From NCBI GenBank assembly GCA_965656375.1, contig CBFHKH010000001.1, positions 217,319 to 281,318 on the forward strand: DNA of 64,000 nucleotides. Direction: 5' to 3'. The notes below the pieces were generated by a model. That model was not told the DNA's origin. It worked only from the letters and a program-made list of their open reading frames with translations, and did not search any database. Source of the stretch: Minisyncoccia bacterium. Lineage in GTDB: Bacteria; Patescibacteriota; Minisyncoccia; Phycocordibacterales; UBA9973. The position numbers and the translations under genes were made by a program. Positions 1 to 64,000 of the stretch are shown here, piece by piece. Each line of letters begins with the position of its first letter. The stretch's first letter is position 1.

Positions 1-33
1 AAGGCTAAAAAAGGGGTAAAAACTTCTGGAATT

Positions 34-513
34 GTGGTTGCTCTTTCTCGCGTTCAAAAGGAGCTCAAGAAAGTGAACCCACTCATACAGGACATAAAAA
101 TAAACAATATCACTACGAAGTCTCCTCTTTCTGAAATTGTATTTGAGAAAACACCAATCATACTATCAAAACTCTCTTCGTTGTATGAAAAAGTAAAAAC
201 ATCAAATGATGATTTTCTTACTATGACTCTCAGTACATCAGAAGTAACTGTTATCTGCTCAGACAAGATCAAAGATGCAGTACTGAAGCATTTTAAAGAC
301 ACTCCTCGTATGATTGAAAAAGGACTCGCATCGCTCGGGATTTCAATAGATCCTAAATACTATCCACTTCCAAATGTTACGTACTCTCTAATCCGACGAA
401 TTGCAAAGAAGCGAATTCCCCTTGCGGAGACGATCACCACTCATACAGAGATTATATTTATCTTTCACTCAAAGAATCTTGCAGAGGTGCTTCGCCTGTT
501 TCAGGCTGAATAA
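34..513 (+). CDS. hypothetical protein (may be 5'-truncated by window edge)
   Basis: 159-aa ORF with no recognisable motif. The reading frame may continue upstream of position 1. Confidence 0.4.
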   Translation: MVALSRVQKELKKVNPLIQDIKINNITTKSPLSEIVFEKTPIILSKLSSLYEKVKTSNDDFLTMTLSTSEVTVICSDKIKDAVLKHFKDTPRMIEKGLASLGISIDPKYYPLPNVTYSLIRRIAKKRIPLAETITTHTEIIFIFHSKNLAEVLRLFQAE

Positions 514-516
514 AAT

Positions 517-993
517 TTACTCCTCGTCCGAAAAATCAGAAAATAAAATTCCTTTCTTGTAATTCTCAATAGCAGAGTGCACTGAAGGAACCATATTTTG
601 TGGTAATTCGTTAATTGAGAACCATTGTAAATCATCACATTTATTTAGTTCCAGGTTTTTCGGTTCCCCTATCCAATTCTTTACTAAAAAGAATAAATCT
701 ATGTAGATAGATTTCCTATGCATTGTGTGAACTATTTCTATATCTTTAGGATTGAGCTCTACCCCTATCTCTTCTTTAGTCTCACGTAAAAGGGCTTCAA
801 TAATAGTTTCGTTTGACTCTAAATGGCCAGAAGGAAGGCCATAATTTCCATCCATCCAACCAGTATTAAAACGGCGAGAAAGAAGGATATTATTATCCCG
901 TATTAAAAGTAAATAAACTGCAACTTTAAGCTTGAGACGTTCTTTCATTTTGATAGTATCAGTATAGCAAAGCTTTGAACTTCTATTAAGCAA
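517..993 (-). CDS. NUDIX hydrolase
   Basis: Nudix box GHLESNETIIEALLRETKEEIGVEL (G-x5-E-x7-REUxEExGU). A more typical start MKERLKLK is at 948. Confidence 0.8.
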   Translation of the reverse strand: MLNRSSKLCYTDTIKMKERLKLKVAVYLLLIRDNNILLSRRFNTGWMDGNYGLPSGHLESNETIIEALLRETKEEIGVELNPKDIEIVHTMHRKSIYIDLFFLVKNWIGEPKNLELNKCDDLQWFSINELPQNMVPSVHSAIENYKKGILFSDFSDEE

Positions 994-1232
994 TAAAAAA
1001 GGGCCGGATCAAAATCCAGCCCCTAGCATATCTATGGCTAAAATATGCGTATTAGCCTATGGTAAAACAAAGCTTACAGTTATATCTTAAAACTAAAGTA
1101 GCATAGGTAGAAGCTTTTGTCAATAATATCGTTTTAATTCATGGAAAATAGTTATTTACATTCTCTGCTAACTTCTCATTTATGGAGTGATACAAACTGT
1201 TTAGTAATCTAGAACTTTGATATAATTCTTTC

Positions 1233-1913
1233 ATGAACAAAAATTTTAAGATCATAGACCTAACTCATCAACTTTCGCCAGAAATACCAACATGGGATGG
1301 GAGCTGTGGTTTTGAACTCGCTATTAATACCGATTACAAAGATTGTACTCCCCCAGATTTATTTCGTACGCAAAGAGTAAAATGTGGCGCTGGTATCGGT
1401 ACTCATATGGATGCACCGGCACATGTGAAAGAAGGAGGCATGACAATTGATGCATTAAATCTGGAAGCCCTCATAACAGATTGTGTTGTGATAGATGTAA
1501 GCACTGAAGCAGATGCGCACTATATGATCATGCCAGAGGTTATTGAAAAATTCGAAAAAGATCACGGAGAGATTAAACCAGACAGTTTTGTTATTTTCTA
1601 TACAGGTTGGGATATGCACTGGGAAAATAGACAAGACTATATTAATGATCATAGATTTCCAAGCGTAGATAAATCTACAGCACACCTTTTACTAAAGAGG
1701 AATATTAGAGGTCTTGGAATCGATACTCTTTCAGCTGATACAGGAGCAAATGGATTCCCAGTGCATCAAGCGATACTTGGTGCTAATAAATATCTGGTTG
1801 AGAATATTGCAAACGCAAAAGGATTACCTCCAGTCGGAGCAACATGCTTTGTGTTACCGATAAAGATAAAAGACGGAACTGAGGCCCCTATCCGACTAAT
1901 AGCTCTGGTATAA
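1233..1913 (+). CDS. putative cyclase / kynurenine formamidase-like (cyclase family protein)
   Basis: HMDAPAH metal-binding motif and overall similarity to the PF04199 cyclase family. Confidence 0.7.
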   Translation: MNKNFKIIDLTHQLSPEIPTWDGSCGFELAINTDYKDCTPPDLFRTQRVKCGAGIGTHMDAPAHVKEGGMTIDALNLEALITDCVVIDVSTEADAHYMIMPEVIEKFEKDHGEIKPDSFVIFYTGWDMHWENRQDYINDHRFPSVDKSTAHLLLKRNIRGLGIDTLSADTGANGFPVHQAILGANKYLVENIANAKGLPPVGATCFVLPIKIKDGTEAPIRLIALV

Positions 1914-1967
1914 ATAAAAATAACCACCCAGCCATACAGGAGAGTGGTTAAAATTTCTATTACAAAG

Positions 1968-2786
1968 TTAAAACACAAGTGCATCCCCTACTGAAATTGT
2001 TCCAGTGCCTTCAAAATTGAAGTTACGGGCAAATACAACACCATCATCAGTTTTCCTGTACTCTGAAAGAGTACGCAAGGGTTCTTTTCCTCGCTCGCCG
2101 GTCATCTGATTCGTTGTTGTGATAGGACAACGCACGCATAAATTCATACCAATGAACTGAACATCTCCAATTTTGAAATCAGGCAATGTATCCTCGGCAT
2201 ACGGTTCACAGCCTGTAATCACTATGTTGGGGCGAAATCTGTTCATTGGTAATGGTTCCTTCATGCGGCTATTTAAATCTGCAAGCGATGCATCCGAGAC
2301 AATGAGAAATGGATATGCATCTGCAAATGCTAAATTAGAATTACCAACTTTTGCTTTGCGATCGCCGGTATCTGGCATGCGTACGAGGCTGTATTTTCCC
2401 GGAACCTCTCGTGACAAGTATTCAGTTCCCCACTCTCTGGCTTCGTCTCCTTGGTCGATACCAAGATTTACAGAATCCCACACACGTGTTTTCCGGGCAT
2501 CTATTCCCTCATCTTTTAACGGTACTACTAATTGTGGCATATTGGGAGCGCTTAATATCAAACTATCATTCGTTATATGAGTTTGAATTAGACACATTGA
2601 TACAACACCTTTTACACCGATTTTAGGATACCCACGCTGGGCAACGAATGCACCAGCTTCATTAATAAACATCCATTGTCGGTCGTATGCTATACCCATC
2701 CTTCCTACAGTGGCATTTTGAAGAGATATACCACCGCAAGATTTTACAGGGTATACGTTGATTTCTGAAATACGTATCTTATCCAT
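1968..2786 (-). CDS. MOSC domain-containing protein (MOSC_N beta-barrel plus MOSC)
   Basis: N-terminal YPVKSCGG motif typical of MOSC_N. Length 272 aa. Confidence 0.7.
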   Translation of the reverse strand: MDKIRISEINVYPVKSCGGISLQNATVGRMGIAYDRQWMFINEAGAFVAQRGYPKIGVKGVVSMCLIQTHITNDSLILSAPNMPQLVVPLKDEGIDARKTRVWDSVNLGIDQGDEAREWGTEYLSREVPGKYSLVRMPDTGDRKAKVGNSNLAFADAYPFLIVSDASLADLNSRMKEPLPMNRFRPNIVITGCEPYAEDTLPDFKIGDVQFIGMNLCVRCPITTTNQMTGERGKEPLRTLSEYRKTDDGVVFARNFNFEGTGTISVGDALVF

Positions 2787-2822
2787 AGCTGTATGTTTAA
2801 AGTGAATTTAATTAAGAATTTC

Positions 2823-3161
2823 TTATCCGTTTGTTTCGCAGTATAGAATCCATTTCTTAGGATCCTGATCACCGTATTTTACTGTCGACTCATACGGTGC
2901 AGCTGGCAAATGATGATCTATTATTATCCCAGTGATAAGGCGTGCATATGCTAACAGCATATCGTAATCAATATCAGTAGGCTCACTAGACGGAAACAAC
3001 CCTCTCATCTCTTCTGCAATAGCTTTTAACGCAGGTACCCCAATTTCCTGAAGTGCTTTTCTCGCTTCTGAGCGTTCGATTTTTGTTTCTGTTTGGTGAG
3101 CATCATAAAAGATGTCTTTGGTGTATCTACCAACTACATCAGTGATTTCTTGAACTAGCAT
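2823..3161 (-). CDS. hypothetical protein
   Basis: 112-aa ORF with no motif. Co-oriented with the MOSC gene. Confidence 0.4.
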   Translation of the reverse strand: MLVQEITDVVGRYTKDIFYDAHQTETKIERSEARKALQEIGVPALKAIAEEMRGLFPSSEPTDIDYDMLLAYARLITGIIIDHHLPAAPYESTVKYGDQDPKKWILYCETNG

Positions 3162-3365
3162 AGAATTTATTTAATGGTGATTGTAATATCAAATAACTGT
3201 AATTAAACTGATATTACAATAAGTAGGATATTAGTCAATATTTAATTATGTACTACTTAGGGTTAATTTATTTGAACAAAATGTAAATCTGTGGGACTAC
3301 TAAGAGGCGCTTATGTATAATTAAAAATCTTTATTATTGAGAAGGTTTTTATTTTGATTCTTATC

Positions 3366-3394
3366 TTGACAAAATTTGTATAAATATGTATTAT
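3366..3394 (+). promoter_or_regulatory. sigma70-type consensus promoter TTGACA-N17-TATTAT
   Basis: TTGACA at 3366-3371, 17-nt spacer, TATTAT at 3389-3394 with TG immediately upstream. It lies 35 nt upstream of the 3429 ATG. Confidence 0.6.
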
Positions 3395-3428
3395 ATCTTT
3401 AAATTTTAAACCCAAAAAACTCTTTACC

Positions 3429-4262
3429 ATGACAGATAATAATTCAAGCAATGCATTCCGGTGCCCTTTTCAAATTAAGGGAGAAAAGGAAGGAACTATA
3501 ATTGAAGTTACTTTAGATGAAAATCGTGAATCAAGATTTAAACTAATTTCTGCAGCTTATAAAACATTTCATGAAAACACTAATCTGATATCGATTCGAT
3601 TCAGTATGCCTGCTTCCCTCTTAGAATCATGTGATTCTCTGGAAGGATTAAAAGCGTATATTGTGCCCTACCAAGCTGAAATATTAGGCGTAGAAATAGA
3701 TTATCGTTTAAATCCCTTTCTCCCCTATCAACTGGTTCACCATACAAGAGAAAGCATACAGCCTTTATATGAAAAGACACCATATAAATTTGCAACAGCA
3801 AACTACCTTTCCAAAGTTGTAAATGGTCACGGTTTTGAGCTAAATAAAATGGAAGATATTACGAGTTGGATAGAGTTTACGATATTACAAGCAATGATGG
3901 AAGGAGCAAAAAGCCCTGGTCTAATGATTGAAGATGAAAATCATATAACATTCCTTACAATAGCACCTGGAAGTATTACACTCCATCCTGAAGAGCATGA
4001 AGAAATTACTGGTCCTGGGAATAACAATAAGAATTGTTTTGGTATTGTTCTTAATCCCTTCTATCCTAAAGAATTTGCAAGATATAGTGAGAATATCCAA
4101 ATTGTTCTCTCAAGAATGAAGGATTTCTTTTCAATTTCCTTGGAACAAAGACAAAAGATTCGCTATAAGGCAAATCTTGTCTATAAAGAACATGGAGTTA
4201 AAATCAAAAACCTTCTGGAAGATCAACAACCAGCTGGAGTTTGGATTCCTGAGTATATTTAA
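3429..4262 (+). CDS. hypothetical protein (277 aa, soluble)
   Basis: Clean ORF bracketed by a consensus promoter and an intrinsic terminator. No motif recognised. Confidence 0.6.
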   Translation: MTDNNSSNAFRCPFQIKGEKEGTIIEVTLDENRESRFKLISAAYKTFHENTNLISIRFSMPASLLESCDSLEGLKAYIVPYQAEILGVEIDYRLNPFLPYQLVHHTRESIQPLYEKTPYKFATANYLSKVVNGHGFELNKMEDITSWIEFTILQAMMEGAKSPGLMIEDENHITFLTIAPGSITLHPEEHEEITGPGNNNKNCFGIVLNPFYPKEFARYSENIQIVLSRMKDFFSISLEQRQKIRYKANLVYKEHGVKIKNLLEDQQPAGVWIPEYI

Positions 4263-4282
4263 AATAATTGTGTTCAATATAG

Positions 4283-4317
4283 AAAAGCATTATCAACTGA
4301 TAATGCTTTTTATTTTT
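4283..4317 (+). terminator. rho-independent terminator
   Basis: AAAAGCATTATCA-ac-TGATAATGC stem followed by TTTTTATTTTTT. Confidence 0.7.
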
Positions 4318-4364
4318 TACCAATATTTGCTAAAATGCATACATTAATAGATAAAGGAAAATAT

Positions 4365-4778
4365 ATGTCATCAATTATTGCCCCAGTTCTCGTAGCAGCA
4401 GCCGCAAGTTTTATAGTAGGGTTTTTGTTCCATGGTCCCCTCTTTGGAAAAGTGTGGATGAAGCTTGCCAATATTACACCAACAGGGACGGAGAAGTTTT
4501 CTCAGATGATTCCCCAGATGGTGAAGAATTACATCGTAAACATCATCTCTGCATATGCACTTGCAATCATGATAAACGTGATTGCAGCGTTTATGAATAA
4601 TTTTGGAAATCCGTTTGTAGGAATGGAAGTCGCGTTTATCGTATGGCTTGGTTTTATTGTTACCTCATCTTCGTACGATGTTATTTGGATGGGCGGATCA
4701 AAGAAGTTATGGATGTTTGAAATGGCCTCATCCCTTGCTTCATTCCTGGCTATGGGTGCAATACTTGCTGCTTGGTAA
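4365..4778 (+). CDS. small integral membrane protein (DUF1761-like?)
   Basis: 3-4 predicted TM helices. AAAGGAAAA Shine-Dalgarno sits 8 nt before the ATG at 4365. The longest ORF starts at 4335. Confidence 0.55.
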   Translation: MSSIIAPVLVAAAASFIVGFLFHGPLFGKVWMKLANITPTGTEKFSQMIPQMVKNYIVNIISAYALAIMINVIAAFMNNFGNPFVGMEVAFIVWLGFIVTSSSYDVIWMGGSKKLWMFEMASSLASFLAMGAILAAW

Positions 4779-4794
4779 AAAGAAATAGAGATGT

Positions 4795-4822
4795 AAAAGA
4801 CCCTGCACGGGGTCTTTTTGTT
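4795..4822 (+). terminator. rho-independent terminator
   Basis: AAGACCC-TGCACG-GGGTCTT stem followed by TTTGTTT. Confidence 0.7.
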
Positions 4823-4927
4823 TAAACCAACTCCTAGAAGGTCTTTAGTTTTATTCTATTGACGGATAATTGTGAAATGGTAAATTGGAGAAAATCACAC
4901 GTTTTTTAAACCTTAAACTCACATACT

Positions 4928-5545
4928 ATGACAGAGAAACATCTTTTCTTTGATTGGGATGGTATGAAATTTAATACCATACATGCTCAAATCCATTATA
5001 TAAATAAAACATATGGATTAAAGATCACAGTTTCGGATTATATACAGCATAATTATGATCCGGTAAAACTGCTTCCGAGCTTTATTCCCAATTTTGATTT
5101 AACACCGCATGAGGTATATCTTGATTTTGGTAAGAATTTTCAAGCATCAATAGAAGCACATGAGAGGATAGAACCAATGCCTGGCATGTGTGAAGTTATG
5201 CCCTTGCTTTCAAAGCTCTACACTATCCATACTGTAACGGCACGTCAGACATTCACGTTACCAGTGATCGAGTATATACATGATAAATATATACCTGGAT
5301 GCGTCGCTAATATTCATTGTGTATATGAGCGGACTGATGATGATTATATCGCAATCCCTAAAAAGGAGTACATACGAAATGTTGAAGGTGAAAAGGTTGC
5401 ATTCTTTGATGATAATCATCATGAGATAAAAGATATGAAACATGTGATTCCGTCATACCTCTTTGATCCTCACAGCCTCTATAAAAGTAGCTTCGAGTAT
5501 TATCGTGTTAAAAGCTGGATGCGGATCTGGCAAATGTTAAAATAA
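4928..5545 (+). CDS. HAD-superfamily hydrolase-like protein (possible 5'(3')-deoxyribonucleotidase type)
   Basis: N-terminal FFDWDG (DxDG motif I), downstream T/S motif and FFDDNHHE (motif IV DD). Confidence 0.5.
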   Translation: MTEKHLFFDWDGMKFNTIHAQIHYINKTYGLKITVSDYIQHNYDPVKLLPSFIPNFDLTPHEVYLDFGKNFQASIEAHERIEPMPGMCEVMPLLSKLYTIHTVTARQTFTLPVIEYIHDKYIPGCVANIHCVYERTDDDYIAIPKKEYIRNVEGEKVAFFDDNHHEIKDMKHVIPSYLFDPHSLYKSSFEYYRVKSWMRIWQMLK

Positions 5546-5556
5546 AATATTTTTAT

Positions 5557-5587
5557 AAAAAGCGTTATCATTTGATAACGCTTTTTT
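5557..5587 (+). terminator. rho-independent terminator
   Basis: AAAAAGCGTTATCA-ttt-TGATAACGC stem followed by TTTTTT. Same hairpin family as 4283 and 43924. Confidence 0.7.
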
Positions 5588-5676
5588 AAATATACTTTTA
5601 GCATTCAATTCGTATTGTTTGATACAAAGAGCCAGTAAATATCTTTTCCACATGGTAGTTTGCATAACAAGGTACT

Positions 5677-6027
5677 ATGCTATATACTATAAATATGAAG
5701 CCACAGGAAACAGAAAATCAAAAGTCACAAATGAGAAAAGGAATTCTTGAGTTCTGCATACTTCTCAGTATCTCTCGGGAAAAAAAGTATGCCACTGAAA
5801 TTATCAATGAACTCAAAACTGCAGACCTTATTGTCGTTGAAGGGACACTGTATCCCCTCCTCTCTCGCTTGCGGAGCGCTGAGCTCTTAACCCATACCTG
5901 GGAAGAATCTCAATCTGGTCCGCCACGCAAGTATTACTCCCTCACTCAAAAAGGACAGGATACATTAATAAGCCTTAAAGAAACCTGGTCGACACTTACA
6001 AAGTCAATTACTCATCTCTCAAAATAA
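5677..6027 (+). CDS. PadR family transcriptional regulator
   Basis: RKGILEFCILLSI...YATEII...GTLYPLLSRL...YYSLTQKG matches the PadR wHTH. The likely start is an internal Met (5731). Confidence 0.8.
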   Translation: MLYTINMKPQETENQKSQMRKGILEFCILLSISREKKYATEIINELKTADLIVVEGTLYPLLSRLRSAELLTHTWEESQSGPPRKYYSLTQKGQDTLISLKETWSTLTKSITHLSK

Positions 6028-6030
6028 TTT

Positions 6031-7098
6031 ATGAAAAAAACAATTCCAACAAGCATATCTCATACAATATTTTATATAGAAATCGACGCCTATGAGAAGC
6101 TCGATCTCTATCTTTCTGAAATTCGTAAGTATTTCTCGAATTTCGCTGATAACAAGGATATCATCGAAGATATAGAAAATCGCATCGAGGAACAGCTCCT
6201 TGATCTGTGTTCAAAAGACAAAACAGATCGAATAGTTAAGAGCGAATATATAGATATACTTATAGCTTCTATGGGTAGACCAGAAGAGTTTGGAGCAGAT
6301 GAAGAAAATCAATCATCGGCTACATCGTCTGATGCACCTAAAACATTCCGTAAGAAGCTGTATCGAGATACAGATAATGCAATTATTGGTGGTGTCGCAT
6401 CAGGGCTCGCACAGTATTTCGGTATTGATCCTGTTATTGTTCGGGTACTCTTCTTTATAAGCGTTTTTCTAGGAGGATTTGGCATTATCTCATACCTCTT
6501 CCTTTGGTTTGCAGTGCCAGAAGCAAAGACTGCTACTGAGAAGCTTGAGATGGAAGGTAGTCCCGTGACTCTTAATGAAGTGAAAAAAATAATCGAAGAT
6601 AAAGTTGAAGAAATCAAAGGCAAAGATGGCTTTAAAAAAAGCACTGAAAGACTCCGTGAATTCTTTGTCCGTATGAGTTCCCTTTTCTTCGGAACATTCG
6701 GAAAGTTTATTGGCATTGCTCTTGGCATCGCTGCTCTTCTAGGAACGGTTGCTCTTGTAACAGGCCTCATTATTCTCGTGAGTGCTATTACCTTGCCGAT
6801 TCCTGGTATTACAGCGTTTTCGTTCTATGGTATTGTTGGTGTCGTATTTCTTCTCTGTCTTATTCCTATACTCTTTATTGGTTTAGCTGGACATGCACTT
6901 TTGCGGTCGAATAAATCTTCGTACAAAACTTTAATAGGTATTCTCGCTTTAATATGGATCCTTACAGCAATAGCTGCAACTGTTATTGGATTCCATGTAG
7001 TGCGGAAACGTGTTGTGTATGTAGATTCTATTGAGCACTATCGTATGCAGTACCTAGATGACCTGAGATTTGAAAGTAGCCCTCACTCAATCTATTAG
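6031..7098 (+). CDS. PspC domain-containing membrane protein
   Basis: DNAIIGGVASGLAQYFGIDPVIVRVLFFI is the PspC domain. Several TM helices. Gene starts 4 nt after padR (operon). Confidence 0.8.
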   Translation: MKKTIPTSISHTIFYIEIDAYEKLDLYLSEIRKYFSNFADNKDIIEDIENRIEEQLLDLCSKDKTDRIVKSEYIDILIASMGRPEEFGADEENQSSATSSDAPKTFRKKLYRDTDNAIIGGVASGLAQYFGIDPVIVRVLFFISVFLGGFGIISYLFLWFAVPEAKTATEKLEMEGSPVTLNEVKKIIEDKVEEIKGKDGFKKSTERLREFFVRMSSLFFGTFGKFIGIALGIAALLGTVALVTGLIILVSAITLPIPGITAFSFYGIVGVVFLLCLIPILFIGLAGHALLRSNKSSYKTLIGILALIWILTAIAATVIGFHVVRKRVVYVDSIEHYRMQYLDDLRFESSPHSIY

Positions 7099-7111
7099 CA
7101 ATTAAATATTT

Positions 7112-7146
7112 AAAACCGAACCGTAATGGTTCGGTTTTTGTTTTTC
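7112..7146 (+). terminator. rho-independent terminator
   Basis: AAACCGAACC-gtaat-GGTTCGGTTT stem followed by TTGTTTTT. Confidence 0.7.
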
Positions 7147-7219
7147 ATAGGTTTGACAATGCTTGATAAGAATTGTAATATCACACTAAACAAGTTTTTT
7201 AACTCTAAAACATACACCA

Positions 7220-8761
7220 TTGAAGAAACTAACAACCCGAATGACCGCCACATGGGTACTGGCACTATTCTTCAGTTTTTGCCTGCTTACGAAAGCACAG
7301 GCTCAAACTGATACTGTAACAGCACAAAATCGTGCGTTGGTACAAAGCTTAAAACCGGAAGCAGTATGGCAGCATTTTGCCACTCTGTGTTCAATTCCCC
7401 GGTGTCCGGGCAACGAGAAAGAAGTTGCGAAATTAATTTTTGACCTGGCATCTGCAAATCAATTGTATGCGTACGTGGACAAGATGAACAATGTACTGGT
7501 AAAGTTGCCAGCTACAAAGGGATATGAAAAACGCCCTTTCATTTGCATCCAGGGTCATTTGGATATGGTATGCCAGTCTAAAGACAATAGGGCAAATATT
7601 TTCCCTATTAAACTCATTAAGAGCGGCGACAGTATTTATGCAGGCAGTACAACGTTAGGAGCTGATGATGGCTTCGGCGTTGCCGCAATGATGGCACTCA
7701 TAAGTGAAACAGAGATTCAACATGGACCGCTGGAATTGCTTTTTACAGCACAAGAAGAAAATGGATTCGTTGGAGCAGAAGCATTCAATTATAAATTACT
7801 CAAAAGTAAAATAATATTGAATGTAGACTCTGAGGAAAAAGGAGTCATAACTATCGGCTGTGCCGGTGGTGCGGTAATGGAAACAGTTCTTGTTCCTAAA
7901 TTTATTTCTACTGTAAACCAAGGATCTGAAGTTGTGATTACAATTTCAAATTTACTTGGCGGGCATTCAGGCGGTGATATAAATTTAGGCCATGCCAATG
8001 CGATAACAGTACTAGCAGAACTCATCGTACATTTAAAACGTTTTGACATTGGCATTGTCGATATACAGGGTGGAACAGCGGTAAATGCTATTCCCCGTGA
8101 TTGCAAAGTTACTTTGTATGTGCCAACTAGTAACAATGTTGAATTCATTAATGAGTTCGCTCTCCAATCAAGGAGAATCCAGATAGCCTTCCCATTTGAG
8201 AAGCCACAGCTTTCAATACGTATGATAGAAAATTCTGAAAGGAAAAATAAGGTAATGAGTAAAGAGAGTGGGGAGAAATTGCTTAAAATCATTGCAGATC
8301 TACCGAATGGAGTTATTAGTATGGAAAACGGTAGCAGTGATTTGGTACGGACATCAAATAATGTTGGGATCATAGCCATGAGTGGAGATAGTGTATATAT
8401 GAGGACACTATTCCGTAGCTCATCGAACCAGCAAATTGATTCATTGATAAAAGCAGTAAAAGCAATCTGCAAAGGTCAGCCAACGAAATTACTTTTCAGA
8501 TTCTCCCCCTGGGAGCCAAATTTTAAAAGCCCATTGGTTGCAACTGGCATAACAGAGTATAAAAAACTTTTTGGGTATGAACCAAAAGTTTCAGTGACTC
8601 ACGGAGGGCTTGAAGCAGCACTTCTGTACAAGCTCATTCCCGGCGCACAGATTATCTCATTCGGGGCTCAAATTGACAGAGCTCATTCTCCGAGTGAATC
8701 TGTAGAAATACCGTCGGTGAATGATTCATGGAAGTTCTTACTTTCGATGATACAACGGTAA
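7220..8761 (+). CDS. pepD: M20 family metallopeptidase, PepD (aminoacyl-histidine dipeptidase)-like, with signal peptide
   Basis: QGHLDMV and GADDGFGVAAMMAL motifs of M20C/PepD. N-terminal signal MKKLTTRMTATWVLALFFSFCLLTKAQA. Confidence 0.75.
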   Translation: MKKLTTRMTATWVLALFFSFCLLTKAQAQTDTVTAQNRALVQSLKPEAVWQHFATLCSIPRCPGNEKEVAKLIFDLASANQLYAYVDKMNNVLVKLPATKGYEKRPFICIQGHLDMVCQSKDNRANIFPIKLIKSGDSIYAGSTTLGADDGFGVAAMMALISETEIQHGPLELLFTAQEENGFVGAEAFNYKLLKSKIILNVDSEEKGVITIGCAGGAVMETVLVPKFISTVNQGSEVVITISNLLGGHSGGDINLGHANAITVLAELIVHLKRFDIGIVDIQGGTAVNAIPRDCKVTLYVPTSNNVEFINEFALQSRRIQIAFPFEKPQLSIRMIENSERKNKVMSKESGEKLLKIIADLPNGVISMENGSSDLVRTSNNVGIIAMSGDSVYMRTLFRSSSNQQIDSLIKAVKAICKGQPTKLLFRFSPWEPNFKSPLVATGITEYKKLFGYEPKVSVTHGGLEAALLYKLIPGAQIISFGAQIDRAHSPSESVEIPSVNDSWKFLLSMIQR

Positions 8762-8783
8762 GATTTTAAAATAGTTTCATAAC

Positions 8784-8819
8784 AAATTGCATCTTGATTC
8801 ATTTCAAGATGCAATTTTT
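8784..8819. terminator. bidirectional intrinsic terminator between convergent genes
   Basis: AAATTGCATCTTGA-ttcatt-TCAAGATGCAATTT, a perfect 14-bp stem with A/T runs on both sides. Confidence 0.65.
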
Positions 8820-8828
8820 ACATGGTAT

Positions 8829-9305
8829 TTAATTTTGATCTACACATGCACCTTTCTTGAAAAGAGATAGCGGAGATGAAGCATCATACGTGATCGCGCT
8901 TGGATTTGTGAATCGAGTTCCTTCTTCATTCAAATCTCCATACCCTCTGATAAAATCATCGCCTGATTTTTTGAATATTACTTCCATGACTGACTGCATT
9001 CCTTCTGACTGGAATGTGTACTCTCCGAGAAGTATGTCATTCTTATATGTACCCGTATATATACCACTTGAGCTATCCTTCTCGAAGTTTTTGAATCTGA
9101 GTGTTCCAGAGAAATTTTCTCCATTCACTGTCTGGATATTGAGAGTGTATACATCCTTTAGAATAGTAGCTTGGTAGCATCCAACAATCGATGAAACTTG
9201 GTTCTCCGGTGGAGTATGTGTTACTGTATCCTTGCCTCGCATCCAAAAAGACACTCCAACAAGGACAATAACTATAACTACAATTATAATTCGCATTATT
9301 TTCAT
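8829..9305 (-). CDS. hypothetical N-terminally anchored/secreted protein
   Basis: N-terminal hydrophobic helix MKIMRIIIVVIVIVLVGVSFW. No motif. Confidence 0.5.
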   Translation of the reverse strand: MKIMRIIIVVIVIVLVGVSFWMRGKDTVTHTPPENQVSSIVGCYQATILKDVYTLNIQTVNGENFSGTLRFKNFEKDSSSGIYTGTYKNDILLGEYTFQSEGMQSVMEVIFKKSGDDFIRGYGDLNEEGTRFTNPSAITYDASSPLSLFKKGACVDQN

Positions 9306-9414
9306 ATAATTTATATTTTATTATATTAATATCTTACATTGTAGAAGACGAAATATAATACTAAATATTACCTAAAATTAAGATACCACTTACAATAAGT
9401 GGTATTTTAATTCA

Positions 9415-10755
9415 TTATGCCCCTACGAATGTAAGAGCTACACCCTTCTTGCTTGCACGGCCAGTTCGGCCAATACGGTGGACATATGTATCATATGTCT
9501 GTGGAATCTCGTAGTTTATTACGTGCGTTACATCAGGGATATCAAGCCCTCGAGCTGCGACGTCGGTAGCGACAAGAATATTTATTTCGTTATCCTTGAA
9601 TTTCTTTAGAGTTCTTTGGCGGTCATTGTGGCGTTTGTCACCATGGATTGAGCCTGACTTGAATCCCCTCTTTACGAGTTCATTGGAAAGCTTTTCAACT
9701 GCATGCTTCATCTCTGAGAATATGACTACCTTTTTAAATTCGGAATCAGCTAAAAGATCTGAGAGTACATCTATCTTCTCAACCCCCCGAGCTACGCGTA
9801 CTACATCCTGCTCAACATTTTTAGACGTATCACGAGTTTTTACTACAACCCGTACTGGATCATTGGAAAATGTATTGATTAATGTTTCGATTGGCTTTGG
9901 AAGTGTTGCAGAGAAGAAGAAACTCTGGCGATCCTTATGAGTTTTCTCAAGAAGAAATTTAATATCATCTATGAATCCCATGTCGAGCATTCGATCAGCT
10001 TCATCGAGAACGATATTACGAGTATCGGAGAGATCAATTTCTTTTCTCTTTACCAGATCAAGAAGTCGTCCTGGAGTACCGATAACAACGTTGCATCCAC
10101 GGCGAAGATTTTTTATCTGAGCAAATATTGGTGCACCACCGACACATGCGACAGACCACATTTTCATACCACGTGTAAATTCGATAAATTCCTTATCAAT
10201 CTGAAGCGCGAGCTCTCGAGTTGGCGCAATAATGATTGCTGTTTCTTTATTATTCTTTAGTATTTTGTTTATGATCGGTATAAGGAACGCTGCAGTTTTG
10301 CCTGTGCCTGTATTTGCGATACCGAGAATATCACGGCCTTCGAGAGCATGAGGGATAGCCTTGTCCTGGATTGGACTTGGGTAGATATACTGCTTTGTTG
10401 CGATTGCCATTTTCAAGCGCGCATCGATCGCAAAGTCACTAAATGTATGAGTTGGAAGGTATATCTCCTCTTTTTCTATAATCGTAGCTTTGCTAATAAA
10501 TCGTGATACGTCAATGCGCTCGAATGAGTTACCTCGCTTCTTGCCACCACCTCTATTACGGTTACCCGATGGTCTGCTTCCAAATGAAGGCTTGCTACCA
10601 CCTCGAAATGCAGGCTTACCCCTTGTTGAGCCTTTATATGAGCCTGAATGAGCTCCAGAATGGCTCCGAGACGCACCAGAACTGCTTGTGGGACCTCTTT
10701 TAGGTCCAGATGAATATGAAGCCCTTTTTGGGCCTTGTTTGCTATATGCATTCAT
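9415..10755 (-). CDS. DEAD-box ATP-dependent RNA helicase with N-terminal R/G/S-rich low-complexity extension
   Basis: Q-motif and motif I GIANTGTGKTAAF, motif II VLDEADRMLDMGF, SAT, HGD..R, RGxD. The first ~75 aa are RGG/SG-rich. Confidence 0.9.
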   Translation of the reverse strand: MNAYSKQGPKRASYSSGPKRGPTSSSGASRSHSGAHSGSYKGSTRGKPAFRGGSKPSFGSRPSGNRNRGGGKKRGNSFERIDVSRFISKATIIEKEEIYLPTHTFSDFAIDARLKMAIATKQYIYPSPIQDKAIPHALEGRDILGIANTGTGKTAAFLIPIINKILKNNKETAIIIAPTRELALQIDKEFIEFTRGMKMWSVACVGGAPIFAQIKNLRRGCNVVIGTPGRLLDLVKRKEIDLSDTRNIVLDEADRMLDMGFIDDIKFLLEKTHKDRQSFFFSATLPKPIETLINTFSNDPVRVVVKTRDTSKNVEQDVVRVARGVEKIDVLSDLLADSEFKKVVIFSEMKHAVEKLSNELVKRGFKSGSIHGDKRHNDRQRTLKKFKDNEINILVATDVAARGLDIPDVTHVINYEIPQTYDTYVHRIGRTGRASKKGVALTFVGA

Positions 10756-10909
10756 AATTAAATTCTACGTGTTTCAAAAATAAATAATTGCCCGAGATGG
10801 GCAAAAGATTGAAACACTTACACACGCACATTAGAGTATTCCAATGAACAAAGAATAGCATTTATAACAAATTTTGTCAATGAGATATATACTTATACCC
10901 ACCTTCCCT

Positions 10910-10938
10910 TTGACAAATATTTCTAAAAGTTGTATAGT
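10910..10938 (+). promoter_or_regulatory. sigma70-type consensus promoter TTGACA-N17-TATAGT (csp promoter)
   Basis: TTGACA at 10910-10915, 17-nt spacer, TATAGT at 10933-10938, ~80-nt 5' UTR before csp. Confidence 0.6.
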
Positions 10939-11019
10939 TCAAAAACATAAGGGGGTATCTTTAGAAGCGTCGACTTTCGAACATTCATCTTTATTTTATT
11001 ATTTATCTGAACATATATC

Positions 11020-11217
11020 ATGACTGGCTCAATCAAAAAGCTTACTGATAAAGGTTTCGGTTTCATCACAGGTGAAGGACTTGCGAAGGATCTATTCTTC
11101 CACAGCAACTCACTCGTTGGCGTACAGTTCGACGAACTACGTGAAGGTGATGCTGTTACTTTTGAAACAGAAGACACTGCAAAGGGACCAAGTGCTGTAA
11201 ACGTACAGCGCGCGTAA
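11020..11217 (+). CDS. csp: cold-shock protein (CspA family)
   Basis: KGFGFI and VFFH-like RNP motifs. 65 aa. Confidence 0.9.
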   Translation: MTGSIKKLTDKGFGFITGEGLAKDLFFHSNSLVGVQFDELREGDAVTFETEDTAKGPSAVNVQRA

Positions 11218-11231
11218 GCCCAAGCAAAACA

Positions 11232-11266
11232 AAAATCCCCACATTCTTGTGGGGATTTTTGTTTGT
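11232..11266 (+). terminator. rho-independent terminator
   Basis: AAAATCCCCAC-attctt-GTGGGGATTTT followed by TGTTTG. Confidence 0.7.
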
Positions 11267-11414
11267 TACTTCTTCTTTGAAGCTTTTGGTTTTTTCTTTT
11301 CTTTGCGAGCACCAAGACCTTTTGCCATATGTAAAATATATCTACTAGTAATAAGTAAAGTATAACATTTTACAGAATTAAATATAGTGAAAGAAATATA
11401 GTATAATACACAGT

Positions 11415-11570
11415 ATGGAAGACGAAGAGCAAACACAAAAGAAAGATCCTACCTGCCCTCGTTGCGGACTTCGCTCGTACGATGCTGAGTGTGCAAATTG
11501 TGGCACAAAAATCGTAGATAAATCTGACGATGAGGACGAAGAGTATGATTGGAGAGAAAAGAAGCGCTAG
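11415..11570 (+). CDS. small zinc-ribbon protein (51 aa, 2x CxxC, acidic tails)
   Basis: MEDEEQTQKKDPTCPRCGLRSYDAECANCGTKIVDKSDDEDEEYDWREKKR. Below the ORF-track length cut-off. TATAAT at about 11398. Confidence 0.4.
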   Translation: MEDEEQTQKKDPTCPRCGLRSYDAECANCGTKIVDKSDDEDEEYDWREKKR

Positions 11571-11584
11571 AGCGCTTCTTTTCG
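11555..11584. terminator. bidirectional terminator (palindrome GAAGCGC-TAGA-GCGCTTC followed by TTTT)
   Basis: The perfect palindrome overlaps the stop codon of the small zinc-ribbon ORF and precedes the stop of the convergent 11589 gene. Confidence 0.6.
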
Positions 11585-11588
11585 TATG

Positions 11589-12176
11589 CTATTTCACAGA
11601 GAAAGTAAATATATAATCTTTTTCAAGAATTGGATTTGTGCTTGTTGCTTCGGGAGTGACGCTTTGAAGGGTGACTTTTTTATTGATAAAGTCTACACTT
11701 GTTCCAATCTCGAAATCTTTTTCTTGGGTTGTCGCATCTGATTCGAGTCTTACTTTCACCCTTACCGTTCCGGCCCAAATACACTCTGTCCCGCTTGGAC
11801 ATCTACTATCTTCGAGGACTTTGAGCGGAGTGATATATACTCCCCCTAAGAGTATTTTCTTGCCCACATTTGCCTTTGTCGATGTTGGCACATGAGTGGT
11901 AGTTGGGCACTGTGAGAACTCGCAATTTGGCCCTGTTCTCGATACGTATGAACCATCAGGACAGGCTTTCGCGTCCATTGTACAGGCACTGCCTCCACCT
12001 GATGGTGAGTTGTGCTTCGGTGGCAGTGTTTGATTCGTATTACTATTTTTTGTGTTTATAGTGCTACTGTTTTGGTTCTGTGATCCCTGTGTCCGTACAC
12101 CACTCTTTACAACAAGCGTGTTAATAAGAAAGATGACGACTACAATTGCAATAACAATGATAAATAGTTTTTTCAT
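11589..12176 (-). CDS. hypothetical N-anchored secreted protein, S/T/N-rich linker, Cys-containing C-domain
   Basis: N-terminal TM helix, low-complexity NSSTINTKNSNTNQT region, six Cys. Confidence 0.5.
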   Translation of the reverse strand: MKKLFIIVIAIVVVIFLINTLVVKSGVRTQGSQNQNSSTINTKNSNTNQTLPPKHNSPSGGGSACTMDAKACPDGSYVSRTGPNCEFSQCPTTTHVPTSTKANVGKKILLGGVYITPLKVLEDSRCPSGTECIWAGTVRVKVRLESDATTQEKDFEIGTSVDFINKKVTLQSVTPEATSTNPILEKDYIFTFSVK

Positions 12177-12817
12177 TTTGATGATGTATCGCTTTTTATA
12201 CTGACTGACTCTAATATATGGGACGCATATCTAGTGCTTCGTCTCGAAAGATTGAAGAGGATTGCGATTGTAAAGAAGACAAGTGCCACTTCAGTATGGA
12301 AGAATGATACGACGATAGCAATAAGAGCGACTACAACCGGAAGCAAGATTCGCATGTTTGCATGCTGATTGTCGGTTTTTGTAAATGGATTATTCTCTAT
12401 GGCGCTTGACTTGATTACATATCGGCGCATGACCCAAAGCGAGAGGCCGATCAAAATAATATTAGTAGCGAAAAGTACAATTGCAAATTGTGTTCTATGA
12501 TAGCTACCCAAAAATTGTGATGAAAATGGAACCAAGGCGACGAAGAAAAGGAAAAGCGCACTCAGGTTCGATAAGCGAACATCGACATTCTTTGCAAGGA
12601 CTGATGCAATGTAGTGATGAGCGCGCCAGTATGTAAACAACAAAGAAAAGCTTAAAAGAAAATTAAAGAAAAGTGGATAGATATTCAATACTGCATTTAT
12701 CAGAGTTTGATTATTCACTATCCCAACTATCTCGGGTACTCGTATTTCAAATACGAGAATTGTCATAGCAATCGAGAAAATACCATCAGTGAGTCCATCA
12801 ATTCGTTCTTGTTTCAT
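12173..12817 (-). CDS. DUF1211/TMEM175-like membrane protein (putative K+ channel)
   Basis: N-terminal RIDGLTDGIFSIAMTILVFEI matches the DUF1211 signature RxxxFSDGVFAIAITLLVLE. About 6 TM helices. Confidence 0.65.
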   Translation of the reverse strand: MKQERIDGLTDGIFSIAMTILVFEIRVPEIVGIVNNQTLINAVLNIYPLFFNFLLSFSLLFTYWRAHHYIASVLAKNVDVRLSNLSALFLFFVALVPFSSQFLGSYHRTQFAIVLFATNIILIGLSLWVMRRYVIKSSAIENNPFTKTDNQHANMRILLPVVVALIAIVVSFFHTEVALVFFTIAILFNLSRRSTRYASHILESVSIKSDTSSK

Positions 12818-12890
12818 ATGAGTAGTATACCTCGTAGTAAAATTTTAGTAAATTCTACTACAGGGTATATCACACACAACTCCATCGATT

Positions 12891-13535
12891 CTAGTTGAGT
12901 ACTACTTCATTTGGATCAAAATGCCCACTGATTACAGGAATGATGACTTCCCTATCAGTTCCGGACCCATCTGTATATATCACCGAAATTCTATAGTCTT
13001 GGCCAATAACATCTGGATCCTTGGCAAGGAAGGTCAGTGTCTTAATTATTGCGGATGATTTTCCGATGCGCGCGTAAGACTTCTCGAGTACTACATCTCC
13101 TCTGTCCTCGAATAAAACGATAAACGTAGATCCACCAAGAGAATCAATACTCACAGTCATCGGAACTATCGCATCTAAACGAGGGTTCACCTTTTTCTTG
13201 TAGTCACCCGGTATAAACTCTGTCTTTAGAAATTGGCTCTCTAGCTCAACTTTGCTTTTCTCCGTTCCATATTGGGACTGGTATTCGGAAACATTGTTAC
13301 TAAGTCCGACGACGAGATCTCCATCAGGAAGTGTCACGACCGCGTCTGCTATGCGTGATCGAGTTGTCTCCGCATATTTCTCTGTCTGTATACTTGATGC
13401 TTCAAATGCTTTTTCTTTGTCTTTATTTACTTTAATACTATAGATGATGAGGAATATAACAAGTAGAAATGCGAGTACGGTACCTCCTTTTTTAAGATAT
13501 TGTTTCATGTATATAAGTATACCATTTTTGCACAT
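12891..13535 (-). CDS. hypothetical N-anchored secreted protein
   Basis: N-terminal TM helix. No motif. Confidence 0.5.
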   Translation of the reverse strand: MCKNGILIYMKQYLKKGGTVLAFLLVIFLIIYSIKVNKDKEKAFEASSIQTEKYAETTRSRIADAVVTLPDGDLVVGLSNNVSEYQSQYGTEKSKVELESQFLKTEFIPGDYKKKVNPRLDAIVPMTVSIDSLGGSTFIVLFEDRGDVVLEKSYARIGKSSAIIKTLTFLAKDPDVIGQDYRISVIYTDGSGTDREVIIPVISGHFDPNEVVLN

Positions 13536-13557
13536 TTAGGCCTGCTGTAAAGCAATA

Positions 13558-13587
13558 TTTGACAAATATTGTCAAATCTGCTATAAT
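13558..13587 (+). promoter_or_regulatory. perfect sigma70 consensus promoter TTGACA-N17-TATAAT overlapping palindrome TTTGACAAATATTGTCAAA
   Basis: TTGACA at 13559-13564 and TATAAT at 13582-13587. The 19-bp perfect palindrome at 13558-13576 looks like an operator. Confidence 0.6.
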
Positions 13588-13618
13588 ACAAACAATCTTA
13601 AACATATAAAAATATTTT

Positions 13619-13771
13619 ATGAAAAAAATGTTCATTGGCCTCTGGAACCTTATGGGTGAAATCTTCAGCCGCAAAAAACACGTAATTAAAGAAAAAAAGT
13701 TCGCTATAAGCGATAAAGAATTAGACGAATTGCTCACTGTGCCCATACTGAGCAGGTTGAAAAAAAATTAG
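13619..13771 (+). CDS. possible 50-aa leader ORF upstream of engB
   Basis: MKKMFIGLWNLMGEIFSRKKHVIKEKKFAISDKELDELLTVPILSRLKKN. It ends 5 nt before a hairpin that pairs CCUCCU with AGGAGG. Confidence 0.3.
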   Translation: MKKMFIGLWNLMGEIFSRKKHVIKEKKFAISDKELDELLTVPILSRLKKN

Positions 13772-13823
13772 AAAGATGCCTCCTCACTTTGTGAAGGAGG
13801 CATTATTCGTATATAATCACGCT

Positions 13824-14402
13824 ATGAAGATCACATCCGCAGTGTTTGTGCGCGGTGTCACAAATGAAGAGAGCATGGTACATGATGGCCTCCCTCAGGT
13901 TGCTTTTATCGGGCGCTCGAATGTTGGGAAATCCAGTGTCATAAATTCAATAACAAATAATAAAAAACTTGCTCGCTCTAGTTCTACTGCAGGGCGCACT
14001 CAAGAGATTAATTTATTTATCCTCAATGATTCTTTTTACCTCGTGGACTTGCCGGGGTATGGCTATGCGCGTGGATCATTCGAGGCTCGAGAGAGTATTA
14101 CAGAACGCATACAGTGGTATCTGTTTAATTCAAATATTTCTCAGTATAAAGTCGTACTCATCATAGATGGGCGTACTGGCATGACAGAGAGCGATATGGA
14201 AATGTATGATGCCTTAAAGATTCATAACAAAGATATCGTAATCATCATTAACAAAGTAGATAAACTTAATCTCAGTGAAAAGCAAAAATGCCTTAATGCG
14301 GTGAAAGCTATCGCGAGTGGTAATCTCATCATCCCCTACTCTGCAGAAAAACACACCAATAGGGATCTACTCATTGATTCGATCTTTCCTATATCTTCCT
14401 AG
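13824..14402 (+). CDS. engB: ribosome biogenesis GTP-binding protein EngB/YsxC
   Basis: GRSNVGKSSVINS (G1), DLPGYGYA (G3), NKVDK (G4). N-terminus MKITSAVFV aligns with B. subtilis YsxC MKVTKSEIV. The longest ORF starts at 13776. Confidence 0.85.
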   Translation: MKITSAVFVRGVTNEESMVHDGLPQVAFIGRSNVGKSSVINSITNNKKLARSSSTAGRTQEINLFILNDSFYLVDLPGYGYARGSFEARESITERIQWYLFNSNISQYKVVLIIDGRTGMTESDMEMYDALKIHNKDIVIIINKVDKLNLSEKQKCLNAVKAIASGNLIIPYSAEKHTNRDLLIDSIFPISS

Positions 14403-14904
14403 TGTCATACGCCCAGTGGAGGAGCGCTTGGCGTTGCCGTGGACGACAATGTACATCACCTGGTCTACAATTGTTCCTTATTTGGCCTATGTGGCGTCTG
14501 ATAGCCTTCCAGCGCTTGATCTGTCGCATATCTTCATGTGGTATTCTACGGCCCATATAATATCTACAATACCACTGGAACCATCCTCTCGGATCGTCTG
14601 TATATATCCAGCCATTTTTCTGCCAGATTGAAAGAGACTGACTGGCGTGTATGCCAAAATAATTTAATTGTGGGTCAGGTTTATCCTTTGCAAGTTTCGC
14701 ACGAAGAGACCACGATTTTGGAAACTCTTTGAGGTATGAATTGTCGCCGTAGAATCCATCGAATATACCGAGTTCGAGCATTTCTTTTGGAGACAGGTCA
14801 GGCGTAAACTCAGGATCAAAATTCTTACCCTCAGGCTCGCTTCGGATATATGTATATCCGTCTTGCATTGAATCCTTTACGACCACCGTGATAGATTTTG
14901 CCAT
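14389..14904 (-). CDS. conserved hypothetical protein (Trp/Tyr/Cys/His-rich C-terminus)
   Basis: MAKSIT... contains NGWIYTDDPRGWFQWYCRYYMGRR and C..GDVHC motifs. Last gene of a 3-gene minus-strand operon. 14-nt convergent overlap with engB. Confidence 0.5.
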   Translation of the reverse strand: MAKSITVVVKDSMQDGYTYIRSEPEGKNFDPEFTPDLSPKEMLELGIFDGFYGDNSYLKEFPKSWSLRAKLAKDKPDPQLNYFGIHASQSLSIWQKNGWIYTDDPRGWFQWYCRYYMGRRIPHEDMRQIKRWKAIRRHIGQIRNNCRPGDVHCRPRQRQALLHWAYDTRKI

Positions 14905-14905
14905 G

Positions 14906-15439
14906 CTACGTAATCTTTTTCTTTTTATTGAAAAAGTAGAGAGTAACAATCAAAAGGAGTGAATAGTTTATGATCATGTAGGTTGTATTTCCCCATGATA
15001 CACCATGGAGGAATTTATATTCTGATACAGGGAACAGAAATGGTGTAGGATAGAAGCTTGCAGCATGAGAAGGTATATCGATCAATATATGAAGTGCCCA
15101 TCCGAGGAGCTCTAGTCGAGGTCGTTTAGACAGATACCATACGAGGCAAAATACAACAGCCCAGATCACGATACTATGGCTGAATTGGTAAAGGAAACGA
15201 GCTAGATCAAATCCTCCGGCAAGTCCGTGATGACTTCCCAAGTGGTCCATGCCTTGACCTTTGAATATGAGATTAAATATCCCAATACAGAATGGAATGG
15301 TAAATGCAAAGAGATCAGGAAACACTCCGAAAAATGTTACCCACGGAAGCTTGATAAGGGGTTTCTTTTTCTTTTCTAATTGTTTGTTGCCTGCTCGTGC
15401 GCCATAATTTGCCCAGAGCATGTGTGCGAGTATGTCCAT
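14906..15439 (-). CDS. membrane protein, possibly DUF457/YdjM-like membrane-bound metal-dependent hydrolase
   Basis: Multiple TM helices with conserved His clusters (HMLW, HHGLAGG, HSIVIW, HILIDIPSH). Weak family call. Confidence 0.4.
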   Translation of the reverse strand: MDILAHMLWANYGARAGNKQLEKKKKPLIKLPWVTFFGVFPDLFAFTIPFCIGIFNLIFKGQGMDHLGSHHGLAGGFDLARFLYQFSHSIVIWAVVFCLVWYLSKRPRLELLGWALHILIDIPSHAASFYPTPFLFPVSEYKFLHGVSWGNTTYMIINYSLLLIVTLYFFNKKKKIT

Positions 15440-15456
15440 AGTGTTTTAGTATAGCA

Positions 15457-15804
15457 TTAATTGGATTTCGTATCTTGATCGAGGTTGAGTGTTTTGAGTA
15501 CACTTTTTGTACGTATACTTGCCTGACCTGAGACTGTGCGTACGATTCGACGAACGATCGAAAATATAATGTAGCTTACGATAAGTGATAGCCAGAACAA
15601 GAATTTAAAGAATCCCCACTGGAACCCCAACAAGTGAGTGTACCCAAGTATAAAGAATAAAGTGACACCAAGGATTCCTATGACCAGTGGAATCATCACG
15701 ATACCCCAGAGGGCATCTTTTACCTCATCACCTGCAAGCCTGCTTGGATTTTGTCGGGCTTCTTTGAGTATTTTCTTTATATGAAATATTTTAAAAAGTA
15801 TCAT
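15457..15804 (-). CDS. small membrane protein (2 TM)
   Basis: 115 aa with two hydrophobic helices. First gene of the operon. Confidence 0.45.
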   Translation of the reverse strand: MILFKIFHIKKILKEARQNPSRLAGDEVKDALWGIVMIPLVIGILGVTLFFILGYTHLLGFQWGFFKFLFWLSLIVSYIIFSIVRRIVRTVSGQASIRTKSVLKTLNLDQDTKSN

Positions 15805-15886
15805 ATCCTACATAATACAGTATAGATATAGGATTATCCACTCAATTGGAGTATACTCTATATACTTATCAGTAATATAAAATCAT

Positions 15887-16015
15887 ATGGCAAAAAGAAG
15901 TACAAATCTTGGCATCAAGCCGAAATCTATTCACTCACGCAAAACAAAAAAGCGCCTCGCAATTAAAAAGGAGATGCTCGCGGCCAAAGTAGCAAAGCGT
16001 AAGAAAAAACAATAA
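15887..16015 (+). CDS. possible small basic protein (42 aa, K/R-rich)
   Basis: MAKRSTNLGIKPKSIHSRKTKKRLAIKKEMLAAKVAKRKKKQ. Followed directly by a strong terminator. Below the ORF-track cut-off. Confidence 0.3.
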   Translation: MAKRSTNLGIKPKSIHSRKTKKRLAIKKEMLAAKVAKRKKKQ

Positions 16016-16016
16016 T

Positions 16017-16048
16017 AAAAAGCCGAGCAGTACTGCTCGGCTTTTTAT
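16017..16048. terminator. bidirectional intrinsic terminator
   Basis: AAAAAGCCGAGCA-gtac-TGCTCGGCTTTTTAT between convergent genes. Confidence 0.7.
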
Positions 16049-16057
16049 AGAGAGGTA

Positions 16058-16243
16058 TTATTTCATTGCCTCAGCATCTGCTTTGGACATGAACTTAAAC
16101 ATGTTCCCGCCACACACTGAGCATGTACCCTTGGCCGAGTATCTGTTGTTCTTTTCAGATACAACAGGATTTACCATTTCCTGCATCGTTGGCTTATTCT
16201 TATCATCTCGGCACTTCATGCATAATGCTTTTAGTACTGCCAT
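16058..16243 (-). CDS. small zinc-ribbon protein (61 aa; CxxC...CxxC)
   Basis: CMKCR ... CSVCGG. Confidence 0.5.
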   Translation of the reverse strand: MAVLKALCMKCRDDKNKPTMQEMVNPVVSEKNNRYSAKGTCSVCGGNMFKFMSKADAEAMK

Positions 16244-16292
16244 ATATTTATATAGTTACTAATAATATAGAAATAGTATACCACAGAGTATT

Positions 16293-16421
16293 CTATTTTG
16301 CCCGCTTATTCTTAGGTTTGAGATTCGGTGGATGCTTTACTGCAAATTCTGTCTTCTTACTTCCCTTTTCTACGAGCGGCACTGTAGCTTTTACGTTGCG
16401 AACTTTTGTAATCTGTTTCAT
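16293..16421 (-). CDS. possible small basic protein (42 aa)
   Basis: MKQITKVRNVKATVPLVEKGSKKTEFAVKHPPNLKPKNKRAK. Same strand as the flanking genes. Below the ORF-track cut-off. Confidence 0.3.
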   Translation of the reverse strand: MKQITKVRNVKATVPLVEKGSKKTEFAVKHPPNLKPKNKRAK

Positions 16422-16492
16422 TAAAATAGTATACCACCAAATATAAAAACACCCTCGATACGCAATTGAGAGTGTTTTTATTTAATACGAAT

Positions 16493-16720
16493 TTATTGTG
16501 GTTGTGCTTCAGTATCAGGACCACGACCTGAGTCAGGAAGATTCACATCTACATTGATAGATGGATTGTTATCTACTGGAGCTTTCGCGCCGCGGTGTGT
16601 GTACCACCAGTATCCACCTACAACGAGCAATACGATGATTACTACAAGGAGTACTGTGTTTGCACCTCCATTACTTTCTCCTTGTGGTGCCGGAGGGTTT
16701 ATATTTGTCTGATTTTCCAT
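16493..16720 (-). CDS. small single-pass membrane protein
   Basis: 75 aa with central TM helix TVLLVVIIVLLVVGGYWWY. Confidence 0.45.
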   Translation of the reverse strand: MENQTNINPPAPQGESNGGANTVLLVVIIVLLVVGGYWWYTHRGAKAPVDNNPSINVDVNLPDSGRGPDTEAQPQ

Positions 16721-16796
16721 ATATTATTTAAATTATAAATTAATAATATCGATCACTATAAGTATACCGCTCTTTTTTCTTATTGCCTATAGATTG

Positions 16797-16833
16797 AGAA
16801 AGCTCACTGCGGTTAAGCGCAGTGAGCTTTTTA
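16797..16833. terminator. bidirectional intrinsic terminator
   Basis: AGCTCACTGCG-gttaag-CGCAGTGAGCT, an 11-bp stem flanked by A and T runs. Confidence 0.65.
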
Positions 16834-16914
16834 ATTGATCCTTCGTAGGTATTTGATTCATGTAAATCAACATGTATAGCACTAACGTATATAGCCTGGC
16901 AAGGCTTTAATTGA

Positions 16915-17316
16915 TCAATTCTTAACAAACATCCCCCCAAATGCGAGACCAGTACTTCCCTTTTTTTGTATTGTGAAAACGTACACGCTCCCACTAATAG
17001 GTTTTCCATTTATTCTTGTGAGGTCTAAAGTTGCCTTACCGCTACTATTGAGAGTAGTGGTCATCAATTGTTTTTTAGCAATATTGTATAGCGTAACTTT
17101 AGCACCATTCAGGCTTGTATCGCAGTCAAGGTTAATGTAATTTCCGTATGCAGGGCATGGATATACACTTACGTATTTTGATATAGCAGGAATAGTGTCA
17201 GGCTTTTTTAAAACTGCATTTTTGTAGTCAAAATAAGTTGCTTTACATACTGATGGTAAAGCAAAGATTGCTGCAAAAACTATTACAACAATCGAAGAAA
17301 GATAAATCTTTTTCAT
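16915..17316 (-). CDS. hypothetical secreted protein (signal peptide; C-terminal beta-rich domain)
   Basis: Signal peptide MKKIYLSSIVVIVFAAIFALPSVCKA. C-terminal 70 aa loosely resembles sorting/beta-sandwich domains. Confidence 0.5.
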   Translation of the reverse strand: MKKIYLSSIVVIVFAAIFALPSVCKATYFDYKNAVLKKPDTIPAISKYVSVYPCPAYGNYINLDCDTSLNGAKVTLYNIAKKQLMTTTLNSSGKATLDLTRINGKPISGSVYVFTIQKKGSTGLAFGGMFVKN

Positions 17317-17497
17317 GATGTTTTGTTTTAAACGTTTGAGGATGTTGTGTAATTTAAATGTACTTATTTTCAGTATACACCTGAGGATATACCTGTCAAA
17401 GGTTTTTCACTTCTCAAAAATGTTGACAAATCAAAGGTAAAATATACTATACAGTATAAGGGCTAAACCGATTCATAACATTTAAAACCAAGCATAT

Positions 17498-18082
17498 ATG
17501 AAATACCCGCTTAATCTTTCCGACCAAGAACTTGTTTCTTTATATGTAGGAGGTGATCCTGAAGCGCTTGGTGCGCTTATGATTCGCCATAAAGATAGGA
17601 TCTTTACAAGCATTTATCTGATTGTGCATAGCAAAGAAGTAGCCGAAGATATTTTTCAAGATCTCTTTGTCCGTATCATTCATACAATTAACAACGGACA
17701 ATATAAAGAAAATAGCAAATTCCTTGCCTGGGCTATCCGTATTGGGCACAACCTTTGTATGGATCATTTTCGAAAGCAAAAAAGAGAGCCAGTTTTTTTA
17801 AAGCCAATTGAGGATAGAGATGTTTTTGAAAATATTGACGGAGTAGTTTCTGGTTCAGATCAGAAGATAGTGTCACAAGAAGTAACTTCTGATATCAGAA
17901 AAATGATTGATCTTCTTTCGGAGGATCAGCGTACGATTATAATCCTTCGTCACCATGCAAATCTCAAATTTAGAGAAATCGCAAAGATACTCGGAATCAG
18001 CGTAAATACTGCACTTGGGCGAATGAGATATGCGTTGATAAATTTACGCAAAATAATGGTTCAAAAGCAAGTAGCACTTTAA
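17498..18082 (+). CDS. RNA polymerase sigma-70 family (ECF-type) sigma factor
   Basis: Region 2 (DIFQDLFVRI...FLAWAIRIGHNLCMDHFRK) and region 4 HTH (FREIAKILGISVNTALGRMRYA). Confidence 0.85.
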   Translation: MKYPLNLSDQELVSLYVGGDPEALGALMIRHKDRIFTSIYLIVHSKEVAEDIFQDLFVRIIHTINNGQYKENSKFLAWAIRIGHNLCMDHFRKQKREPVFLKPIEDRDVFENIDGVVSGSDQKIVSQEVTSDIRKMIDLLSEDQRTIIILRHHANLKFREIAKILGISVNTALGRMRYALINLRKIMVQKQVAL

Positions 18083-18100
18083 TTTTTTATTTTGTTTGCA

Positions 18101-18135
18101 AAAATACCTTCTCAGAGAGAAGGTATTTCTATTTG
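18101..18135 (+). terminator. rho-independent terminator
   Basis: AAATACCTTCTC-aga-GAGAAGGTATTT followed by CTATTT. Confidence 0.65.
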
Positions 18136-18265
18136 ACATATGAGACATATTGTCCGCTAATGGATAATCTGAAGTAAGATTTTTACTTATCAAACGTTTA
18201 CATATATGTAGATGCAACTGGCTATTGATCAGCTCTGCACTACCAAAAAAGTTTGTTCATTACTC

Positions 18266-18290
18266 AAAATCCCCCATCTGGGGGATTTTG
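18266..18290. terminator. intrinsic terminator (serves minus-strand gene ending at 18299)
   Basis: AAAATCCCCCA-tc-TGGGGGATTTTGG. Confidence 0.6.
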
Positions 18291-18298
18291 GTATTGTC

Positions 18299-19243
18299 CT
18301 AGTTGATACCTGTAGGATAGAGTATCTTATCAGCCAAGGAATCAACATTAAATTCTATCCTTTCAGCTTTACATGCTTTCTGCTCTGGCTCGTCGTAATT
18401 CATACATTCAATAAATCGCAAGGTGAAGGATATTTCTTTTGATCCACTACTTGTAGGTGTACGATATGTGTAATTGGTATACGTACTGCCTGCTGCTCCT
18501 TCGCTCGAAGTTGTAATGCAGTATTCGTGACTTCCGAATGTCTTCTTTGTTGTAGTGTGGGTTCCATATCCAATGCCAGTTCCATCCTTGCAAGTGAACC
18601 CTTCGTTTATAGTTCTGACTTCTGGTGGCCAGGTTTCATTCTGGACTTTAATATATTTTGTAGATAACGCTTTTGGATTTGGATTTAAGTAGTTTGTTTT
18701 AAATCGTTGTGCTACTTTCCCACAATCTACAGCAGGAACGAAATTTTCATAGATGACACTCTCTCCATTCTTGAACCTGTACATCCCATTCATATCTTCA
18801 TATTTCTCTCCAATACCCTGCTTAAGGCCAGTTTTACCTACAATAAACATCTCTTCTTGAGTCGCTACCATACCTTCACCTGTAGATGTGTAAAGGATGG
18901 TAATTTTTTTAGGAAAATCTGCATCTTTGGTATTGGTAGTTACTGTACCTGTGTATTCACCCACCAAAGAATCTTTCTCCCCTGGTAGCCAGTTCATCAC
19001 GCCATGTACTGTATCTTTGCTATCATAGACGATAGATGTGAAAAGATAGTCAGATGTTTCTTTTCCTTTTGTTTCTTGGAAGTAACAATATTCTTTTCCA
19101 ACTGTGACTGTATCGCCTAACGTTTCTCCAGTTTGATCTGGAACTACTGTAAGTGGAATTTGCTTCTTCTTACTTACTCCATAAATAATAATTGCGAGCA
19201 CTAGTAATACTAATACGAGAAGTATTTTATTGTTTTTTGTCAT
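18299..19243 (-). CDS. hypothetical N-anchored secreted protein (314 aa)
   Basis: N-terminal TM helix MTKNNKILLVLVLLVLAIIIYGV. No motif. Confidence 0.5.
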   Translation of the reverse strand: MTKNNKILLVLVLLVLAIIIYGVSKKKQIPLTVVPDQTGETLGDTVTVGKEYCYFQETKGKETSDYLFTSIVYDSKDTVHGVMNWLPGEKDSLVGEYTGTVTTNTKDADFPKKITILYTSTGEGMVATQEEMFIVGKTGLKQGIGEKYEDMNGMYRFKNGESVIYENFVPAVDCGKVAQRFKTNYLNPNPKALSTKYIKVQNETWPPEVRTINEGFTCKDGTGIGYGTHTTTKKTFGSHEYCITTSSEGAAGSTYTNYTYRTPTSSGSKEISFTLRFIECMNYDEPEQKACKAERIEFNVDSLADKILYPTGIN

Positions 19244-19312
19244 ACACTCAGTATATAACTATTTATTTTTATTGTCGAAGTAAATGGTGAATATCTACTA
19301 TATTCTCTTTTT

Positions 19313-19828
19313 TTAGTTACAGAGCACTTTCTTATACAAAAGCGATGTTGGTTCTCCTGTACGATCAGGAACCAGTACACCGTTGCCATCTACTTGCTCT
19401 TCATTTAACATATATCTTTGTTTCAGGAGATTTTCTCCATCAATCTTGTATATTTCAAGTTCTCTACCCTCTGATCCTTCTATGGTATAGGTGAAAAGGA
19501 GTTCAAGTATTGTTTTATCACTTGTTATCTCACCATTGAGACTGCCTATATAGCCATTTGTCATGTCAGGTCCGCTTTGAGTGCCACTCTTTGTGCCCGT
19601 TACGCTATTACCCGTACGAGTTATACTCATGTGTTCCTCTACAGCATACGGAGCATCTGGAGTTGATTTTTGAATATATACAAAGCAATACGATGTATTC
19701 TCTCTGAAACTATCTTGTATTGTTGTTGATTCTTGTGTTGGTGGTAACGTACGAGGTTTTATAAAATATAGAGAGCCAAGTATTACTATAATCACTACAA
19801 CTATCCCGACAAGTAATCTCTTATTCAT
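19313..19828 (-). CDS. hypothetical N-anchored secreted protein (171 aa)
   Basis: N-terminal TM helix. No motif. Confidence 0.5.
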   Translation of the reverse strand: MNKRLLVGIVVVIIVILGSLYFIKPRTLPPTQESTTIQDSFRENTSYCFVYIQKSTPDAPYAVEEHMSITRTGNSVTGTKSGTQSGPDMTNGYIGSLNGEITSDKTILELLFTYTIEGSEGRELEIYKIDGENLLKQRYMLNEEQVDGNGVLVPDRTGEPTSLLYKKVLCN

Positions 19829-19854
19829 ACTTTAATTGTATAGTATTCCTATCT

Positions 19855-21078
19855 TTAATGCGACCCTGGGAATGAATTCCCTCTCTGCCTGCCACTACCC
19901 TTAAGAGATGATGCACGTCGTACGGAATTATGTCCGAACTTGGAACGAATCTTATCAGCAACTTGTTCGACAATACTCCTCTTCTCAGATTCTATTTGGA
20001 TACCAAAAAGATCCTGAGGAACATCTTCGATCCGACGAAGATTATGAAGAGTTATGCCAGTTGATCGAATCTTCTCATCTTTTACTAGAGTTTTATAGAA
20101 AATTGGTTCTACGGCGTTCAAAATAACACTTGGATCTGTGGTATAGATGGTTAGACGAATTTCATTACCACGGTAACGAAAATCTGTATTTTTTATAAAG
20201 AAGGAGACAGAATTAGTCATAAGATCAAGTCTCCGAGCATGCTCACAAGCTCGTTCAACATTTTCTGAAAGCTCTGCGAATATAATCTCTTTCTCACTTG
20301 ATGAGGGTTTGAATGTTGCTGTTGATTGAATTGATTTTTGATCTCGGGGATCAGAATGAGAATCTACTGTATAGATAGGCTCTCCTCTGAGTTCTTTCTG
20401 TAAGATAGAAAGTGGTTCATTAAAATATTTCTCAATGTAATCAGCTGAGTATTTTACAAAGTCATATGCTGTTCTCATTCCCATTGATTGGAGTCTAGGA
20501 ACTGTTCGCCAGCCAATACCCCAGATATCATCAATGGGAGTATGTTTAAGAGCGTGTATCTCATCTTCATTGGTAAGAAGTACAACCATACCATTGGGTT
20601 TTTTCAGTTTTGATGCAGTTTTTGCAAGTGCTTTTGTACGAGCAAGACCGAGAGAAAATGTTACTCCGAGTGTATTTTCTATTTCATCTTTGATGTCCTG
20701 AACTAATTTTTCTGCGCTTCCTGCATACTTAATGTCGGATTCTTTAACTGTGGCAAAGCATTCATCTATGCTATATTGTTCAACTTCTTCGAGATATGAT
20801 TCTAGAATTGTATATACACCTTTTGAGATTTTAGTATATAAATCAAAGTGATGAGACAAGATAATGACCTGAGGAAAGAATTTCTTGATCTTAAATATTG
20901 GCATTCCTCGTGTTATACCAAGTAATTTTGCTTCGTGGCTCATCGCTACTGCGATCCCACGATCTTGTCCAACGATCACAGGCAATCCTTTGTATTCTGG
21001 ATGTTTTGATAATTCGCATGCGACAAAGAACGAATCCCCGTCAGCATGGAGAAAAAGGTTATCTGATCCTGTGTTCAT
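19855..21078 (-). CDS. dinB: Y-family DNA polymerase IV (DinB)
   Basis: N-terminal HADGDSFFVACE (DxDxFFxxxE), YSIDECF, LG..RTK motifs. Last gene of a LexA-controlled operon. Confidence 0.85.
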   Translation of the reverse strand: MNTGSDNLFLHADGDSFFVACELSKHPEYKGLPVIVGQDRGIAVAMSHEAKLLGITRGMPIFKIKKFFPQVIILSHHFDLYTKISKGVYTILESYLEEVEQYSIDECFATVKESDIKYAGSAEKLVQDIKDEIENTLGVTFSLGLARTKALAKTASKLKKPNGMVVLLTNEDEIHALKHTPIDDIWGIGWRTVPRLQSMGMRTAYDFVKYSADYIEKYFNEPLSILQKELRGEPIYTVDSHSDPRDQKSIQSTATFKPSSSEKEIIFAELSENVERACEHARRLDLMTNSVSFFIKNTDFRYRGNEIRLTIYTTDPSVILNAVEPIFYKTLVKDEKIRSTGITLHNLRRIEDVPQDLFGIQIESEKRSIVEQVADKIRSKFGHNSVRRASSLKGSGRQRGNSFPGSH

Positions 21079-21082
21079 ATAC

Positions 21083-21361
21083 TTATTTCAGCGCCCCTTC
21101 ACTCTTGAGCTTGCGGTATTTTTCTCTGGACCCACCACGATTGTAATCACCGATAACGCCGTCACTTCTGATAACACGATGACATGGGACATTTGGTCGG
21201 TAGTTTGCCTTCATAATAGATCCAACCGCACGCGCAGCGCCAGGACTTCCTGCACGAGTGGCAACTTCCTTGTAGGTCATGGTTTCTCCCTTTTTTATAC
21301 CAGAGACAATATTGAGTACTCGCTCTGTGAATAGTGTTAGTTTTTTGTTTGTACTTTTCAT
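21083..21361 (-). CDS. ogt: methylated-DNA-protein-cysteine methyltransferase, DNA-binding domain-only (MGMT/Ogt-like, 92 aa)
   Basis: Conserved PCHRVI active-site motif with the Cys retained. Helix-turn-helix-wing region. Confidence 0.75.
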   Translation of the reverse strand: MKSTNKKLTLFTERVLNIVSGIKKGETMTYKEVATRAGSPGAARAVGSIMKANYRPNVPCHRVIRSDGVIGDYNRGGSREKYRKLKSEGALK

Positions 21362-21366
21362 ATGTG

Positions 21367-23037
21367 TTATATAAATAATTTTGCTAATCGTATGTCCTCG
21401 AATGATAATTTGTGGCCTTCTTGCTCAAGTATTGTTTTAATCGGACTTAGCTTCCCTATATCTTCTCCTTCGAGAGTATTATTTACTCGTTTCACCAGAT
21501 CGATGTATGTATCTTTTGGTTTGATATGAGAGATGCTCGTTTCTGGATACTCTTTGATGATTTGTTCGATATGATGTGTTATGGTTCCTTTTGTAAGGCC
21601 TCGCTCCTTGGCAATATCGGCTACTCCTTTACCTTGGTCGAGTAATTGTTTTGTTATGAGTATCGTTGGAATTTTTATTTCTGGATCCTTTTTCTTTTTT
21701 CCAATTTCTAAAGTGCCTCCCATGCGAACGATGAACTCATGCTCGAGTTTCTCTTCTTCATGTGGTGTGAGCTTTCCGAACATGAGCTCGTTTTGTGTGC
21801 TTTCATTGCGAAGTTCCTGATCAAATGTAAGCACTTCTGGATCAACACGAAGTGCATCAGGATGGAATCCTATCAATCTGATGCCAGAAAGTGTGCGGAC
21901 TCGAGAGAGAGCAACGTAACCCATACCGTATGCAAAAGTGTGTGCAAGATCGATCTCTGCATTATCGAGTGATATTCCTTGGCTTTTATGAATAGTTATT
22001 GCCCAGGCGAGGCGTATCGGTAACTGACTGAGAAAAGCTTTTTCTTTACCATTTTCTTCTATTGCCCATTTCTCTGGAGTAGCATAGATGGTCTTGCCAT
22101 TATAGAGTTCGATAATCGGAGTACCATCAGAATCGATAAATCCAACAACTTTTCCTCGAGTACCGTTTACATATCCTTCTTCGAAATTATTCTTTATACA
22201 CATCACTTCGGCACCTACTTTTAATCGGAGTTCTTCTTGAGCAAGGCAGCTTTTCTTAAGTATTTCTACCAGAATCTCTGGACCAGTAGATGTCATGCGG
22301 TAGACTCTCTCTTCTGTCGCTATAGTTGCAAGCTCTGTATTATTTTCTATATCTACATTTGCGTTGTGTGTATAGAGCTTTGTAGGTCGAACATTGTTTC
22401 CGAGTTCTGCATTAAGGCGCTTCTCTAAGTGTTCATAATGTAGTACATCGACAGTGTTATCACGAATGGCATTCAATATATCTGTAAGCGTATCGTCTTC
22501 TTGGCGATGCTGTTCTGTGAGATAACAGATAGCAGGATTCATAATACGCCAGGCTTCACTATAGAGAACCATATCTTTGATAGTGCCTTCAGTCGATTTA
22601 TTTATCGGTGGGAGTTGAAAGAAGTCACCAGAGAGTATAACTTGTAATCCTCCAAATGGTTTATCGCTCCGTTTAAATCTTCTGCATACTCGTTCTACCA
22701 TGTCGAGTCTATGAGCATGAAGCATGGATACTTCATCAATGATAAGGACTCGAGCATTTTCGAAGCGTTTCCATAGGTATTGCTTACCTTCGAGAGTTTC
22801 AATGTCATGTTCATTCATAGTTTCCTTAATACCAATACCTGCCCATCCATGTATGGTCATACCATTCATATGAGTGGCAGCGATTCCCGTTGATGCAGTA
22901 ATAGCCACGGGGATGTCGTGGTTTTGTAAATACCGAATATATTGATTAAGGAGATATGTTTTTCCGCTTCCTGCGCTTCCTGTGAGATAGACATTTACTC
23001 CAGTCTTCATAATGGTAAATGCCTGCGCTTGAGTCAT
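21367..23037 (-). CDS. ATP-dependent DNA helicase, PIF1/RecD-like (AAA_30 plus UvrD_C_2) with C-terminal extension
   Basis: Walker A GSAGSGKTYLL, LIIDEVSM (Walker B), SF1 C-terminal motifs VALSRVRTL. About 130-aa C-terminal domain of unknown function. Confidence 0.7.
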   Translation of the reverse strand: MTQAQAFTIMKTGVNVYLTGSAGSGKTYLLNQYIRYLQNHDIPVAITASTGIAATHMNGMTIHGWAGIGIKETMNEHDIETLEGKQYLWKRFENARVLIIDEVSMLHAHRLDMVERVCRRFKRSDKPFGGLQVILSGDFFQLPPINKSTEGTIKDMVLYSEAWRIMNPAICYLTEQHRQEDDTLTDILNAIRDNTVDVLHYEHLEKRLNAELGNNVRPTKLYTHNANVDIENNTELATIATEERVYRMTSTGPEILVEILKKSCLAQEELRLKVGAEVMCIKNNFEEGYVNGTRGKVVGFIDSDGTPIIELYNGKTIYATPEKWAIEENGKEKAFLSQLPIRLAWAITIHKSQGISLDNAEIDLAHTFAYGMGYVALSRVRTLSGIRLIGFHPDALRVDPEVLTFDQELRNESTQNELMFGKLTPHEEEKLEHEFIVRMGGTLEIGKKKKDPEIKIPTILITKQLLDQGKGVADIAKERGLTKGTITHHIEQIIKEYPETSISHIKPKDTYIDLVKRVNNTLEGEDIGKLSPIKTILEQEGHKLSFEDIRLAKLFI

Positions 23038-23058
23038 AGGAATTTAGTATACCATTTC

Positions 23059-23625
23059 TTAATATTTACGAATGACAGCTTTTACAATTGCAGTGATGTT
23101 CATATAGGTAACTGGATAGATATTTTTGAAATCCTTGTTTGCAGGTTCGAGCCAAACTTTATCGCCCTCTTTTCTAAAATATTTCATAGTAAATTCTCCA
23201 TCAACATCCGCGATTACTATTTCTCCATCTTTTGCTTTATCAGTTCTTTCTACGAGCACCATATCACCATCAGCAATATGTGCATCGATCATAGAGTTAC
23301 CATCTACTTCGAGCATGTATGTAGTGCCCTTTTTCTGTACTAAGTATTCATCGAGATTGACGGTATCATGCGACTCTTCCGCGACATCAGCTGGGAATCC
23401 GGCTTTAACAAGGCCGAGGAGCGGAATACTATCAAAAGATTCATTGGCAACGAGTCTGCCCAAGTGATCTTTGGCAACGAGTCCTGCATCAATGAATTTT
23501 TCAACAAGTCGCGCAACAGCGTTCTTGGATTTAAAGCCGAATAAATGCATCATCTCAGTATATGTTGGCATTCGCTTTTCGCGAGCGTAGAAAGATTGGA
23601 GTTTAGATTTGTAGTCGTTATACAT
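23059..23625 (-). CDS. lexA: LexA repressor (S24 peptidase)
   Basis: N-terminal wHTH. Catalytic Ser in GNSM and Lys in the KDGE region of the S24 domain. Confidence 0.9.
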   Translation of the reverse strand: MYNDYKSKLQSFYAREKRMPTYTEMMHLFGFKSKNAVARLVEKFIDAGLVAKDHLGRLVANESFDSIPLLGLVKAGFPADVAEESHDTVNLDEYLVQKKGTTYMLEVDGNSMIDAHIADGDMVLVERTDKAKDGEIVIADVDGEFTMKYFRKEGDKVWLEPANKDFKNIYPVTYMNITAIVKAVIRKY

Positions 23626-23629
23626 ATAT

Positions 23630-23833
23630 TTAGAATATCAGAAACTGTGGTACTGCGAAAGAGAATCTGCTAAAAATACTCTTTCGTGAATGCTGTAGCA
23701 TCTTCTTCTGCAAGATCTTGTGATCGCGAGCTTCTTTTTTGTATTCGACACCTTGGAGAATCTTCATATCGATTCTCTTGTTGAGAGCCTGGAGCTCTCG
23801 CTCTATTATTTTGACGTATTGTTCTCTGTTCAT
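23630..23833 (-). CDS. small hypothetical protein (67 aa, predicted coiled coil) first gene of SOS operon
   Basis: Starts about 40 nt downstream of the LexA-box promoter and ends 4 nt before lexA. Confidence 0.35.
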   Translation of the reverse strand: MNREQYVKIIERELQALNKRIDMKILQGVEYKKEARDHKILQKKMLQHSRKSIFSRFSFAVPQFLIF

Positions 23834-23872
23834 AAAATATATTTATAATTACTACTAATTACTTATATATCT

Positions 23873-23901
23873 AGTATATGTGAACGATCGTTCACCGTCA
23901 A
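23873..23901 (-). promoter_or_regulatory. lexA-operon promoter with Cheo-type LexA operator (GTGAACGATCGTTCAC) in the spacer
   Basis: Minus strand reads TTGACG-gtGAACgatcGTTCaca-TATACT. Perfect GAAC-N4-GTTC palindrome at 23880-23895. Confidence 0.7.
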
Positions 23902-23930
23902 GCAAATATCTGTGGATAACCTTAAAACTA

Positions 23931-23960
23931 AAACCCCTTACTAAATAGTAAGGGGTTTTA
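23931..23960. terminator. bidirectional intrinsic terminator
   Basis: AAAACCCCTTACTA-aa-TAGTAAGGGGTTTTAG. Confidence 0.65.
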
Positions 23961-23968
23961 GTTTTAAA

Positions 23969-24541
23969 CTATAATCCAGTTTTATAATCTTTCATGTCCG
24001 GAGTAGTCGAGGTTGAGATAGTGACCACCTGCTTGCCTGTTTCTTTGTTCGTGGTGATCATAACATTAAACATTCGGTTATCCTTTTTTGCAGCGAGAGT
24101 AGTAATAGCTCCCATTTGTGTACCTGTGATTGGCTTGCCTGGATAAAGAGATACCCAACCTGAAGTTGTGAGGTTGCTCTTGTAGAAATCGAGAATTGCC
24201 TGTGTATCGTCAGAAGTAGTGAAAGTAACTTGGGAACCATTTGTGCCCATAATATCGCTTGAAGTTGATTGTGTGATCGTAGCATTTTTGTATGTTGGCG
24301 CATCAGAAGGCCAGTTATCTGGAAGTTTATTCCCTGTTGTCACTGTGCCGTAATCGCTTTTTACAGTTCTTGAGCCATCGAGGTTCCGATCAACATCAAT
24401 ACCATACGCATCATACATTTTCTTTTCTGCGCTGTTGTTGCGCATATAGATAAGGCCGCCGATAAGAAGAACTACTAACACGCCGATAATAATATACAAA
24501 CCTTTCTTTGAGCTACCAGCTGTTTGATTTATTGGATCCAT
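23969..24541 (-). CDS. hypothetical N-anchored secreted protein (190 aa)
   Basis: N-terminal TM helix. No motif. Confidence 0.5.
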   Translation of the reverse strand: MDPINQTAGSSKKGLYIIIGVLVVLLIGGLIYMRNNSAEKKMYDAYGIDVDRNLDGSRTVKSDYGTVTTGNKLPDNWPSDAPTYKNATITQSTSSDIMGTNGSQVTFTTSDDTQAILDFYKSNLTTSGWVSLYPGKPITGTQMGAITTLAAKKDNRMFNVMITTNKETGKQVVTISTSTTPDMKDYKTGL

Positions 24542-24623
24542 ATTCGTTTAAATTGTAATTAGTAATACAATAATAGTACTGCTCTCATGGCATTGTGTCA
24601 ATGATAGGCAGATTAGATAAAAT

Positions 24624-24656
24624 AAAAAACCTGCCACATACGCGTGGCAGGTTTTA
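24624..24656 (-). terminator. rho-independent terminator for gene ending at 24675
   Basis: ACCTGCCAC-atacgc-GTGGCAGGT, with TTTTTTATTTT on the minus strand. Confidence 0.65.
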
Positions 24657-24674
24657 ATTAAAATCATTTCTATA

Positions 24675-25361
24675 TCAAAATTTATACGTAAGGCCTGCTC
24701 CCCAAATAAAATTTTTCTCCGGGTGGTAATAAATATTTGCCTCAGCTTGCCTTCCTTCTCTATTGATGTTCTGCATCCCTGCATAGCAAATCAATGAAAA
24801 TTTATCTGTAAATTTAGGCGTCCATTTTGACCGTGCTCCAAAAGATATGTAAAAATCACTGAATGTGACTTCTTTCTTTATAGGTCCATTTTGATACAAA
24901 CCTGGTTCTTTTTGGAATTCTCCTTCAAGAAACGGGCCAAATTTTAGTCTTTTGCCAAATAAAAATTCTGTTTCTGTCCGCAGCTTTAAGAAATCACCTT
25001 TGCTTAGATTCTTAATTCCTTTAAGCAAGAACTGGATTTCAGCTCCCTTCTCGCTTTCTCTTGTAAACAAAAGAGCACCAGTATAAGAGAGGATGCCCTT
25101 ACCGTAATCCCAAACAAAGCCGGGCAATAAGAACATTTTTGTTTTACTTTTAGAGAGGTTTAATCCTAGAGAGATGCTCAGCATCTTGTACCCATCGGAT
25201 TGAAGGCCTACAGTAATCAAAGCTTTCTTTACTGCGAGTGATGAATTTGCTACAACCCCTTTCTCATCAATTGACGAGTAGCCAATCATTGAATTTGATT
25301 TCTGTCCGATTGATTGGAGGGTCAAACAACTAATTGCGAAAATAAAAATGAGTTTTCTCAT
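24675..25361 (-). CDS. hypothetical secreted protein with beta-barrel-like features (alternating amphipathic strands, C-terminal ...GLTYKF)
   Basis: Signal peptide and terminal aromatic residue typical of outer-membrane beta-barrels. No named family assigned. Confidence 0.45.
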   Translation of the reverse strand: MRKLIFIFAISCLTLQSIGQKSNSMIGYSSIDEKGVVANSSLAVKKALITVGLQSDGYKMLSISLGLNLSKSKTKMFLLPGFVWDYGKGILSYTGALLFTRESEKGAEIQFLLKGIKNLSKGDFLKLRTETEFLFGKRLKFGPFLEGEFQKEPGLYQNGPIKKEVTFSDFYISFGARSKWTPKFTDKFSLICYAGMQNINREGRQAEANIYYHPEKNFIWGAGLTYKF

Positions 25362-25417
25362 CTGAATTAATTTTAAGGTTTTAAAATATCGTTATTAGAT
25401 GCTAGTTTAACAGGAAA

Positions 25418-26374
25418 TTAGCGAGTAGTCAATAGACGCTTTGTTCGCTTGTTTAACTGATACCATTTCCATTTAATAGCACACCATGTATTACAGTATG
25501 CCTCACCATATGGAGGATGGATTTCTGCACTTGTACGGAGACAATTCTCACAACAGATGAAATGATCGTGGCACATGAGGTTAGCACAATTCACATAGTG
25601 TTCACTCGGAACGTTACATTTTGAACAGCGGCCTATTACTTCATGAGTATCGGGATCATTGAAATTCATTGTAATGCGTTTATCGAAAACATAGAGCGAA
25701 CCTTTAAAATCTTGGCCCGGGTATTTTTCCATATAACTCACAATCCCGCCATCGAGTTGATACACATCTTTAAATCCTTCTCGAGCTAGGAGGCCTGAAG
25801 CCTTCTCACAACGCACGCCACCAGTACAAACTGTGAGAACAGTTTCATTCTTTAATTCCTCGATTTTCTTTATATTCTTTTTTAGATCACGGAAATTATT
25901 CAGATCTGGGAATACCGTTCCTTCAAATTTTCCTACCCTTAATTCATAATCATTACGCATGTCTACGATATGGAACTTTTTTCCCTCTTTATACCACTGC
26001 CGTAATGCTTCAGGAGAAAGATGGATGCCAGTAATCTGGTTTGGATCAATATCTGCTTCATCTCCCAGATGAAGAGAGACAATTTCCTTTCGAGTTTTTA
26101 CTGAAAGTCGTGGAAACGCAGTGCCATCATCTGTACCCTTGCTTATCTTCCAATGTATATCTGAAAATCTTGGATCAGCTTTCATCCACTCCATGTATTC
26201 CTTGCATGCCTCGTTTGTACCTTCAAATGTACCGTTAATGCCTTCACGGGCGATGATCATACGGCCTTTCATACCAAGACGTGTGCACAGTAGAAACTGC
26301 TCGTCTCGAAACGCTTTCGGGTCACTAATAGGGGTATATTTATAGAAAAGGATAATACTATTTGCATTTTGCAT
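25418..26374 (-). CDS. trhO: rhodanese-domain tRNA uridine(34) hydroxylase TrhO (UPF0176/YceA family)
   Basis: N-terminal ILFYKY...DP...GRMIIAREGINGT, rhodanese core with CTGGVRCEK, C-terminal Cys-rich zinc region. Start at internal Met MQNANSI (26374). Confidence 0.75.
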   Translation of the reverse strand: MQNANSIILFYKYTPISDPKAFRDEQFLLCTRLGMKGRMIIAREGINGTFEGTNEACKEYMEWMKADPRFSDIHWKISKGTDDGTAFPRLSVKTRKEIVSLHLGDEADIDPNQITGIHLSPEALRQWYKEGKKFHIVDMRNDYELRVGKFEGTVFPDLNNFRDLKKNIKKIEELKNETVLTVCTGGVRCEKASGLLAREGFKDVYQLDGGIVSYMEKYPGQDFKGSLYVFDKRITMNFNDPDTHEVIGRCSKCNVPSEHYVNCANLMCHDHFICCENCLRTSAEIHPPYGEAYCNTWCAIKWKWYQLNKRTKRLLTTR

Positions 26375-26409
26375 TAATGTAATATACATTATTTTATAAG
26401 AATATTTTA

Positions 26410-26438
26410 TTGACAATAGTAATAAACACTGATATAAT
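26410..26438 (+). promoter_or_regulatory. perfect sigma70 consensus promoter TTGACA-N17-TATAAT
   Basis: TTGACA at 26410-26415, TATAAT at 26433-26438. Confidence 0.6.
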
Positions 26439-26453
26439 GATGAAAATATTATT

Positions 26454-26515
26454 CTGTTAGAAAATACCAAGTTTCTTAACTGGTAATGAGATAGGGAATT
26501 TGGTATTTTCTAACA
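26454..26515 (+). promoter_or_regulatory. 17-bp perfect inverted repeat (CTGTTAGAAAATACCAA / TTGGTATTTTCTAACAG) in 5' UTR
   Basis: Arms at 26454-26470 and 26499-26515 with a 28-nt loop. It lies between the promoter and the start codon. Confidence 0.55.
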
Positions 26516-26531
26516 GTTAAAATATAAGGAC

Positions 26532-36940: not shown

Positions 36941-38317
36941 TTAGTTTTGCAACGGGTCGATCATTTTTGTCTGAATGCTCTCTTTCTTGGCCATAACTTG
37001 CTTTCCATAGGCACAGGTAGATCCGCCACTTCCATAGTATTTACATGCCGCTTTGATCTGAGCTGAATAGCCACCACCGCTTGCTCCGAGGTCTGACAAG
37101 AAGGTTGCAGATGCCATAAATGCATCTGGCGGGTTCCACGGGTCGGGCATCGCCACCCCAAGGGATTTTGCGACTTTCTTTGCTATTCCTTTCCATGTAG
37201 ACGGTATGAATTGCGCAGGACCCATAGCTCCTCCCCAACTAGATGCACCCGCTGACGCGATCGGACACGACACAAGCGTTCGAGCTGGATCACGACCAAG
37301 TGCAAGCGTGATCTCTGTAAACGGTCCGATATCACGACTCGGTTTCATCACATTCTTAAATGTTTTATTGCTCTTTGAGCTAATACCTTCTCCAGTTTCC
37401 ATATTTGTCACATAACATGAACCTTGATCAGTACCGAGGTTACTTTCCTGAGTAATGATGGCTAAAATAAATGCAGTATCCACGCCGGTAACCTTCGAAG
37501 CACTTGTAGCGTATTCAAGAGCTTTTCCAAATGGAATTGCAGATACATCGCGAAGATTGAAAAGTACTGCGAGGATCTCTGCTCTTCGTTTTGCCTTTGC
37601 ATCCAAGACTTTTTGGTATTCTTTTTCTTTGTTTTTACTGATCGAAAGGAGCTGCTGTTTTTCTGCTTCGTTTGATTCGACTTGCTTTTTACTCGTTTCA
37701 AGCTGAACTTTCACATCAGTGGCTTCATCTTTCTTCTTTTCAAGTTCTTTCTTTTCAGTTTCAGTCTCAGTTTTTACTCCTCTAATTTCATCGACTGATT
37801 CTTTGATGCCTTCTTTGAGTGATGCAAATGCGTCGATATCTCCATACGCGTCGGAAAGATTATCTTTTGACAAGATGAAAGAAAGTAGAGATTTCTCATC
37901 AAGTTCTCTGTCCTTGCGCAATAATTGCGCAAGTGATTCTTTTTCTGTATCGATCTTGGTTGTCAGGTTTTCTATCGTTTTATTTTTTTGAGTTATTTCA
38001 CCTCCGAGTTTTTTGATAACGAGATTTTTTGCCTGAATATCGAGTTTTGCTTTTTTAATTTGTGTAGTAAGGATGGCGATATCGCGTGACAAAGAGACAG
38101 ATTGACCCTTTTGACCATCAAGTTCCTTCTGCTTTTGAGCGATTTCCTGTACGAGCTGGTCGTATTCACTTTGTAATCGAGCTCTATCTGCTTGGGCATT
38201 TTGGAGCGCTTGATCAGCCGCAAATACAGGCGTATGTGTGACAGAAAAGCTGGTAAATACCAACATACCTATTAAGAATAATGAAAAAATATATTTAAAA
38301 TTACGTTTTAGGTGCAT
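36941..38317 (-). CDS. secreted coiled-coil protein with C-terminal lytic transglycosylase (SLT_2/MltB-like) domain
   Basis: Signal peptide, about 250-aa coiled coil, then catalytic ITQES and GAMGPAQFIPSTW motifs. Confidence 0.65.
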   Translation of the reverse strand: MHLKRNFKYIFSLFLIGMLVFTSFSVTHTPVFAADQALQNAQADRARLQSEYDQLVQEIAQKQKELDGQKGQSVSLSRDIAILTTQIKKAKLDIQAKNLVIKKLGGEITQKNKTIENLTTKIDTEKESLAQLLRKDRELDEKSLLSFILSKDNLSDAYGDIDAFASLKEGIKESVDEIRGVKTETETEKKELEKKKDEATDVKVQLETSKKQVESNEAEKQQLLSISKNKEKEYQKVLDAKAKRRAEILAVLFNLRDVSAIPFGKALEYATSASKVTGVDTAFILAIITQESNLGTDQGSCYVTNMETGEGISSKSNKTFKNVMKPSRDIGPFTEITLALGRDPARTLVSCPIASAGASSWGGAMGPAQFIPSTWKGIAKKVAKSLGVAMPDPWNPPDAFMASATFLSDLGASGGGYSAQIKAACKYYGSGGSTCAYGKQVMAKKESIQTKMIDPLQN

Positions 38318-38387
38318 ACTGACTCAGTATATCATATAAAATCCCCTCTCGCTTTCGCGTAAGGGGACCTTATAAATACGTATATTA

Positions 38388-39032
38388 TTACTCTCCTGCT
38401 TGATCTGTCGTTTCGTCTTCTTTCTTACCCTTTTTCTCGACTTCAATAGCAGAAAGGTCAACTGGAGCTTCTTCTTTTTCTTCTTTTGCTGCTGCGACAA
38501 GCGCAACGACTTCCATACCATCTGTAACCAGAGTAACTCCTTTTGGAAGTACTATATCAGCTGCGTGCAATTGATTTTCGAGTGTTTCAAGGCTTGAAAT
38601 ATCAACGACAATAGAATGTGGCAAATCCTTTGGTAAAGCTTCTACATGTACTTCGTGAAGTACTTTTACGAGTGAACCAAGACCTGCTTTTTCGGCAGGT
38701 GCTACCCCTGTAAATTCAAGCGGGATATTGACCTGTACTGGTTTGTTCATATCAATAGCCAGAAAGTCAACGTGGATCGGGAATCCCTTCACTGGGTCAA
38801 CTTGGAGGTCATGAATAAGTACATCAATTTTTTTACCTTCAAGGTCAAGCGCTATAGTGCTTGATTCGCCGGCTATCTTCCAAGCTTTTATGAAATCGAC
38901 ACTCGGTACGGAAATTGATGTGTTTTCCACACGAGCGCCATAGACGACTGCTGGGACCATGCCGTTACTTCGCACGTCACCGAGCTTGTCTGCCTTACTT
39001 CGCTTTGTTGCGGTTAATGTTTGCATGGGCAT
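38388..39032 (-). CDS. rplY: 50S ribosomal protein L25/general stress protein Ctc
   Basis: N-terminal L25 beta-barrel (TATKRSK...GMVPAVVYG) plus Ctc-type C-terminal domain and an acidic tail. The longest ORF starts at 39068. Confidence 0.8.
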   Translation of the reverse strand: MPMQTLTATKRSKADKLGDVRSNGMVPAVVYGARVENTSISVPSVDFIKAWKIAGESSTIALDLEGKKIDVLIHDLQVDPVKGFPIHVDFLAIDMNKPVQVNIPLEFTGVAPAEKAGLGSLVKVLHEVHVEALPKDLPHSIVVDISSLETLENQLHAADIVLPKGVTLVTDGMEVVALVAAAKEEKEEAPVDLSAIEVEKKGKKEDETTDQAGE

Positions 39033-39071
39033 TATAATAGCACACAAAGTTCGTGTGTGCAAATACAACTA

Positions 39072-39099
39072 TTGACAATTTTCGGATAGAAGGTATATA
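39072..39099 (+). promoter_or_regulatory. orphan sigma70-like promoter TTGACA-N16-TATATA with no downstream plus-strand CDS
   Basis: TTGACA at 39072-39077, TATATA at 39094-39099. The downstream 39106-39290 contains hairpins and a possible terminator but only a 15-codon ORF. Confidence 0.4.
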
Positions 39100-39291
39100 C
39101 TTGTATACAGGACGATTAGCACAAAAAAGTAACTGGCTCTCAATGATATTACAGAGGTCTCATTGGGGCCAGCTTACTTTTAAAATAGCAACTAATTGCT
39201 CATTATATTTTTGACTGGTGAACCTATACACTTCTGCCAGTTGGTTTTCTAAAAGTAAAAGCCGGGGATTTTTATCTCTGGCTTTCTTATT

Positions 39292-39765
39292 TTAGGTGAT
39301 CTTTAAAATATATTTTGGTACAATACCCCTTTTTTTATACTCATCTCGTATTCGTTTTGGCAGAGTATTGAATTTTTTAATGACCTTCCTACATTTTTTT
39401 TCGCCACAATTACATTTCATGGTCCATATATCATCTGGAGCAAGGACTGTCGAATAATCAAATAGGATTTCTGTATCCTTGGAAATCGGATCGATAGATA
39501 CTATATACAGTATGTTACTTGCTTTTACTATTTTTGCATTTGGTTTACAAGAATGATTTATACGTTCGCCAATTTGACCTTTGGGATTGAGAAATTTTTC
39601 TTCATTGAATCGTATGGTATTTGATCTTGTTTGTGCATCTAAATCGTCATCTTCATTGCAGGTAATTAGCGTACCTACAAGCTTATGGATTCGACTGTTT
39701 GCGTTGAAATTTTTGCCAGCGAACAATCCTCTTCCGTTCTTAGACTTTTTTACATATACATCCAT
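39292..39765 (-). CDS. SET domain protein (putative protein lysine methyltransferase) with post-SET Cys cluster
   Basis: NHSCKPN and FDYS SET signatures. C-terminal CNCGEKKCRK. Confidence 0.7.
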   Translation of the reverse strand: MDVYVKKSKNGRGLFAGKNFNANSRIHKLVGTLITCNEDDDLDAQTRSNTIRFNEEKFLNPKGQIGERINHSCKPNAKIVKASNILYIVSIDPISKDTEILFDYSTVLAPDDIWTMKCNCGEKKCRKVIKKFNTLPKRIRDEYKKRGIVPKYILKIT

Positions 39766-39771
39766 AGCAAT

Positions 39772-41511
39772 TTATACAGTATGTAACTGTTCATGACTTT
39801 CGCGTATAATATGGGCTGCTATGTATTCCTTTGTTGCGCCGACTTTCTTACCAGGATTTAGAATATTTTGCGAGTCAAATATCAGTTTTGTTTTTTCAAA
39901 TAGACCATACATCTTCTCTCCGAACATTTGTAAAAGAAATGGCGAGCGGATAATGCCGTCATTGTGCTCCGCTGTTGTAGAACCTTTGTATTTGAGAACA
40001 AGATCGTATACTTTTTGAGAAAGCTCAAGAATGATCGTGGGCGTAAATGGATCTGAGAAATCCATAAGAGGGATAATATGAAAATTTCCATTACCTGCAT
40101 GACCTGCGATAGTGTATGTTATCGGATACTCTTTCAAAATTACATCAAGCTCGGGCAAGAATACGGGCAAAAACTCAGGCGGAACGATGATGTCATCTAT
40201 AAATGGAGCAGTATGCTTGTCTTTAACATGTTTGCGCAAGAGCGCAAAACTCTCACGTCGAATATCCCAATACTTTCCTGATTCTGTTTGCGAAGTTGTA
40301 GTTCTAACTTTAAATGGGAATTTAACTAAATCTGGAAGAAGTGCCTTGGCTTTTTTGTCGATTTCCTTTTCATCGCTTCCTGCAAATTCTACGAGAAGGA
40401 TCAATTTTGGTATTCCAAACGTACTCATCATAAGCACCTCAGGCCAAAAGCTCCACATGAATTTAATCATACCCCACGCACCTTTTCTTTTTAGGAAATC
40501 TGGGAAGAACTTTATCGCAAGCCTCATCGTTGCGTCATCATATGATTCGAGACTCTCAGGATGATGCGGTAAAATTGTATCAACAAGTTCTCCTAGACGT
40601 GCAATATCTTTCATGAAGATAACAACAAGTTTCGACACTTTTTCTACATCTACAAGATGAAGAGTTATTTCTGTAACAATACCGAGCGTACCCTGAGAGC
40701 CAACGATAAGTTTTCCCAAGTCGAAAATTTCTTTTTCTTCATCCCATACATTCCATAAATAATATCCAGCAGAGTTTTTGGACACGTTCGGTTTTCCGTT
40801 CTTGATAGTATCTTTATTCTCATTGATGAGTTGAAAAATATTTTTGTATATTTCTCCTTCAAAATCTCCTTGAGCAATTTTACCGTACAGTTCCTTCTTG
40901 GTAAGTGGTCTGACTGTATACTCTCTCCCGTCTGCAAATATTACTTTTAACTCTTTTACGTAATCCTCTGTCTTACCATATTGGAGCGTCTTTTCCCCAG
41001 CAGAATTATTCCCAACCATGCCTCCGATCGCGTTAAGACTCTTTGAAGCTGTGTAACATGGCAATAAGAGACCTTTTTTAAGCGTCTCTGGTTCAAAATC
41101 TCGATAGTAACATCCAGGCTCCACAGTTGAAACACCAGTAATATGAACATTGTGAGCATGTGGGTATTTCGGGGTCATCTCAAATGGCGTAATTTTCTCG
41201 ATACTTTTGATGGCATTCATATATCTCGTAAAATCGATGATCACTGACTCCCCGATTGCTCCACCTGACATGCAGGTACCGGCTGAGCGAGGTGTGAGCG
41301 CAAGTGAGGGATAAAGGGCCTTGTTTTCATGTACCCATTTTACAAGTCGCATGAGGTCTTCCTTGTCCTTTGGGAAAACAACTACTTCGGGTCGTACTTC
41401 CAAAAGTGATGCATCGTGCGAGTACTGTGTGAGTACTTCATCACTCGTTTCGACATCACCTTTAAAGAATTTTTTTATTTCATTCTCAAGATCCATACTA
41501 TTTGATTCCAT
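39772..41511 (-). CDS. FAD-binding oxidoreductase (FAD_binding_4 / GlcD-AGPS family)
   Basis: PCMH-type FAD-binding domain PRSAGTCMSGGAIGESVIIDF. Start trimmed to the internal Met to avoid a 178-nt overlap with fba. The longest ORF starts at 41676. Confidence 0.7.
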   Translation of the reverse strand: MESNSMDLENEIKKFFKGDVETSDEVLTQYSHDASLLEVRPEVVVFPKDKEDLMRLVKWVHENKALYPSLALTPRSAGTCMSGGAIGESVIIDFTRYMNAIKSIEKITPFEMTPKYPHAHNVHITGVSTVEPGCYYRDFEPETLKKGLLLPCYTASKSLNAIGGMVGNNSAGEKTLQYGKTEDYVKELKVIFADGREYTVRPLTKKELYGKIAQGDFEGEIYKNIFQLINENKDTIKNGKPNVSKNSAGYYLWNVWDEEKEIFDLGKLIVGSQGTLGIVTEITLHLVDVEKVSKLVVIFMKDIARLGELVDTILPHHPESLESYDDATMRLAIKFFPDFLKRKGAWGMIKFMWSFWPEVLMMSTFGIPKLILLVEFAGSDEKEIDKKAKALLPDLVKFPFKVRTTTSQTESGKYWDIRRESFALLRKHVKDKHTAPFIDDIIVPPEFLPVFLPELDVILKEYPITYTIAGHAGNGNFHIIPLMDFSDPFTPTIILELSQKVYDLVLKYKGSTTAEHNDGIIRSPFLLQMFGEKMYGLFEKTKLIFDSQNILNPGKKVGATKEYIAAHIIRESHEQLHTV

Positions 41512-42370
41512 TAAAGAGCTTAAGTCGTGCCTCGACAACTTTTTCAATAGCATCAACTGCTTCGGGTAAGTATTTATATGGAGCAATCTCACCGGGATTA
41601 TCGGTAAGTGATTTTTGTAACGCCTCTCTGTATGTAATGCGAATCTCAGTATTAATGTGAACAATATCGATTCCATTTTTAATGCAGGTTATAAAATCCT
41701 CATCCATCGTTCCTGAACCGCCATGAAGTACAAGCGGAATTCCAACAGCCTCACGGATTGCTTTTACTCGCTCCGGATGTAAACGAGGGTTACCTGTTCT
41801 AACCATGCCATGCACATTACCTACAGAAGGAGCAAGCATATCAATTCCCGTTGCCTCTACAAATGCTTTTGCATCATCAGGCTTTGTCATCGTTAATTCC
41901 GAGACTCCATCTGGTATAGCATCAAGAACTTTAGAAGATTGCCCAATGAACCCAAGCTCAGCTTCGATTAATACGTCGCGACCAAAAGCCATGTTTACTT
42001 CTCGTGCATAGTCAACACATTTTTTTGTTAGTGCGATATTTTCTTCAAGCGGAAGTTTTGCACCGTCAATAATAACTGAGTCATATCCCGCATCGATAGC
42101 AGCCTTTACTGTTTCAAAACTATAGTGATGGTCACCGTTTAGGAATATAGGGTATTGATCTTTTTCCCTGATCGCTCTAATAAGGGCTACGCCCTCTTCC
42201 ATTCCCACAAATTTCTCTTCACCCTCAGTCATTCCGATTATAATGGGTACCCCGAGCTTTCTTGCTGCAGCATAGACACCATGGAGTCCTTCCAGATTAG
42301 AGATGTTAAAGTGCCCAATTGCTACACCATTCTCATCTGCTTCTTTGATACATTCGCGTAGGGTTTTCAT
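41498..42370 (-). CDS. fba: class II fructose-bisphosphate aldolase (FbaA/KbaY family)
   Basis: GVAIGHFNISNLE N-terminus and LVLHGGSG metal-binding motif. 290 aa. Confidence 0.8.
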   Translation of the reverse strand: MKTLRECIKEADENGVAIGHFNISNLEGLHGVYAAARKLGVPIIIGMTEGEEKFVGMEEGVALIRAIREKDQYPIFLNGDHHYSFETVKAAIDAGYDSVIIDGAKLPLEENIALTKKCVDYAREVNMAFGRDVLIEAELGFIGQSSKVLDAIPDGVSELTMTKPDDAKAFVEATGIDMLAPSVGNVHGMVRTGNPRLHPERVKAIREAVGIPLVLHGGSGTMDEDFITCIKNGIDIVHINTEIRITYREALQKSLTDNPGEIAPYKYLPEAVDAIEKVVEARLKLFNGIK

Positions 42371-42473
42371 GTATTGGATTATATCATACTGTGATATAGA
42401 GGGTACACTATATTAACTGCATCCTTAGATTACACAAATGTGTATTTGCACATGTTCATTGCTTGTTGATATA

Positions 42474-43475
42474 ATGCGACACATGGATACACCAATCGAC
42501 TTTTTAGCAATCGGAGACCTCGTTGTCGATGATTTTATTAGACTAAAGGATGCTGAAGCTACCTGTGACCTTGATCTGGAACACTGCAAACTCTCTATTC
42601 GCTTTGGAGATAAAGTGCCGTACGAATTCCATGAAATACTTTACGCAGTTGGCAATAGTGGTAACGCAGCAGTTTCAGCTTCACGTCTTGGTTTGCGCAC
42701 TGCTCACCATGCTATGGTCGGCAATGATGAACATGGTAAAAAGTGTATCGAAGCACAAAAAGCGGATAATATCATCACAGACTATATTAAAATCGATGAG
42801 AAACTCTGGACCAATTATCACTACGTGCTTTGGTATGGACCAGAACGTACGATCCTTGTAAACCATGCTCCCTACGAAAAGCATTTACCAGAGAATCTAG
42901 TTGCACCTAAGTGGATTTATCTTACATCTCTTGGCGAGAATACTGAAGCATTTCATCATGAAATTATCTCATGGCTTAAAGCACATCCGGAAACTAAATT
43001 AGCATTCCAGCCGGGTACGTTTCAAATGAAGTTTGGCACAGAAAAATTAAAGGATATATACGAACGTGCTGAAATATTCTTTTGTAACGTAGATGAAGCA
43101 CAAAGAATACTAAAGATTGAAGAAATGGACCCAAAGAAACTTATGGATGCACTTCATGCGCTCGGGCCTAAAATAGTAGTCATGACAGATGGCATAAAAG
43201 GAGCATATGCAAGAGAAGAAAATGGTGATGCATGGTTTATGCCTGTCTATCCTCATGACCCCGTTGAGCGAACTGGCGCTGGTGACGCATTTTCATCAAC
43301 GGTCACTTCTTGTTTAGCTCTTGGAAAGACACTCGAAGAAGCCCTACTATGGGCTCCGATTAATGCTATGTCTGTAACGCAAGAAATTGGAGCTCAGAAA
43401 GGATTACTCTCAAAAGAAAAACTTGAGGAATACTTTAAAAAAGCTCCTCTCGACTACAAACCTACAAAACTATAA
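42474..43475 (+). CDS. PfkB-family carbohydrate kinase
   Basis: TGAGDAFSS ATP-binding motif and GG N-terminal motif. Divergent from fba. The longest ORF starts at 42438. Confidence 0.75.
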   Translation: MRHMDTPIDFLAIGDLVVDDFIRLKDAEATCDLDLEHCKLSIRFGDKVPYEFHEILYAVGNSGNAAVSASRLGLRTAHHAMVGNDEHGKKCIEAQKADNIITDYIKIDEKLWTNYHYVLWYGPERTILVNHAPYEKHLPENLVAPKWIYLTSLGENTEAFHHEIISWLKAHPETKLAFQPGTFQMKFGTEKLKDIYERAEIFFCNVDEAQRILKIEEMDPKKLMDALHALGPKIVVMTDGIKGAYAREENGDAWFMPVYPHDPVERTGAGDAFSSTVTSCLALGKTLEEALLWAPINAMSVTQEIGAQKGLLSKEKLEEYFKKAPLDYKPTKL

Positions 43476-43489
43476 TAAAAAGTAAGAAT

Positions 43490-43516
43490 GGACCTATACT
43501 ATATAGGTCTTTTTAC
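43490..43516 (+). terminator. rho-independent terminator
   Basis: GACCTATA-cta-TATAGGTC followed by TTTTTAC. Confidence 0.6.
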
Positions 43517-43545
43517 TTGACTTTTGTACTACAATTTGCTATAAT
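43517..43545 (+). promoter_or_regulatory. sigma70-type promoter TTGACT-N17-TATAAT
   Basis: TTGACT at 43517-43522, TATAAT at 43540-43545. Confidence 0.55.
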
Positions 43546-43599
43546 AGAGTACAAATAAGATTTTCAAATTTCTAACACTAACCTCAAAAATTTAATACT

Positions 43600-43905
43600 A
43601 TGCAGTTATTTCCTGAATCAAACAACACGCATCTTTTCGGAATGACATTCAACGAACATTCCTTCGACCCGCAATCTGTTTCACACACGTACAAAGCAAG
43701 TACTCATTACAGTAAGTGGCTTACTAAGTGGAATGAGGCCTGCAATTCAATTAAGAAATTTACCGCCCTATGGAAAAATCATTGGGAAGGTAAAACTACC
43801 TTAGTTGGAAAAATGCTTGTTTTGGTAGAGAGAAAATTAAAAATTCTTTTTGCCACAAGAGACAAATGCGAAGTTAAGATCCGTGAAGAACAACCTGCGA
43901 TCTGA
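43600..43905 (+). CDS. hypothetical protein (101 aa)
   Basis: ORF with its own promoter and terminator. No motif. Confidence 0.45.
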   Translation: MQLFPESNNTHLFGMTFNEHSFDPQSVSHTYKASTHYSKWLTKWNEACNSIKKFTALWKNHWEGKTTLVGKMLVLVERKLKILFATRDKCEVKIREEQPAI

Positions 43906-43923
43906 GTAAGATTTTAAAAAAAA

Positions 43924-43956
43924 GAAAAGCACTTATCATTTAGATAAGTGCTTTTT
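43924..43956. terminator. bidirectional intrinsic terminator
   Basis: AAAAGCACTTATC-attta-GATAAGTGCTTTTTATTT. Same hairpin family as 4283 and 5557. Confidence 0.65.
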
Positions 43957-43969
43957 ATTTACATTAAAG

Positions 43970-44593
43970 TTAAGCAGTATGTGGAATCTCTTTTACTTCT
44001 ATAACTTCAGGCGTTCCTTTTACATCATCATAAAACTTTGCCATAGTGACTCGGAAGTATGGGATGAGCCATATAAACCCGATTCCAAGAGTAAGAAGGC
44101 AGAGCAATCCCCATCCGATGAATCTGCATCCGAGATAGAAAAGTTTCGCCTTGTTTCCCTTCATTATTTGTTTGCTTTTCTTTATAGCATCATTTATTCC
44201 GATTTCTTTATCTTCCGCGAGAATGTAGAAAGTCTGTGAGTATGCGTATGCAGCAATGATACCTGGAACAATGAGGAGCAGGAATCTAAGAAAAACGTAG
44301 ATCATAGTAAGGAAATACGCAGCTATCGCTCTTCCCCATTCATTGAATCCATCAAACAAGAGAGAAACTTTTGGCTGCTGTCCTCTCGAATACGCGAGCC
44401 AAAATAAACAAAGTCCAAGCGTAATCGGAGCTCCAATAAGGAAAGAAGCAATGCTTCCAAACGCTTCACCTGGTATCGCACCTAATAATATTGAGATAAC
44501 AATAGAAACCAAAGAGGCTTTTACTGCGAGACCCCATTTGCCATCGAGAGTCTCCCTTGCTTGCTTCATCAGCACTTTATTTGGTGTATTCAT
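43970..44593 (-). CDS. integral membrane protein (DUF975-like?)
   Basis: Five or six TM helices. The family call is weak. Confidence 0.45.
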   Translation of the reverse strand: MNTPNKVLMKQARETLDGKWGLAVKASLVSIVISILLGAIPGEAFGSIASFLIGAPITLGLCLFWLAYSRGQQPKVSLLFDGFNEWGRAIAAYFLTMIYVFLRFLLLIVPGIIAAYAYSQTFYILAEDKEIGINDAIKKSKQIMKGNKAKLFYLGCRFIGWGLLCLLTLGIGFIWLIPYFRVTMAKFYDDVKGTPEVIEVKEIPHTA

Positions 44594-44614
44594 ATATTTT
44601 ACGATACCGAATAT

Positions 44615-45610
44615 TTACTTTCTGGTCAATACTTTTTCCACTGCGCGAATTATATGAGGTGTACCCATCTCATAATGTTCAATGAGCTCATCTGGTGTTC
44701 CAGACTGGCCGAATACATCTTTAACCCCGATGTATTCTATTGGCACAGGATAATTTGAACTGAGACATTCTGCAACTGCAGATCCCATTCCGCACGCTAT
44801 TTGGTGTTCTTCTACGGTAACTATCGCTTTTGTTTCTTTTGCAAGTGCAATGATTGCAAGAGTATCAAGTGGCTTTATAGTCGCAAGATTCATTACTTTA
44901 ACTTTGATACCTCTCTTTTCTAAGTCATTTGCAGCAACAAGCGCTTTATGAACCAAAGCTCCTGTCGCGATGATTCCTACTTGCGCAAGCCCCTGCTCTG
45001 GAGTAAATAAAATTTCTGCCTTTCCAATTCTAAATGGAGTATCTATAGTGGTAATAATGGGTGTTTTTTCACGAGCAAGGCGAATGTATGTTGGTTCTTT
45101 CGTTTGAGCACATGCAATCGTCGCTTTCTTTGCTTCAATAGAATCACAAGGAGAAAGCACAACCATATTGGGCATCACTCGCATAATAGCCATATCTTCA
45201 ACTGCTTGGTGAGTACCTCCATCGGGGCCGACAGAGATACCGGCATGTGAACCTGCTATCTTTACTGGACGATCATTATAGGCTACCGTTGTTCTTATCT
45301 GCTCCCAACTGCGTCCGGGATTAAACATTGCATAAGAAGAAATGAACGGGATTTTACCCATTGCTGCCATACCTGAAGCAACCGTTACCAAATTTTGTTC
45401 TGCAACACCGATTTGAACAAATCGTTCGGGAAATTTTTCGACGAATAGGTTCATTTTTGTAGATTCGGTCAAATCAGCGCACAATGCAACAACGTTTTCG
45501 TCATCTATACCAGCTTGCAGTAACCCTTCACCAAATCCTTGGCGGATCGGCACTTGCTCAACGTCAGCATTCCATATTTTTGTGTTCAATTTTAACTGTT
45601 GATTAAGCAT
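44615..45610 (-). CDS. tkt: transketolase, C-terminal subunit (pyrimidine-binding plus C-terminal domain)
   Basis: Split transketolase, 331 aa. Conserved E and H residues of the Pyr domain. Confidence 0.85.
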   Translation of the reverse strand: MLNQQLKLNTKIWNADVEQVPIRQGFGEGLLQAGIDDENVVALCADLTESTKMNLFVEKFPERFVQIGVAEQNLVTVASGMAAMGKIPFISSYAMFNPGRSWEQIRTTVAYNDRPVKIAGSHAGISVGPDGGTHQAVEDMAIMRVMPNMVVLSPCDSIEAKKATIACAQTKEPTYIRLAREKTPIITTIDTPFRIGKAEILFTPEQGLAQVGIIATGALVHKALVAANDLEKRGIKVKVMNLATIKPLDTLAIIALAKETKAIVTVEEHQIACGMGSAVAECLSSNYPVPIEYIGVKDVFGQSGTPDELIEHYEMGTPHIIRAVEKVLTRK

Positions 45611-45615
45611 ACATT

Positions 45616-46485
45616 TTATTGATGTTCACTTTTGATCTTACCACCAAGTGTTCGTAATTCTCGAAGTGCCATTTCGCCCTGTTCTTTGTTTGGTGGAGTA
45701 CCATGCCAGTGATAATCGCGCTCAAATTCTTTTACTCCTTTGCCTGGGATAGTACGGGCGATTATAACCGAAGGTCTCTCGTACACTGCTTTTGCTCTTT
45801 GGATCGCATCATTAATTTCTCTCATATTATGCCCATCAACTTCTTGCGCATACCAGCCAAACTGCTCGTATTTTTTGCGAAGATCTCCAAGAGGCATGAT
45901 ATCTTCGGTATAGCCATCAATTTGAATATTGTTACGATCTACAATTGCAATTAAATTGCGAAGCTTTTCTTTGCCTGCAAGTAGGACTGCTTCCCATGTA
46001 TTGCCTTCATCATGTTCGCCATCCGAAAGTAGCGCATAGATGGTCTTGTCAGTGCCAGTACCGTTGTCAATTCGATCAGCAAGTGCCATACCGACTGCTT
46101 GAGAGAGGCCAGAGCCAAGTGGCCCTGATGAGTTCTCAAGCCACGGCATATATTCACGGTGGGGATGCCCCTGAAGACGGGAACCAAATTTCCTAAGTGT
46201 CATAAGTTCAGAAAGTGGCATATATCCACTATGAGCCATAGTAGCGTATAGGACTGGACAGATATGACCATTTGAAAGTATTACACGATCACGATTTATC
46301 CAGTTTGGTTCCTCTGGATTGTGCTTGAGTGCATGGAAATAAAGTAATGTAAATATATCTGCCATGCCAAGAGGACCTGCCGTATGGCCAGACTTTGCTT
46401 CAACAAGCATTTCGATGATACTAGTACGGATATCGTTTGCTTTTTGCTCAAGTTCTTTGATTTTTGAATCAGTAAGATTTTCCAT
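45616..46485 (-). CDS. tkt: transketolase, N-terminal subunit (TPP-binding)
   Basis: GHTAGPLGMADI and SDGE..EGNTWEA TPP motifs. Start at internal Met MENLTDSK. The longest ORF starts at 46569. Confidence 0.85.
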   Translation of the reverse strand: MENLTDSKIKELEQKANDIRTSIIEMLVEAKSGHTAGPLGMADIFTLLYFHALKHNPEEPNWINRDRVILSNGHICPVLYATMAHSGYMPLSELMTLRKFGSRLQGHPHREYMPWLENSSGPLGSGLSQAVGMALADRIDNGTGTDKTIYALLSDGEHDEGNTWEAVLLAGKEKLRNLIAIVDRNNIQIDGYTEDIMPLGDLRKKYEQFGWYAQEVDGHNMREINDAIQRAKAVYERPSVIIARTIPGKGVKEFERDYHWHGTPPNKEQGEMALRELRTLGGKIKSEHQ

Positions 46486-46486
46486 A

Positions 46487-47176
46487 TTATAAATTTTCAA
46501 GCTCTCGCATTGTCTCTCGTATGTCAGTGCTGTGGAGCAACAGAGAGCCGACAACAAGACGGCTTGCACCAGCGTCTATAAGCATCGGTGCTGTTGTTTC
46601 ATTTACACTTCCGTCTACACTTATTATAAGCTCTCCATACTGCTTCCGCAATTTTTTTATTTGTTCGAGTACTCGTGGATCAAATGGTTCACCTTGCATT
46701 CCAATATGCTCTATCCCCATACACTGAACAAAATCAATATGCGTAATAAACGGAGTAAGCTCATCACTATTTGTAGTTGTGTTTATCGCAAGACCGATTT
46801 CAATGTTTTCTCGTACATACAGATCGAGTGCTTCTAAAAATTCTTTGAATTCTGTTTTATCCTCTATTGCTTCAATATGAAATACAATTCTTCGAGCACC
46901 AAGTCGACTAAAGAATTCAAAATGTTTGTGGGCATTCTCTACCATGAGGTCAAATTCAAAATCAAGTGAATCCCAAAATGGCAAACCTTCTTCTTCATTC
47001 AAAATTGCTTCTACATCGAGATCATCACTAGAATTCATTGGCCATGTGCGCGTAGGTACAAACACGCCATCGCAAACATCGATTTGAACTGTCCGGGCAA
47101 TTGTGGCAACCTTCGCAAGCGAAAGTTTCAGCTCATTAAAATCATCCACGAGTAGTGCTGGGAGAATCTCAATCAT
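46487..47176 (-). CDS. rpe: ribulose-phosphate 3-epimerase (divergent)
   Basis: ILPALLVDDF, IDVCDGVFVP, FDLMV, VFHIEA, VDGS, GSLL align with Rpe motifs. The longest ORF starts at 47215. Confidence 0.6.
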   Translation of the reverse strand: MIEILPALLVDDFNELKLSLAKVATIARTVQIDVCDGVFVPTRTWPMNSSDDLDVEAILNEEEGLPFWDSLDFEFDLMVENAHKHFEFFSRLGARRIVFHIEAIEDKTEFKEFLEALDLYVRENIEIGLAINTTTNSDELTPFITHIDFVQCMGIEHIGMQGEPFDPRVLEQIKKLRKQYGELIISVDGSVNETTAPMLIDAGASRLVVGSLLLHSTDIRETMRELENL

Positions 47177-47177
47177 A

Positions 47178-47612
47178 TTAAAATTTATTAATTCTTCTGA
47201 TATGTCTAGCATCACCTGAGAATGGAGTTTTAAGAAATGAATCCACCGCTTCTAATACTTTATCGATAGAGACAAAATGAGCTCCGATTGAAAGGATGTT
47301 TGCATTATTATGCTCACGAGCGAGTCCTACTAATTTCTCATTGCCACCATTGTATACGGCAGCTCGCACGCTAGGATATCTATTTGCAACCATTGCCTCG
47401 CCTTCTCCTGAATAACCGAATATAATAGCAAAATCATCTGTGTCCTTTGATACGCCTTCTGCTGCAAGCTTTACGAAATCCGGATAATCATCATCTTCGA
47501 CAAGTATATATGCGCCATGATCTATCACCTCGTAGCCTTTTCCAAGAAGGTGTTCTTTTACGGTATCCTTATAGAGTAATCCCCTATGGTCTGTGGCTAA
47601 ATGAATCTTCAT
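47178..47612 (-). CDS. rpiB: ribose 5-phosphate isomerase B
   Basis: RpiB/LacAB fold: MKIHLATDHRG...GYSGEGEAMVANR...AREHNNANILSIGA. Confidence 0.85.
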   Translation of the reverse strand: MKIHLATDHRGLLYKDTVKEHLLGKGYEVIDHGAYILVEDDDYPDFVKLAAEGVSKDTDDFAIIFGYSGEGEAMVANRYPSVRAAVYNGGNEKLVGLAREHNNANILSIGAHFVSIDKVLEAVDSFLKTPFSGDARHIRRINKF

Positions 47613-47649
47613 ATACTCAGTATAGCACTTAATATGAAGATAGAATATC

Positions 47650-48729
47650 TTACTTAATCGACATTCCAGTTTTTACAACGTGGTCAACGAGCGTATGGGT
47701 GTAGGACATTTCATTGTCATACCATCCGAGAACTTTGACAAGATTACCACCAATAACCCGGGTCATGGCAAGGTCTGCAATCGATGCATGTGATTCACCG
47801 AGGATGTCACTTGATACCAATGGTTCAGTTGTAACCGCAAAAAGATTTTTCCATTTATCGCTTGTCGCAGCTTTTTTAAGTATGTCATTGACTTCATCAG
47901 CTGTTGTTTCTCGTTTTGAGATAAATGTTACATCAACTATTGAACCAGCTGGGACTGGAACGCGAAGTGAAATACCATCAAAAAGACCTTTGAGATCCGG
48001 AAACGCTTCGGTTACCGCAATAGCTGCTCCTGTTGAGCTTGGAACGATGTTTTGTGCTGCTGCACGGCCTTCGCGGAGATCTTTCTTGCTTGGGCCATCT
48101 ACAAGTGCTTGGGATGCTGTATAGCCATGCGTAGTTGAAAGAACAGCTTTCTCGATACCGAGAGCTTCATGGAGAATGCCGATTAGTGGCGATGCTGCAT
48201 TTGTAGTGCATGATGCGTTTGAAGTAATATCACATGTACCGAATTTCTCTTCGTTGATACCAAGGAGTATTGTCTCACCGATAACAGTACCGTCGCCTTC
48301 TTTGGCTGGAGCAGAAATAACAACCTTTTTAGCACCAGCATCAATATGCGCTTTAGCTTTACTGTAATCAGTAAAGAATCCTGTAGATTCAACAACAACA
48401 TCAATGTTCAGGTCCTTCCATGCTAGTAATGCAGGGTCTTTCTCTGCAAGAACGAGAACTTCATGTTCAATATTTCCTTTTGTAATAAAAAGTGAACCAA
48501 CGCATACATCTTTTGCTGGTTTCTCACCTTCCATTCCACGTGCACGAACAAGATGATTCCATGTACGATATACAGTGTCGTACTTTAAAAGATAAGCCAT
48601 ACTCTCAATTGAGCCAAGGTCGTTGATTGCAACAATTTCGATTTCTGGTCGATCCCATGCAATCTTTAGGAATGCTCTTCCAATGCGTCCGAATCCATTA
48701 ATAGCTACTCTGATTTTTTTGTTTTCCAT
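47650..48729 (-). CDS. gap: glyceraldehyde-3-phosphate dehydrogenase
   Basis: NGFGRIGR NAD motif, active-site SNASCTTN. Confidence 0.95.
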   Translation of the reverse strand: MENKKIRVAINGFGRIGRAFLKIAWDRPEIEIVAINDLGSIESMAYLLKYDTVYRTWNHLVRARGMEGEKPAKDVCVGSLFITKGNIEHEVLVLAEKDPALLAWKDLNIDVVVESTGFFTDYSKAKAHIDAGAKKVVISAPAKEGDGTVIGETILLGINEEKFGTCDITSNASCTTNAASPLIGILHEALGIEKAVLSTTHGYTASQALVDGPSKKDLREGRAAAQNIVPSSTGAAIAVTEAFPDLKGLFDGISLRVPVPAGSIVDVTFISKRETTADEVNDILKKAATSDKWKNLFAVTTEPLVSSDILGESHASIADLAMTRVIGGNLVKVLGWYDNEMSYTHTLVDHVVKTGMSIK

Positions 48730-48745
48730 GCAATCAGTATATCAT

Positions 48746-48970
48746 TTACTCACCTATATATTCAAATCGAGGCCCTTTGTAAGTATCTTTTTCAATAGTT
48801 TCTAAGAACATGTTTATAGGTCGAGCCCATAGTTGGTCATGTCCTTCATACGGGTGTGAATAAATAACTAATTCATTCGTGTAATCTTCACTATCTTTAG
48901 CAACGCCTAAAACAGTGACAACTGTCCCTTTAAAATGCTTATACCTGCCGAGTTTCACTTTCTGTTCCAT
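48746..48970 (-). CDS. DUF1653 domain protein
   Basis: GRYKHFKG...VIYSHPYEG resembles the DUF1653 signature. Confidence 0.5.
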   Translation of the reverse strand: MEQKVKLGRYKHFKGTVVTVLGVAKDSEDYTNELVIYSHPYEGHDQLWARPINMFLETIEKDTYKGPRFEYIGE

Positions 48971-48971
48971 T

Positions 48972-50387
48972 TTAGGATAATAATTCCTTTAAGATTTTCT
49001 GCACTAGTGCAGGGTTCGCACTACCGTTAGTTTCTTTCATAATTTGACCAACAAGAGACATGAGTGCGTTTTCTTTGCCGCCTTTGTATGTCGCTACAAC
49101 GGTAGGATTTGCATCAATTACTTTTTGTACTATCTCTGTAAGCGCACCTTCGTCATTTTTCTGAATTAAATCACGCTCGATGGCAATCTCCATCGGAGCC
49201 GTATCCTTTAGAACAATTATTCCGAGAATATCTTTTGCTGCACGTGATGACACAACACCATCAACAACCATGTTTATTAGCTGTGCGAAATTCTTGGGAG
49301 ATGGAAGGGATACTTCAGGGTTTGATTTTTTGAGACCAAGGTAATCTGAGGTAATGTAATTTGAGGCAGTTTTTATTTTCTCTGTACTAATAAGTAATGT
49401 AGCAACGTTTTCAAACCACATACCGAGCGACATATCTGTGACATAGCTCTCAATGTCTTCATCTTTGATGCCGTACTCGCTCTTATACCGAGTTCGCTTT
49501 ATAACCGGTAACTCTGGTAATTCGCTCTTTAGAGTTTCAATATCAAAAGCTTTGGAAAGATATAGTTTTGGTAGATCAGGATCCGGGAAGTATCGATAGT
49601 CATTTGCATTCTCCTTTGAGCGCTGCGAAAATGTCAATTGTTTGCTTTCATCCCACCCACGAGTTTCTTGAACTATTTCGTTTCCTCGCTCAGCATCAAG
49701 AAGTTCTGACATTCGTTTGATCTCATAGAGTGCAGCGCGCTCAACCGAACGAAATGAATTGATGTTTTTGACTTCAACTTTCGTACCAAATACTTCAGGG
49801 TTTTCAGAAATTGAAATATTAAGCTCAACACGCATCTGACCCTTTTCCATATTTGCTTCTGATACACCCAACGTGCGAAGCAAGAGCTGTAATTCACGTC
49901 CAAAATCCCCTGCTTCTTTTGCACTATGAATGACAGGCTCGGTTACAAGTTCCATAAGTGGAACACCAGCACGATTAAAATCAACGAGTGAATAGTTCCC
50001 TCTATCATGTTTATTATTTGCAGTATCTTCTTCGAGGTGCACGCGGGTGATCTTTACACCATTGAGTTCTCCGCCAGAAACGATCGGAAATTTATATTGG
50101 GATATCTGGTATGCCTTCGGTATATCTGGATAAAAATAATTTTTACGATCAAATTCGGTAAAATCTGCAATAGTAGCATTAAGCGCAAGACCAACTTTAA
50201 TAACGCTTTCAACCGCTTTTTTATTTATAACTGGGAGTGTCCCAGGGTGAGCCATACACACAGGACAGATATTTGTATTAGGGTTTTCTTCATCTGGGTT
50301 ATTTGCACAGCCGCAAAACATCTTGGAGTTTGTGTTGAGCTCCGCATGAACCTCGAGACCTATTGTTGTGTAGTATTCTTTTGACAT
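48972..50387 (-). CDS. gatB: aspartyl/glutamyl-tRNA amidotransferase subunit B
   Basis: N-terminal GLEVHAELNTNSKMFCGC. Start at internal Met MSKEYYTT. The longest ORF extends spuriously across the tRNA-Leu region to 50570. Confidence 0.9.
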   Translation of the reverse strand: MSKEYYTTIGLEVHAELNTNSKMFCGCANNPDEENPNTNICPVCMAHPGTLPVINKKAVESVIKVGLALNATIADFTEFDRKNYFYPDIPKAYQISQYKFPIVSGGELNGVKITRVHLEEDTANNKHDRGNYSLVDFNRAGVPLMELVTEPVIHSAKEAGDFGRELQLLLRTLGVSEANMEKGQMRVELNISISENPEVFGTKVEVKNINSFRSVERAALYEIKRMSELLDAERGNEIVQETRGWDESKQLTFSQRSKENANDYRYFPDPDLPKLYLSKAFDIETLKSELPELPVIKRTRYKSEYGIKDEDIESYVTDMSLGMWFENVATLLISTEKIKTASNYITSDYLGLKKSNPEVSLPSPKNFAQLINMVVDGVVSSRAAKDILGIIVLKDTAPMEIAIERDLIQKNDEGALTEIVQKVIDANPTVVATYKGGKENALMSLVGQIMKETNGSANPALVQKILKELLS

Positions 50388-50399
50388 GGTTTTGTGTTT

Positions 50400-50526
50400 T
50401 GTTTGAGGTGAGAGTCTCGGCTTACCGCCGCTGGTATTTTTCACAAAGCAAAGCTTTATTGAAAAATCTTTCGACCCCCACACGCACATAAAGCAGTTTA
50501 TGTGCTCTCGCGCAAGCTTCGCTTGC
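50400..50526 (-). ncRNA. tRNA-trailer structured RNA element, copy E2 (between tRNA-Leu and gatB)
   Basis: Minus-strand sense: H1 GCACATAAA-CTGC-TTTATGTGC, TCGAAAGA, H2 ATTTTTCA-(aTAAAGCTTTGCTTTG)-TGAAAAAT, ACC-GCG-C-GTA tail. Stems covary against E1. Confidence 0.6.
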
Positions 50527-50611
50527 TGGTGCCCGAGGTGGGGGTCGAACCCACATCCCTTGCGAGACACGATTTTAAGTCGTGCGCGTATACCAATTCC
50601 GCCACTCGGGC
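50527..50611 (-). tRNA. tRNA-Leu (anticodon TAA), long variable arm, CCA encoded
   Basis: Acceptor GCCCGAG/CTCGGGC, anticodon stem CACGA/TCGTG with loop CTTAAAA, variable arm, T arm GGGTTCGACCCCCAC, then ACCA. Confidence 0.85.
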
Positions 50612-50682
50612 ATATGTATGCTTACCTACAGAGGTAAATACTCTATGATAATTACATATTTTAAAGACTTTTACAACAAAAT

Positions 50683-51933
50683 TTACGGTTTTGGTAGATA
50701 GAGCATCGGATCTAAGTATGCATTGAGCGCAGCTATCGGTTGAGTGAATATTTTCCCATTGCAGCTTTTACTTGGCACAGTTTGTACTTTTACTCCATCT
50801 GATGCATACACTGCTACGTGCAAATGAGGCCCTGTCGATGATCCTGTGTTGCCAGAAAGAGCAACAGCATCGCCTGCCTCGACTCTTTGTCCTACCGTGG
50901 TAGAGATCACAGAAAGGTGTCCGTATGTACTAGAGAGGCCATTATCGTATTTAATAAACACCCATTTACCAAACGAAGCACCTTTACAAGCAACATCGGT
51001 ATCACCGGTACCCAGAACTACACCTGATGACATGGCCATAACTTTTGTACCAACAGATGCTCTGAAATCTGTACCATAGTGAAATTTACCCCACCTTGAT
51101 CCAAATGGTGAAGTGATTTTTATACTTTCAAGTGGCCACGAAAGCGCTCCGGTACCTTTTGATGGAAGTAGTTTTGGATTGAGGATAAATTTTAGCTCAG
51201 CTTCATATTGTTCCAAGGATTTTTCAAATTCATCTCGCTGCTTTTCTCGAGCGGCAAGAAGTTTTTTGTATTCTGATTCTTTATTTTTTGTTTCTTTTAG
51301 AAGTGTATCTTTTTCTTTCTTTGTGATATCGACTGCTTGCTTCTTTTGCAATAGCGTTTTTTTGAGAGTTGTTAGATTTTGCTGCTCACTCTCTTTCTTC
51401 TCTTTTGAAAGAGTGAGAGCCTTTTCCTTCTCAATCAAATCATTCACATAGGTATGGACCTTTTCATTAACGACCAGCAAGTTATTATATTCTCTACTGG
51501 CATCAGCAAGGTTATCTTGTGATAAAATCTTTTCAAAAAACTCCACTTCATCTCTACGATCAAGATCTCGGAATATCTGTCCTAGTAGTTCCTTGGATTC
51601 ATTGATAGATTTCTGCTCATCACGAATAGCAGTGTCGAGTGTTCCAATAACGAGAGATGTCGCTGTAATCTTTTTGTCAGTTGCCTGTGCTTCTTTTATT
51701 AGCTTATCACGCGTAAGTGTGAGCTCTTTGACATGGTTTGCAAGCGTTAGAGCCTGGCCACTAGTCTCTGTGATTTGAGTTTGGTATTTTGCGATCTCCT
51801 TATCAAGGGCTTGGATCTGACTATTTATATCATTAATCTGGCTTTGTACGCTCTCAGCTGTAGCTCCATAACCAAATTGCGGGAAAAACGTAGAAATCAA
51901 TAAAAATACTAAAAATAAAATAAATCCTCTCAT
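50683..51933 (-). CDS. secreted coiled-coil M23 family peptidase (LytM/EnvC-like, catalytic residues intact)
   Basis: Signal peptide, long coiled coil, C-terminal HYGTDFRA...GPHLHVAVY M23 motifs (HxxxD, HxH). Confidence 0.75.
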   Translation of the reverse strand: MRGFILFLVFLLISTFFPQFGYGATAESVQSQINDINSQIQALDKEIAKYQTQITETSGQALTLANHVKELTLTRDKLIKEAQATDKKITATSLVIGTLDTAIRDEQKSINESKELLGQIFRDLDRRDEVEFFEKILSQDNLADASREYNNLLVVNEKVHTYVNDLIEKEKALTLSKEKKESEQQNLTTLKKTLLQKKQAVDITKKEKDTLLKETKNKESEYKKLLAAREKQRDEFEKSLEQYEAELKFILNPKLLPSKGTGALSWPLESIKITSPFGSRWGKFHYGTDFRASVGTKVMAMSSGVVLGTGDTDVACKGASFGKWVFIKYDNGLSSTYGHLSVISTTVGQRVEAGDAVALSGNTGSSTGPHLHVAVYASDGVKVQTVPSKSCNGKIFTQPIAALNAYLDPMLYLPKP

Positions 51934-51949
51934 GTACGCTTATTATACC

Positions 51950-53431
51950 CTATTCTCGAAGTATTTTAACTGCGTTCTGTAATCGGGCAACTGTTTCTTC
52001 GTATCCAAGTATTTCAGAGAGGACAAAAGGATCTGGAGATTTGTCAGCTCCGGATAATGCATATCTAATCGGCCAAAGGATATCCCCACGACCAATTTCT
52101 TCTGCATACGGCCAGAGCATTTCTTTGATAGTTTCCTTTGTAAATTTATTAGGTTCTATTTGCTCAATAATTGAGATAGCTTTCTCTAGATATGAAGAGA
52201 GTGTGTCGTATTTTTTCCCTTCTTCTATTTTTGATGACTTGAAAAAAAGAGAATCTTTCTCATATTGAGGTCTCGTAAAGAAATATGTAAGCTCTCCAGA
52301 TTCTGCCATGTCTGTTATATCCTTTCCTTTATATATTCGTTCCATAATGATAGGCGTGATATTGTGCACAATAAGGTTTGTATACCCAGGCAAATTTTTA
52401 ATACTTTCTGGCAAGAATGTAACTATATATTCTTCTTGTTCCTCATATGAAAGTAATTTTAGATGTTCGCGATTTATCCAATCAAGTTTCTCAATATTAT
52501 ATCCTCCCCCAGAACGATGAATCCTTGAGAGATCAAATAATTGGACGAATTCTTCCGGCGTGAATATCTCACGATCATCTTCTGGACTCCAACCGATATA
52601 CGCAAGGAAATTTATCATAGCGTTCGGTAAATATCCTTCATCTCTGTATTCAAGTGTATCTTTTGCGCCATCTCGTTTGCCGAGCTTTTTTTTGCCACCT
52701 TCTGCCAATATTGGTGGGAGTGTTGCCATGTGTACCCGCTCTATTCCGAGTGCATCATAGAGAGCGAGAAACTTGGGAGTTGATGCTATGAATTCATCTG
52801 CTCGCATAATATGTGTGACTCCCATCTCTAAATCATCAATGATATGAGCAAAGTTATATGTTGGATAGCCATCGCTCTTCATTAAAATAAAATCATCGAG
52901 CGCCTCTTCACCTGCGGTGAGCTTGCCACGTGCATCGTCATACCATTCTGATTGTTTAATATCAACAATTTTTAAACGAAGTGGCATAGTTCCATCCCAG
53001 ATTGGCGGATTCTGGGGTCTGTGAGTACGATACAAAAATGGGCGCTTTTCTTCTTCAGCTTTTTTACGAAACATATCAAGCTCCGCCTGTGTGTACGGAT
53101 CAGCATATGCGAGCCCCTTCTCTACGAGGATTTGTGCGTATTTCTGATACGATCCGAGTCTTTGTGATTGAATATACGGAGCATGAGGCCCTCCAATATC
53201 TGGACCTTCATCCCAGGTAATACCAAGCCATCGGAGTGTTTCTATAATATGAGAAATTGAGCCCTCTACTTCACGAGCCTTGTCTGTATCTTCAATGCGA
53301 AGAATAAATGTTCCATTATTTTTGCGAGCGTATGCCCAGGCATAGAGAGCAGTACGAACCCCGCCAATATGCATATATCCCGTAGGACTCGGAGCAAAAC
53401 GTGTAACAATTTTTTTTGTATTTGTGTCCAT
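51950..53431 (-). CDS. gltX: glutamyl-tRNA synthetase
   Basis: RFAPSPTGYMHIGGVRTALYAW (HIGH) and KLGKRDG (KMSKS variant). Confidence 0.9.
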   Translation of the reverse strand: MDTNTKKIVTRFAPSPTGYMHIGGVRTALYAWAYARKNNGTFILRIEDTDKAREVEGSISHIIETLRWLGITWDEGPDIGGPHAPYIQSQRLGSYQKYAQILVEKGLAYADPYTQAELDMFRKKAEEEKRPFLYRTHRPQNPPIWDGTMPLRLKIVDIKQSEWYDDARGKLTAGEEALDDFILMKSDGYPTYNFAHIIDDLEMGVTHIMRADEFIASTPKFLALYDALGIERVHMATLPPILAEGGKKKLGKRDGAKDTLEYRDEGYLPNAMINFLAYIGWSPEDDREIFTPEEFVQLFDLSRIHRSGGGYNIEKLDWINREHLKLLSYEEQEEYIVTFLPESIKNLPGYTNLIVHNITPIIMERIYKGKDITDMAESGELTYFFTRPQYEKDSLFFKSSKIEEGKKYDTLSSYLEKAISIIEQIEPNKFTKETIKEMLWPYAEEIGRGDILWPIRYALSGADKSPDPFVLSEILGYEETVARLQNAVKILRE

Positions 53432-53434
53432 ATA

Positions 53435-54562
53435 CTATGATTCGTGGCTAACAGCAATATCAAGCGCAGCACGTGCAATTTTTTCAGCCGCATCAGGCGT
53501 TGCAAATTGAAGGGCACTATTTTTCATCTGTGCTAACTTACTGCTATCATTCATAAGTTTATCAATCTCTGCAACGAGTAGATGCGGGCTCAGGTTACTC
53601 TCCTCGATCACCTCACACGCACCACTTCGAGCATAACTATATGCATTTTTCCTCTGGTGATCACCATTTGAATTTGTAATTGGAATGAGTATTGATGGCA
53701 CACCCCATGAGGCAATTTCAAATATTGATGATCCTGCTCGCGAAATAATAAGTGTCGCTACTCCAGCTGCCATGCGAGTTGCTAAGTTATTGAGATAGGG
53801 CATCGCGCTATAGCGCGCACTGTTAGGATTATTTTCTAAAACGAGTTTAGAACGAGATACGACATCATCATAGAGTCCTGTCCCTGTCTGATGTATGACT
53901 TGATACCGCGTGAGGATGAGCGGCAAGATTTCAATAATCATATCATTTATCTTTTGTGCCCCACTTGATCCACCTACAACGTATATCACTGGTAAATCCG
54001 ACGTAAGTTTAAAGAAGTCATGAGCGCCATTTGAATCGCCATGAAGAATCGCTTTTCGAATCGGCTGACCAGAGAGCGCTGTTTTATCTTTTGGAAGAAA
54101 AGCAGCAGCTTCAGGCCACGAGACCGCCACACGTTTTGCAAATTTAGCAGTCCAAAGATTAAGTCTTCCCGGACTTGAATCTGATTCATGAACGATAACA
54201 GGAATTCGTAGTAGTCGAGCAGCAAAGACTGCAGGAAAAGCTGCGTATCCTCCTTTTGAAATTACAACATCTGGGTAGATAAAAAACACAGTGAGTAATC
54301 CAAAGAAGGCTCCGATTGCTGTCGTGAACATATCAAAAAAATTTCTTAGAGATCTGTATGTGCGCAGTTTTCCAGAAGGAATCTGTACATACGTAATGCT
54401 ATTTTCAAAAAGCATACGTTTATCGTATGGACTATCTGACATGTAGTAGAGCTTAAGGCTGATTATCTTTTGTTCCCGAGCACATTCATTCAATTTCTCT
54501 GCAATTGCAATGAGTGGATAGAAATGTCCACCGGTACCGCCTCCTGTTAGCATGATCTTCAT
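53435..54562 (-). CDS. murG: UDP-N-acetylglucosamine-N-acetylmuramyl-(pentapeptide) pyrophosphoryl-undecaprenol GlcNAc transferase
   Basis: MKIMLTGGGTGGHFYP N-terminus, GT28 C-terminal domain. Confidence 0.9.
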   Translation of the reverse strand: MKIMLTGGGTGGHFYPLIAIAEKLNECAREQKIISLKLYYMSDSPYDKRMLFENSITYVQIPSGKLRTYRSLRNFFDMFTTAIGAFFGLLTVFFIYPDVVISKGGYAAFPAVFAARLLRIPVIVHESDSSPGRLNLWTAKFAKRVAVSWPEAAAFLPKDKTALSGQPIRKAILHGDSNGAHDFFKLTSDLPVIYVVGGSSGAQKINDMIIEILPLILTRYQVIHQTGTGLYDDVVSRSKLVLENNPNSARYSAMPYLNNLATRMAAGVATLIISRAGSSIFEIASWGVPSILIPITNSNGDHQRKNAYSYARSGACEVIEESNLSPHLLVAEIDKLMNDSSKLAQMKNSALQFATPDAAEKIARAALDIAVSHES

Positions 54563-54587
54563 ATCTCGTATTGTAGCCTATTTCCTA

Positions 54588-55721
54588 TTACTTTTCTAGC
54601 CTTCCCACTGATGTATCCGATTTTGATTTGGCCTGCGAGCGCGAGATGTTGAGCACAATACCCATTGTTCCAAGCGAAAGAAGTAAAGCGGTACCTCCGT
54701 GGCTTATAAAAACAAGAGGTACTCCAGTAAGTGGAAAAACTCCAATAATTGACGCCATATTCATGAATGACTGCGCGGTTATCATTGTAATAGTACCGAT
54801 AACGAATAATTTAGAAAAGGAATCAGGCGCATGGTATCCGATACGATATCCCCGTAAAGTAAACGCGATAAATAGACAAATGAGGAGTACCGCACCTATA
54901 AACCCGAGTTCCTCTCCTACTACAGCAAAAATTGAATCGCCTTGCGGTTCGGGCAAATAATTGAACTTTTGAATGCTTTGTCCGAGACCTCTTCCAAATG
55001 TTCCACCTGAACCTATCGCAATAAGCGACTGTTGGAGCTGATATGATGAGCCAGTTGAATCACGGCTCGGATGTAGGAATGTTGTGACTCGATCCATGAG
55101 ATACGGCTTAAAAAATGCAAGGACGATAAATGCAAGGATGCTCACTCCTAGCATACCAAGAATATATTTCCACGGAGTGCCTGAAACAAATAGCATAACA
55201 AGAGCAGATACAGTAATGAGTATCAAACTCTTCGTATCTGGCTGCTTTAAAAGAACAATTGCGATTATTCCAAGGAGAACTGAGAGCGGGAGTAAACTGA
55301 AGCGAATGTCACGTATTCTACCCTTTGCCCACGACAGCCACGCAGCAAAATATATCAAGAATCCAATTTTTAGAAACTCTACTGGCTGGAACGACACTCC
55401 GAAAATATTAATCCACCGACGTGCTCCTCCATGACTCGAGCCGAGCTGAGGAACAAATACAAGAAGTGTTAACCCTATCGAAACTATAAAAAGAGGTAAA
55501 GAATACTGCCTCCAAAATTTGTACGGAATGCGAAGTCCAAAGTAGAGTGCGACAAAACCTCCACAAAGTCCAAAGACGAATTGATTGAATATGACTCCAT
55601 AAAATTTTGATTCATTACGTGCCAGAATTCCCAAAGAAGCTGAAGTAAACATAATAACGCCTACCAAGACAAGTGCGATTATAATTCCAAAGAAAATTTT
55701 ATCTATTCCCTTCTTTTTCAT
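54588..55721 (-). CDS. ftsW: SEDS family peptidoglycan polymerase/lipid II flippase FtsW/RodA
   Basis: About 10 TM helices and the SEDS family signature. Start at an internal Met overlapping the mraY stop (TAATG). The longest ORF starts at 55778. Confidence 0.8.
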   Translation of the reverse strand: MKKKGIDKIFFGIIIALVLVGVIMFTSASLGILARNESKFYGVIFNQFVFGLCGGFVALYFGLRIPYKFWRQYSLPLFIVSIGLTLLVFVPQLGSSHGGARRWINIFGVSFQPVEFLKIGFLIYFAAWLSWAKGRIRDIRFSLLPLSVLLGIIAIVLLKQPDTKSLILITVSALVMLFVSGTPWKYILGMLGVSILAFIVLAFFKPYLMDRVTTFLHPSRDSTGSSYQLQQSLIAIGSGGTFGRGLGQSIQKFNYLPEPQGDSIFAVVGEELGFIGAVLLICLFIAFTLRGYRIGYHAPDSFSKLFVIGTITMITAQSFMNMASIIGVFPLTGVPLVFISHGGTALLLSLGTMGIVLNISRSQAKSKSDTSVGRLEK

Positions 55722-56770
55722 TAGTCGATAAGCGAAATTACAACACCAATAATTGCCGTTATGATTCCTACTACCCAATACCGCATTGTGACTTTGTATT
55801 TTGGCCAGCCACGAGCTTCAAAATGGTGATGAAGTGGTGCAAAAAGAAATACTTTTTTCCCATTCCGCAATCTCCGTGAGGCCATCTGAATAATGGTTGA
55901 AAGTGCAGTAATAAAAAGTGGAAATGCTATTATTGGTAACAATAAGACTGTATTGGTAAGAAATGCGACTACAGAAAGTGTAACAGTGAGTCCTATCATT
56001 CCAGTTTCGCCCATATAAAAGCGAGCTGGCGGAATATTGAACCACAAAAATGCAAGTACACCGCCAGTAATTACCGCACAAAATGCAGCGAGATCTATCT
56101 GATTGTTGAAAAATGCGATGAGTGTATATGCGCCAAAGATCGAAGAAAGAACGCCTCCAGATAGTCCATCAAGCCCATCAATAACGCTCGATGACCATAC
56201 TCCAAGCATGATAAGAATAAAAAATGGAATGAATACATATCCGAGTGATATAAACCCAAACCAGGGTATATAGAGTTCTGATATCCCAAGCTTTGCATAG
56301 AACCACCATCCAATAATAAGACCGAGGATAAGAATGATGCATATTTTAATATAACGCAATCGTATTGGATCAGTAGTCCATTTACCACGACCCCAAATCT
56401 GGAGAAAATCATCAGCAAGACCGATGAGAGATGCCATAAGGAGCGTAAATAGCGGAAGCACCGTTTGATTACGACTAATAAAATAAAGTTTTGTTGTCAG
56501 CGTATTGTGGAAAAATGCGTCAATAAAACCAAAAATAAATATAGCTATGATTACCGACACCCATACAATCATTCCTCCTGTGCGAGGAGTAGCGATCTCT
56601 GATATTCCATCATGAATTGTTTGAAATGATCCTTTTGGAACATTATCATTACGAGATGTTCTTCTCCACATCTTATATTTATAGAAATAATGAGTTGCTA
56701 CAGGAGTAAGCAGTATACCGATCAAAAACGTACCTATTGCAGGCAAAAAAATCTTAAGAGAATTAGTCAT
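55721..56770 (-). CDS. mraY: phospho-N-acetylmuramoyl-pentapeptide transferase
   Basis: GLADDFLQI (DD) and PLHHHFE signature. Confidence 0.9.
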   Translation of the reverse strand: MTNSLKIFLPAIGTFLIGILLTPVATHYFYKYKMWRRTSRNDNVPKGSFQTIHDGISEIATPRTGGMIVWVSVIIAIFIFGFIDAFFHNTLTTKLYFISRNQTVLPLFTLLMASLIGLADDFLQIWGRGKWTTDPIRLRYIKICIILILGLIIGWWFYAKLGISELYIPWFGFISLGYVFIPFFILIMLGVWSSSVIDGLDGLSGGVLSSIFGAYTLIAFFNNQIDLAAFCAVITGGVLAFLWFNIPPARFYMGETGMIGLTVTLSVVAFLTNTVLLLPIIAFPLFITALSTIIQMASRRLRNGKKVFLFAPLHHHFEARGWPKYKVTMRYWVVGIITAIIGVVISLID

Positions 56771-57305
56771 TTGAATTTTCTATCTGGCCAATAACAAGGT
56801 CAAGTTCCTTTTTTACTTGTGCATAATTTGGCAAAAGATCTATAGCGGTTACGCCCATGTATGAAAGCGCCTGAAATGTTGGTCGGTAGAGCATACGTCT
56901 ACTATCTTTCTTATCAACTACTTTTTCGACAAGTCCTCGAACAAGTAAATTGCGGATAATGAAACTAGAATTCACTCCCCTAATATAATCAACTTCACTT
57001 CGAGAGACGCCATTCTTATAGAGGATAATTGACAATGTTTCAAGCGATGCCTTTGAAAGCTCTTTTGTGATCTCTTCTTTTCGAATTGACTCGATCAGTG
57101 GACCAAGTTCACCAGTGATTCCAAGCACAACTGCATCATCTTTTCTAACAAGTACAAGTCCACGACCTACAAGTGATTGCTCGAGTTTTATTAACGCATT
57201 CTCTACCTCTTCAACGGTCACTTTTAAAAGTTCAGCAAGTTTTACTAGAGATACTTCTTCTCCTTTGTAAAAAAGGAATCCTTCAATTTTTGATTCTAAT
57301 TCCAT
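56763..57305 (-). CDS. scpB: segregation and condensation protein B
   Basis: Tandem wHTH. N-terminal EGFLFYKGEEVSL. Confidence 0.8.
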   Translation of the reverse strand: MELESKIEGFLFYKGEEVSLVKLAELLKVTVEEVENALIKLEQSLVGRGLVLVRKDDAVVLGITGELGPLIESIRKEEITKELSKASLETLSIILYKNGVSRSEVDYIRGVNSSFIIRNLLVRGLVEKVVDKKDSRRMLYRPTFQALSYMGVTAIDLLPNYAQVKKELDLVIGQIENSND

Positions 57306-57312
57306 ATTCTTT

Positions 57313-58083
57313 CTATATTGTAGTTACTATTTTTTCTTGCTTCTTCATTTCTATATCACCAAACGAAGCGCTTTGGATAACATCAATGATGCCTTCACGG
57401 ACTAATTCTAGCATAGCAAGGAACGAAACGATAACTGTGACTTTTATTTCTTCTTTCGTCTCCCCACCTTGTCCTTTTGAAAATTCTTTGAATGAAAGGT
57501 TGAGTGCACCTTGGATTCGATCGGTAAGATTAGTAATCATCTCATCAATGTTAATGACTTTTCGTACTTCTACTTCTGGTAACATTTCTTTCTTTTTTGG
57601 CAGATTGGTCAGAACATCTAAAATAGATGAACTCATTGTGGAGACTGTTATAGAAGGATCGGGTGAAAAAATTGGGTCTGACCACACACGTTCACTTGGC
57701 TGAAATAGTATGTGAGTTCCAAAATTATTTTTTATATCTACGCTTGCATTTTTAATGATCTGATAGAGTTTTAATCGCTTTTCAAGATCAGTAATATTTG
57801 CTTCTTCATCCTCTGTCAGTGTAAGGCTCGGCAAGAGAGATTTTGATTTGATCAATATAAGCGTTGCAGCAATCAAAATAAAATATGATACGTCGGCAAT
57901 ACGTTTTGTATTGTCCATATTTTCAAATGACTTTATATATCCGATGTAGTCATTCGTTACTTCCGCAAGCGAGATTTCATTTACAAAAAGTTTGCGCTCC
58001 TCGATAAGCGAAAGCAAAAGCTCAAGTGGTCCCTCAAATGAGCTTGTTTTTACTTTGTAACCAACTGCCTCGCTATCTACCAT
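57313..58083 (-). CDS. scpA: segregation and condensation protein A (kleisin)
   Basis: N-terminal FEGPLELLLSLIEERK. Confidence 0.8.
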   Translation of the reverse strand: MVDSEAVGYKVKTSSFEGPLELLLSLIEERKLFVNEISLAEVTNDYIGYIKSFENMDNTKRIADVSYFILIAATLILIKSKSLLPSLTLTEDEEANITDLEKRLKLYQIIKNASVDIKNNFGTHILFQPSERVWSDPIFSPDPSITVSTMSSSILDVLTNLPKKKEMLPEVEVRKVINIDEMITNLTDRIQGALNLSFKEFSKGQGGETKEEIKVTVIVSFLAMLELVREGIIDVIQSASFGDIEMKKQEKIVTTI

Positions 58084-58203
58084 TGGTTCATTCTAGCTAA
58101 TTTAAACTTAAAAATAAAGATAGTGGTGTCTTGCATATTTGCATAATACTGGTACAATTTTGCTTAAGTTCATACTTTTACAATCACCATTAAAACTACT
58201 ATT

Positions 58204-58758
58204 ATGTACACGTTAATAAATTTCAACCATCTCGTTGATAATGATCTTGCTCTTTTGTTCGAAAAAGGAAACGATCTTGCATTCAACACTATTTTTGCAC
58301 GATACAATGAGTTTCTTACGTTATATATTATGAAATTTTGTTCTTGCAACAAAGAAACAGCGGAAGATCTTGCACAAGAGACGTTTTTAAAGACATCTTG
58401 TGCGCTGCGTAAAGGCCAATACCGAGGAGAGAATTTTAAAGGTTGGCTGTTTACCATCGCAAAAAATACAACTTCTCGATATTTTAGTAAGTTAAAATTG
58501 AAACTTACGCTAAGAAGTGATTTTAGCAATACTGAGTACCCATGCTTTAGTACTCCAGAGGTTATTTTTCTGGAAAAAGAAAAGTTCGAACTGTTGTACA
58601 GAGATATTGATTCTTTACCAAAAGATAATAGTAAATTATTGAGATTGCGTTTAGAAAATTTTTCATTCGTACAGATCAAAAAAATGACAGGCATGAATGA
58701 AAACACAATTAAAGCTATCATTTACAGATTTGCAGATAGATATAAAATAGCAAACTAA
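58204..58758 (+). CDS. RNA polymerase sigma-70 family (ECF-like) sigma factor
   Basis: Region 2 (ETFLKTSCALRKGQY...GWLFTIAKN) and region 4. Confidence 0.7.
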   Translation: MYTLINFNHLVDNDLALLFEKGNDLAFNTIFARYNEFLTLYIMKFCSCNKETAEDLAQETFLKTSCALRKGQYRGENFKGWLFTIAKNTTSRYFSKLKLKLTLRSDFSNTEYPCFSTPEVIFLEKEKFELLYRDIDSLPKDNSKLLRLRLENFSFVQIKKMTGMNENTIKAIIYRFADRYKIAN

Positions 58759-58775
58759 CACTGCATAAAATTTTT

Positions 58776-58806
58776 AAAAAGCTGAAGAAATTTCTTCAGC
58801 TTTTTA
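58776..58806. terminator. bidirectional intrinsic terminator
   Basis: AAAAAGCTGAAGAAA/TTTCTTCAGCTTTTT perfect palindrome. Overlaps the HIT gene stop. Confidence 0.65.
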
Positions 58807-59248
58807 TCTTATCTCTAATTTTTGCAAGCCATGCATCATCAGCTCTTTCATAATCGTGTGAAGAAATGTACCCTTCGTATATATCGAAAAATTTATGAGG
58901 CTTACCTACGCGCTCTTTCCATTCTTCATCTTTGGTTCCATGCATTGGGAATAGCTTTGCATGTACATGATTTACACCAAACCCTTCAAAAATCATCCCG
59001 GTCCGGCCAACATCCTCGAGTTTTTCATCAAGCAACTTTCCAACACTTTTAGCTGCGATGACTAAGTTTACAAGAATTGTATCTGGCAGATTAAAAGCAT
59101 AGCTATCGTAATGTTCCTTTGTAATTACAACAGTAAATCCCTCTGTATTAGGAAAAATTGATAAAAACGCAAGGTGCTTTTCGTCTTCCCATATCTTGTA
59201 GGAAGGAGCCTCCCCGTTTATGATTTTACAAAAAATACAGTCGTCCAT
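58796..59248 (-). CDS. HIT family protein
   Basis: N-terminal CIFCKII and histidine triad-like GVNHVHAKLFPMH. Confidence 0.7.
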   Translation of the reverse strand: MDDCIFCKIINGEAPSYKIWEDEKHLAFLSIFPNTEGFTVVITKEHYDSYAFNLPDTILVNLVIAAKSVGKLLDEKLEDVGRTGMIFEGFGVNHVHAKLFPMHGTKDEEWKERVGKPHKFFDIYEGYISSHDYERADDAWLAKIRDKIKS

Positions 59249-59251
59249 TGT

Positions 59252-60601
59252 TTAGTATCCTTCTTCTGTTAATCGTTCATCGATTCTGTTCATGTCTCGC
59301 GGGAACATGCACGCTTCCCGAATATTCTTAAGTCCGAGGAGTTGCATTGTCATACGTTCTGCACCAAATGCAAAGCCACCTTCTGGCGGTACTCCATACT
59401 TGAAGGCTTCTAGGAACATTTTGATCTTATTTGGGTCCATATTCCACTCATGTACATGCTTTTCTAACTGTTCATACTCATTGATTCGTCTGCCGCCGGA
59501 GAGCCATTCCACACCACGACAGATCAGGTCCATACCTTCATTTGTTTCTGGATGTTCAGGATTTGGATACACATAAAAAGGTTTCTGTCTTGTTGGATAC
59601 CCATAAATAAAAACGAAATCAGAACCAGTTTCTTCTTTTATTATCTCACAAATCTCGCGCTCATCTTGAGGATTTGTATCCTTTTCTCCACGAACATCGC
59701 GTCCTGTTTTATCGAAGATTTTTTGCTGAACTTCTGTAAGCGTAAGCGTTGGAGTTTTATCTATCATTGTAGGGAGGGTCGCTCCAAGTAATGCGAGTTC
59801 ATTCTGATTTTTTGCTTCTACTTGTTTGAGGATATATCGCACAGTATTTTCTGCCATGTCACGAACATCCATCCATGAATCAATAAACGCCATTTCTGCA
59901 TCAAGAGATACAACCTCTGTAAGATGGCGAGTTGTAGACGACGGCTCAGCGCGAAATACCTTGTTAACTGAGAAGCATCGTTCAAACGCAGACATTACTA
60001 TTTGCTTGTACAATTGCGGTGATTGGGATAGATATGCTTTTTTGTCAAAATAGCCAACCTGGAATACCTCGGCACCTCCTTCAGCAGTTGCAGGAGTTAT
60101 TGATGGAGCTTGGAATTCAAAAAACATATTTTCCTTCATGAAGGTACGGAAAGAATCTATGATTGTCTCTTGTACTTTGAATACTGCTTGGACTTTTGAC
60201 TGACGCAATACGAGCGCTCTATTATCGAGCTCAGTTGTAAGTTCGAGATTATATCCGCTAAGAGACATATCGAATGGAAGTGCTGCTGCCTTTGCCAGAA
60301 CTTGAACGCCGGTTACTTCTAGCTCTACATCGCCATTAAGAACTCCGTGTTTGATATTTTTTTCTGGGCGTTTATTGACGATTCCATGGAGCTTCAGCAC
60401 CCATTCATTTCGAACTTCTTTTATTGCTTCTATCGCATCGCTGTGATTTGGCAAAACGACACATTGCACTTTGCCAGTCATATCGCGCATGTCCATGAAC
60501 ACCATTTTTCCTTGATCACGACGAACATCCACCCATCCGGCGATTACTATCTCTGTCCCGACATGTTCTTTTAAATCTTTTATATATATACGATTTGTCA
60601 T
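59252..60601 (-). CDS. aspS: class IIb aspartyl/asparaginyl-tRNA synthetase (449 aa; likely archaeal-type non-discriminating AspRS)
   Basis: N-terminal OB fold, motif 2 FRAEPSSTTRHLTEVVSLDAEMAF, motif 3 GFAFGAERM, C-terminal FPRD. Short length and gatB in the same window suggest the Asp-tRNA(Asn) route. Asp versus Asn specificity is not resolvable by eye. Confidence 0.6.
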   Translation of the reverse strand: MTNRIYIKDLKEHVGTEIVIAGWVDVRRDQGKMVFMDMRDMTGKVQCVVLPNHSDAIEAIKEVRNEWVLKLHGIVNKRPEKNIKHGVLNGDVELEVTGVQVLAKAAALPFDMSLSGYNLELTTELDNRALVLRQSKVQAVFKVQETIIDSFRTFMKENMFFEFQAPSITPATAEGGAEVFQVGYFDKKAYLSQSPQLYKQIVMSAFERCFSVNKVFRAEPSSTTRHLTEVVSLDAEMAFIDSWMDVRDMAENTVRYILKQVEAKNQNELALLGATLPTMIDKTPTLTLTEVQQKIFDKTGRDVRGEKDTNPQDEREICEIIKEETGSDFVFIYGYPTRQKPFYVYPNPEHPETNEGMDLICRGVEWLSGGRRINEYEQLEKHVHEWNMDPNKIKMFLEAFKYGVPPEGGFAFGAERMTMQLLGLKNIREACMFPRDMNRIDERLTEEGY

Positions 60602-60632
60602 ATGTGTTCTACTATATCACAGAATTATTCTA

Positions 60633-60905
60633 TTAATGGATATCCATCGTAATAACGAATTCATATGGGACTGAGACAATAAACGTGATCGCAACAAGGA
60701 GCCAGTAGAACGGGGTAAATGCATAATAAACAATTATGTCTTTGTGCTTCATTCCGAAATACCATTTTTGCACTATCATGTATAAGTTATTGAGCGGAAT
60801 GTATATTATGCCGAGTGTCACAGTCAACAACACACGAACAAATTTTACTGTTTTGATTATGACATACGCGACTATGATGATGAGAAGTATAAGGAGTATT
60901 TTCAT
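60633..60905 (-). CDS. small membrane protein (3 TM)
   Basis: 90-aa hydrophobic ORF. Confidence 0.4.
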   Translation of the reverse strand: MKILLILLIIIVAYVIIKTVKFVRVLLTVTLGIIYIPLNNLYMIVQKWYFGMKHKDIIVYYAFTPFYWLLVAITFIVSVPYEFVITMDIH

Positions 60906-60908
60906 AGA

Positions 60909-61880
60909 TTAGATAGTTACTCCGATAGCGTCCCGGATTGATTTCATTTTTTCTTCCATGATTAGTTTTCCTTTCATGCTACCTTCAGTTAATATGGATT
61001 TCACTAGTTCGGGATTGTTTACATACTTTTTTCTTTTCTCTCTCATCGGAGTAATGAGGTCTAGTATTTCTCTTAAAAGCATCTCTTTCGATTCCTTATA
61101 ACCGATGTTCCCTGATAGATATCGGGCCCGGAGTTCTTCGAGTTCGCTTCCACTCAAAAAAAGTTTGTGTAATGCAAAAATATTGCATGTATCGGGATCC
61201 TTTGGTTCATCGGGTGCTTTTGAATCAGTCACAATACTCATGACTGTCTTTTTTATTTCCTCATCAGTGCCGAAGAGCGGAATGGTATTACCGTAGCTTT
61301 TTGACATTTTCCTACCATCTGTACCAGGTACAATAGCAACATCTTTCTGAATAAGTGCTTCAGGAAGTTTGAATGTTTCGCCGTAAATATTATTGAACTT
61401 TTGCGCAGTGTCACGGGCATACTCAACGTGTTGTTTCTGATCAGCTCCAACAGGCACTACATCTGCATCATGGATCAAAATATCAGCTGCCATCAAAAGC
61501 GGATAATCAAAAAGTCCAACAGTGACTTCTTTTGCTTTCATATGTGCATCCTTATATGCAACGGCACGTTCAAGATATGCCATGGTTGTAATACAATTAA
61601 AATACCATGCGAGCTCTGTAACAAAGGGAAGATCCGATTGTTTGAAAATAATTACCTTTTCTGGATCAAGCCCACATGCGAGATAATCTATAGCTACTTC
61701 CATGGTATTTTTAGCTAATGTTTCCTTATTCTGTGTTGTAGTCAATGCATGGAGATCAACAATTATTACTCGACTGTCATATGTGTCCTGTAGATCAACG
61801 AATTGCTTGAGGGCTCCGAAGTAGTTGCCAATATGCAAGGTTCCTGAAGGTTGTATTCCTGAAACGAGTACTTTTTTCAT
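60909..61880 (-). CDS. trpS: tryptophanyl-tRNA synthetase
   Basis: SGIQPSGTLHIGNYFGA (HIGH) and KMSKS. Start at internal Met MKKVLVSG. The longest ORF starts at 61916. Confidence 0.85.
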   Translation of the reverse strand: MKKVLVSGIQPSGTLHIGNYFGALKQFVDLQDTYDSRVIIVDLHALTTTQNKETLAKNTMEVAIDYLACGLDPEKVIIFKQSDLPFVTELAWYFNCITTMAYLERAVAYKDAHMKAKEVTVGLFDYPLLMAADILIHDADVVPVGADQKQHVEYARDTAQKFNNIYGETFKLPEALIQKDVAIVPGTDGRKMSKSYGNTIPLFGTDEEIKKTVMSIVTDSKAPDEPKDPDTCNIFALHKLFLSGSELEELRARYLSGNIGYKESKEMLLREILDLITPMREKRKKYVNNPELVKSILTEGSMKGKLIMEEKMKSIRDAIGVTI

Positions 61881-61983
61881 ATTTACAATAATACCAAAAA
61901 AACGTTGGTTTTGCACATTTTACCCACATGCTTATCCGATAACCATGAATTTCTAGAATATACGAGTGTGCTACAATAGGCCC

Positions 61984-63402
61984 ATGGCAGAGAAAAATAT
62001 AGCTCAAAATATCAAGCAAAAATCAAACCTCCGGGTTCCTCCCCAGAGTGTAGATTCTGAAAAAGCCGTTCTCGGATCGATAATGTTACGTCCGGGAGCG
62101 ATTCATGAAATTAGTGACATCATTGGTCAGGATTCTTTTTACGTCTCAAAACATAGTGATATTTACAAAATAATGCTCGAACTCTCAAGCAAAGGTGAAC
62201 CTATCGATATCCTCTCTGTTACTCACAAGCTTAGCGATAAAGGACTACTCGATCATGTAGGCGGTAGTATGTATCTGAGCGATCTGACCAATGCAGTTCC
62301 ATCTTCGACAAATATCAAGCACTACGCTGATATTGTGGCAAAAAAACATATCCTTCGAAAAATTATTGAAGCTGGAGTTGATATTTCCGAACTTGGCTTT
62401 CGAGAAGAAATTGAAGATGTTTTTGAAATCCTAGACCAAGCTGAAAAACGTATGATGGGCATCAATAACAATACAAGCAGCCAGGCATTCTTGTCGCTCA
62501 AAGATAGCCTTCCGGAAGCATGGAATCGCCTCGAGAAACTACACGAAAGTAAGGGTGAGCTTCGCGGTGTACCGACAGGATTCCACGATCTTGATCAGTA
62601 TCTCTCCGGACTCCAGAAATCTGATCTCATCATTCTTGCTGCGCGACCTTCTATGGGTAAGACCACCCTCGCGCTCGACATTGCACGGCAGGCTGCAGGA
62701 AAACACAATATCCCAACTGCGATCTTTTCGCTTGAAATGAGTACGCAGCAACTTGTTGACAGACTTCTCGCTGCAGAATCCAAAGTTAATTCTTGGAGCC
62801 TTCGAACAGGAAACCTTACTGCTGAGACTGAATTTTCAAAGATTCGCGATTCGCTCGATCGACTCTCAAAAGCCCCTATCTATGTCGATGATATGGCCGG
62901 TAACTCTATCGTTCGCATGCGTTCAGTTTGTAGACGTATACGGGCTGAGCATGGACTTGGGTTAATCATCGTTGACTATTTGCAACTAATGTCTACCTCA
63001 AAGAACTACGACAGCATGGTCAACCAAGTTACAGAAATATCACGTTCCCTGAAAGCTCTTGCAAAGGAATTCGATGTTCCCGTGATTGCCCTCTCCCAGC
63101 TCTCTCGTGCAGTAGAATCCCGCGGAGGTAGACCGCGCCTTTCTGACCTTCGTGATTCAGGTTCTATTGAACAAGACGCAGATGTGGTCATGTTCTTGCA
63201 CCGAGAAGATAGGGGTAAAGATGAGAGCGAAAAAGACAATATTGTGGAAATTTTGATAGAAAAACACCGCAATGGTCCGGTTGGAAAAGTTACACTCTAC
63301 TTCGACGAAAAACTCACAACATTTATAAGTATAGAGAAAAGCAGCATGAATCAGTTCTCATCGACTCAAGCTGACAGCCTAAGCGGTATTGATGGATTTT
63401 AA
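61984..63402 (+). CDS. dnaB: replicative DNA helicase DnaB
   Basis: N-terminal DnaB domain (PPQSVDSEKAVLGSIM), Walker A AARPSMGKTTLAL, RecA-like core, no intein. The longest ORF starts at 61966. Confidence 0.9.
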   Translation: MAEKNIAQNIKQKSNLRVPPQSVDSEKAVLGSIMLRPGAIHEISDIIGQDSFYVSKHSDIYKIMLELSSKGEPIDILSVTHKLSDKGLLDHVGGSMYLSDLTNAVPSSTNIKHYADIVAKKHILRKIIEAGVDISELGFREEIEDVFEILDQAEKRMMGINNNTSSQAFLSLKDSLPEAWNRLEKLHESKGELRGVPTGFHDLDQYLSGLQKSDLIILAARPSMGKTTLALDIARQAAGKHNIPTAIFSLEMSTQQLVDRLLAAESKVNSWSLRTGNLTAETEFSKIRDSLDRLSKAPIYVDDMAGNSIVRMRSVCRRIRAEHGLGLIIVDYLQLMSTSKNYDSMVNQVTEISRSLKALAKEFDVPVIALSQLSRAVESRGGRPRLSDLRDSGSIEQDADVVMFLHREDRGKDESEKDNIVEILIEKHRNGPVGKVTLYFDEKLTTFISIEKSSMNQFSSTQADSLSGIDGF

Positions 63403-63416
63403 AGTATGAACCCTAT

Positions 63417-64000
63417 AGACAAACTTGCGCAGCAATTCAAAGAATTCCCGGGTATTGGCGAACGCCAAGCAAAGCGTTTTGTATATTTTTTGCTGCATAA
63501 AAATCCGAGCTATGTATCTGAACTCTCAAATGCAATTAATATTTTAAAAAATAGCATTCATCAGTGTCCCTCATGTTTCCTATTTTTTCAATCTGAGAAA
63601 AATACATTGTGCGAGAATTGTAGTAATCCCAAAACAGACAAAACTTCCCTTCTCATTGTAGAAAAAGATGCAGACTATGAAAGCATAAAGCGAAGTAAGA
63701 ATTACAGTGGTATGTATTTTATACTTGGCGGACTTGTGCCAATTGTTACAAAAGATACTCCAACATTCGTACGAACTAAAGAACTGATCAGATCAGTGGA
63801 GGAACGAGTCCAAAAAGAAGGATTAAAAGAAGTTATCATAGCATTGTCACTTAATCCTCAAGGCGAACATACAGATCTGTATCTCCGCGAGCTCCTCTCA
63901 CCTCTTCAAACAAAGTATTCTTTCAATATAGTTTCTCTTGGCCGTGGACTCTCAACCGGCACTGAACTTGAATACTCTGATTCAGAAACCATCAAGAACG
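63417..64000 (+). CDS. recR: recombination protein RecR (3' end beyond window)
   Basis: HhH N-terminus (FPGIGERQAKR), C4 zinc finger CPSCFLF...CENC, Toprim domain. No stop codon before the window end. Confidence 0.8.

Follow-up and report, generated by a model that had tools for sequence, protein, structure and literature searches.

This locus is very probably the SOS operon of a bacterium of the Paceibacteria (Patescibacteria/CPR), in which lexA would control its own expression; it is located in a 64-kb stretch of DNA referred to below as the window (Table 1). The assignment draws on the sequence features, the protein families, the conserved promoter, operator and DnaA-type box, and the gene order, which are described in the following sections. 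In the proposed mechanism, a LexA dimer on the palindrome GTGAACGATCGTTCAC would repress the operon promoter, where the bound repressor would exclude RNA polymerase because the palindrome takes up the whole 17-nt spacer. When DNA is damaged, RecA would stimulate LexA to cleave itself at Ala75-Gly76 by means of its Ser111/Lys148 dyad, which would free the promoter and lead to one polycistronic mRNA coding for the orf67 product, LexA, the Pif1-HTH_40 helicase, the one-domain alkyltransferase and the Y-family polymerase, with the newly made LexA then resetting the switch. The recA gene was not found within the window, so the inducing half of this circuit is assumed. Experimental genetics hardly exists for the Patescibacteria, whose genomes are minimal, and a compact, sharply delimited regulatory unit of this kind offers one of the rare opportunities to read their physiology from sequence.

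Table 1 Features of the putative lexA operon and its surroundings (positions within the window)
Feature	Position	Strand	Basis
314-aa protein, same family as the 171-aa protein	18299..19243	-	ORF list, promoter scan
171-aa protein with N-terminal hydrophobic segment, no known family	19313..19828	-	ORF list, Pfam
Y-family translesion DNA polymerase (DinB/Pol IV-like), 407 aa	19855..21078	-	Pfam IMS, IMS_HHH, IMS_C
Predicted single-domain O6-alkylguanine-DNA alkyltransferase, 92 aa, MGMT C-terminal catalytic domain only	21083..21361	-	Pfam, TIGR00589
Predicted Pif1-family SF1B 5'-3' DNA helicase, 556 aa	21367..23037	-	Pfam, comparison with solved structures
HTH_40 domain, helicase residues 459-552	21382..21663	-	Pfam PF14493
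lexA, 188 aa, S24 peptidase and N-terminal DNA-binding domain	23059..23625	-	TIGR00498, Pfam
orf67, 67-aa orphan protein, first gene of the operon	23630..23833	-	ORF list
-10 hexamer TATACT	23873..23878	-	Promoter scan
17-nt spacer GTGAACGATCGTTCACA	23895-23879	-	Sequence read, promoter scan
Predicted LexA operator, 16-bp palindrome GTGAACGATCGTTCAC	23880..23895	.	Sequence read, box count
-35 hexamer TTGACG	23896..23901	-	Promoter scan
DnaA-box 9-mer TTATCCACA, candidate second regulatory input	23911..23919	-	Exact match to canonical 9-mer
Long perfect hairpin AAAACTAAAACCCCTTACTA-TT-TAGTAAGGGGTTTTAGTTTT	23924..23965	-	Read from sequence

A predicted LexA operator inside the promoter

The promoter scan placed a TTGACG-17-TATACT promoter with 10 of the 12 consensus matches on the minus strand, and together with the sequence itself it confirmed what had been noted before from the sequence alone, namely that a perfect palindrome fills the spacer between the two hexamers. 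The palindrome is perfect over 16 nt, has the Cheo-type core GAAC-N4-GTTC and overlaps an SOS gene promoter, with the -35 on one side of it and the -10 on the other. By itself it is statistically unremarkable and chance alone could give the box: the window has one copy of GAACNNNNGTTC, where 0.77 are expected, and three perfect 16-nt palindromes, where shuffled sequence has about 1.2. The box is significant because of its position and its cross-species conservation.

The comparison set included 80 related Paceibacteria loci (species representatives) amounting to 906 kb, from which 74 promoters were compared. In this set, 66 of the 67 copies of GAACGNNCGTTC are located at the lexA-operon promoter, always between the -35 and the -10, and the operator consensus GTGAACGnnCGTTCAC is near-invariant across the 74 loci. 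The TTGAC of the -35 is kept in most of these promoters, a minority having TTGCA, and the -10 is conserved as TATACT or TATAAT. The same operator and promoter architecture is found in the distant loci L082, L083 and L085, as well as in L086 and L087. This phylogenetic footprinting strongly reinforces the proposal of the sequence-only reading that a Cheo-type LexA operator lies inside a sigma-70-type promoter driving a compact operon of lexA and repair genes. LexA would be expected to bind the palindrome and, as far as can be judged at the sequence level, to regulate its own gene from there.

A candidate second regulatory site

At a distance of 9 nt upstream of the -35 there is a single copy of the 9-mer TTATCCACA, the only one in the window, which the sequence-only reading did not mention. 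Among the related loci, 70 of the 88 copies in 906 kb occupy the same position at the lexA promoter and 70 of the 80 loci possess the element, which is conserved to the same degree as the LexA operator. The distance to the -35 is 8-10 nt in 64 of the 74 loci and 1 or 19 nt in eight, and the flanking G and G outside the 9-mer are likewise conserved. Elsewhere, 18 copies were counted in 1.8 Mb of both strands, with about 11 expected according to a hand estimate from base composition, and several of these are also located at promoters. Neither dnaA nor an oriC region was found in the window or in the related loci.

The 9-mer is assigned as a DnaA box solely by its identity with the canonical sequence; if it does bind DnaA, as this identity suggests, it is probably a second input tied to replication status, and the promoter of the master repressor itself would combine signals of damage with those of replication initiation. 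It is also quite conceivable, though not the reading preferred here, that another regulator, activating or repressing, acts at the GTTATCCACAG element, or that it is an upstream promoter element specific to the clade. DnaA-regulated promoters often carry clusters of boxes and the lexA promoter has only one; the near-fixed spacing, with outliers about one helical turn off, is compatible with any face-specific activator; and the conserved flanking bases extend past the 9-mer. Such a reading has to contend with the complete identity of the 9-mer to the canonical high-affinity DnaA box and with its rarity outside the lexA promoter, where several of the few copies are again found at promoters.

Extent and conservation of the operon

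The five genes are arranged, all on the minus strand, in the order orf67, lexA, Pif1 helicase, 92-aa MGMT and Y-family polymerase with gaps of 4, 21, 5 and 4 nt, in agreement with the earlier description of five co-directional, closely spaced genes. The limits previously set for the unit (21083-23901) have to be corrected, as they omit the dinB gene named in the title of that description, and the unit reaches at least position 19855. No promoter-like site with at least 9 of 12 matches was detected by the promoter scan before the starts of the helicase, ogt or dinB genes. The only minus-strand promoter-like matches in the unit, TGAACA-16-AATAAT at the orf67 start and ATGAGA-16-TAAAAT inside dinB, are both in coding sequence, the only terminator-like signal is a weak one inside dinB, and there is one LexA box per operon. 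Since the gaps are 4-21 nt long and no internal promoters, terminators or boxes are predicted, the genes are likely to be co-transcribed as a single polycistronic transcript.

On the upstream side, the long perfect hairpin, for which Rfam gave only sub-threshold matches generic to hairpins, is read as terminating the 190-aa gene that lies upstream, thereby insulating the operon from transcription on that side. On the downstream side, the gene for the 171-aa protein follows after a 26-nt gap without a terminator and is possibly an operon passenger. The next gene, coding for the 314-aa protein, has a promoter-like site of its own, TCGACA-17-TATACT (19278-19250), 5' of it and the first terminator-like hairpin on the minus strand (18285-18271) 3' of it; homologues of its product follow the helicase in about nine related loci.

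The locus is syntenic across the 80 species representatives, beside housekeeping genes such as those of ATP synthase and a rhodanese-family gene. The helicase is directly 3' of lexA in about 30 of the 67 testable loci, and the gene after lexA is something else in 32 of the 67, methylases, MazG, EngB and HAD phosphatases being among them. At least two further genomes (L086 and L087) have the complete five-gene order, with dinB there only 74-78% identical. This distribution suggests that the orf67-lexA pair is the ancestral core unit, the helicase a frequent addition to it, and ogt and dinB lineage-specific recruits to the operon in this sub-lineage. The gene combination, previously called unusual, is indeed so in comparison with textbook loci, whereas within the clade the orf67-lexA pair is the normal arrangement and the helicase is often found after lexA.

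The same data bear on another possibility, which we consider improbable, namely that only orf67 and lexA are LexA-controlled and that the helicase, ogt and dinB genes are merely adjacent as a packing effect of a small genome, partly relying on weak internal promoters. The high variability of the gene after lexA would fit this possibility, as would the gap between lexA and the helicase, which reaches 59-130 nt in some related loci, and the tight packing of unrelated genes in small genomes. It is, however, difficult to reconcile with the short gaps in the window, free of promoter-like sites and terminators, with the fact that all three products act on damaged DNA, with the retention of the order in genomes whose dinB genes have diverged to the extent given above, and with locus L039, in which dinB lies outside the operon and has a LexA box to itself.

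The LexA repressor

The lexA product scores 131.1 bits against the TIGR00498 equivalog model (cut-off 110.95), with residues 15-187 aligned on model positions 21-201, and also matches Peptidase_S24 (E 2.8e-29). The Ala75-Gly76 cleavage site and the Ser111/Lys148 dyad are invariant in 16 homologues. Pfam LexA_DNA_bind gave no match to the N-terminal domain at E <= 0.01 while TIGR00498 did, so this domain is divergent. The S24 protein is assigned as a LexA repressor by its full-length equivalog match, which includes the N-terminal winged-helix domain. Base composition shows no anomaly and no viral contig was found to contain orf67 or the composite promoter, so the operon does not appear to be phage-borne. 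It is extremely improbable that the palindrome is a chance occurrence or the operator of another regulator and the S24 protein a phage-type repressor on a mobile element: 64 kb of sequence should hold one GAAC-N4-GTTC match by chance, palindromes of 16 nt are not uncommon and LexA_DNA_bind went undetected, but the equivalog cut-off is passed, the synteny near housekeeping genes extends over 80 species representatives, the operator is almost exclusive to the lexA-operon promoter, and neither the viral contigs nor the base composition point to a phage.

A small protein encoded next to lexA

The 67-aa ORF previously seen before lexA is present, its stop codon being separated from the lexA start by 4 nt. 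It is located immediately 5' of lexA in about 75 of the 80 loci and likewise in distant family members, and is more constant than any cargo gene. The sequence-only reading did not recognise it as the most constant partner of lexA. The family contains 256 cluster representatives according to a profile search, and orf67 is under strong purifying selection (pN 0.075 versus pS 0.77). It has no match in Pfam, NCBIfam or PHROG, no homologue of known function was found, and comparison with known SOS cell-division inhibitors revealed no similarity of sequence or fold.

The AF2 model (pLDDT 79.5) contains helices at residues 3-27 and 32-48; a cytoplasmic protein is predicted, folded as a helical hairpin and ending in a short aromatic/basic C-terminal tail. 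The amphipathicity of the tail is not significant (median z 0.7 versus shuffles), the longest run free of D/E/K/R/N/Q/H in the tails is 6 residues in the median and never exceeds 11, and a full transmembrane segment is absent in most family members. The distant members P0307 and P0175 carry a true C-terminal transmembrane segment.

YneA, SosA, ChiZ, DivS and SulA (lexA-sulA operons) are small, poorly conserved between groups, adjacent to lexA and controlled by LexA boxes (PMC6851548). The orf67 product matches the YneA/SosA/ChiZ/DivS type in size, position and control; those proteins, however, span the membrane near the N-terminus, expose the C-terminus, mostly with a LysM, outside the cell and are divergently encoded, whereas orf67 has no LysM. 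Its membership in these families was rejected, as there is no LysM or other Pfam match and no adequate hydrophobic run.

The orf67 gene most likely codes for an SOS effector, e.g. a division or replication checkpoint protein, or for a LexA modulator. Its constancy makes it a tangible candidate for the SOS checkpoint or LexA-partner role that is still missing in the superphylum. A more far-reaching reading, which is tentative and on the whole rather unlikely, would make the lexA promoter a two-input one, with the DnaA box at about -50 responding to replication and the LexA operator to damage, and its first product an undescribed 64-70-aa helical-hairpin protein that is translationally coupled to LexA, encoded by the most conserved gene of the operon, and acts either as the SOS checkpoint effector of the clade or as a direct LexA modulator. 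The linkage would then also be the first regulatory clue to the purpose of bacterial Pif1, i.e. damage tolerance alongside Pol IV.

The Pif1 helicase

The helicase matches Pfam PIF1 (PF05970, E 1.2e-37, 130 bits) and Pif1_2B_dom (PF21530, E 2.4e-11, 43.6 bits). Its best solved relative is human PIF1 (6hpt, E 8.9e-76, residues 5-411), and the yeast and Bacteroides Pif1 structures gave E values from 1e-67 to 1e-48. With a PIF1 core and a 2B/SH3-like domain, the protein is classified as a bona fide member of the Pif1 family. RecD or RecD2 identity was dismissed, both equivalog models being far below their cut-offs. The C-terminal extension of about 130 aa pointed out in the sequence-only reading is present but is not novel, as it matches HTH_40 (PF14493, E 2.6e-12, 47.3 bits, cut-off 27), a domain described as common at the C-termini of helicases. 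The predicted operon would place a Pif1 helicase under a DNA-damage switch, together with a polymerase for translesion synthesis and a protein that repairs alkyl damage. The role of bacterial Pif1 is still termed poorly known (PMC3113762, PMC9964779).

The alkyltransferase and the Y-family polymerase

The 92-aa protein matches Pfam DNA_binding_1 (PF01035, E 3.6e-26, residues 11-89) and scores 74 bits against the TIGR00589 ogt superfamily model (cut-off 46.4). It aligns with residues 94-163 of human MGMT including the PCHRV motif, whose retention had been noted before. The previous label of a DNA-binding-domain-only MGMT goes back to the Pfam name and has to be corrected, since Pfam DNA_binding_1 is the catalytic C-terminal domain with the acceptor cysteine and it is the N-terminal MGMT domain that is absent. 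The protein is below all the full-length Ogt/Ada equivalog cut-offs, e.g. 48 versus 192 for PRK10286, and was therefore filed in the single-domain MGMT family and not as Ogt: it has the PCHRV acceptor motif in common with Ogt and lacks the N-terminal domain which Ogt and Ada carry. Alkyltransferase-like (ATL) proteins likewise consist of one MGMT C-terminal fold with a length of about 100 aa (3gva and 2kif were matched), but in them the cysteine is replaced and no alkyl group is transferred; ATL identity was ruled out, as the active-site cysteine is present in PCHRV.

In the Y-family polymerase the IMS, HhH and little-finger domains are all present (PF00817, E 1e-39, plus PF11798 and PF11799). 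Its best NCBIfam match is Pol IV PRK03103 with 212.9 bits (cut-off 381), with UmuC PRK03609 at 164.5, which favours a Pol IV-like rather than a UmuC-like protein. The dinB gene follows that for the MGMT in L086 and L087 as well. No LexA box was found within 160 nt of the stand-alone dinB in the relative L089, so LexA control of dinB is not universal within the clade.

Comparison with known SOS systems

The SOS network of the Patescibacteria was reportedly the subject of a comparative genomics study (Sanchez-Osuna, Barbe & Erill 2017, Environ Microbiol 19:3465), which is a direct precedent as regards LexA regulons of this group; the operon described here belongs to the same superphylum and has the same regulator.

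RecD-related SF1 helicases in LexA/UmuCD operons have been noted earlier (Aravind, Anand & Iyer 2013, PMC3765255), and the occurrence of an SF1B helicase in one operon with LexA and a Y-family polymerase, common to those systems and the present one, implies a damage-response role (PMC3765255). In contrast to those systems, there is no SRAP/DUF159 gene here, and the helicase is of the Pif1 family, closest to human PIF1, and has an HTH_40 tail.

The Gram-positive core SOS regulon includes error-prone polymerases and a cell-division inhibitor (PMC7739468). Gram-positive Cheo-box LexA regulons such as that of Bacillus subtilis (DinR/LexA) share with this operon the GAAC-N4-GTTC core overlapping the promoter and the autoregulation of lexA, and they too include a Y-family polymerase as well as a small protein encoded beside lexA. 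The differences are that the small Gram-positive gene is divergent from lexA, whereas orf67 is upstream of lexA and probably co-transcribed with it, that the operator (GTGAACGnnCGTTCAC) is extended and stricter, and that a Pif1 helicase and a minimal MGMT are encoded in the same predicted transcript, with a DnaA-type box before the -35.

Organization of the lexA operon

The palindrome that the sequence-only reading had placed between TTGACG and TATACT, and the five minus-strand genes that follow it, were confirmed by the sequence read and ORF calls. The genes are orf67, coding for a 67-aa orphan protein, lexA, a Pif1 helicase gene, the gene for a 92-aa MGMT (ogt) and dinB, coding for a Y-family polymerase, and they are separated by gaps of 4, 21, 5 and 4 nt. 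The limits given to the operon in that reading (21083-23901) cover the stretch from the promoter to the MGMT gene but leave out dinB, which its title names, as they stop at 21083. The lexA-operon promoter has a consensus score of 10/12 and ranks among the best sites of 18-25 kb in the promoter scan.

Features of the lexA operon and its surroundings in the window, and of the LexA-box promoters of locus L039 from another Paceibacteria genome
Feature	Coordinates	Strand	Remarks
Long perfect hairpin	23965-23924	minus	terminates the gene preceding the operon (sequence read)
DnaA-type box, 9-mer TTATCCACA	23911-23919	minus	9 nt upstream of -35; single copy in the window
-35 TTGACG	23901-23896	minus	sequence read
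17-nt spacer GTGAACGATCGTTCACA	23895-23879	minus	sequence read
Perfect 16-nt palindrome GTGAACGATCGTTCAC	23895-23880	minus	read on the minus strand
-10 TATACT	23878-23873	minus	sequence read
orf67	23630-23833	minus	ORF call
lexA	23059-23625	minus	ORF call
556-aa helicase	21367-23037	minus	ORF call
92-aa MGMT	21083-21361	minus	ORF call
407-aa Y-family polymerase	19855-21078	minus	ORF call
171-aa protein	19313-19828	minus	N-terminal hydrophobic segment
314-aa protein	18299-19243	minus	N-terminal hydrophobic segment
L039 RhuM/Fic gene	697-1695		LexA-box promoter
L039 369-aa gene	3233-4342		LexA-box promoter
L039 dinB	5240-6496		LexA-box promoter
L039 orf67-lexA			fourth LexA-box promoter of the island

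No promoter-like sites of at least 9/12 precede the helicase, ogt and dinB starts in the promoter scan, and the minus-strand promoter-like matches inside the unit lie in coding sequence only, at the orf67 start and within dinB. The window scan found no terminator before the helicase, ogt or dinB starts, and no second LexA box was found inside the operon. The gene for the 171-aa protein starts 26 nt past dinB with no terminator between them, and the next gene, coding for the 314-aa protein, is preceded by a separate promoter-like site (19278-19250), with the first terminator-like hairpin (18285-18271) on its 3' side. The two proteins are paralogous and have a common domain without a Pfam match. 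Homologues of the 314-aa protein come after the helicase in about nine related loci, and therefore the pair may be habitual passengers of the lexA operon.

Conservation of the operator and promoter

One copy of GAACNNNNGTTC is present in the window versus 0.77 expected, and three perfect 16-nt palindromes versus about 1.2 in shuffles. As neither the box nor the palindrome is rarer than chance, rarity within the window was dropped as evidence for an operator, and conservation was used instead. The comparison set, collected via LexA alignment, comprised 80 loci, each belonging to a different GTDB species representative, with a LexA identity of 67-90%. Homologues of the window proteins carry the labels Patescibacteria, Paceibacteria or Nomurabacteria, and the proteins of the window also occur on a Logan assembly.

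The GAACGnnCGTTC box precedes the orf67 start by 27-110 nt in about 68 of the 74 evaluable loci. Promoters aligned on the box consist, in order, of (A/G)GTTATCCACAG, about 8-10 nt, TTGAC(T/A/G) or TTGCAT, GTGAACGnnCGTTCAC, one base and TATA(C/A)T. The single base between GTGAACGnnCGTTCAC and the -10 hexamer is variable (A in 50 of 74 loci), and the G-T-G-A-A-C-G and C-G-T-T-C-A-C of the operator are invariant or nearly so across the 74 loci. Out of 67 copies of GAACGNNCGTTC in 906 kb of related DNA, 66 are found at the orf67-lexA promoter. GTGAAC-N4-GTTCAC in a like layout precedes very distant members of the orf67 family in three further loci (L082, L083 and L085), and the operator-in-promoter layout is present in L086 and L087 too. 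Being conserved in both related and distant loci, this layout can be taken as strong evidence that the palindrome serves as the LexA operator and the hexamers as the promoter.

DnaA-type box

The 9-mer TTATCCACA, a perfect match to the canonical DnaA box, equals the LexA operator in its conservation at the lexA-operon promoter, and 70 of its 88 copies in the related loci (906 kb) are found there. In the comparison set it lies about 60-130 nt upstream of orf67. In 64 of 74 loci it is separated from the -35 hexamer by 8-10 nt, and in eight by 1 or 19 nt (7-9 nt and 0 or 18 as first counted, to one base before -35); since the outliers are about one helical turn away, the spacing suggests that helical phase matters. 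A similar box precedes two further LexA-box promoters in L039.

In several loci TTATCCACA was also found near a promoter that belongs to a YdjM-like/SWIB gene pair. GTTATCCACAG is located just downstream of a TTGACA-17-CATAAA promoter in L016:3150-3250, L021:12700-12800 and L029:10670-10770, where the promoter faces a YdjM-like membrane protein and/or a SWIB-like 85-aa protein, and likewise by such a promoter in L004:10340-10440 and L007:5680-5780. The YdjM-like protein scores 25.3 bits with Pfam YdjM, under the cut-off of 29, and SWIB was assigned by eye. YdjM is described by Pfam as LexA-regulated; no LexA box is present at the TTGACA-17-CATAAA promoter of these genes.

The window and the fetched loci contain no dnaA/oriC region, and a literature search for promoters combining a DnaA box with a LexA box returned nothing relevant. 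DnaA would be the most likely binder of TTATCCACA, an assignment that we hold with moderate confidence.

Identity of the operon proteins

LexA scores above the equivalog cut-off of NCBIfam TIGR00498 (131.1 versus 110.95) and carries the Peptidase_S24 domain (Pfam); its Ala75-Gly76 cleavage site, Ser111 and Lys148 show no variation in an alignment of 16 homologues. The helicase is assigned as a true Pif1-family enzyme, with matches to Pfam PIF1 and Pif1_2B_dom and with human PIF1 as its nearest solved relative (E 8.9e-76, residues 5-411). The C-terminal extension for which the sequence-only reading had suggested HMM or structure searches is present, but it turned out to be HTH_40, a domain already in Pfam (residues 459-552, E 2.6e-12). 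The 67-aa protein, singled out for the same searches, gave no significant match to a family or fold.

The 92-aa protein corresponds to the C-terminal catalytic MGMT domain, its PCHRV aligning with that of human MGMT. It scores above the superfamily-level ogt model of NCBIfam and below all the full-length Ogt/Ada models, and it is classified for this reason as a single-domain MGMT-family member with the acceptor cysteine kept. PCHRV is retained, as had been noted, but the name Ogt does not hold in its standard sense; nor is the protein an ATL, as it keeps the acceptor cysteine. The polymerase possesses IMS, HhH and IMS_C domains, its top scores being to Pol IV models, under their cut-offs.

The orf67 family

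orf67 represents a real family: its first 49 codons in 11 close relatives give a pN of 0.075, versus a pS of 0.77. Searching 1.84 billion representatives with a profile gave 256 matches (E <= 1e-3), almost all of them 60-90 aa long. Of the five distant members looked up, four have an S24/LexA gene immediately downstream; the exception is the one with a true transmembrane tail. orf67 has no match in Pfam, NCBIfam or PHROGs, member-wise Pfam scans yielded scattered noise alone, and nothing significant was found in the PDB by Foldseek or by a profile search of PDB sequences. In the AlphaFold2 model, helices 3-27 and 32-48 form a hairpin (pLDDT above 90 there), and a low-confidence tail comes after it. 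This tail (RRSFFxRFF...F) has a basic and aromatic character and in most members is too short for a membrane span. It is not significantly amphipathic, since its hydrophobic moment barely exceeds that of shuffles (median z 0.7), and a membrane-targeting helix is therefore not proposed.

In position and control orf67 resembles the Gram-positive SOS division inhibitors encoded next to lexA (PMC6851548; PMC7739468), but the membrane-span/LysM features that define them are absent from it, so the likeness is limited to a proposed functional analogy with small SOS division inhibitors. Equally open is the alternative that orf67 acts as a LexA modulator, considered because of its tight translational coupling with lexA.

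Gene content in related genomes

In the tblastn map about 75 of 80 loci have orf67 immediately 5' of lexA, with gaps of mostly -8 to +15 nt. Where 1.8 kb or more of downstream sequence is available (67 loci), lexA is directly followed by the helicase in 30 (and in two more past a small intervening ORF call), by MGMT in three, by dinB in two and by another gene in 32, including DNA methylases, MazG, a RhuM/Fic protein and housekeeping genes. The order lexA-helicase-MGMT is present in the closest relatives (L002, L003, L004 and L027), and in the comparison with the species representatives the window alone has dinB after MGMT. The complete five-gene operon was located via the closest dinB homologues in GCA_040384425.1 (dinB 78% identical) and ERZ2272819 (74%), with one operator each, at the first promoter.

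L039 has a LexA box of its own at dinB, and also at the RhuM/Fic gene and at a 369-aa gene of no known family; no box lies within 160 nt of the stand-alone dinB of L089. From these two loci and the operon in the window, dinB is judged to be part of the LexA regulon in some lineages of the clade and to have become joined to the lexA transcript in the lineage of the window. The region L039:600-7600 forms a small 'SOS island', with four LexA-box promoters in 7 kb. In L073 the ORF directly after lexA is, by eye, closely similar to the L039 RhuM/Fic protein.

A phage or mobile-element origin was rejected, as a search of viral contigs turned up neither orf67 nor the composite promoter and base composition shows no anomaly. 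Recent horizontal insertion of dinB was likewise rejected, its GC and GC3 being ordinary and the arrangement common to diverged genomes.

Proposed regulation and precedents

LexA bound to the spacer palindrome would shut out RNA polymerase, and its damage-induced self-cleavage would derepress one transcript coding for the orf67 protein, new LexA, the Pif1 helicase, a suicide alkyltransferase and a translesion polymerase, possibly together with the two downstream secreted proteins. Judging from the known activities of the Pif1 and Pol IV families, the helicase and the polymerase could plausibly cooperate at stalled forks.

An operator of this type, autoregulation, and a Y-family polymerase under LexA control are all classic features. 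Sanchez-Osuna et al. (2017) are cited for a comparative study of the SOS network in Patescibacteria, and parts of the novel features of the operon may already be in the Patescibacteria SOS literature. Relative to the accessible literature, three features appear to be new: the constant place of an orphan family, orf67, at the head of the lexA operon, the DnaA-type box conserved at the promoter of the operon, and a bona fide Pif1 helicase together with a one-domain, Cys-containing MGMT in one predicted LexA-controlled transcript. Aravind et al. (PMC3765255) had pointed to LexA/UmuCD operons that contain RecD-related SF1 helicases.

Other box-like sequences and elements of the 5'UTR

A search for further boxes, suggested by the sequence-only reading as a way of defining the regulon, revealed no second operator in the window. 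Matches with one or two mismatches number 12 versus about 17 expected, and nearly all are within genes, the exceptions (e.g. a site at the ATP-synthase cluster) preceding no repair gene. A metagenome scan with GTGAACGNNCGTTCAC gave 120 matches, 32 of which are orf67/lexA promoters and the remainder mostly unrelated high-GC DNA, which makes it uninformative as a regulon definition.

A one-mismatch LexA half-site pair, TGAACACAGGATCA (21064-21077, minus strand), spans the dinB start codon; its mismatch falls on an invariant core base, four other one-mismatch matches in the window sit within genes, and the site is probably due to chance. TGAAC-N4-GTTC-like sites with one mismatch to the 14-mer occur in several relatives (L003:8829, L008:8876, L022:2449, L026:1990 and others) in the helicase coding stretch that reads N-E-L-M-F in the window. 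Some of them hold the exact GAAC-TCAT-GTTC core, the window having GAGC instead, and they are most simply regarded as a coding coincidence.

Single-sequence folds of the orf67 5'UTR give a weak hairpin; a conserved RNA hairpin was rejected, as there is neither an RNAalifold consensus structure nor an Rfam family. An AT-rich block (23845-23866, minus strand), TAGTyrATTA-N-TAGTAATTA, is nearly a direct repeat, its period being about 11 nt, corresponds to approximately +5 to +25 of the predicted transcript and is conserved in position in about 35 related loci. Some lineages (L015, L028, L036, L046, L068 and L075) have an insertion in the orf67 5'UTR, a GC-rich double hairpin (GTCGCG...CGCGAC, then ACGATTTCGCAAAATCGT) that is about 45 nt long and for which L036 was searched and gave no Rfam match.
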